Notes under the pieces: model-generated
Seen by the model: only the letters and a program-made list of their open reading frames with translations
What the model was told of the DNA's origin: nothing
Database searches by the model: none
Made by a program: the position numbers and the translations under genes
Assembly (NCBI RefSeq): GCF_017876815.1
Contig: NZ_JAGIOS010000002.1
Span: 240,001 to 272,000 of the forward strand
Source: Sinorhizobium meliloti
GTDB taxonomy: Bacteria; Pseudomonadota; Alphaproteobacteria; Rhizobiales; Rhizobiaceae
Length of the DNA: 32,000 nt
Reading direction: 5' to 3'
Shown: one piece after another, positions 1 through 32,000 of the stretch
Layout of the letters: each line of letters opens with the position of its first letter
Position numbering within the stretch: the stretch's first letter is position 1

Positions 1-11
1 TCTCAGAACTG

Positions 12-821
12 TTGGCGGATCTGACGCCACCCGCCACATCCGCCTGGTGGACCCAGCACCGCGGCGATACACCCGTCGTCGCGACCGCCATTCACGACGG
101 CCATGCCACTCGCGCCGCGGTGCGGCGCATGTTCGCGATTTCCGAAGAAGAACGCCTGCGGGAGGAGGACCCCTTCACCGAGTTCCTGATCCGCGACTTC
201 GCCAACCGGATCATCGTCCATCGCTCGCGGTTCGAAGTCGACGTCAACCGTCCCCGCGGCGGCGCAGTCTACCTGCGGCCGGAACAGGCCTGGGGTCTCC
301 AAGTATGGGCGGAAGAACCGCCGCAGGCCGTCGTCGATGCATCCCTTTCCGTGCACGACGAGTATTATGAGATGCTGGCATCGTTCCTTGCCGGTATCGA
401 ACGCTGCCACGGATGCTTCGTCGTCCTCGACGTTCACAGCTACAATCATCGCCGTGCCGGGCCTGAAGCGGAGCCGACGCTTTCGACCGACGCGCCGGAC
501 ATCAACATCGGCACCATCTCGATGGAACGCAGAAAATGGGCGCATGTGGTCGACAGCTTCATGGCGGCGCTTCGCTCCTTCGATTTTCCAGGCGGACCAC
601 TGGACGTGCGCGAAAACATCGCCTTCCAGGGGCGGGGCGAGCAGACGCGCTTCATCCATGAGCATTTCCCCGACACGGGCTGCGCCATTGCCGTCGAATT
701 CAAGAAAGTCTTCATGGAGGAATGGACGGGCGAGCCGCGCCCCGAGGTGCTCGTAGCGCTCAGAAGATTGCTCGCCTCGACCCTGCCGGCACTTATCGAC
801 GCTTTGGGGCGAGGTCGATGA
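12..821 (+). CDS. N-formylglutamate amidohydrolase (FGase/HutG-like) family amidohydrolase. The 5' end is uncertain: the listed start is TTG and the frame stays open to base 3, so the gene may begin upstream of the window.
   Basis: 269-aa ORF with FGase-type motifs as I recall them: AIHDGH near the N-terminus and VLDVHSY mid-protein. Its stop overlaps the next start (ATGA at 818-821). The long antisense ORF 3..890 is Arg/Gly-rich with no recognisable motif. Confidence 0.8.
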   Translation: MADLTPPATSAWWTQHRGDTPVVATAIHDGHATRAAVRRMFAISEEERLREEDPFTEFLIRDFANRIIVHRSRFEVDVNRPRGGAVYLRPEQAWGLQVWAEEPPQAVVDASLSVHDEYYEMLASFLAGIERCHGCFVVLDVHSYNHRRAGPEAEPTLSTDAPDINIGTISMERRKWAHVVDSFMAALRSFDFPGGPLDVRENIAFQGRGEQTRFIHEHFPDTGCAIAVEFKKVFMEEWTGEPRPEVLVALRRLLASTLPALIDALGRGR

Positions 822-2704
822 AGCTTGCGCGCGCACCCATCCAACTCGAGGCCGATCCACCCGACTGGCTTGCGGATGCGTTGGCCGCAATCGAGGCAGG
901 CAGAGCTGTCCGCAAGGAGTTCGAAGGCGGCGGACGCCTCCACATTGACCGGGCCCTGCCCTTTCTCTGCGTGCATTTTACCCGCAGCGACGAGGCACCT
1001 GTTGCGCGCGAAGTGGTCCGCGCGAACGCCTCTCACCTGCTCGCACCAGGCGCTGCCACGGCGAAACCTATCGTCGCCGCCGTCGGAAAACTGCTCGAGC
1101 GTCGATTCGGCGCCTTCATGGTGCTCGAAATGGACGAACTCGCCCAGGATGAGCTCCTGACCGACAATGCTCCTTTGCTGCCGCCCTTCAAGGTCGAAGT
1201 GATGGCCGGCGCCGAGGGAAATATCCGAGCCGCAGCAATGGCATTCGTCGACGCCGTCGAAGCGATCCCCGCGAAGTTCCGAACGCCGCGGGTCGAGCTC
1301 CATGAATGGCCGCAGGAATCCACACTAGAGGGAGAGACGCTCGATCTGCCATTCCCTTCAATGCGGGTTCGTTTCGCACCCGTCTACCGGCAGCACAATT
1401 CCGGCCGGATCTTCCCGGAAGTGCGCGAGCGGCTGATCGCGAGCATCTTCGATGCCACCCTGCACGCCTTCGCTGCCTTCGCGCGATCGACGCGCAGCCT
1501 CGAATTCCCGACCCATCGCGCGCTCGGCAGAAAGGCATTCATCGATGCCGTGGAGCGCACCGACCGCAGCATCGACGACGTCGCCTCCAGCTTCGATTTT
1601 CTTCTCGCCGTTACGCCGATAAATGCGGAAGCCGCCTGGAGCGAATTCGCGGCAAGCGATTTCGCGCGCGCGCCGCGTTTCCTCTATCGGCCTTTGATCA
1701 TCGAGATCGAAGCCGCAAAGAAGACGCTGTTCTCGATCCCCTTCGATCACCTCGAAGACCCGGTGCTCTACCAACTCTACCGTGAAAAGCAGCAGGAAGT
1801 CGATCTGCAGCTGACGATGCTCTCCGCCCGTGAAACGAGGAAGTTCATCGAGTTCGGCCGTGCACTGTACGGTCCCGTCGAGCCGAACCTCCTCAGCGCA
1901 GCCGAAGAGATCCTCGCCCGCAGCCAGAAGGTCGCCGCGGACCCGCAAGCACCCGCCGAACGCCGTGCCGACAGCCATTTCGTCGAAATGCGGGCGGGCG
2001 AGATGATCGCCGCATATGCCCAGCGCTACGAGGGCTTCGAAGCGCTCGTGGAGGTGCGGGACGATCTTCCCGCCGGGTTGCTGGTTTCGGGAAGGCGGCT
2101 CCTGATCGCGCGCAGCACGATCATGGAGTCCGATCGCGTCGGTCCGATCCTCAGCCACGAAATCGGCGTTCACCTTCTGACCTACTTCAATGGATCGGCG
2201 CAGGGGCTTCGCCTGTTTCGCTCCGGTCTTGCCGGGTATGAAGGAATGCAGGAGGGCCTTGCGGTATTCGCGGAATATCTTTCGGGGGGAATGACGAGCG
2301 AGCGGCTGCGTCTCCTCGCCGCCCGCGTGCTCGCCTGCGCCGCGATGATCGATGGCGCGTCCTTGCCGGAGGTCTACCACCTGCTCGTCCACGAACACGG
2401 ATTCCAGAGGGCGGACGCCTTCAATGTTGTTCTGCGCGTTTATCGCGGCGGCGGTCTCGTCAAGGACGCGATCTACCTGCGGGGACTTCTGCAGCTGCTC
2501 GATCATCTCGCAGCAGGGGGCGCGCTCGAGCCCTTCTGGATGGGCAAGATAGCCGCCTCCCATTTTGCCGTCATGCAGGAACTGCATGCCCGCGGCCTGC
2601 TCGGCGGCCCTTCGGTTCGACCCATGTTTCTGGATGGTCCGGAAGCGCCGTCGCGGCTTGCCAGGGCGCGCGAGCGGATGGCTCCACTCGATATGCTGCG
2701 GTAA
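818..2704 (+). CDS. DUF1704 / QEGLA-motif putative metallocarboxypeptidase (the family annotated 'flavohemoglobin expression-modulating QEGLA motif protein', MATCAP-like), with a roughly 255-aa N-terminal region I cannot assign
   Basis: The in-frame ATG at 818 gives a 4-nt ATGA overlap with the upstream stop; the ORF-track start at 722 would overlap by 100 nt. HEIGVH (HExxxH) lies at nt 2156-2173 and MQEGLA at nt 2246-2263. The DUF1704-like stretch FDFLLAVTPINAE...FLYRPL starts near nt 1592. Confidence 0.85.
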   Translation: MKLARAPIQLEADPPDWLADALAAIEAGRAVRKEFEGGGRLHIDRALPFLCVHFTRSDEAPVAREVVRANASHLLAPGAATAKPIVAAVGKLLERRFGAFMVLEMDELAQDELLTDNAPLLPPFKVEVMAGAEGNIRAAAMAFVDAVEAIPAKFRTPRVELHEWPQESTLEGETLDLPFPSMRVRFAPVYRQHNSGRIFPEVRERLIASIFDATLHAFAAFARSTRSLEFPTHRALGRKAFIDAVERTDRSIDDVASSFDFLLAVTPINAEAAWSEFAASDFARAPRFLYRPLIIEIEAAKKTLFSIPFDHLEDPVLYQLYREKQQEVDLQLTMLSARETRKFIEFGRALYGPVEPNLLSAAEEILARSQKVAADPQAPAERRADSHFVEMRAGEMIAAYAQRYEGFEALVEVRDDLPAGLLVSGRRLLIARSTIMESDRVGPILSHEIGVHLLTYFNGSAQGLRLFRSGLAGYEGMQEGLAVFAEYLSGGMTSERLRLLAARVLACAAMIDGASLPEVYHLLVHEHGFQRADAFNVVLRVYRGGGLVKDAIYLRGLLQLLDHLAAGGALEPFWMGKIAASHFAVMQELHARGLLGGPSVRPMFLDGPEAPSRLARARERMAPLDMLR

Positions 2705-2718
2705 TAGGAGCGGCCCAC

Positions 2719-3765
2719 ATGCGCATCGCTTTTTTCGTCAACTCCGTCGAAGGCGAAGCCCCCTATTATACGACGACATGGCTGGCGCTCGCGGCGCTCG
2801 CACGCGGTCACGAGGTCTGCTACGTCACGCCGGGGGATTTCGTGCTGCGCCCTGACGACAGTCTGCTGATCCGCGCAACGACCCTGAAAGGTACGAAGCC
2901 GAAGAAGCCGGAGACGCTGCTCACAGCGCTCAAGGGCGAGCAGGCAAAGATCAGCACGCTCGACCTGCATGAGGTACAGGTGCTCTTTCTGCGGAACGAC
3001 CCTTCCGAAGACGCGGACACGCGGCCATGGGCAGTCTATGTCGGCACGAATTTCGGGCGACTCGCCGCCGCACGCGGCGTTCTGGTGGTAAACGACCCGG
3101 ACGGTTTGTCGCTCGCGCAGAACAAGCTCTATTTTCAGGAATTTCCCGAGATCATCCGGCCAACCAGCCTGATCTCGAGAAGCATCGAGGAAATCCGCAG
3201 CTTCATCGAGGATCATCCGGGCGGGGCTATCCTGAAGCCCTTGCAAGGCTCCGGCGGCAAGAACGTCTTCAAGATCAACTCCAAGGACGAGGCCAATCTC
3301 AACCAGATCTTCGAGGTCGCCAGCGGCGGCGGCTACCTGATCGCGCAGAACTACATTCCCGACGCGGTCGCCGGCGATATTCGTCTGTTCCTGTTGAACG
3401 GCAGACCGCTCGAGCGCGACGGCGTCTACGCCGCCTTCCGGCGCGTTCCTGCCGAGGGCGACGTACGCTCGAACATGCATGTGAGCGGCACGCCCGAAGC
3501 CGCGACCGTTACGCCTGAGATCCTAGAGATCGCGGAACGGCTCCGTCCCAAGCTCATCGAAGACGGCATGTTCCTGGTCGGGCTCGATATAGTCGGTGAC
3601 AAGGTGCTGGAAGCCAACGTCTTCACGCCGGGCGGTCTTCCAGAGATTGCAGCGCTCCACGGTGTGGACTTCAGCGAAGACATCATGATCGCGCTGGAAA
3701 ACAAAGTGCGAATCCAGGAGCTCTACCGCGGGGCCATTCCGAACCGCACATTGGCGGTCCTTTGA
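2719..3765 (+). CDS. Glutathione-synthetase-like (GshB/RimK-type) ATP-grasp ligase
   Basis: 348 aa. Preceded by AGGAG in the 14-nt gap after the previous stop. Colinear by eye with recalled E. coli GshB: ILKPLQGSGGKNVF vs ILKPLDGMGGASIF, AQNYIPDAVAGDIRLFLLNG vs AQNYLPAIKDGDKRVLVVDG, FLVGLDIVGDKVLEANVFTP vs FVGLDIIGDRLTEINVTSP. Confidence 0.85.
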   Translation: MRIAFFVNSVEGEAPYYTTTWLALAALARGHEVCYVTPGDFVLRPDDSLLIRATTLKGTKPKKPETLLTALKGEQAKISTLDLHEVQVLFLRNDPSEDADTRPWAVYVGTNFGRLAAARGVLVVNDPDGLSLAQNKLYFQEFPEIIRPTSLISRSIEEIRSFIEDHPGGAILKPLQGSGGKNVFKINSKDEANLNQIFEVASGGGYLIAQNYIPDAVAGDIRLFLLNGRPLERDGVYAAFRRVPAEGDVRSNMHVSGTPEAATVTPEILEIAERLRPKLIEDGMFLVGLDIVGDKVLEANVFTPGGLPEIAALHGVDFSEDIMIALENKVRIQELYRGAIPNRTLAVL

Positions 3766-3835
3766 GGAGGTGCCTTCGGGATCTCGCGCACCGCACGATC
3801 TGTGGGCTAGTCTAATCCACCGGCCCGTCACGCCG

Positions 3836-3921
3836 TCAACAAAAGTGAGTTTACAAAAGTAATATAGTATGATTTTTTCTCGTCAGCTGCATGGAAGAGC
3901 AGCTTTCTTTGGGAGGAAATC
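3836..3921 (+). promoter_or_regulatory. AT-rich promoter/operator region upstream of the ytfQ-like operon, with a direct 8-mer repeat ACAAAAGT (3839-3846 and 3853-3860)
   Basis: A visibly AT-rich island in a GC-rich window. It holds two identical 8-mers 14 bp apart and a -10-like TAATAT at 3860-3865. The SD GGGAGG lies just before the ATG at 3922. Promoter hexamers are guesses only. Confidence 0.35.
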
Positions 3922-4884
3922 ATGAAAATCGTGAAGGCACTTGCGAGTGCAACGATCCTTGCTGCCTGCACTTTCGGCAGCGCTTCGGCCGCCGAACTCG
4001 TCGTCGGCTTTTCTCAGATCGGATCGGAGTCCGGCTGGCGTGCAGCTGAAACGACGCTGACGAAGCAGCAGGCGGAAGAGCGCGGCATCGACCTAAAATT
4101 CGCCGACGCGCAGCAGAAGCAGGAAAACCAGATCAAGGCGATCCGCTCTTTCATCGCGCAGGGGGTGAATGCCATCCTTCTCGCTCCGGTCGTCGCGACC
4201 GGCTGGGATGAAGTTCTCGAGGAGGCCAAGGACGCGGAGATCCCGGTCATCCTGCTCGATCGCACCGTCGACGCCTCCGACGATCTCTATCTGACGGCGG
4301 TCACCTCCGATCTCGTCCACGAAGGCAGCGTGGCCGGCAAATGGCTTGTCGATACCGTTGCGGGCAAGCCGTGCAACGTCGTCGAACTTCAGGGCACCAC
4401 CGGCTCCTCGCCGGCGATCGACCGCAAGAAGGGATTCGAGCAGGCGCTCTCCGGCAACGACAATCTGAAGATCGTCCGCAGCCAGACCGGCGACTTCACC
4501 CGGACGAAGGGCAAGGAAGTGATGGAAAGCTTCCTGAAAGCCGAGGACGGCGGCAAGAACATCTGTGCGCTCTACGCTCATAACGACGACATGGCGGTGG
4601 GCGCGATTCAGGCGATCAAGGAAGCCGGTCTGAAGCCGGGCAAGGACATCCTCGTCGTCTCGATCGACGCTGTTCCGGATATCTTCCAGGCGATGGCTGC
4701 CGGCGAAGCCAATGCGACGGTCGAGCTCACGCCGAACATGGCGGGCCCCGCCTTCGATGCGCTTGCTGCCTTCCTGAAGGACGGCAAAGAGCCGCCGAAA
4801 TGGATCCAGACGGAATCGAAGCTCTACACGCAGGCCGACGACCCGATGAAGGTCTACGAAGAAAAGAAGGGCCTTGGCTACTGA
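3922..4884 (+). CDS. ytfQ: Galactofuranose-type ABC transporter periplasmic binding protein (YtfQ homolog)
   Basis: 320 aa with a signal peptide (…ACTFGSASA|AE). Long identical blocks to recalled E. coli YtfQ: VGFSQ(I/V)GSESGWRAAET, QQKQENQIKA(I/V)RSF, GKPCNVVELQGT, GDFTR(T/S)KGKEVMESF, GEANA(T/S)VELTPNMAGPAFDAL. Confidence 0.93.
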   Translation: MKIVKALASATILAACTFGSASAAELVVGFSQIGSESGWRAAETTLTKQQAEERGIDLKFADAQQKQENQIKAIRSFIAQGVNAILLAPVVATGWDEVLEEAKDAEIPVILLDRTVDASDDLYLTAVTSDLVHEGSVAGKWLVDTVAGKPCNVVELQGTTGSSPAIDRKKGFEQALSGNDNLKIVRSQTGDFTRTKGKEVMESFLKAEDGGKNICALYAHNDDMAVGAIQAIKEAGLKPGKDILVVSIDAVPDIFQAMAAGEANATVELTPNMAGPAFDALAAFLKDGKEPPKWIQTESKLYTQADDPMKVYEEKKGLGY

Positions 4885-4897
4885 TCCCGCTCAGCGC

Positions 4898-4931
4898 TCG
4901 GCCCGAAGATCGGCACCGATTTTCGGGCCGA
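4898..4931 (+). other. Long intercistronic stem-loop (about 13-15 bp stem, one G-U pair, 4-nt loop) just after the ytfQ stop
   Basis: tcGGCCCGAAGATCG gcac CGATTTTCGGGCCga. Arms paired by hand: 4900-4912 with 4917-4929, extendable to 4898/4931. No downstream U-tract. Confidence 0.55.
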
Positions 4932-4948
4932 TGCGCAGTGCGCCAGAA

Positions 4949-4968
4949 CCCGCGGCAGCCGCCGCGGG
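4949..4968 (+). other. Second intercistronic GC stem-loop (8-bp stem, 4-nt loop)
   Basis: CCCGCGGC agcc GCCGCGGG. A third weaker hairpin (CGCCCG…CGGGCG) follows near 4987-5008. Confidence 0.5.
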
Positions 4969-5026
4969 CCATTCCATCGAACGGACGCCCGCTCGTTCGT
5001 CGGGCGGCAATCCAGAGACGGCAGCC

Positions 5027-6544
5027 ATGCAGACCAGCAGTGACAATATCCTTTCGGCCACAAGGATCGAAAAGGGCTTTCCCGGCACGAAGGCGCTAGA
5101 CAGGGTAGATTTTCACCTGCGGCGCGGCGAGGTTCACGCGCTCCTCGGGGAGAATGGCGCCGGCAAATCGACGCTTATCAAATGCCTGACGGGCGCCTAT
5201 CGCCGGGATGGCGGCAGCATGCTGCTCGACGGAGCCGAGGCCGACCCGCGCGACACGTTCGATGCCCAGAGGCTGGGCATCGGGACCGTTTACCAGGAGG
5301 TCAACCTGCTGCCGAACCTCACCGTTGCCGAGAACCTCTTTCTCGGACGGCAGCCCCGCCGCTTCGGCATGGTGGACACGCGCACCATGAATCGCAAGGC
5401 GCGGGAATTGCTCGCGGAATACGAACTCGATATCGACGTCACCCGTGATCTCGCGAGCTACTCCGTGGCGATTCAGCAGGTCGTGGCCATCGCCCGGGCC
5501 GTGGATCTTTCCGGCAAGGTCCTGATTCTGGACGAGCCGACCGCAAGCCTCGACGCGCACGAGGTGGAGATGCTCTTCCGCATCGTACGCCGCCTCAAGG
5601 AACGCGGGCTCGGCATCATCTTCATCACCCACTTCCTGGAACAGGTCTACGCCATCTCCGATCGCATCACCGTTCTGCGGAACGGGCAGTTGGTCGGCAC
5701 GCGCAACGCGGCCGATCTCGACCGGCGCGAGCTGATCGCAATGATGATCGGTCGGGAACTGGCGACAGAGATCCATTCCGCCCATTCCGACGCGGTCGCG
5801 GGTGAGCCACGCTACAGTTTCCGAAACTTTGGCCGCCGCGGAAAGATCGACCCCTTCGATCTCGATGTCCGCGCCGGCGAGGTCGTCGGCATGGCAGGCC
5901 TGCTCGGCTCAGGGCGGACGGAAACCGCCGAAATCCTCTTCGGCGCCCATCGCGCCGATAGCGGTACGGCCGAGATCGATGGCCGGACCGTCGATCTTTC
6001 CTCGCCGCGTGCCGCAATCCGGCAGAAGTTCGGCTTCTGCCCCGAGGACCGCAAGACCGCCGGCATCGTCGGCGACCTGTCCGTGCGCGAGAATATCGTG
6101 CTCGCCCTTCAGGCAAGGCGCGGCTGGACCCGCCCGATTCCGCGCGCGGAGCAGAACCGGCTCGCGGACCACTACATCCGGGCACTCGATATCCGCACGG
6201 CGGATCGCGAGAAACCGATCAGGCTGCTTTCCGGCGGCAATCAGCAAAAGGCCATCCTGGCGCGCTGGCTCGCGACCGAACCGGAACTGCTCATCCTCGA
6301 CGAGCCGACGCGCGGCATCGACGTCGGGGCGCATGCGGAAATCATCAGGCTCATCGAGAGCCTGCGCGAGAAGGGCATGTCGCTCATCGTCATCTCCTCG
6401 GAAATAGAAGAACTCGCCGCCTACAGCACGCGGGTCGTCGTCCTTCGCGACCACGCCCACGTTGCCGAACTCGATGGCGCTCAATTGACTGCCCATCGGA
6501 TCGTCGAAGCGATCGCTGCGACCAACGGGAGGGAAGCGTCTTGA
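5027..6544 (+). CDS. ytfR: Duplicated-cassette sugar ABC transporter ATP-binding protein (YtfR homolog)
   Basis: ATG at 5027 (MQTSSDNILSATRIEKGF…) gives 505 aa, the usual CUT2 ATPase size. Walker A is GENGAGKST. Signature/Walker B are LSGGNQQKAILARW…LILDEPTRGID in the second cassette and ILDEPTASLD in the first. The ORF-track start at 4874 only adds an Ala/Pro/Arg-rich extension across the hairpin region. Confidence 0.9.
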   Translation: MQTSSDNILSATRIEKGFPGTKALDRVDFHLRRGEVHALLGENGAGKSTLIKCLTGAYRRDGGSMLLDGAEADPRDTFDAQRLGIGTVYQEVNLLPNLTVAENLFLGRQPRRFGMVDTRTMNRKARELLAEYELDIDVTRDLASYSVAIQQVVAIARAVDLSGKVLILDEPTASLDAHEVEMLFRIVRRLKERGLGIIFITHFLEQVYAISDRITVLRNGQLVGTRNAADLDRRELIAMMIGRELATEIHSAHSDAVAGEPRYSFRNFGRRGKIDPFDLDVRAGEVVGMAGLLGSGRTETAEILFGAHRADSGTAEIDGRTVDLSSPRAAIRQKFGFCPEDRKTAGIVGDLSVRENIVLALQARRGWTRPIPRAEQNRLADHYIRALDIRTADREKPIRLLSGGNQQKAILARWLATEPELLILDEPTRGIDVGAHAEIIRLIESLREKGMSLIVISSEIEELAAYSTRVVVLRDHAHVAELDGAQLTAHRIVEAIAATNGREAS

Positions 6545-7566
6545 TTCCGATCATGCGGACCTATGCCGGCCGCCTGCTGCCGCAGCTCATCGCATTAGCG
6601 GCAATTGTCATAGCGATTTCAATCGTCTTTCCCGGTTTTCTAAACCTGCAGATCCAGAATGGTCGTCTGTATGGAAGTATGATCGACATCCTCAACCGCG
6701 GCGCGCCCGTCGTTCTTCTGGCGATCGGAATGACCGTCGTCATCGCTACCAAGGGGATCGATCTTTCGGTCGGCGCGGTTATGGCGATCTGCGGCGCAGT
6801 TGCCGCCTCGCTGATCACGTCGGGGCATTCGCTTGCCGAGACCCTCCTCGCCACGCTCGCGGTCGGCATTATCTGCGGCATCTGGAACGGGGTTCTGGTC
6901 GCCGTCCTCGACATCCAACCGATCATCGCGACTCTCGTGCTGATGGTGGCGGGGCGCGGCATAGCCCAGCTCATCACCGAGGGAACCATTCTAACTTTCA
7001 ATGATCCCGGCCTGATCTTCATCGGCAGCGGTTCCTTTGCCGGCCTGCCCATGCCGATCGTGATCTGGCTGGTTTTCGGCCTGCTCGTCGCCCTTCTCGT
7101 TCGGCGGACGGCGCTCGGCATGCTGATCGAGGCGATCGGCATCAACCGGCAGGCAAGCACGCTCTCGGGCGTGCTCACCCCCGTCCTGCTCGTGGCCGCT
7201 TACGTGCTCTCGGGTCTCTGCGCCGCGATTGCCGGCATCATCGCCGCCGCCGACATCCGGGGCGCCGATGCCAACAATGCTGGTCTCTGGCTGGAACTCG
7301 ACGCCATTCTGGCGGTGGTCGTCGGCGGCACATCCCTGCTCGGCGGCCGCTTCAGCATTGCGGCGTCGGTGCTGGGCGCCGTCATCATCCAGGCGATCAA
7401 TACCGGCATTCTCCTGTCCGGCTTCCCGCCCGAGTTCAACCTCATCATCAAAGCGGCGATCATCATCTTCATCCTGGTGCTCCAGTCACCGCGCTTCCGC
7501 ACGGGGGTCTCGTTTCTGAGTATCCCGAAGGCAGCCGGCAAGCCGACCGAGCGAGAAGCGAAATGA
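6541..7566 (+). CDS. ytfT: Sugar ABC transporter permease (YtfT homolog)
   Basis: Multi-TM ORF. Blocks match recalled E. coli YtfT: DILNR(G/A)APV(V/A)LLAIGMT(V/L)VIAT(K/G)GIDLSVGAVMAI, ADIRGADANNAGLWLELDAILAVV, NTGILLSGFPPE. TTG at 6541 overlaps the ytfR stop (TTGA) with GGGAGGGAAG upstream. ATG at 6553 is an alternative start. Confidence 0.9.
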   Translation: MIPIMRTYAGRLLPQLIALAAIVIAISIVFPGFLNLQIQNGRLYGSMIDILNRGAPVVLLAIGMTVVIATKGIDLSVGAVMAICGAVAASLITSGHSLAETLLATLAVGIICGIWNGVLVAVLDIQPIIATLVLMVAGRGIAQLITEGTILTFNDPGLIFIGSGSFAGLPMPIVIWLVFGLLVALLVRRTALGMLIEAIGINRQASTLSGVLTPVLLVAAYVLSGLCAAIAGIIAAADIRGADANNAGLWLELDAILAVVVGGTSLLGGRFSIAASVLGAVIIQAINTGILLSGFPPEFNLIIKAAIIIFILVLQSPRFRTGVSFLSIPKAAGKPTEREAK

Positions 7567-8531
7567 AGCAGAAATATCTTCCACTTACGGCGACGATCTT
7601 GATCTTTGTCTTAAGTTCCGCGCTCTGCGTCGCGCAGTATCCGAACATGCTCTCGACCCGCGTGATCGGAAACCTTCTGACCGACAATGCCTTCCTCGGC
7701 ATCGCCGCCGTCGGCATGACCTTCGTCATCCTCTCGGGCGGCATCGATCTGTCGATCGGCGCTGTGATCGCATTTGCCGGTGTGTTTCTGGCCGTCGTAC
7801 TCGAGCATGGCGGCATGCATCCGCTCGTCGCCTTCGCGTTGCTGCTGGCCATCACGACGCTGTTCGGAGCGCTGATGGGGGCGATCATCCACTATCTCGA
7901 AATGCCGGCTTTCATCGTTACGCTCGCCGGCATGTTCCTCGCCCGCGGCATGGCCTTCGTACTGTCGATCGACTCCATTCCGATCAAGCACCCCTTCTAC
8001 GCGACCTTGAAGAGCCTCTATTTCAAGTTGCCCGGCGGCGGCCGCATCACCCTCATAGGCGGCCTGATGCTGTTCGTCTTCGCGGTCGGCATTCTCATCG
8101 CCCACCGGACCCGCTTCGGCACGAATATCTATGCGCTCGGCGGCGGCACGGCGACGGCAAAGCTCATGGGCGTTCCGGTTGCCGCCACCACGATCCGGAT
8201 CTACGCGCTGTCCGGGCTGCTCGCCGGCCTGTCGGGCATCGTCTTCTCGCTCTATACCTCCGCCGGATACTCGCTGGCCGCCGTCGGCGTCGAGCTGGAC
8301 GCCATCACCGCCGTCGTCATCGGCGGGACACTGCTTACCGGCGGATCCGGCTTCGTTGCCGGAACGTTGGTCGGCATCCTCATCCAGGGTCTCATCCAGA
8401 CATACATCACGTTCGACGGCACACTTTCGAGCTGGTGGACGAAGATCCTGATCGGTCTCCTGCTCTTTGCCTTCATCCTGTTGCAGAAGGGGATCATCCA
8501 CCTGTCGCGCCCCGAACGGCAGCGGGCGTAG
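7563..8531 (+). CDS. yjfF: Sugar ABC transporter permease (YjfF homolog)
   Basis: 322-aa multi-TM ORF with an ATGA overlap with the previous gene at 7563-7566. It shows the typical CUT2 permease block GGIDLSIGAVIAF. It is the fourth gene of the ytfQRT-yjfF order. Confidence 0.88.
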   Translation: MKQKYLPLTATILIFVLSSALCVAQYPNMLSTRVIGNLLTDNAFLGIAAVGMTFVILSGGIDLSIGAVIAFAGVFLAVVLEHGGMHPLVAFALLLAITTLFGALMGAIIHYLEMPAFIVTLAGMFLARGMAFVLSIDSIPIKHPFYATLKSLYFKLPGGGRITLIGGLMLFVFAVGILIAHRTRFGTNIYALGGGTATAKLMGVPVAATTIRIYALSGLLAGLSGIVFSLYTSAGYSLAAVGVELDAITAVVIGGTLLTGGSGFVAGTLVGILIQGLIQTYITFDGTLSSWWTKILIGLLLFAFILLQKGIIHLSRPERQRA

Positions 8532-8548
8532 CCGCGGGACCGGGTGCC

Positions 8549-9283
8549 ATGCCGGGGACCTTCGGAAATCAACGCGGCAAACGCACGAGCCACAGGCTCG
8601 TCGTCGAGGAGCTTGGCCAGGCGGTGGTCGGCGGCGAGTTTGCGATCGGCGAGACGCTGCCGGGCGACACGGATCTCGCCGCGCGCTTCAGCGTATCGCG
8701 CACCGTACTGCGCGAAGCGATGAAGACACTTGCCGCCAAAGGCCTCGTCGTCGCCCGCGCCCGCATCGGCACGCGCGTGCTGCCCCGGGCGCACTGGAAC
8801 CTCTTCGACAGCGACGTGCTCACCTGGCATTTCGGCGCCGGTGTCGACGAGGATTTCCTGCGTCATGTGAGCGAGGTGCGGTTGGCCCTCGAACCCTATG
8901 CGGCGGCACTGGCGGCGCGCCGCGCCAGCGATGCGGACATCGCCCGGATGATGCGGCTTGCCGTCGCGATGGGCGATGCCAGCCACAGCCCCCACACGCT
9001 GGCGCTCGCAGATCTCGAATTCCACCTCCGCCTCCTGGAAGCCTCGCTCAATCCGTTCATGCGGACGGTCGGCAGCCTGATCGAGGCGGCGCTGATGGGC
9101 GTTTTTCAGCTTACCAGCCCGACAGCCGATGAAACGGAGATCGACCGCGTCGCGATCGCGCATATCCGCATCGTCGAGGAAATCCGCCGCCGCGACGAGG
9201 AAGGCGCGCGCAACGCGATGGAACACGTGATCCGCGTCGGTCAGGAGCGGTTGATCATGGATCTGAGGGGCCGGGAGAGTTAG
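8549..9283 (+). CDS. GntR/FadR-family (FCD domain) transcriptional regulator, DgoR-like
   Basis: ATG at 8549 lies 17 nt after the yjfF stop; the track start at 8435 would sit inside yjfF. The wHTH is LAARFSVSRTVLREAMKTLAAKGLVVARARIGTRV. PRAHWNLFDSDVLTW and VSEVRLALEPYAAALAARRAS resemble recalled E. coli DgoR (PRNQWNYLDTDVLQW, MSEVRNLVEPAIARWAAERAT). Confidence 0.88.
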   Translation: MPGTFGNQRGKRTSHRLVVEELGQAVVGGEFAIGETLPGDTDLAARFSVSRTVLREAMKTLAAKGLVVARARIGTRVLPRAHWNLFDSDVLTWHFGAGVDEDFLRHVSEVRLALEPYAAALAARRASDADIARMMRLAVAMGDASHSPHTLALADLEFHLRLLEASLNPFMRTVGSLIEAALMGVFQLTSPTADETEIDRVAIAHIRIVEEIRRRDEEGARNAMEHVIRVGQERLIMDLRGRES

Positions 9284-9300
9284 CGAGGCGATGGCCCTTA

Positions 9301-9460
9301 ATCCGGCCTGCCGGGCACCTTCTCCCCGCAGGCGGGGCGAAGAGGACTCGCGGGACCCTCCGCCTCACTTACGAGCCGCTGAGAGGCCTGTGACGCAGCC
9401 GCTTGCCCCTTCCCCCGTCAAGACGCGTCAAGACGGGGAGAAGGTGGCGGCAGCGGGATG
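9301..9460. repeat. MITE-like / rhizobial intergenic-mosaic-type element bounded by imperfect ~27-bp inverted repeats (core 13-bp perfect: CACCTTCTCCCCG 9316-9328 / CGGGGAGAAGGTG 9434-9446)
   Basis: The left arm atccggcctgccgggcaccttctccccg matches the reverse complement of the right arm, atcccgctgccgccaccttctccccg. There is an internal local hairpin CCCCGC agg CGGGG. The CTTCTCCCCGC…GGGGAGAAGG…GGATGAGGGG motif class is one I recall as highly repeated in Rhizobiaceae intergenic DNA; this was not searched. Confidence 0.6.
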
Positions 9461-10579
9461 AGGGGCGGCGCGAGACGTGATTTGGGCGTCCAATGGCGCT
9501 TTTTGCGGTTCGAGGCGCTTCCCCGTTTCCGCATCGAAGAGATGCAATTGCTTCGGGTCAATCGCCAGACCGATAAGCTCCCCGCCCGATGCAGCGGAGC
9601 GTCCGGTCTCCACGACCATGAGTTCCGGCTGGGTCGCGGAGGTTATGTAGGTGGCCGAGCCGGTCGACTCCACGACGCCGACGGGAATATCGAATGCACC
9701 CTGCCCGGCGCCGACGATGCGGATGTGTTCCGGCCGAATGCCCACCGTGACCGATGCCCCCGGCCGAACCGGGTCGATGAGCGAGAAGCTCGCCCTTGTG
9801 GCGCCGAGGTCGAGAGCCAAATGGCTGCCGTCCGCCTCCACGACCGCCGGAATGAAGTTCATCGCCGGCGAGCCGATGAAACCTGCAACGAAGCGGTTGG
9901 CCGGTCTGTCGTAGAGATCGAGCGGGCGGCCCTGCTGCTCGATGACCCCGTCGCGCATGACGACGACATGGTCCGCCATGGTCATTGCCTCGATTTGATC
10001 GTGGGTCACATAGACGGAGGTCGCCCCCAGCCGGTCATGCAGCGCCCGGATCTCCTTGCGCATATGCACGCGCAGCGCCGCATCGAGATTGGACAAGGGC
10101 TCGTCGAAGAGGAATGCCTTGGGATGACGAATGATGGCGCGGCTCATCGCAACCCGCTGGCGTTGCCCGCCGGAGAGTTCGCGAGGATAGCGCTTCATGA
10201 GGTGGGAAAGACCGGTGGTCGTCGCCACTTCGGCCGCCGCCTTCAGCGCCTCCGCTTTTTTAACGCCGCGTATGCGCAGGCTGTAGGTCAGATTCTCCTC
10301 CACCGTCATATGGGGGTAGAGCGCATAGGACTGGAAGACCATTGCGACGTCGCGCTTGCGCGGCGGAACGTCGTTCATCCGCGCCCCGGCGATCTTCATC
10401 TCACCGGCCGAAATCTTCTCGAGCCCGGCCAGAGACCGCAGGAGCGTGGACTTGCCGCAGCCGGAAGGCCCGACAAGGGCAACGAAGGTCCCCTCCTCTA
10501 TCGCGAGATCGATGTCCTTGAGTGCGTGGTAGGAACCGTAGAATTTGTTGACGCCGTTGAGCTCGATCTGAAGGGTCAT
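9428..10579 (-). CDS. CUT1 sugar ABC transporter ATP-binding protein (UgpC/MalK-like)
   Basis: Start MTLQIELNGV… at 10579 (ATGA overlap with the upstream permease stop). Motifs GPSGCGKST, LSGGQRQRVA and FLFDEPLSNLD. 383 aa, slightly long for the family. The last ~12 codons (APHPAAATFSPS*) are encoded by the right arm of the repeat element. Confidence 0.9.
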   Translation of the reverse strand: MTLQIELNGVNKFYGSYHALKDIDLAIEEGTFVALVGPSGCGKSTLLRSLAGLEKISAGEMKIAGARMNDVPPRKRDVAMVFQSYALYPHMTVEENLTYSLRIRGVKKAEALKAAAEVATTTGLSHLMKRYPRELSGGQRQRVAMSRAIIRHPKAFLFDEPLSNLDAALRVHMRKEIRALHDRLGATSVYVTHDQIEAMTMADHVVVMRDGVIEQQGRPLDLYDRPANRFVAGFIGSPAMNFIPAVVEADGSHLALDLGATRASFSLIDPVRPGASVTVGIRPEHIRIVGAGQGAFDIPVGVVESTGSATYITSATQPELMVVETGRSAASGGELIGLAIDPKQLHLFDAETGKRLEPQKAPLDAQITSRAAPHPAAATFSPS

Positions 10580-11403
10580 TTGAGGGCTCCTGAAGTGAGG
10601 CCGGAAACGATGCGGCGCTGCAAGAGGATGAAAGCGGCAAGGATGGGCGTCACATAGATCGTGGCATAGGCCATGATATTGTTCCATTCATTGGTATTCG
10701 GCCCCATGAAGGTGTTGAGGCCGACACTTGCGGGCTGCAGTTCGACGGCCTGGATCATCGATTTCGAATAGACGAATTCGCCGAAGGCCTGCATGAAGAT
10801 CAGGATCGCGCTCACGAGAATGCCGTTCCGGGCGAGCGGCAGCACGATGTTGAAGAAGGCGCCGATCCGCGAATTGCCGTCGACGAGCGCTGCCTCTTCG
10901 AGCTCCATCGGCACGCTCATGAAGGTCGCGCGGACGAGGACCACGAAGAAGGGCATGCTTTTGGCAGCGATCGCCAGGATCACGGCAAGACGCGGCGTAT
11001 CGAGGAGGCCCACTTGCGAGAAGCCGACGAAAATCGGCGTCACCATCAGCGAAGCGGGCAACACCTGAAGCATCAGGATGAGAAACAGGCCGATGTCCAC
11101 CCAGACGTTGCGATAGCGCGCGAGCACATAGGCGCAACCGACGCCGAGCACGGCGATCAGCGCCACCGAGCCGAAAGCGATGACGAGCGAATTCCAGAGA
11201 TACCGCGCCATGTTGCGGCTCTCCCAGACGAAGGCGTAGATGCTCCATTGTGGCTCGCTCGGCCAGAATTTCGGCGGGGTCGCAAACATCGCCGACCCGG
11301 TCTTCAGGGCGGTGATGTACATCCAGTAGAGCGGGAAGAGATAGATGGCCGCGAGCACGAGCGCGACAGCCAGCATCAACCGGTTGCGGAAAGTGTCGCT
11401 CAT
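10576..11403 (-). CDS. Carbohydrate ABC transporter permease (MalG-type)
   Basis: 275 aa, 6-TM pattern, EAA loop LEEAALVDGNSRIGAFFNIVLPLA. ATGA overlaps on both sides. Confidence 0.92.
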   Translation of the reverse strand: MSDTFRNRLMLAVALVLAAIYLFPLYWMYITALKTGSAMFATPPKFWPSEPQWSIYAFVWESRNMARYLWNSLVIAFGSVALIAVLGVGCAYVLARYRNVWVDIGLFLILMLQVLPASLMVTPIFVGFSQVGLLDTPRLAVILAIAAKSMPFFVVLVRATFMSVPMELEEAALVDGNSRIGAFFNIVLPLARNGILVSAILIFMQAFGEFVYSKSMIQAVELQPASVGLNTFMGPNTNEWNNIMAYATIYVTPILAAFILLQRRIVSGLTSGALK

Positions 11404-12302
11404 CCTCTGACCTCATGGCGCGTTGAGCGGACATAGACGACGGAGGCGAACATCACGAAGACGATCATGATCACCGAGATCGTCGCGCCCTTGGCGAAAT
11501 CATACTGGCGGAAGGAAAGGTCCCAGGCCCAGTATTGCGTGACATTGGAGGTATTGTTCGGCCCTCCGGACGTGATGGCGGCGAAGAGATCGAATTGCTG
11601 CAAAGTGAAGATGAGCCCGAGCGCGACAATGGCACCGATCGTCGAGCGCATCATCGGCAGAGTGATCGTCCAGAAGCGCTGGAACGCATTGGCACCGTCG
11701 AGCTCGGCCGCCTCGTAGAGGTCCTTCGGAATACCTGACAGGCCGACCGAAAGCAGGATCATGTTGAATGACGTGCCGAGCCAGATATTGGCGATGATCA
11801 CGGCCCAGAGCGAATAGTTCGGGTCCGAACGCCAGAAGATGTTGTCGGAAATCACGCCTGTTTCCCGCAGCAGAAAATTGAGGACGCCGAAATCACCCGA
11901 GAGAATCCAGTTCCAGATGGCGCCGACCACGAGGCCCGGCATGACCCAGGAGACGAGAAAGAGGCCGCGCAGCCACGACGCACCGGGGAAATTGACCCAG
12001 AAGAACAGCGCGAGACCGAAGCCTATGAGGAACTGCCCGGCGATCGAGGCGGTCACGAAGATGGCCGTGTTGAGGAGAATGGGCCAGGTTTCGGGTTGAG
12101 CGAAAAGGTCGATATAATTCTTGAAGCCCACGAACGGCCGCGAAAAGCTGCCGAGGCTGAACATGTCGACTTCCTGGAAGCTCATCACGACATTGTAGAC
12201 AAGCGGCAGTCCGGAGAGGACGAACAGGAATGCGAGCGGCAAGCTCACAAGGCCGATATCGAAGCCCCTGCCATCCGTAATGCTCGATAGAATTCTTTTC
12301 AT
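11400..12302 (-). CDS. Carbohydrate ABC transporter permease (MalF-type)
   Basis: 300 aa, EAA loop LYEAAELDGANAFQRFWTITLPMM. Overlaps the downstream permease start by 4 nt. Confidence 0.92.
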   Translation of the reverse strand: MKRILSSITDGRGFDIGLVSLPLAFLFVLSGLPLVYNVVMSFQEVDMFSLGSFSRPFVGFKNYIDLFAQPETWPILLNTAIFVTASIAGQFLIGFGLALFFWVNFPGASWLRGLFLVSWVMPGLVVGAIWNWILSGDFGVLNFLLRETGVISDNIFWRSDPNYSLWAVIIANIWLGTSFNMILLSVGLSGIPKDLYEAAELDGANAFQRFWTITLPMMRSTIGAIVALGLIFTLQQFDLFAAITSGGPNNTSNVTQYWAWDLSFRQYDFAKGATISVIMIVFVMFASVVYVRSTRHEVRG

Positions 12303-12348
12303 TGGCGATCACCTGTCCCTTGGCCGAGTCTTGCGCGGCCTATGCAGC

Positions 12349-12377
12349 GGCGACCCCGGCCGAAGCCGGGGATCGCC
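12349..12377 (-). other. GC-rich stem-loop between the binding-protein gene and the first permease gene (12 bp with one bulge, tetraloop)
   Basis: GGCGACCCCGGC cgaa GCCGGGGaTCGCC. It sits in the 169-nt gap after the SBP stop (12472). No U-tract on the transcribed strand. Confidence 0.5.
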
Positions 12378-12471
12378 TCTCTCGGGAGAAAATCCTGGGC
12401 GGATCGTCGCTACAATCCACCAGTGAACTCCATTTGCCGTTTAGATCATTCCAGGAAAAGCACTTGCGGGC

Positions 12472-13704
12472 TCAGCCGAGAACCGCCTTTATCTTCTCGG
12501 CCGCCTGGTCGAGCGCTTCCTTGGAACTCATCTGCCCGGTAAGCGCCGCCTGGATGGCGTCCTGAATAGCTTTGGAGATCTTCGGCCATGCGGGATGGGG
12601 GCCGCGGGGCTTCGCATATTTCAGCTGTTCCACGAAGACCTGGAGAGCCGCGTCCTTTTTCGGCTCGCCGGTCGCCGGGATGGCGATGTCGGAGCGCGGC
12701 GGCAGTTGCCCGAAGTCCTTGAACATCCGGTCGTCCTGCGAAACGAAATATTCGAGGACCTTGAAGGCTTCTTCCGGATGCTCGGTATTCGCGAAGACCG
12801 CCCAGTTGAAATCGCCCATGGCCGAAGAGCGTTCAGCGCCGACTTCCGGTACGGGCAGCAGCGCTACGCCCCAATCGAACTTCGCTTCCTCGAGCATACG
12901 ATCGATTTCCCAGGGACCGGAGATCGCCATGGCCGCGTTGCCGGAATTGAAGGTACCGGTGGCGTCCCATTGGCTGCGTGTCAGCGTGTCGGGCGAGGCG
13001 AGCTTCTGGTCGATGATCGTTTTCCAGACGTCCAGCGCCTTGACCGCGCCCTCGGCGTTGATGTTGTCGTAACCGCCGCCGGCCATCTGCGCCCAGGGGA
13101 GGAACTGGAATGTCCCCTCCTCGTTGGCTTTGGCCGAGAAGGTGATGCCGTAGACGTTCTGAGCCGGGTCGGTCAGCTTGCGCGCCGCCTCGACGAGTTC
13201 GTCCCAGGTTTGCGGAGGCTTGTTCGGGTCCAGGCCCTTGGCCTTGAACATGTCCTTGTTGTAGTAAAGGGCGATCGTGTTGGTTGCCTTGGGGACGCCG
13301 TAATATTTCCCGTCCCAGGTCACGGAGGCGAGTGGCCCCTTGAAGTAGTTCTCCGGCTTGACGACCGAGGACTTCGCGATCATCTGGCTCAGATCGAGAA
13401 ATGCACCGCGGGACGCAAAGAGCGCGTGTTCGGGATTGTCGACAGCGATGATGTCCGGCGCCTGCCCCGTCGAATAGGCTCGCATCGCTTCGCTGACCAC
13501 GTCGTCGAACTGGATCTGCCGATATTCCACTTTAATACCGGTGTTCAGCTTGTTGAAATCTTTTATCAAGTTCGGTGCCGGCTGGATGTCCCGGTCCAGC
13601 GACCAGACACTGATCGTTACATCCTCAGCGCTTGCCGAAAAGGCCGGCAAGGAAACACTGGCAAGGGCGAATGCACCCAGCATTGCATATTTACGGATAC
13701 CCAT
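12472..13704 (-). CDS. Extracellular solute-binding protein family 1 (CUT1 sugar ABC substrate-binding protein)
   Basis: 410 aa. Signal peptide [26 protein letters not shown]|ED. Strong SD (GAGGAGGAG) before the ATG. Typical SBP_bac_1 layout. Confidence 0.9.
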
Positions 13705-13733
13705 GGACTCCTCCTCTTTCGGGTTTTTCCGAG

Positions 13734-13756
13734 GGCCGGCGCCCCCCGTGCCGGCC
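13734..13756 (-). other. GC stem-loop (7 bp, 9-nt loop) between the TIM-barrel gene and the SBP gene
   Basis: GGCCGGC gccccccgt GCCGGCC. Confidence 0.4.
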
Positions 13757-13768
13757 GTCGTTCATGTC

Positions 13769-14671
13769 TCAGGCCGGATCGGCGACGAAGTCGCCGCCAC
13801 GGCAGCCTTTCAGGTAATTCAGAGCGTGCACCTGGCCCGTCATTTCCAGCGCATCGCGGTATACCGGGTCATGCCAGCCTTCGATGTCGATCGAACCGGA
13901 CCAGCCGGCGAGCCGGAGTTCCGAGATGATGTCGGTCCAATTGCTGTCGCCGAACCCGGGCGTGCGCATGAAGACGAACTTCTCCTTGCCGAAGATGCCG
14001 TGCTCGCGGATGACGTCCCAGCGGATCGTCGCGTCCTTACCGTGCACGTGGAATATCTTGGGCGCCCATTTGCGGATCTGCGGCAGCGGGTCGATCAGAT
14101 AGACCATCTGGTGGCAAGGCTCCCACTCCAGACCGATGTTGTCGTCCGGCGTCTCGTTGAAGATGAGTTCCCAGGCGTCCGGATTGTGAGCGATGTTCCA
14201 GTCGCCGGTCGCCCAGTTGCCGTCCATGGCGCAGTTCTCGAAGGCGATCTTTACGCCCTTATCGGCGGCGCGCTGGGCGAGCTCGCGCCAGATCTTGCGG
14301 TAGCGCGGCAGACTGTCAGTCAGCGGCCGGTTGCGGATGCGTCCCGTAAAGCCGGCGACGCATGTCGCGCCGAAATGATGGGCGTTGTCGATGCAGTCCT
14401 TCCAGCCCTGCAGGCTCTGGAGGTCGATGTCGGTCTCCTCCAGCGGATTGCCGAACATGCCGAGCGTCGAGATCGTGATGTCGCGGTCGCCGATTGCCTC
14501 ACGGCAGCGCTTGCCGAGCTCGGCAAGATCCTGCCCGTTGGTGGTCTGCCAGAAGAAGGGTTCGAAGCTTTCGAACCCCAGATCGGCGATCTCGCCTATG
14601 CGCTTCGCGGCTTCGCCCTTTGTGGCGCTGACCATGGTGCCGACGCGGATGGATTTGGCTGGATTGCTCAT
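13769..14671 (-). CDS. Xylose-isomerase-like TIM-barrel protein (annotated class: sugar phosphate isomerase/epimerase)
   Basis: About 300 aa. ATG at 14671 (MSNPAKS…) is preceded by GAGG at suitable spacing; GTG at 14683 is an alternative start. Family call rests on size and general AP-endonuclease-2/xylose-isomerase-like look (…FENCAMDG…, …HVHGKD…, IDIEGWHD). Confidence 0.8.
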   Translation of the reverse strand: MSNPAKSIRVGTMVSATKGEAAKRIGEIADLGFESFEPFFWQTTNGQDLAELGKRCREAIGDRDITISTLGMFGNPLEETDIDLQSLQGWKDCIDNAHHFGATCVAGFTGRIRNRPLTDSLPRYRKIWRELAQRAADKGVKIAFENCAMDGNWATGDWNIAHNPDAWELIFNETPDDNIGLEWEPCHQMVYLIDPLPQIRKWAPKIFHVHGKDATIRWDVIREHGIFGKEKFVFMRTPGFGDSNWTDIISELRLAGWSGSIDIEGWHDPVYRDALEMTGQVHALNYLKGCRGGDFVADPA

Positions 14672-14684
14672 CAGATGCCTCACT

Positions 14685-15716
14685 TCAGATTGTCACGCGT
14701 TGCCGGGTGCGGGCGCTTTCGATCGCCGCAAAGACCATGGCAAGGCTGTTGAAATTGTCGTCGCCCGCCGTTTCCGGCTTGGTGCCGGAGCGGACCGCAG
14801 CGACGAAATCGGCGATGACGCTGGCATGCCCGTGCGTCTCAAGCGGATCGGCTGCTTCGGGAACTTCGACCGGTACGAGCGGACGGAAGAAGCCCTCGCT
14901 GCCGGCGACACGGTTCGCGCTCAGCGCCTCGGCGCCGTCCCAGAGCAGCGTGCCCTTGGTGCCTATAATCCGCCACTCGCTCTCCCAGCTCGTATTGGCG
15001 CCTTCGGCACACCAGGAACCGCGATAGGTGAAGGTCACATCGTCGGAAAGCTCGAATATCGCGGTGGCGGCCGCGCCGTGCGCGTACCAGGAGCCCTGCG
15101 GGTTTTCTTCGTGGCAATACACGGCGAGCGGTGTCTTATCGGCGATGAACCGGGCGGCATCGAAGGTGTGGATCGCCATGTCGAGAAGCAGCACATGTTC
15201 CATCTCCTCGCGAAAGCCGCCAAAATGCGCGCCGATGAAGAAGTCGCAGTGGATGCCCGTCAGATCTCCTATCGCGCCGCTTTCGATGAAGCGACGTATG
15301 CGGCGTATGCCGGAGATGAAGCGGCGGTTCTGCACGATTGCATGGATCCTGTCCGCATTCCTGGCGAGTTCGATCAGCTCGCGGGCGGCCTCGAGCGAGG
15401 CGGCCATCGGCTTCTCGCTCAGCACGTGACAGCCGTGCCTGAGCGCGGTGGCGACCACGTCGCGGCGCGCAGCAGGTACGACGATGTCGAAAAGGATGTC
15501 GGGTGCCGTCTCCGTCAACACCGCATCGAGGTCTGAACCGACAACGGCGCCTTCGATCTCGAACTCCGCCGCGAGCGCACGAGCCGCTTCGGGATTGACG
15601 TCGATGAGCCCGACGATCCGGATTGCCGACTGGAGTTCGCGGTCCGCGGCGATCGCCTTGAGCCAACCTTTGGCCATAGCTCCGCACCCGCACAGAACTG
15701 CGCGCAAAATCACCAT
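14685..15716 (-). CDS. Gfo/Idh/MocA-family NAD(P)-dependent oxidoreductase
   Basis: 343 aa. N-terminal Rossmann motif LCGCGAMAKGW, conserved …VLSEKPMA… block, SD GGGAGGAG before the ATG. Confidence 0.88.
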   Translation of the reverse strand: MVILRAVLCGCGAMAKGWLKAIAADRELQSAIRIVGLIDVNPEAARALAAEFEIEGAVVGSDLDAVLTETAPDILFDIVVPAARRDVVATALRHGCHVLSEKPMAASLEAARELIELARNADRIHAIVQNRRFISGIRRIRRFIESGAIGDLTGIHCDFFIGAHFGGFREEMEHVLLLDMAIHTFDAARFIADKTPLAVYCHEENPQGSWYAHGAAATAIFELSDDVTFTYRGSWCAEGANTSWESEWRIIGTKGTLLWDGAEALSANRVAGSEGFFRPLVPVEVPEAADPLETHGHASVIADFVAAVRSGTKPETAGDDNFNSLAMVFAAIESARTRQRVTI

Positions 15717-15756
15717 TCTCCTCCCACAAACCTTGGTTTCCGGCTTGTTTCGGCCA

Positions 15757-15772
15757 CCGTAAACGTTTACGG
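15757..15772. promoter_or_regulatory. Perfect 16-bp palindrome CCGTAAACGTTTACGG, a probable LacI-family operator
   Basis: Perfect dyad with a central CG, matching the generic LacI/GalR half-site style (…AAACG|CGTTT…). It lies 41 bp upstream of the oxidoreductase ATG in the divergent region shared with the LacI gene. Confidence 0.7.
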
Positions 15773-15783
15773 AACTATGCGGA

Positions 15784-15816
15784 CTTTCCGAAACATGTCA
15801 ATAGGGATTCGGAAAG
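15784..15816. promoter_or_regulatory. 9-bp inverted repeat CTTTCCGAA-N15-TTCGGAAAG in the same divergent control region
   Basis: Arms verified by hand (15784-15792 / 15808-15816). Function unknown. Confidence 0.3.
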
Positions 15817-15949
15817 CTCGGTCGATGAGAGGGAAATCGCGGGCTGCTTATGGCCGCCTGCCCGGTTCAACTTCAAAGTATATCGGTCGCGTTGATTGCG
15901 GGTCGGTATGACCGGGTTGACCGGTGATTAGAGAGGAAAAGCGCTTCGC

Positions 15950-16999
15950 ATGAAGGGAATTCGGCGCCTGGCGCAGCATCTCGATATTTCGATCGGAACC
16001 GTTTCGCGTGCACTGAACGGCCGCCCCGACGTCAATGAGGAGACTCGCAGGCGTGTCCTGGAGGCGGCTGAAAGGCTCGGTTATGTGGCGAACCAGTCCG
16101 GCCGCAGCCTGAGGCAGGGCACCACCAACATCATCGGCTTCATGATGCAGACCGGAACGGAGATCACCGGTCAGGGCGACACGTTCTTCATGAGCGTCTT
16201 CGACGGCGTGCAGGCAGTTTTCGCCAGGCACAAGCTCGACCTTGTCGCCCTGCTCTGCTCGTCCGAGGAAGATCCGACCGATTACCTGCGCCGCGTCGTC
16301 GCGCGCGGTTTTGCCGACGGGTTGATCCTTTCGGCAACCCGGCGTCACGATCCGCGCATAGAGTTTCTGGCCGAACGCAATATCCCCTTCGTAACGCTCG
16401 GCCGAAGCCTGACGGATGCCGGCCGCCCCTGGCTCGACCTCGACTTCGAGGGGATGGCGCAGATCGCCATCGACCGTCTGGTTGCGCGCGGACATCGCCG
16501 CATCGCGGTCACCCGTCCGCACGACGATGCCAACCTCGGTTATGTCTTCGTCGACCGCTGCCGCGAAGCGCTTGCCGCGCATGGCCTTCCCCTGGAGGAA
16601 GAATTGATCTTCCGATCGACGCCGAACGAGACCGGCGGCTATCAGATCGCGCGCGAACTCCTGGCCATCAAGGACCGGCCGACGGCTGCCCTGCTCGTCA
16701 ATGAGACGATCGCCATCGGCTTCTACCAGGGCCTCTCCGAAGCGGGCGTCAGGCCGGGCCGCGACATTGCAGTGATCGGGCGCTACAGCCCGCATGCACA
16801 CTTTCTCTCGCCGCCGCTCACCTGCTTCCGCCTGTCGCTGCGCGACCTCGGCATAGCGCTTGCGGAAACGCTGCTGTCGACGATGCCTGCTTTCAAGGAC
16901 CATTATCCGCAAGCGCTGGTAAACGCAGTCTGGCCGATGGAGCTGGTCGAGGGCGAAAGCGACGGCTTTCTCGTCAATGGGGACGAAAGTCGCGGCTGA
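15950..16999 (+). CDS. LacI-family transcriptional regulator
   Basis: 349 aa. N-terminal HTH IRRLAQHLDISIGTVSRALNGRPDVNEETRRRVLEAAERLGYVANQSGRSLRQG, followed by a periplasmic-binding-protein-like fold. Confidence 0.93.
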   Translation: MKGIRRLAQHLDISIGTVSRALNGRPDVNEETRRRVLEAAERLGYVANQSGRSLRQGTTNIIGFMMQTGTEITGQGDTFFMSVFDGVQAVFARHKLDLVALLCSSEEDPTDYLRRVVARGFADGLILSATRRHDPRIEFLAERNIPFVTLGRSLTDAGRPWLDLDFEGMAQIAIDRLVARGHRRIAVTRPHDDANLGYVFVDRCREALAAHGLPLEEELIFRSTPNETGGYQIARELLAIKDRPTAALLVNETIAIGFYQGLSEAGVRPGRDIAVIGRYSPHAHFLSPPLTCFRLSLRDLGIALAETLLSTMPAFKDHYPQALVNAVWPMELVEGESDGFLVNGDESRG

Positions 17000-17039
17000 C
17001 ATAAGCCCGGCCGGGGTGGATCATTTTACCGATCCGCAG

Positions 17040-17113
17040 GTTTGAAGCTTGCTGCATGATTCCTTAAATCGGAGCCGATTGCGGGCCAATGTCATGGAGC
17101 ACGCAAAGTGCTA
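17040..17113. repeat. Degenerate or truncated copy of a rhizobial intergenic repeat (…GAAGCTTGCTGCATGATTCCTTAAATCGG…CAAAGTGCTAG…)
   Basis: The motifs TGCTGCATGATTCCTTAAATCG and CAAAGTGCTAG resemble a repeat I recall from many Rhizobium/Sinorhizobium intergenic regions. There the TTAAATCG…CGATTTAA part is palindromic; here the second half is missing. From memory only, not searched. Confidence 0.3.
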
Positions 17114-17200
17114 GGCGGGTTCTGCGCTTGGACGCACCGCCGCCGTAGCGAACCTGCCGGCTGCAGTCCGGATTGGTGACTGCTCCTGAAAGGAGACCCC

Positions 17201-17500
17201 ATGCGCGGATTTCTCTTCCTACTCGCCGGGCTGTCCGCAACGACGGCCTTTGCCCACGATGCTCCAAGCGGTTGGCAGTATCCGAGCGCCTGCTGTTCAA
17301 CAATGGATTGCCGCAAGGTCGCGCAGACCGCGATCAGCGAGCGACCGCAAGGCTATATCGTCAGAGCTACTGGCGAAGTCCTCCCCTATGCCGACAGCAG
17401 GGTTCGAATGTCGCCGGACGGCGAGTACCACTGGTGCTCTGCGGCGGGCAAAGCCTATGGGAAGACGATCTGCCTGTTTGTACCCCCAAGAGCTTATTGA
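17201..17500 (+). CDS. Small secreted Cys-rich protein of unknown function
   Basis: 99 aa. SD GGAG 5 nt before the ATG. Signal peptide MRGFLFLLAGLSATTAFA|HD. The mature ~80 aa has 5 Cys (ACCSTMDC, HWC, ICL). Confidence 0.7.
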   Translation: MRGFLFLLAGLSATTAFAHDAPSGWQYPSACCSTMDCRKVAQTAISERPQGYIVRATGEVLPYADSRVRMSPDGEYHWCSAAGKAYGKTICLFVPPRAY

Positions 17501-17586
17501 ATACCGACGCGTTGAGGACCGCACTTCTCGTCATGCGGTTCTAGCACCGCGCCCCCGATCGGAGCGCGGTACGATCGCGGCCGGCT

Positions 17587-18777
17587 TCAGCGGGCGTCCG
17601 CCGATCCGGGGCCGCTCTCGAGCGTCGACAGTATCTGGTATGCGGCTTTCACGCGGGCAGGAATCGGGTAATTCCTGTTCGCCAGCATCACGATGCCGAT
17701 GCGCTCGGCCGGGACGAAGGCTGCATAGGCGCCGAAACCGTTGGTCGAGCCGGTCTTGTTGATCCACAGGTTTTCCTGGGGCGCCGCGGGCGGAACGAGC
17801 TTGCTGACCTTGTGCGGCTCGAGCGCCATCCGGCTGGAATTGCCGGCAAGCAGATCGTCGAGCTTCGTCGGATAGGGATACATCTCCCAGCCGAGCCCCT
17901 GCGTCATGGCCCCGACCTTGAAGTATCCGGTGTGCGTTGCGGCGATCGCGCGCCGGATCGGCTCGTCCAGGCCCGTTCCATCGATGTTTGCCTCAACGAA
18001 GCGGATCAGATCGGCAGCGGTCGTCTTTACGCCGTAGGCTTCCGAGTCGAGAACGCCGCGCGTGACGCGGATCGGCTTGCCGGCTTTCGAATAACCATAG
18101 GCATAGTCGTCCGCCCGATCCTGCGGAACGGCTATGAAGGTGCTCGTCAGGCCGAATGCCGGGAATATGCTCTTCTCCATCAGATCGGCGAAAGGCTCGC
18201 CCATGCTCTTTGCGGCTAGATAGCCGAAGAGGCCGATGCTCGGGTTCGAGTAAAGCCTGTGCGTCCCGGCGGCATAGGTCGGGCGCCAATCTCTGTAGTA
18301 GTCGATCATGCTCTCCTGATCGGTAACGGAATCGGGAAACTGCAATGGCAGTCCGCCGGCGGTATAGGTCCCGAGATTGAGAAGGCTGATGTCGTCAAAA
18401 CGGGTCCCGGCGAGCGCGGGCAGATATTTGCCGGCAGGATCGGATAGGGCCAGATCCCCACGCGCTTCGGCATAGGATGCGAGCATCGCCGTGAAGGTCT
18501 TGCTGACCGAGCCGATCTCGAACATCGTTTCGTCGGTGACCTTCTGCCCGCTCTCTCTCGACGCCAGGCCATAGTTGAAGATGTACTTCTTTCCGCGGAC
18601 GGTGACCGCGATCGCCATTCCCGGAACGCCATGCTCCCTCATCAGCGGCCGGATCGTCTCGTCCACTAAGCGTGCAAGCTCTCCTTCCTCGCCTCGGTCG
18701 GCGGCGTGCGCGCCGGCTCCGCAGCAGAGCAAAGCAGCCGCAGCCATTACGAATTTCGTCGCGGAAAAATGTGTCAT
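17587..18777 (-). CDS. ampC: Class C (AmpC-type) beta-lactamase
   Basis: Start taken at MTHFSATKFVMAAAALLCCGAGAHA (signal peptide), 396 aa. All three class C motifs are present: S-V-S-K (FEIGSVSKTF), Y-S-N (LYSNPSIGLFG) and K-T-G (INKTGSTNGFGAY). Confidence 0.9.
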   Translation of the reverse strand: MTHFSATKFVMAAAALLCCGAGAHAADRGEEGELARLVDETIRPLMREHGVPGMAIAVTVRGKKYIFNYGLASRESGQKVTDETMFEIGSVSKTFTAMLASYAEARGDLALSDPAGKYLPALAGTRFDDISLLNLGTYTAGGLPLQFPDSVTDQESMIDYYRDWRPTYAAGTHRLYSNPSIGLFGYLAAKSMGEPFADLMEKSIFPAFGLTSTFIAVPQDRADDYAYGYSKAGKPIRVTRGVLDSEAYGVKTTAADLIRFVEANIDGTGLDEPIRRAIAATHTGYFKVGAMTQGLGWEMYPYPTKLDDLLAGNSSRMALEPHKVSKLVPPAAPQENLWINKTGSTNGFGAYAAFVPAERIGIVMLANRNYPIPARVKAAYQILSTLESGPGSADAR

Positions 18778-19058
18778 GACAGGTGTCCAGACCTCGTGTT
18801 CGTGTGGATCTCTGCCGCACGGCGGAATGCGGCCGTCCGTCAGCCCGGATGCGCCTGAGCTACGGCGCGTGCCCGGCGCACAACAACCGGAAGAGGCAAA
18901 CGGACGAGACATGCATATGAGCCCTGTGCGCATTTCACAAACGACAAGATCTTGCGCGAGCCATTAGAAGAACTTGGGCACTGCACTGCATCCGTCGCCT
19001 CCGGACCTGGCTTGTAGAGGCCACGAACACGGCGCTACCTGAGCCCGACACCGGAAAC

Positions 19059-19979
19059 CTAGAAATAGATCGTCATGACGATGTCCTGGTCGAAATCGCC
19101 GAAACCCTTGCCGAAGATGTTGAGCCCTCCGGGGTTCTCCGCCTTCTCGTCGATGCCTATCCGGAACCGTATCGAATGATGATCCGGTATGCCGAGGGAA
19201 TTTATCGTCTGAGTCGACACCATCGCGCCGTCGATCCATGTACCGCGGTCGTCGATGGTCCAGGTCTTGAGCTTGCCGTATTGCGAGCCGCTGAGCTTCC
19301 ACCAAGCCGGCGAATACATGCCCCGTCGGTCGCCGTAGTCGCCGGGCGACGTCCAGTAGCCGGCCTTGATGCCGTTGATCCAGATGGAGATGTCGGAGGG
19401 CCAGTTGGCGTTCGTGGCCGGCGTCTCGGAGCTCAGTTCGGCGGAGAACTCGATCTTGCGGACCGTCCGTCCCGTGACCTTAGCATTGTTCGGAAACTTG
19501 TATTCGACATAGCCGCGCGTGAACCAGAGCAGTGCGGCCTGCATGCGCTGCGGATCGAGAAAGACTTCCTGGACGTCGAGCATGCCGATGACGTTGTTGA
19601 CCGAACAGAGTCCGCAGGGCGCTTCCACCTCGAATTCGGTGAAAAGGCCGATCGGCATGCTGACGGTCACGACGTCGTCTGAAAGATTGGTGCGGTCGTC
19701 GAAGCGGATGAGGATCTCGCCGTAGATGCTGGAACAGATCTTCTGATTACCCTTGGTCGCCTTCATCGTATGGGTCTGGATGAGGCCGGCCCTCTCCAGC
19801 GACTTGAGGTTGGTTGCCGTCGTCGATTGCGGCAGGCCCATATGGGTCGCGATCTCGTTGACGTTCAGAGGGCCCTTCAGGCGCAGAAGGTTGAGGATCT
19901 CGATGCGCGTTGCTGAGCCCAAGGCCTGGACGACATCCGCATCCTTGATCGGGTCCACTGTAAGAAGCTTCGTCTCCAT
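19059..19979 (-). CDS. ArsR/SmtB-type winged-HTH regulator fused to a ~210-aa C-terminal domain of unknown function
   Basis: 306 aa. N-terminal VQALGSATRIEILNLLRLKGPLNVNEIATHMGLPQSTTATNLKSLERAGLIQTH is a classic ArsR HTH. The rest (…WPSDISIWINGIKAGYWTSPGDYGDRRG…GLNIFGKGFGDFDQDIVMTIYF) has no motif I recognise. Last gene of the abfA operon. Confidence 0.85.
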   Translation of the reverse strand: METKLLTVDPIKDADVVQALGSATRIEILNLLRLKGPLNVNEIATHMGLPQSTTATNLKSLERAGLIQTHTMKATKGNQKICSSIYGEILIRFDDRTNLSDDVVTVSMPIGLFTEFEVEAPCGLCSVNNVIGMLDVQEVFLDPQRMQAALLWFTRGYVEYKFPNNAKVTGRTVRKIEFSAELSSETPATNANWPSDISIWINGIKAGYWTSPGDYGDRRGMYSPAWWKLSGSQYGKLKTWTIDDRGTWIDGAMVSTQTINSLGIPDHHSIRFRIGIDEKAENPGGLNIFGKGFGDFDQDIVMTIYF

Positions 19980-20069
19980 ACTCTGCTACTGCCGCTCCGG
20001 CTCAGGCGTGATCTGCGCTGATAACACGCCGCTGCGCCAATTGTCGCATTGTTTCGTTTTACGAATTCC

Positions 20070-20099
20070 GATCCGAGGCGGCCGAAACCGCCGCGGATC
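20070..20099 (-). other. Stem-loop (6+5 bp with a 1x1 mismatch, hexaloop) right after the permease stop and upstream of the regulator gene
   Basis: GATCCGaGGCGG ccgaaa CCGCCgCGGATC. Confidence 0.4.
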
Positions 20100-20105
20100 G
20101 TCGGC

Positions 20106-20930
20106 TCAGCCCTTGATGCCGGACGACAGCATGAGCGCCTGCGTCACCCTCTTCTGGAAGAGCAGATAGGCGAGCGCGACCGGCATGGCCGCGAGAATGG
20201 CGACGGCCATGTCGCGTGCATATTTCACACCGAAGGCGTCGTCGACCTGTGTGATGCCGACGGTCACCGTCATCATCTCCTCCGAATTCGTGACGAGGAA
20301 CGGCCAGAGGAAGGCGTTCCAGGCCATGATGTAGGTGATGATCGCCAGCGCCGTCGTGATCCCCCAGTTGAGCGGAAGATAAAGCCGGAACAGGATCTGG
20401 AAATCGCCGCAGCCGTCGAGCTTTGCCGCCTCGCGCAGTTCCTTCGGCACGGAATCGAAGAACTGCTTGTAGACGATCACGACCACCGGGACGATGAGCT
20501 GAGGCAAGATGATGCCGCCCCAGCTGTTGATCAGGCCGAAGCGGTACATCAGCACGAATTGCGAAACGACGAGCGCCTGGGATGGAACCATGAAGCTCGC
20601 GAGAATGATCCCGTAAAGGAGCCGCCTTCCCGGAAAGACGATCTGCGACAGCGCATAGGCGCACATGACGCTGATCAGGATCACGACCACGGTGACCGTG
20701 ATCGAGGTGACGAGCGAGTTCACGTACCAGGTTGCGAGATTGGTCTCGAACAGGGCGAAATAATAGGCCGAGAAGTTGAAGACGTCGGGGATGAAGGTCG
20801 TCTTGCTGATAACCTCCTGTTCCGGCTTCATCGACGTCACCGCCGCCCAATAGAGGGGAAAGGCCCACATGCAGGCGACGCACAGGGTAAGAAGCAGAAG
20901 AAGGATATTGCCGATGGATTTCCGTTGCAT
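20106..20930 (-). CDS. Carbohydrate ABC transporter permease (MalG-type)
   Basis: 274 aa. EAA loop LREAAKLDGCGDFQILFRLYLPL. 3-nt gap to the upstream permease. Confidence 0.92.
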   Translation of the reverse strand: MQRKSIGNILLLLLTLCVACMWAFPLYWAAVTSMKPEQEVISKTTFIPDVFNFSAYYFALFETNLATWYVNSLVTSITVTVVVILISVMCAYALSQIVFPGRRLLYGIILASFMVPSQALVVSQFVLMYRFGLINSWGGIILPQLIVPVVVIVYKQFFDSVPKELREAAKLDGCGDFQILFRLYLPLNWGITTALAIITYIMAWNAFLWPFLVTNSEEMMTVTVGITQVDDAFGVKYARDMAVAILAAMPVALAYLLFQKRVTQALMLSSGIKG

Positions 20931-20933
20931 CGC

Positions 20934-21812
20934 TCAGCGCCCCCTCACGCGCAGAAGCTGGTACTGAAGCACCGATACGGTCACGATGATCAGGAACAGG
21001 AAGACCGCCACAGCCGAGCCGAGCCCGCCGTGGTTGAGGCGGAACGCCTCGCGATAGACGAGCTGAAGCAGGACGTAGGTCGAGTTGAAGGGACCGCCTT
21101 CCGTCATCAGATAGACCTGATCGAAAATCTTGAGCTGCAGGATGAGTTGCAGTGTCAGGACGAGCGCGGTGACCGGCCAGATCAGCGGCCATGTGATGCG
21201 TTTGAAGCATTGCCAGCGCGTCGCGCCGTCGAGCATTGCCGCCTCGTAATAGTCGGTCGGAATATTGCGCAGGCCCGCTATGAAAAGCAGAAGATTGAAC
21301 CCGTTGGTCCACCAGATGGTGACGAGGGCCACCATGGGCATTGCCCATAAGGGGTCGCGAAAGACACTGATGCGCCTGCCGGTGACGAATTCGATGACAT
21401 GTTGCGCAATCCCGAACTGCTGGTCGAGTACCCACTCCCAGATCTGCGTGACGACCGAGACCGGCAGGATATAGGGCAGGAAGAACAGCACCAGGATGAG
21501 GCTCTGCAGCCAGCCTTTGAGGCGTACGACCATCAGCGCCAGACCGAGACCGATCAGCGTGTTGGGTATGACGGTGAGCACGACGAAATAGCCGGTGTTC
21601 CACACCGATGTGAAGAACAGTTTCTGGTTGAGCAGCTTCAGATAATTGTCGAAGCCGACCCACTCGCCTTCGCCGACCAGCGGTGCGTTGGTAAAGCTCA
21701 AGGCGAACATCTTATAGACGGGATAGGCGAAGACCGTCAGATAGGTGATCACGAACGGTGTGATCATCAGAACCGCGGTCAGCGTCTTGCTCCGTCTCTC
21801 GCTCGTCATCAC
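20934..21812 (-). CDS. Carbohydrate ABC transporter permease (MalF-type)
   Basis: 292 aa. EAA loop YYEAAMLDGATRWQCFKRITWPL. Confidence 0.92.
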   Translation of the reverse strand: MMTSERRSKTLTAVLMITPFVITYLTVFAYPVYKMFALSFTNAPLVGEGEWVGFDNYLKLLNQKLFFTSVWNTGYFVVLTVIPNTLIGLGLALMVVRLKGWLQSLILVLFFLPYILPVSVVTQIWEWVLDQQFGIAQHVIEFVTGRRISVFRDPLWAMPMVALVTIWWTNGFNLLLFIAGLRNIPTDYYEAAMLDGATRWQCFKRITWPLIWPVTALVLTLQLILQLKIFDQVYLMTEGGPFNSTYVLLQLVYREAFRLNHGGLGSAVAVFLFLIIVTVSVLQYQLLRVRGR

Positions 21813-21840
21813 CGAAATAGTCCTCCCGTGCCGAATTTAC

Positions 21841-21874
21841 GAACCACCGGCCGGCAACGGTGGCCGGCCGGTTC
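21841..21874 (-). other. Strong GC stem-loop (about 10-12 bp) between the SBP gene and the first permease gene
   Basis: GAACCaccGGCCGGC aacggtg GCCGGCCGGTTC. An alternative register gives a continuous 10-bp stem at 21846-21872. Confidence 0.5.
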
Positions 21875-21887
21875 ATTGATCTACGCG

Positions 21888-23156
21888 TTACATCTGGCTC
21901 TTCAGTTCTTCACGCATCTGCTCGATGGCATCCGCCGGATCGAGCTGGCCATTCAAGGCAGGCACGATGAAATTCTGCGTCGCCTCGTAGATCGGTCCGC
22001 CAACGCCTGCCAGCGGCGAGACAGGATCGAAAACCGCGGTGTCGGCGAGCTTGACGTAGGTCGAATTCGGCTGCATGGCCTTGAATTCGGCGCTTTCGGT
22101 TACTGGTTTGTAGGCCGGAATGTGGCCAGCGCCGGCCCAGGAGATGCTGTGTTCGTTCATCCAGGCAATGATCTGGAGAACGGCTTTCAGCTTCTCCGGC
22201 GAGATCGGTTTTTCTTCGCTGTTCGGAACGGCAAAGGCATGGGAGTCCGCCCAGGTCGCAGGCTGTCCCATCAGAACCGGGATTTGGATAGCGCCCCATT
22301 CGAAGCCGAGATTGTTGTTCTTCTCGAGATCGACCATCGTCGGCACTTCCCAAACGCCGTTGATGTGCATGGCCGCCTTGCCGGAGGTGAAGAGAGCGAT
22401 CGAAGCCTCATAGGATATGAGCTGCGGCGAATAGCCGGACGAAACCCAGTTGGCCATCGATGTCAGCGCCTTGACGCCGGCCCCCCCCGGCAGGATCTCC
22501 TCGCCTTCGATGAATTTGGCGCCCTGCTGAGAAAGGAGCGTGTAGAATACCCGCCACATCGAGCCGCCTTCGTCGGTGTGGAGCGAAAGCGGATATTGGA
22601 CCTTGCCGGTCGTCTTGATCTTTTCGAGGGCGGCGTTGAAGTTGTCGAGACCGTCCAGGCCCTTCGGCAGGCCGTCGTCCCCGAGCAGGCCCGCCTCCTT
22701 CAGGATGTTCTTGTTATAGTAGAGGACAACCGAATGGACATCGAAGGGAACGCCATACGTCTTGCCGTCGCCAGAAGCCGAGTTCCAGCTCGCTTCGACA
22801 TAGTTTTCCTTCTTGATGCCTGCTGCCTCGAGTTCCTCAGGTGCCAGCGGCCGCAGAACGCCCGAGGGAATGGCAAGCGGGAAGCGCGACAGATGATAGG
22901 TCATGATGTCGGGCTGCTGGCCGACGGCGGCCGCCGTCTGAACCTTGCTGTAGAAGGGCACGCCCCATTCAAGCGTAGTCGCGTTGATGCGGATGTCGGG
23001 GTGCGTGTCGTTGAACTCCTTGATGAGCGCCTTCATGCGGACGCCGTCGCCGCCGCTGAGGAAGTCCCACCAGGTAATGTCCGTCTGTGCATGGGCAACT
23101 GCCGAAGGCAGGATCGCCAGCGCACCCGCAAGGGCAAGTTTCAGTAGCTTCTTCAC
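21888..23156 (-). CDS. Extracellular solute-binding protein family 1 (CUT1 sugar/oligosaccharide-binding protein)
   Basis: 422 aa. Signal peptide MKKLLKLALAGALAILPSAVAHA|QT. SD GGAGGAGAG upstream. Confidence 0.9.
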   Translation of the reverse strand: MKKLLKLALAGALAILPSAVAHAQTDITWWDFLSGGDGVRMKALIKEFNDTHPDIRINATTLEWGVPFYSKVQTAAAVGQQPDIMTYHLSRFPLAIPSGVLRPLAPEELEAAGIKKENYVEASWNSASGDGKTYGVPFDVHSVVLYYNKNILKEAGLLGDDGLPKGLDGLDNFNAALEKIKTTGKVQYPLSLHTDEGGSMWRVFYTLLSQQGAKFIEGEEILPGGAGVKALTSMANWVSSGYSPQLISYEASIALFTSGKAAMHINGVWEVPTMVDLEKNNNLGFEWGAIQIPVLMGQPATWADSHAFAVPNSEEKPISPEKLKAVLQIIAWMNEHSISWAGAGHIPAYKPVTESAEFKAMQPNSTYVKLADTAVFDPVSPLAGVGGPIYEATQNFIVPALNGQLDPADAIEQMREELKSQM

Positions 23157-23242
23157 GTCTCTCTCCTCCTGTTTTGAAGTTCAATCCATCGCCTTTTGCC
23201 GCATTGCTCCTCGCCCGGATGTCCTCCCATCCGAAACCGCTT

Positions 23243-24331
23243 TCAACGGAGCCGCTCGCCGCTTCCCTCGAAGGCGAACATCTCCTCGGGTGCCAAGGTC
23301 AGGCGGACCGCCTGCTTGGGTTGCGGCCGCTCCTCACCCCGGCACTCGATAGTCATTTCCTCGCCCGTCACCGTGAGGGCATGCAGGTAGCCGGTCCCGC
23401 CGAGTTCCTCGATGAACTCGGCCGTCACGTCCAGGCCAACGCCGCCTTCCCGTTCGCCGAGCGTGATGTGCTCCGGCCTCACCCCGACGAAAATCTCTTC
23501 GCCCACGGCGGGACCCGTCCGTGCCGGAATTTCGAACGGAACCCCGGTGGCGTCGTGGAGCTCGATCGTGAGCCTGTCGCCGCTGCCGGGAACGACCCGG
23601 GCCTTCAGGAAATTCATCCCCGGCGATCCGATGAAGCCCGCAACGAACATGTTGTCCGGATTTCGATAAAGCTCGAGGGGCGCGCCCGTTTGTTGAACCA
23701 CGCCTGCCTTCAGCACGACGATCCTGTCCGCCAGCGTCATCGCCTCGACCTGATCGTGGGTGACATAGACCATCGTCGCCCCGATCTGGCGGTGCAGCCG
23801 GGCGATCTCCATGCGCATCTTGACCCTGAGCTCGGCATCGAGATTCGAAAGCGGCTCGTCGAAAAGGAAGACCCGCGGCTCGCGCACGATTGCGCGCCCG
23901 ATTGCGACCCTCTGGCGCTGGCCGCCCGAAAGCTGGCTCGGCTTGCTGTCCAGATAGTCCGAGAGCCGAAGGATTTCCGCGGCTGCCTTGACCTTCTGCT
24001 CGATCTCCGCCTTCGGCCGGCGGGCGATGGAAAGGCTGAACGCCATGTTGTCGAATACGGAGAGGTGCGGATAGAGCGCATAGGACTGGAAGACCATGGC
24101 GACGCCGCGCTTCGATGGCTCCTTGTGGGTGACGTCCTCGGCATCGATCCTGATTTCGCCGCCGGTCGTCTCCTCCAGCCCCGCGATCATGCGCAACAGT
24201 GTCGACTTCCCGCAGCCCGAGGGCCCGACGAAGACAGCGAATTCGCCCTGCCCTATTTCTATATCGACACCATGGATCACCTTCACGGCGCCGAACGACT
24301 TGCTGACGCCGGTCAATTTGATTCCGGACAT
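23243..24331 (-). CDS. CUT1 sugar ABC transporter ATP-binding protein (UgpC/MalK-like)
   Basis: 362 aa. GPSGCGKST, LSGGQRQRVAIGRA, FLFDEPLSNLD, and a C-terminal TOBE-like domain. Confidence 0.93.
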   Translation of the reverse strand: MSGIKLTGVSKSFGAVKVIHGVDIEIGQGEFAVFVGPSGCGKSTLLRMIAGLEETTGGEIRIDAEDVTHKEPSKRGVAMVFQSYALYPHLSVFDNMAFSLSIARRPKAEIEQKVKAAAEILRLSDYLDSKPSQLSGGQRQRVAIGRAIVREPRVFLFDEPLSNLDAELRVKMRMEIARLHRQIGATMVYVTHDQVEAMTLADRIVVLKAGVVQQTGAPLELYRNPDNMFVAGFIGSPGMNFLKARVVPGSGDRLTIELHDATGVPFEIPARTGPAVGEEIFVGVRPEHITLGEREGGVGLDVTAEFIEELGGTGYLHALTVTGEEMTIECRGEERPQPKQAVRLTLAPEEMFAFEGSGERLR

Positions 24332-24355
24332 TGAACCTCCCCGATAGTGAATTCT

Positions 24356-24384
24356 GGCCCGGGCGTCACCCGGCCGCCCGGGCC
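24356..24384 (-). other. 10-bp GC stem-loop immediately after the abfA stop
   Basis: GGCCCGGGCG tcacccggc CGCCCGGGCC. No U-tract follows on the transcribed strand. Confidence 0.45.
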
Positions 24385-24392
24385 TGAAAGGC

Positions 24393-25913
24393 TTATGCAG
24401 AAGCGACGGACAAGAGGACGAAGTGGTAGGAGCGCGGCGGCAGCGAGCCGACCAGCGTCCCCGTATCGTCTATCGTGAGTTCCTTGCCGGACTTGGGAAC
24501 GATGCGGTTCTGATCCTCGACCGAGTTACGCGCCTTCAGGTCGTCGCCCGCGAGCATCTGGTGCTCGACGATCTTCGCCCCCTTGAAGCCCTGAAGATCG
24601 ACGGTGAGGCCGAGCGGCTCGTCGAGGCTGCGGTTGATCGCGAAGACGGCGATCGACTTGCCGTCCTCGTGCAGCACCGCCGACAGGTCGAGGTAGGGTA
24701 CGTCCTGAGCCACCTCGCAATCGTAGGTGGGGCCGGACTGCGCGACGGTGAGCGCAGTGCCACGGCCGTATTTCGAGGCATATTGAAGCGGATAGTAGAT
24801 CGACTGCCGCCAGGCGGGACCTCCGGCCTTGGTGAGGATCGGCGCGATGACATTGACGAGCTGTGCCATGCAGGCGATCTTGACGCGGTCCGATCTCCGG
24901 ATGAAGACGTTCAGCAGAGAGCCGACGAAGATCGCATCCTCGAGATTGTAGAGCTCTTCCAGCAGCGGCGGCGCTTCCGGCCAGTCCCAGCTGGCAATCC
25001 GCTCGCCATCCTCCTTGCGGTCGTGATACCAGACGTTCCACTCGTCGAAGCAGATCTTGACGTCGCGCTTCGAACGCTTCTTCGCCTTGATGTAGTCGAT
25101 CACGCCGCCGATCGTCACGATGTACCGGTCCAGTTCGATCGCCTTGGCATAGTAATTGAGGGTGTCCTGCTCCTCGTTGCCGAAATATTTGTGCAGCGAG
25201 ATGTAGTCGACGCTGTCGTAGCTGGCCTCGAGAACCGTCGCCTCCCATTCCGGGTAGGTCTTCATCTTGTCGTTCGAGGAGCCGCAGACGACGGTCTCCA
25301 GCGTCTTGTCGAAATACTTGAAGGCCTTGCTTACCTCGTTGGCGAGATGGCCGTATTCGGCCGCACTCTTGTGACCGACCTGCCAAGGTCCATCCATCTC
25401 GTTACCCAGGCACCAGATGCGCACATTGTGCGGCTCCTTGTAGCCATGCTTTGAGCGCAGATCGCTCCAATAGGTGCCGCCGGGATGATTGCAGTATTCG
25501 AGGAAGTTGCGAGCGTCGTCGAGACCGCGCGAACCGAGATTCATCGCCAGCATCATCTCGGTACCCGCGAGCTTCGCCCAATCGGCGAACTCATTGACCC
25601 CAACCTGGTTGGTTTCGCGCGTGCGCCAGGCAAGATCGAGGCGCACCGGACGCTCCTCGCGCGGCCCGATCCCGTCCTCCCAGCGGTAAGCGGAAACGAA
25701 GTTGCCGCCGGGATAGCGGACGATCGGCATATCGAGATCCCGCACCATATCCAAAACATCGGTTCGAAAGCCGTCCTTATCCGCGTTTTCGTGGCCGGGC
25801 TCATAGATGCCCGTATAAACGGCACGGCCCATGTGCTCCAGGAACGAGCCGTATACCCGCTTGTCGACGGACGAGATTGTATATTCCCGATTAAGGGTAG
25901 CCTTCGCTCGCAT
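24393..25913 (-). CDS. abfA: GH51 alpha-L-arabinofuranosidase (cytoplasmic, no signal peptide)
   Basis: 506 aa. N-terminal VDKRVYGSFLEHMGRAVYTGIYEPGH, RYPGGNFVSAYRWEDGIGP, acid/base block WCLGNEMDGPWQ and nucleophile block ICFDEWNVWY, all typical of GH51 AbfA. Confidence 0.93.
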   Translation of the reverse strand: MRAKATLNREYTISSVDKRVYGSFLEHMGRAVYTGIYEPGHENADKDGFRTDVLDMVRDLDMPIVRYPGGNFVSAYRWEDGIGPREERPVRLDLAWRTRETNQVGVNEFADWAKLAGTEMMLAMNLGSRGLDDARNFLEYCNHPGGTYWSDLRSKHGYKEPHNVRIWCLGNEMDGPWQVGHKSAAEYGHLANEVSKAFKYFDKTLETVVCGSSNDKMKTYPEWEATVLEASYDSVDYISLHKYFGNEEQDTLNYYAKAIELDRYIVTIGGVIDYIKAKKRSKRDVKICFDEWNVWYHDRKEDGERIASWDWPEAPPLLEELYNLEDAIFVGSLLNVFIRRSDRVKIACMAQLVNVIAPILTKAGGPAWRQSIYYPLQYASKYGRGTALTVAQSGPTYDCEVAQDVPYLDLSAVLHEDGKSIAVFAINRSLDEPLGLTVDLQGFKGAKIVEHQMLAGDDLKARNSVEDQNRIVPKSGKELTIDDTGTLVGSLPPRSYHFVLLSVASA

Positions 25914-26030
25914 GATGTTTCCTCATTTATTGAAGTCGATTTTGGATGAAGCTAAATTGTATGATTTTTTATTTCAAGAGTTTTGTTTTATATCAAAATT
26001 TCCGATACACATGGTGCAGCTTGCGCGTTT
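25914..26030. promoter_or_regulatory. Strongly AT-rich divergent control region upstream of abfA (and, more distantly, of the site-2 protease gene)
   Basis: Runs such as tttattgaagtcgattttggatgaagctaaattgtatgattttttatttcaagagttttgttttatatcaaaattt contrast sharply with the flanking GC-rich DNA. No clean palindrome found. Confidence 0.45.
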
Positions 26031-26212
26031 TTTTGGGTTTTATCCTGCCGGAATCCGGAAGTGCACGGCGTTTCGCTGAGGCCCGCGGAACGATCCCCCG
26101 GCCAACCGATTAGACGGCTAAGGGCCCCTGCGATTGTGTGGCGCTGCCGCAACTGTCATGATGGAACGGCGCATCCTCAGCGGGCCTGAGAACTGGACGG
26201 AGCATAACGCTC

Positions 26213-27331
26213 ATGGCTTGGTCCTTCAGCATCGGAACGATTGCCGGCACGGCAATTCGCGTGCACGTGACCTTCGCGCTGCTTCTGATCTGGATATGGT
26301 TGATGCACTACCGGATCGGCGGGACACCGGCTGCGATGGAGGGGATTGCTTTTATCGTCGCCGTCTTCGTCTGCGTCGTGCTCCACGAGTTCGGCCACAT
26401 CGCCGCGGCGCGGCGTTTCGGGATCAAGACGCCGGACATAACGCTGCTGCCGATCGGCGGCGTCGCCAGACTCGAGCGCATGCCGGAAGAGCCCGGCCAG
26501 GAATTCGTGATCGCCATCGCCGGCCCTCTGGTCAATGTGGCGATTGCCGCGGTGCTCATCGCCATCCTCGGCAGCTCGGGCATGGAGCAGATAGCGGGCG
26601 TCGAAGACCCCCAGAGCGGATTTCTGGCAAGGCTCGCCGGCGTCAATGTTTTCCTCGTGATCTTTAATATGATTCCCGCCTTCCCAATGGACGGCGGCCG
26701 CGTGTTGCGGGCCGCACTCGCCTCGCGGCTCACCTGGTCGCGTGCGACCCAGATCGCCGCAACGATCGGCCAGGGCCTTGCCTTCGTCTTCGGCTTCGTC
26801 GGCCTGTTCTACAATCCTCTGCTTATCTTCATCGCCATCTTCGTCTATCTGGCCGCAACGGCGGAAGCCCAGAACGCTCAGATCCGCGAGATCTCCGGCA
26901 GCGTGATGATCTCAGATGTGATGATCACCGAATTCGCGACCCTCGACCGCTCGGCGACCATCGACGACGCCATCGACACGCTGCTTGCCACCACGCAGCG
27001 CGAATTTCCGGTGGTCGATGCCGCGGGCCACTTCGAGGGACTGCTGACGCGCGACGACATGATCCGCGCTCTGAAGGAGAAAGGCCCGTCGACACCGGTG
27101 GTCGCCGCGATGCGCCGCGGCCTCCCGACGATCCATCATCGCAAACGCCTCGAGGAAAGCCTGCGGCTCATGCAGGAATCCCATTCGCCGGCCATCGCCG
27201 TCCTGGACGGCTCCAACCACCTCGTCGGGCTGATGACGCACGAAACGATCGGCGAGATGATGATGGTGCGTGCGGCCGCCCCGGGCCGCGTCCGGTTCGG
27301 CCACCTGCGGCAGACCGGAAGCCGAAGCTGA
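26213..27331 (+). CDS. M50-family site-2 protease with a C-terminal CBS-domain pair
   Basis: 372 aa. HEFGH at nt 26384-26398, second metal-ligand motif FPMDGGRVLRA, multiple TM segments, then two CBS-like repeats (VMISDVMITEFATL…PVVDAAGHFEGLLTRDDM and …AIAVLDGSNHLVGLMTHETI). Confidence 0.9.
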   Translation: MAWSFSIGTIAGTAIRVHVTFALLLIWIWLMHYRIGGTPAAMEGIAFIVAVFVCVVLHEFGHIAAARRFGIKTPDITLLPIGGVARLERMPEEPGQEFVIAIAGPLVNVAIAAVLIAILGSSGMEQIAGVEDPQSGFLARLAGVNVFLVIFNMIPAFPMDGGRVLRAALASRLTWSRATQIAATIGQGLAFVFGFVGLFYNPLLIFIAIFVYLAATAEAQNAQIREISGSVMISDVMITEFATLDRSATIDDAIDTLLATTQREFPVVDAAGHFEGLLTRDDMIRALKEKGPSTPVVAAMRRGLPTIHHRKRLEESLRLMQESHSPAIAVLDGSNHLVGLMTHETIGEMMMVRAAAPGRVRFGHLRQTGSRS

Positions 27332-27452
27332 GCCCGAACGTGGATGGAACCGAATCGGCGTTCCGGAGTTCGGGCACAACCCTACGGCGCCGCGGGCCTT
27401 CGCAAGACACGCAAAATCGAGGAACCTGCAGCAGACAAATCGGATCAACTCA

Positions 27453-27953
27453 ATGCTCGTGACGGTAGAAGTTCTCACGATCGTCCTGGTCGCGATAGCA
27501 ACGGCATTGGCCCTTGCCCATGCGCTCGAATTGCCGGGCAAATTGCGATTGCCTAGGGACGTGTATCAGGCGATCCAGGCAATCTACTATCCGGGATTCA
27601 CCATCGGGGGCGCGGCAGAGCCGGCGGCGCTGCTTCTGACTGCCGCTCTCCTCTTTCTCATGCCGAGCGGGACGGCGGCCTTCTGGCTGACAGTCGGCGC
27701 ATTCGCCGGATTGCTGGCGATGCATGCCGCGTACTGGATCCTGACGCACCCGGTGAACAACTTCTGGCTCAAGGATACGCAACTGGGAGGAACGGGCGCC
27801 CGCTTTTTCGCTTTCGGCGCCCCTCGCGCTTCTGCTGCCGCGGACAAGGAGGACTGGACCGCCCTGCGGGACCGCTGGGAGCGGTCCCACGTTGTGCGGG
27901 CCGTTCTCGGCCTCGTAAGCCTCGTATTGCTCGCAACGGCGATAGCTCTCTGA
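27453..27953 (+). CDS. DUF1772-like (anthrone-oxygenase-family) 4-TM membrane protein
   Basis: ATG at 27453 (MLVTVEVLTIVLVAIATALALA…), 166 aa; the track start at 27270 overlaps the S2P gene. Pattern THPVNNFW…DWTALRDRWERSHVVRAVLG matches my recollection of DUF1772 (P-x-N…W…RW..xH.vR). Confidence 0.7.
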   Translation: MLVTVEVLTIVLVAIATALALAHALELPGKLRLPRDVYQAIQAIYYPGFTIGGAAEPAALLLTAALLFLMPSGTAAFWLTVGAFAGLLAMHAAYWILTHPVNNFWLKDTQLGGTGARFFAFGAPRASAAADKEDWTALRDRWERSHVVRAVLGLVSLVLLATAIAL

Positions 27954-27961
27954 GCACTGCG

Positions 27962-28444
27962 CTATGTGCCACCACCAAGGCGCGGTGCCAGCAGGGCGAT
28001 CGAAATCGACCCGAAGCCGAGGACCTTCAACGCGGCAACGACCATGTGGCCCGTCTCCCATCTAAGGCGTACCGCTTCGAAGTCCGGCGGTATCGGGCCC
28101 GGTTTCCAGGTGGCCAGGATCGCGTTTGCCGGAGCGACGAGCGTGAACCACGCCGCCAGCCCTCCAGCGAAAAAAGCAGCGCCGGCGAGGGCGAACCAGA
28201 AAGCCGGCCGCTCATTGGCGAGCAGGTAGGAAAGAAAGCACGCCGCAAGTATCGTCGTCACGTCGAGCGGCCCGCCGACCTTTGCAAAAAGCACGAATTG
28301 GCCGTTGAAGACGGTTGCCTCGCGCCAGAGTTCCGGCGCCCAGACGAACAGCCGGGGCGGCGCCTCCAATACATGGGCAAAGGAGGGGCCGAGGCTGAGA
28401 GCGGCGAGCAGCAGCGATACCAAGCCTGTAAGATAAACGACCAT
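27962..28444 (-). CDS. DUF1772-like 4-TM membrane protein, paralog of the previous gene
   Basis: 160 aa. LVAPANAILATW…FEAVRLRWETGHMVVAALKVLG parallels the neighbour. The two genes converge with only 8 nt between their stops. Confidence 0.7.
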   Translation of the reverse strand: MVVYLTGLVSLLLAALSLGPSFAHVLEAPPRLFVWAPELWREATVFNGQFVLFAKVGGPLDVTTILAACFLSYLLANERPAFWFALAGAAFFAGGLAAWFTLVAPANAILATWKPGPIPPDFEAVRLRWETGHMVVAALKVLGFGSISIALLAPRLGGGT

Positions 28445-28618
28445 TTCCCGCCTGTACCCATGTCATCGGCAGCCTGACCTACAACTTTGGCGATGGGCAA
28501 GTGTTCCAGAAAAAGAGAGACTATGCCGCTCTCGCCAATCTCACGGAATGTTGTTGAGAGAGGCCTCACTGCAGCCGCCTATGTGCCGGTATGATCCCCG
28601 GAGAACGGAGATCGATCC

Positions 28619-29869
28619 ATGCACGCGAAGATGCCCGGGGGCCTGTTGGCCGGGTTCCTGCTTCTCCTCGTTCCCACCCAAGGCTTCGGCCTCGACCTGC
28701 CGCGTTCGGGTCATCCGATATTCGACCGCGTCGTCACGCTCGTCGCCGACAACTTTCACGATCCCTCAGCGCTCGACGGCTTTGGCGCAGCGGTACGGCA
28801 GGAACTCGATGGCGGCGACCCGCTGAACGCGAAGAGCACGGAGCCCCGTGTCGATGCTGCGATCGAGAGAATCCTCGCGAGCCTCGACGCGTCGCACACG
28901 GCCCGCTTCACGCAGGATTCGATTGCCTATTACGAACTCGCCGACATATTCCGTTACGCTATCCGCCACGACATGAAGCGGCTGTTCCCGCCGGATGGCC
29001 GGGCCAGCTATGCCGGGGTCGGCATGGTTACCCGGATGGAAAACGGCCTGCCGTTCGTCAGCGACGTCTATGACGGCTCGCCTGCGGACAAGGCGGGTAT
29101 CCGGGTGGGCGACGAGGTTCTGTCCGTGGATGGCGCGCCGTATCGCGAAATCGAATCCTTCCGCGGCAGGACCGGGCAAAAGGTGGAGATCCGCCTGAGC
29201 CGCAATGCCGGCGCACAACCCTTTACGACCAGTGTCGCGGTCGAGCGGCTACGGCCTTTGCCCACATTCGAAAAGGCGATCGAGAACAGCGTGTCCGTCA
29301 ATGTGAGCGATGGGCGGCGCATCGGTTATCTGCGTCTTTGGACGCTCTCCAGTCCCGACGGACTCGATATCGCAGCACGGGAACTGGCGACCGGCCGTCT
29401 CAAGGACGCCGATGGCGTCGTCGTCGATCTGCGCGGACGCTGGGGCGGCGGCCCGCCCGACGCGGCGGAGCTCTTCGTCGGCGATACGCCGAACTTCAGG
29501 CTGATCTCGCGCAGTGGCAAGGATATGCTCGCCAATGTCCGCTGGCGCCGCCCGGTCGTCGCCATCATAGACGAGGGGTCGAGAAGCGGCCTCGAACTCT
29601 TCGCCTATGCGCTGAAGGCCAATGGAATCCCGCTCGTCGGGACGCGCACGGCGGGCGCGCTTCTTGCCGGTCGCGCCTATCTCCTGCCGGACGACAGCAT
29701 GCTGGAGCTTGCGGTTTCCGATGCGGTAATCGACGACGGCGTGCGGCTGGAGGGGCGCGGCGTCGAACCGGACGTACCCGTTCCGTTCGCCCTGCCCTAC
29801 GCCGGCGGACGCGACCCGCAGCGCGAAGCCGCCATGGAAGAGATGCGGCGCATCCTCGCCAAAGGCTGA
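28619..29869 (+). CDS. Periplasmic PDZ-domain S41-family (C-terminal processing peptidase-like) protein
   Basis: 416 aa. GGAG 9 nt before the ATG. Signal peptide …LLLLVPTQGFG. PDZ block PFVSDVYDGSPADKAGIRVGDEVLSVDG. S41 blocks VVDLRGRWGGG and IIDEGSRSGLELFAYAL. The canonical TFGKG is replaced by TAGAL. Confidence 0.85.
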   Translation: MHAKMPGGLLAGFLLLLVPTQGFGLDLPRSGHPIFDRVVTLVADNFHDPSALDGFGAAVRQELDGGDPLNAKSTEPRVDAAIERILASLDASHTARFTQDSIAYYELADIFRYAIRHDMKRLFPPDGRASYAGVGMVTRMENGLPFVSDVYDGSPADKAGIRVGDEVLSVDGAPYREIESFRGRTGQKVEIRLSRNAGAQPFTTSVAVERLRPLPTFEKAIENSVSVNVSDGRRIGYLRLWTLSSPDGLDIAARELATGRLKDADGVVVDLRGRWGGGPPDAAELFVGDTPNFRLISRSGKDMLANVRWRRPVVAIIDEGSRSGLELFAYALKANGIPLVGTRTAGALLAGRAYLLPDDSMLELAVSDAVIDDGVRLEGRGVEPDVPVPFALPYAGGRDPQREAAMEEMRRILAKG

Positions 29870-29923
29870 GCCGGCGATCCGTTTCTTGAACGCGAGGCCG
29901 CGCCGAGCCCGCCCTTCCCTCGT

Positions 29924-30922
29924 CTATTCGCTTTGCCGGAAGTTTCGGATCCGGTCAAAAAGCACCGCGAGCACGATGGCGCCGCCGATGAAGGCGCCCT
30001 GCCAGAATGCGTTGATCCCGAGCAGGCCGAGGCTGTTGCGGATCACCTCGATCAGCGCAGCTCCGATCAGAGCGCCGGAGGCCGTGCCGGCGCCGCCGGC
30101 AAGATTGGCGCCGCCGATGACGGCAGCGGCGATGACCTGAAGCTCCATTCCTGCGCCGATATTGGTCGTCACGGCCCCGAGCCAGCCGGTCTGGATGATG
30201 CCTGCGATGCCGGCTGCGAGCGCGGAGATCATGTATACGGCAACCTTGATCCTTCTCACCGGAACGCCGGTGAGCGTCGCGGCATGCTCGTTGCCGCCGA
30301 TGGCGAAGACGTAGCGGCCGAACTTCGTCCAGCGCAGAACGAAGCCGGTGAGGAGTGCCAGGACGATCATGTAGAGCACCGGATTGGCGATGCCGAGGAA
30401 CCAGGCGCCGCCGCCAAGAGCCAGGAGCGTGTCGTGGTCCGGGCCGAACTCGAATACGACCGTATTGTTGGAAGCGACCATCGCCAGGCTTCGCGCGATC
30501 GAGAGCATTCCGAGGGTGATCACGAAAGGCGGAAAGCCTAGATAGGCGATCATGACGCCGTTGAATGCGCCGGCGACCAGCGCCGTGCCGATCGAGGCGG
30601 CAATACCCACCTCGATGCCGTAACCGGCATGCATGACCACTGCCAGCACCATGCTGCACAGGCAGAGGACCGAACCCACCGACAGATCGATGCCGCCGGT
30701 AATGATGACCAGCGTCATTCCGAGAGCGATGATCGCGACGAAGGTGAAATTGCGCGTGATGTTGTAGAGGTTTTTCGCCGTTGCGAAGGAGTCGGTGGCA
30801 ACCGACAGGAAGAGGCAGGCGAGGATGACCGCCACCAGGACCCAGAATGCCTGGCTGGCCAACAGGAACGAGAGCCATCCCCGGTCTCTCTGTCCGACTG
30901 CCCGATCGAGCGTAATTGCCAT
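29924..30922 (-). CDS. CUT2 (ribose/monosaccharide-type) ABC transporter permease
   Basis: 332 aa, multi-TM. ITGGIDLSVGSVLCL block and the GG(A)NLAGG(A)G motif typical of RbsC-like permeases. Confidence 0.9.
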   Translation of the reverse strand: MAITLDRAVGQRDRGWLSFLLASQAFWVLVAVILACLFLSVATDSFATAKNLYNITRNFTFVAIIALGMTLVIITGGIDLSVGSVLCLCSMVLAVVMHAGYGIEVGIAASIGTALVAGAFNGVMIAYLGFPPFVITLGMLSIARSLAMVASNNTVVFEFGPDHDTLLALGGGAWFLGIANPVLYMIVLALLTGFVLRWTKFGRYVFAIGGNEHAATLTGVPVRRIKVAVYMISALAAGIAGIIQTGWLGAVTTNIGAGMELQVIAAAVIGGANLAGGAGTASGALIGAALIEVIRNSLGLLGINAFWQGAFIGGAIVLAVLFDRIRNFRQSE

Positions 30923-30950
30923 TGTCGACCCTCGCTTTCTCTCCGATTGT

Positions 30951-31691
<741 letters not shown>

Positions 31692-32000
31692 AGCCGTCTA
31701 GCCTCCCGAAGCAGCGGGCCGCCTCCCCCGCTTTCGCGCTCTCCCGGCAAGGCGACCGGTCCCATTTACGCAAATGCGCGGGAAAGCGTCAATCAATAGT
31801 CCTACAAATCGCTCCGCACATACGCTGAAACTCATATTGTCATACAAATAGTCGTTGACGTGCCGTTCGCGCGGATATTAGCTAGTGCTGGGAGGAGAGC
31901 ATGCTGATCCTTGTCCCCGGGGCACGGGCAGGGTCAGGCGGCACTTCATCGCGGCGCTGCTTGACAATCCGCGCGCGACCGGCCGCTCTTCAACGCCTCG

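Follow-up and report, generated by a model that had tools for sequence, protein, structure and literature searches.

Three adjacent genes of Sinorhizobium meliloti SM11 (SMb21584-86, on its pSymB-type megaplasmid), found at the start of the window analysed here (32,000 nt), are regarded as one functional unit because they are reciprocally conserved in at least ten phyla, abut or overlap one another and are naturally fused in some genomes. The searchable literature yielded no description of this system. What might it be for? We give an even chance to the idea that the trio works in the cytoplasm as a system complete in itself, forming and breaking amide bonds on a single small peptide-like substrate. 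The overall result would be a pool of a small amide-linked compound whose size can be adjusted rapidly.

The locus and its three proteins

The same-strand packing of the genes had already been described in a sequence-only reading, and the ATGA overlap, the AGGAG-bearing gap, the start codon of gene 3 and both metal-site motifs of gene 2 are all present where that reading had placed them. The features of the locus are:

1-821, + strand: gene 1 (SMb21584 type), FGase-family metal amidohydrolase; its 5' end lies beyond the window edge
818-821, + strand: ATGA stop/start overlap of genes 1 and 2, which by its sequence may couple their translation
818-2704, + strand: gene 2 (SMb21585 type), 628 aa, with a degenerate FGase-like domain at the N-terminus and a MATCAP/QEGLA gluzincin domain after it (HMM, Foldseek, alignments)
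869-1510, + strand: N-terminal alpha/beta domain of gene 2 (about aa 18-231), a gene 1 homologue (hhalign, Foldseek, Photobacterium alignment)
1643-2674, + strand: MATCAP-family catalytic domain of gene 2 (aa 276-619; PF08014, Foldseek, family profile)
2156-2173, + strand: HEIGVH, the HExxxH zinc-binding/catalytic motif (His447, Glu448, His452), invariant in 35/35 diverse homologues
2246-2263, + strand: MQEGLA with Glu479, the presumed third metal ligand (Q478 and E479 in 35/35 homologues, G480 in 34/35)
2706-2710, + strand: AGGAG ribosome-binding site for gene 3, in the 14-nt gap and 8 nt before the ATG (sequence)
2719-3765, + strand: gene 3 (SMb21586, Q92UR6), 348 aa, GshB/RimK-type ATP-grasp ligase of the PRK12458 subfamily (HMM, GshB alignment)
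3703-3762, + strand: C-terminal extension of gene 3 (about aa 329-348), missing in E. coli GshB and conserved right up to its terminal residue (alignment)
3885-3910, + strand: weak terminator-like hairpin with a T-rich tail, in the 156-nt spacer 3' of gene 3 (pattern scan only)

The TGA of gene 1 (819-821) thus overlaps the ATG of gene 2 (818-820), and the TAA of gene 2 (2702-2704) is followed by the 14-nt gap (2705-2718) and the ATG of gene 3 at 2719. The hairpin possibly marks the end of the unit. In some S. meliloti strains, an IS630-family element is inserted at 3810/3811, between the trio and the downstream ABC transporter genes.

Gene 1 had been taken to start at base 12; its frame is open to the window edge, however, and continues to an annotated ATG 37 nt before base 1 (ORF at 8964-9821 of L001), the complete protein having 285 aa. 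Its assignment to the FGase type is borne out by an HMM match to PF05013 (E 4e-24) and by motifs that are invariant across phyla in 28 homologues (H44-x-G, R66-E-E-D, S88-R-F-x-x-D93-x-N-R, D156-x-H158-S-Y and E245-x-K-K). The top Foldseek matches of its AF2 model (pLDDT 79.5) are the FGase structures 2q7s and 2odf (TM 0.6-0.7; 0.70-0.72 with 2q7s), and similar folds are also seen in bacterial M14 CCP-like carboxypeptidases and in the tubulin deglutamylase CCP5. An identification of gene 1 as HutG was rejected, its score with the HutG equivalog TIGR02017 being 22 bits against a cutoff of 279.

Judged from its sequence and predicted fold, gene 2 is a true MATCAP/DUF1704 member with an HExxxH plus QEG metal site, as had been proposed: it matches PF08014 MATCAP (E 1e-97) and exceeds the cutoff of TIGR02421 QEGLA (355 vs 339 bits), and the top Foldseek matches of its model are the human MATCAP structures 7z5g and 7z6s (E 3e-7, TM 0.64-0.68 on the target). 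A family profile compared with 7z5g (E 3e-10) aligns HExxxH, [QE]EGLA, RxxRG and KDxxYLxG, and HExxxH, QEG, RxxRG and KDxxY are invariant among 35 diverse homologues. HEIGVH falls on HEIGTH of human MATCAP and MQEGLA on human EEGLA, QEG thereby taking the place of the EEG motif that supplies the third metal ligand in MATCAP (PMC10499314). The DUF1704 label holds for the C-terminal part of the protein but not for the whole, since the first ~250 residues, which carry no annotation, form a separate, decayed FGase-like domain. By hhalign, aa 51-213 of gene 2 match aa 101-273 of gene 1 (probability 88%, E 3e-6), and Foldseek places this domain beside the Amidase_3 protein AmiP, FGase 2q7s, aspartoacylase and aminoacylase-3. 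The HxG, EEDP and DxHSYNH motifs seen in the intact Photobacterium domain are missing from it; it is probably non-catalytic. At least 150 clusters (formed at 50% identity) share this two-domain, full-length architecture, which is kept in homologues as distant as ~31% identity.

Gene 3 matches PF02955/PF02951 and NF009110 (501 bits, cutoff 408) and, at 66% mean column identity, shows the highest conservation in the trio. The final Leu of its extension recurs in 76 of 80 homologues, 53 of which end in -ATL, whereas the protein of this window ends in -AVL. Unlike this terminus, the C-termini of genes 1 and 2 vary among homologues.

Conservation of the trio and its distant relatives

A check of co-occurrence supported the view that the three genes form one unit. 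Among the 69 genome loci with enough flank, 65 carry all three, across Planctomycetota, Acidobacteriota, Chloroflexota, Gemmatimonadota, Campylobacterota, Myxococcota, Actinomycetota, Bacteroidota-related groups, Sumerlaeota and Proteobacteria. Conversely, a metagenome search started from the ligase found gene 2 directly upstream in 62 of 66 loci and both other genes in 30 of 33. The order gene 1, gene 2, gene 3 is kept in 67 of 70 loci, with the genes abutting or overlapping, and the stop-to-stop spacing of genes 1 and 2 is tight in 67 related loci. Two natural fusions were found, one joining FGase to ligase in a Polyangiales genome and the other joining an intact FGase domain to a MATCAP domain in Photobacterium sp. 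GJ3 (domains checked directly). Tandem sets of two to three ligase paralogues and two MATCAP paralogues occur in Planctomycetota and Gemmatimonadota. No substrate gene had been visible beside the trio, and this impression stands: across the loci compared, no fourth gene (at least 70 aa) or small ORF is conserved next to it, and the 70-aa ORF that immediately precedes the window occurs in Sinorhizobium alone.

Photobacterium has a distant, two-gene version of the module, which has been kept although its ligase lacks the conserved C-terminal tail; the layout of the locus is the same in Photobacterium sp. GJ3 and P. damselae. One relevant data set ties this related module to low external salinity: in P. 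damselae grown at 1% as compared with 3% NaCl, the ligase gene is up 38-fold and the overlapping 660-aa QEGLA gene 27-fold, the locus being equated with the module by annotation, gene lengths and synteny only.

A proposed make-and-unmake cycle and its alternatives

How could one ligase and two hydrolases work together? The gene 3 ligase would convert a carboxylate into an acyl-phosphate and then add an amino acid, much as Gly is joined to gamma-Glu-Cys by glutathione synthetase and Glu to N-acetyl-Asp by NAAG synthetase; an N-acyl-dipeptide or a short oligopeptide would result. The MATCAP-like zinc carboxypeptidase domain of gene 2 would take off the C-terminal residue, and the FGase-like amidohydrolase encoded by gene 1 would cut the N-acyl-amino-acid bond that remains. 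The N-terminal domain of gene 2 may be the remnant of an ancestral FGase-MATCAP fusion, now probably serving as a binding or assembly module. The catalytic motifs are intact in all three active domains; the cycle chemistry and the type of substrate are suggested by analogy with what these families do, and we infer a molecule common to the three enzymes, the sequence of their steps, a small molecule rather than a protein as substrate, and the physiological role. The reciprocal conservation, the fusions and the joint induction of the two genes in P. damselae count in favour of the cycle. Characterised FGase and GshB relatives act on small N-acyl amino acids and peptides. The tandem ligase and MATCAP paralogues are what stepwise assembly would be expected to produce, and they, together with the lack of a conserved fourth gene or small ORF, make us lean towards a small molecule. 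Several points speak against this cycle. A ligase and hydrolases acting on the same bond would form a futile cycle unless regulated, and the sequence reveals no mode of regulation. The only biochemically defined MATCAP-family enzymes work on protein tails, not on small molecules (PMC10499314). A scheme confined to small molecules leaves the ligase tail, which is conserved through its final residue, without a role, and the salinity data come from the distant, tail-less version.

Some of these points would be accommodated if the trio were instead a writer/eraser system for protein C-termini, a bacterial equivalent of the cycle that tyrosinates and glutamylates tubulin or of RimK/RimB, which we consider rather unlikely. 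The ligase would extend the C-terminus of some protein whose gene lies elsewhere, or its own conserved -ATL tail, by one residue or several, and the MATCAP-like carboxypeptidase, helped by the FGase-fold enzyme, would strip them off again. RimK is the second-closest family to gene 3, whose RSN-x-H-x-GG loop resembles what we take to be the RimK loop; the likeness of the gene 1 fold to CCP-like enzymes and CCP5 points the same way, the near-invariant final Leu is typical of a recognised terminus, and the lack of a conserved partner gene would make sense if the substrate were encoded at another locus. Family membership of gene 2 also favours tagging, known members being enzymes that trim protein tails (PMC10499314). 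However, gene 3 scores 213 bits with GshB and only 75 bits with RimK, characterised FGase-family enzymes use small N-acyl amino acids, tandem ligases fit stepwise assembly of a small peptide better than tagging, the Photobacterium module persists with a tail-less ligase, and no candidate target protein was identified.

Could the trio be a salvage or breakdown route and not a cycle, the hydrolases dismantling an existing N-acylated or peptide compound and the ligase re-using a fragment in a different product? Cell-wall peptides, oligo- or poly-glutamate or, following an osmotic downshift, an N-acetyl-dipeptide osmolyte of the NAGGN type would be candidates for such salvage. The related module is induced at low salinity, a condition under which cells have to rid themselves of compatible solutes and glutamate, and a carboxypeptidase paired with an N-acyl-amino-acid deacylase matches stepwise breakdown of an N-acyl-dipeptide; both agree with this reading. 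The fold neighbours of the FGase-like domains include N-acetylmuramoyl-L-alanine amidases, aspartoacylase, aminoacylase-3 and a poly-gamma-glutamate hydrolase. We nevertheless find it improbable: no transporter, NAGGN synthesis or cell-wall recycling gene is conserved beside the trio, an ATP-consuming ligase would be unusual in a catabolic operon and yet is its best conserved member, and the FGase-ligase fusion suggests a common substrate rather than separate pathways.

Public annotation names gene 3 'glutathione synthase', and its colinearity with the ATP-grasp core of E. coli GshB, first noticed by eye, is confirmed by alignment with 1gsa (E 1e-34 over residues 23-331, 30% identity). The catalytic residues are kept (K136, K173, the G177-G180 loop, D220, R222, R242, R250, N252, D290, E298 and N300), as is the loop equivalent to that of Arg233, and the Photobacterium homologue lies just above one GshB equivalog cutoff (285 vs 272). 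A second glutathione (or homoglutathione-type) synthetase, with genes 1 and 2 acting on gamma-glutamyl peptides of glutathione turnover, is all the same a very remote prospect. The S. meliloti protein falls under both equivalog cutoffs (NF003573, 213 vs 272 bits; TIGR01380, 206 vs 299 bits), reads TE..GYTTT where the N-terminal substrate region of E. coli GshB has KKDSS, and differs from it further by three insertions and the extra tail. S. meliloti loses its GSH when only the chromosomal gshB, SMc00419, is disrupted, in a strain background that contains SMb21586; this canonical gene, whose existence elsewhere in the genome had been a question of the sequence-only reading, accounts for the glutathione of the cell, and because of this mutant and the missed cutoffs, gene 3 is taken not to supply it, a point we count as shown. 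The ligase is moreover tied to genes 1 and 2 in phyla that are not generally known for glutathione.

That gene 2 regulates flavohemoglobin expression among incidental neighbours, as its NCBIfam name says and as a paper citing PA3697 as a regulator of fhp in Pseudomonas aeruginosa would allow (in keeping with the supposed origin of the name in such a phenotype), is barely credible given an intact metallopeptidase site, no DNA-binding domain in HMM searches and alignment, neighbours reciprocally conserved across phyla and no hmp/fhp gene near this locus, the phenotype more likely being an indirect effect.

A conserved three-gene unit

Over its first 3.9 kb, the window matches a 1.63-Mb replicon of S. 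meliloti SM11 (NC_017326.1) at 100% identity and the pSymB of other strains at about 99%, and the three genes packed at its 5' edge are named SMb21584, SMb21585 and SMb21586 in strain 2011/1021. In public annotation, these genes go under unrelated and partly misleading names. Their layout is as follows:

1-821, + strand: gene 1 (SMb21584), FGase family, cut by the window edge
818-821, + strand: ATGA overlap of genes 1 and 2
818-2704, + strand: gene 2 (SMb21585), QEGLA/MATCAP
2156-2173, + strand: HEIGVH of gene 2
2246-2263, + strand: MQEGLA of gene 2
2719-3765, + strand: gene 3 (SMb21586), GshB-like ligase, preceded by a 14-nt gap containing AGGAG
3703-3762, + strand: C-terminal extension of gene 3

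The overlap, the AGGAG ahead of the ATG at 2719 and the two gene 2 motifs are all present as the sequence-only reading had described them. Its start of gene 1 at base 12 has to be given up, as the frame stays open up to the edge of the window; the ATG, as seen in a record of 99.7% identity, lies 37 nt upstream of base 1, and the full-length protein has 285 aa.

How widely is this arrangement kept? In a scan at one genome per species, relatives of gene 2 were found at 80 loci, about 33 of them in Rhizobiaceae and Phyllobacteriaceae and the others in Planctomycetota, Acidobacteriota, Chloroflexota, Gemmatimonadota, Campylobacterota, Myxococcota, Acidimicrobiales, Ignavibacteria, Rhodothermales, Sumerlaeota and unclassified Proteobacteria. 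Sixty-nine loci have 1.5 kb of sequence or more on each side, and 65 of these carry all three genes. The order is gene 1, gene 2, gene 3 on a single strand in 67/70; because the median stop-to-stop distance from gene 2 to gene 3 is 1056 nt for a gene of 1047 nt, the genes abut or overlap. The reverse test, starting from the ligase in metagenome contigs, found gene 2 directly upstream in 62 of the 66 loci with sufficient sequence and the pair of genes 1 and 2 in 30 of 33, so that the neighbourhood proposed from a single locus holds from either end.

The genes are also found fused (FGase with MATCAP in Photobacterium, FGase with ligase in a Polyangiales genome) and, in some Planctomycetota and Gemmatimonadota, multiplied as tandem paralogues, with two or three ligases and two MATCAP-like genes:

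L164, Photobacterium sp. GJ3 NZ_CP073579.1, 5317-7314: two-gene module, ligase and then a 665-aa fusion of an intact FGase with MATCAP
L070, Polyangiales MAG JBFGKE010000024.1, 6008-7888: 627-aa ORF with FGase (aa 17-226) and GshB-like ligase (aa 281-603)
L039, L044, L052 and L060, Gemmatimonadota and Planctomycetota: tandem expansions with 2-3 ligases each, and 2 MATCAP-like genes in L052 and L060

The Polyangiales fusion is directly followed by a MATCAP-like gene; a sequencing or assembly error might nevertheless have caused it. At the four tandem loci, one distinct ligase clade always stands directly after the first MATCAP-like gene. Clustering of all neighbouring ORFs of at least 70 aa gave no fourth conserved gene, the top clusters being spurious high-GC frames, and no conserved small precursor ORF (18-90 aa) flanks the trio, the sole cluster of that size being the ligase's own tail. 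None of the three proteins matched a PADLOC defence-system model at E 1e-3.

Domain make-up of the three proteins

Only since 2022 has MATCAP been known as a peptidase of tubulin tails, and one of a new class; its bacterial relatives are named from an indirect phenotype, and we know of no function established for them. Gene 2 matches the Pfam model of this family (PF08014, MATCAP/DUF1704) over residues 276-619 with 327.9 bits (cutoff 27; E 1e-97), the match spanning positions 2-362 of the 365 in the profile, and passes TIGR02421 (QEGLA) with 355.1 bits against a curated cutoff of 338.65, a model that spans residues 249-615 only and leaves the N-terminal domain outside its scope. Residues H447, E448, H452, Q478 and E479 are invariant in 35/35 diverse homologues and G480 is kept in 34 of them; in the human MATCAP-family enzymes, the metal site is formed by HExxxH and the glutamate of EEG (PMC10499314). 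A sequence search of the PDB with gene 2 alone returned no match, but the family profile and the fold search did reach structures. The profile, built from 35 homologues down to 30% identity, matches the MATCAP chain at E 3e-10 and pairs HE[VI]GTH with HEIGTH, QEGLA with EEGLA, RxxRG with RAKRG and KDAIYLRG with KDQVYLDG, and the top five Foldseek matches of the AlphaFold2 model (pLDDT 77) are human MATCAP 7z5g/7z6s (E 3e-7 to 6e-7, TM 0.64-0.68 on target). Score, motifs and fold thus agree in making gene 2 a member of the MATCAP family, as its HExxxH and QEG motifs had led the sequence-only reading to propose. RxxRG and KDxxY, common to MATCAP, are invariant in all 35 homologues, which is compatible with a metallocarboxypeptidase that would remove a C-terminal residue.

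No Pfam family matches the N-terminal ~250 residues of gene 2, which are conserved all the same: when 1.84 billion cluster representatives were searched, the majority of the 150 best matches had lengths of 600-680 aa and aligned with nearly the full query, down to 31% identity. Fold-search matches of this region are Amidase_3, the FGase structure 2q7s, aspartoacylase and aminoacylase-3, and profile-profile comparison aligns residues 51-213 of gene 2 with residues 101-273 of gene 1 (probability 88%, E 3e-6). The decisive evidence comes from Photobacterium sp. GJ3, whose 665-aa homologue joins to its MATCAP domain an FGase domain that Pfam recognises (60 bits, residues 39-237) and that retains all motifs of the gene 1 family (HxG, EEDP, SRxExDxNR, DxHSYNH and ExKK). 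By alignment with this domain and column counts, the N-terminal domain of the S. meliloti-type protein no longer has the first segment or the DxHSYNH motif. It is because of the intact fusion that gene 2 is read as a decayed FGase-like domain followed by MATCAP; in the S. meliloti lineage, the intact FGase-like enzyme is supplied by the separate gene 1.

The GJ3 module has no separate FGase gene and lies downstream of a divergent HdfR/DUF413 pair; its ligase scores 480 bits against NF009110. The layout HdfR, DUF413, ligase, QEGLA is the same in P. damselae, which was matched by annotation, gene lengths and synteny; the domains were checked in GJ3. RNA-seq of P. damselae at 1% versus 3% NaCl found the 342-aa 'glutathione synthase' A0J47_RS17020 up 38-fold, the 660-aa QEGLA gene RS17025, which overlaps it by 17 nt, up 27.5-fold, and RimK up 52-fold (PMC10308900). 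This distant two-gene version shows the ligase and the FGase-MATCAP fusion to be co-expressed and tied to low salinity, as evidence from a relative and not from S. meliloti itself.

Gene 3 passes NF009110 (PRK12458 subfamily) over its full length with 501 bits against a cutoff of 408, a model whose name, 'glutathione synthetase', has to our knowledge no experimental basis. It is colinear with E. coli GshB at 30% identity, differing by three insertions and a C-terminal extension of ~20 residues, and the mean column identity within its family, across Alphaproteobacteria, Planctomycetota, Chloroflexota and others, is 66%. Invariant in the family alignment are the equivalents of GshB Lys125, Lys160, the Gly-rich loop, Asp208, Arg210, Arg225, Arg233, Asn235, Asp273, Glu281 and Asn283, whose catalytic roles we take to be those assigned in the 1gsa literature. 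Since this ATP-grasp machinery is invariant, gene 3 is predicted to be an active ligase; the catalytic residues do not fix its specificity. In the N-terminal substrate region, KKDSS of E. coli GshB is replaced by a conserved E13 and, around T19, a run of TTT. Conservation of the extension reaches its final residue, with Leu at the end in 76 of the 80 homologues (L002-L081) and -ATL in 53 of them, and the C-termini of genes 1 and 2 are variable. The Photobacterium ligase ends in -AATS and is without such a tail; since its partner is the intact FGase-MATCAP fusion, the tail of gene 3 may be associated with the decayed N-terminal domain of gene 2.

Gene 1 matches Pfam PF05013 (FGase) with 86.4 bits against a gathering score of 28.9 (profile HMM, E 4e-24). 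HutG, the histidine-pathway deformylase, shares this Pfam family and fold and was considered as its identity; the HutG equivalog TIGR02017 gives 22.4 bits against a cutoff of 278.75 and no hut genes are found among the annotated neighbours, which rules it out and leaves gene 1 as an FGase-fold enzyme of another kind, a distinct and highly conserved subfamily that, unlike HutG, travels with the ligase and the MATCAP-like gene. Among 28 homologues from many phyla, mean column identity is 47% and H44, R66-E-E-D69, S88-R-F, D93, N95-R96, D156, H158, Y160, E245 and K248 are invariant. No PDB entry was matched by sequence with gene 1 or its family profile. The best Foldseek matches of its AlphaFold2 model (pLDDT 79.5, pTM 0.83) are the FGase structures 2q7s and 2odf at TM 0.6-0.7 (2q7s at TM 0.70-0.72, E 5e-10), with bacterial M14 CCP-like carboxypeptidases, poly-gamma-glutamate hydrolase and CCP5 ranking lower. 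Gene 1 appears to be an active metal amidohydrolase and to belong to a subfamily of its own.

Candidate function and its rivals

What might such a trio accomplish? With moderate confidence, we favour the synthesis and two-step breakdown of an N-acyl-dipeptide-like compound, a sequence suggested by the family chemistry of the three enzymes: the GshB/RimK-type ATP-grasp ligase would add an amino acid to a carboxylate, the MATCAP-type carboxypeptidase would take off the C-terminal residue, and the FGase-type enzyme would split the remaining N-acyl amino acid. Each of the three catalytic domains is intact, and the three, which are inherited as a set and in some cases fused, need no other dedicated partner. 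The same three-step logic is found in the mammalian NAAG cycle, where the ATP-grasp NAAG synthetases RIMKLA and RIMKLB extend an N-acyl amino acid by one residue, glutamate carboxypeptidase II, a zinc carboxypeptidase, removes it and a zinc deacylase (aspartoacylase) splits the rest. The deacylase belongs to the FGase/aspartoacylase-like fold class, aspartoacylase and aminoacylase-3 being Foldseek neighbours of the FGase-like domain. The parts other than the ATP-grasp ligase, however, are not orthologous, glutamate carboxypeptidase II being an M28 enzyme and not a MATCAP gluzincin, so that the likeness would be one of functional analogy only. For the physical coupling of synthesis and hydrolysis, as in the Polyangiales FGase-ligase fusion, glutathionylspermidine synthetase/amidase, a bifunctional ligase and hydrolase acting on one amide bond, offers a precedent, although its amidase is an unrelated CHAP domain and its substrates are others.

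The main rival, possible but unlikely, is a writer/eraser system acting on protein C-termini in the style of TTL/MATCAP or RimK/RimB, for which the known substrates of MATCAP enzymes and the conserved ligase tail speak. Like the eukaryotic tubulin cycle (TTL/TTLL, the MATCAPs KIAA0895L/TMCP1 and TMCP2, and M14 CCPs), the trio pairs an ATP-grasp ligase with a predicted metallocarboxypeptidase; gene 2 is homologous to MATCAP in profile, motifs and fold, and the fold of gene 1 is distantly CCP-like. Yet its ligase is GshB/RimK-type and not TTL-type, MATCAP is without the FGase-like domain carried by bacterial gene 2, and bacteria are without the tubulin tail; the three bacterial genes, moreover, apparently form one operon. 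RimK/RimB, a ligase that adds glutamate to S6 with a protease that trims the tail, is likewise a bacterial ATP-grasp ligase, of a sister family, adjoining a peptidase; in the PDB, gene 3 matches RimK structures next after GshB, and P. damselae RimK is induced at low salt along with the related module. By contrast, gene 3 lies far under the cutoffs of the RimK family TIGR00768 (75.1 versus 143.4 bits) and of the RimK equivalog NF007764 (31 versus 331), and the peptidase partners have other folds; modification of S6 by the trio is not indicated.

A bolder form, which we hold to be doubtful, sees in the trio a bacterial 'C-terminal code' in which an ATP-grasp ligase would write residues onto protein C-termini and two enzymes of carboxypeptidase fold would erase them, and from which the eukaryotic TTL/MATCAP/CCP tubulin-tail machinery would descend, with the -ATL tail of the ligase as a substrate or handle read by the decayed FGase-like domain. 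Just as doubtful is a route that salvages or breaks down a compound, such as an N-acetyl-dipeptide osmolyte upon osmotic downshift.

That gene 3 is a second glutathione synthetase is very improbable. GshB (E. coli 1gsa; S. meliloti SMc00419) is its closest characterised homologue and has the same two Pfam domains, but gene 3 fails both GshB equivalogs (NF003573, 212.9 versus 272; TIGR01380, 205.9 versus 299.05), differs in its N-terminal substrate region, insertions and conserved 20-residue tail, is linked to two hydrolases and is not required for GSH in S. meliloti. The sequence-only reading had allowed for gene 3 as the sole glutathione synthetase of the genome; a canonical gshB does exist elsewhere, the chromosomal SMc00419, and its disruption alone leaves strain 2011 with no GSH detected by HPLC (PMC7063052). 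The genes SM2011_b21584-86 exist in the background of that mutant; as judged from published genetics only, the cell's glutathione does not come from gene 3. A role of gene 2 as flavohemoglobin regulator, disfavoured by the tests, is hardly credible.

In bacteria, the MATCAP homologue is bound up with an ATP-grasp ligase and an FGase-like hydrolase as one module across ten phyla or more, and this offers a three-enzyme system that is concrete and open to assay. Ligase-plus-peptidase modules are already known, and the trio is a distinct, widespread variant of them. No description of the module, of the extra domain of gene 2 or of the ligase tail was found in the searchable literature; the study by Iyer et al. 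of 2009, reportedly a survey of ATP-grasp/peptidase neighbourhoods, may already contain the association of the three genes. A Klebsiella ATP-grasp paper (CfmP) considered as related work proved unrelated. The module also points towards a likely evolutionary source of eukaryotic MATCAP, and the widespread label 'glutathione synthase', which thousands of such genes carry, is probably wrong for them. If low-salinity induction holds beyond Photobacterium, the module could be an unrecognised part of amino-acid or osmolyte pool handling.

Surroundings of the locus and irregular relatives

Downstream of the trio follows ordinary pSymB content of sugar ABC transporters, regulators and catabolic genes, beginning at 3922-8531 with a YtfQ/YjfF-type sugar ABC transporter and a FadR-family regulator and continuing with more sugar transport and catabolism genes that have no evident link to it. 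No Rfam family was found anywhere in the window, the promoter scan found nothing and the terminator scan gave a weak hairpin only. The following loci in other genomes concern the edges of the module:

L001, 8712-8924: 70-aa hypothetical ORF (MELTNARKLATEYL...INRA), 40 nt upstream of the gene 1 ATG and outside the window
L092, 5001-6041, and L108, 3985-5022: orphan ligases on metagenome contigs; L093 is likewise without genes 1 and 2
L165, 4011-5060: 1050-bp insertion in S. meliloti RU11/001 pSymB, with two overlapping ORFs

The 70-aa ORF was rejected as a substrate or partner of the trio, having no Pfam match and similar ORFs in a few Sinorhizobium/Ensifer loci only. The orphan ligases form a small group at 65-67% identity to gene 3, and within 5 kb of them neither an FGase nor a MATCAP gene is present; the neighbours of L092 and L108 (a DUF763 protein, a flavin monooxygenase and an ABC protein) are uninformative, the DUF763 gene lying downstream on the opposite strand in both. 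A 982-aa protein of some S. meliloti assemblies (P0005) was rejected as a fusion of genes 2 and 3, because its MATCAP match goes no further than position 224 of the 365 in the profile; a frameshift in gene 2, with read-through into gene 3, is its most likely origin, and the protein made clustering at 90% merge these two unrelated proteins in one cluster. In some S. meliloti strains, the 1050-bp insertion falls at window position 3810/3811, in the spacer between gene 3 and the ABC transporter; judged by eye from their translation, its two ORFs look like an IS630-family transposase.
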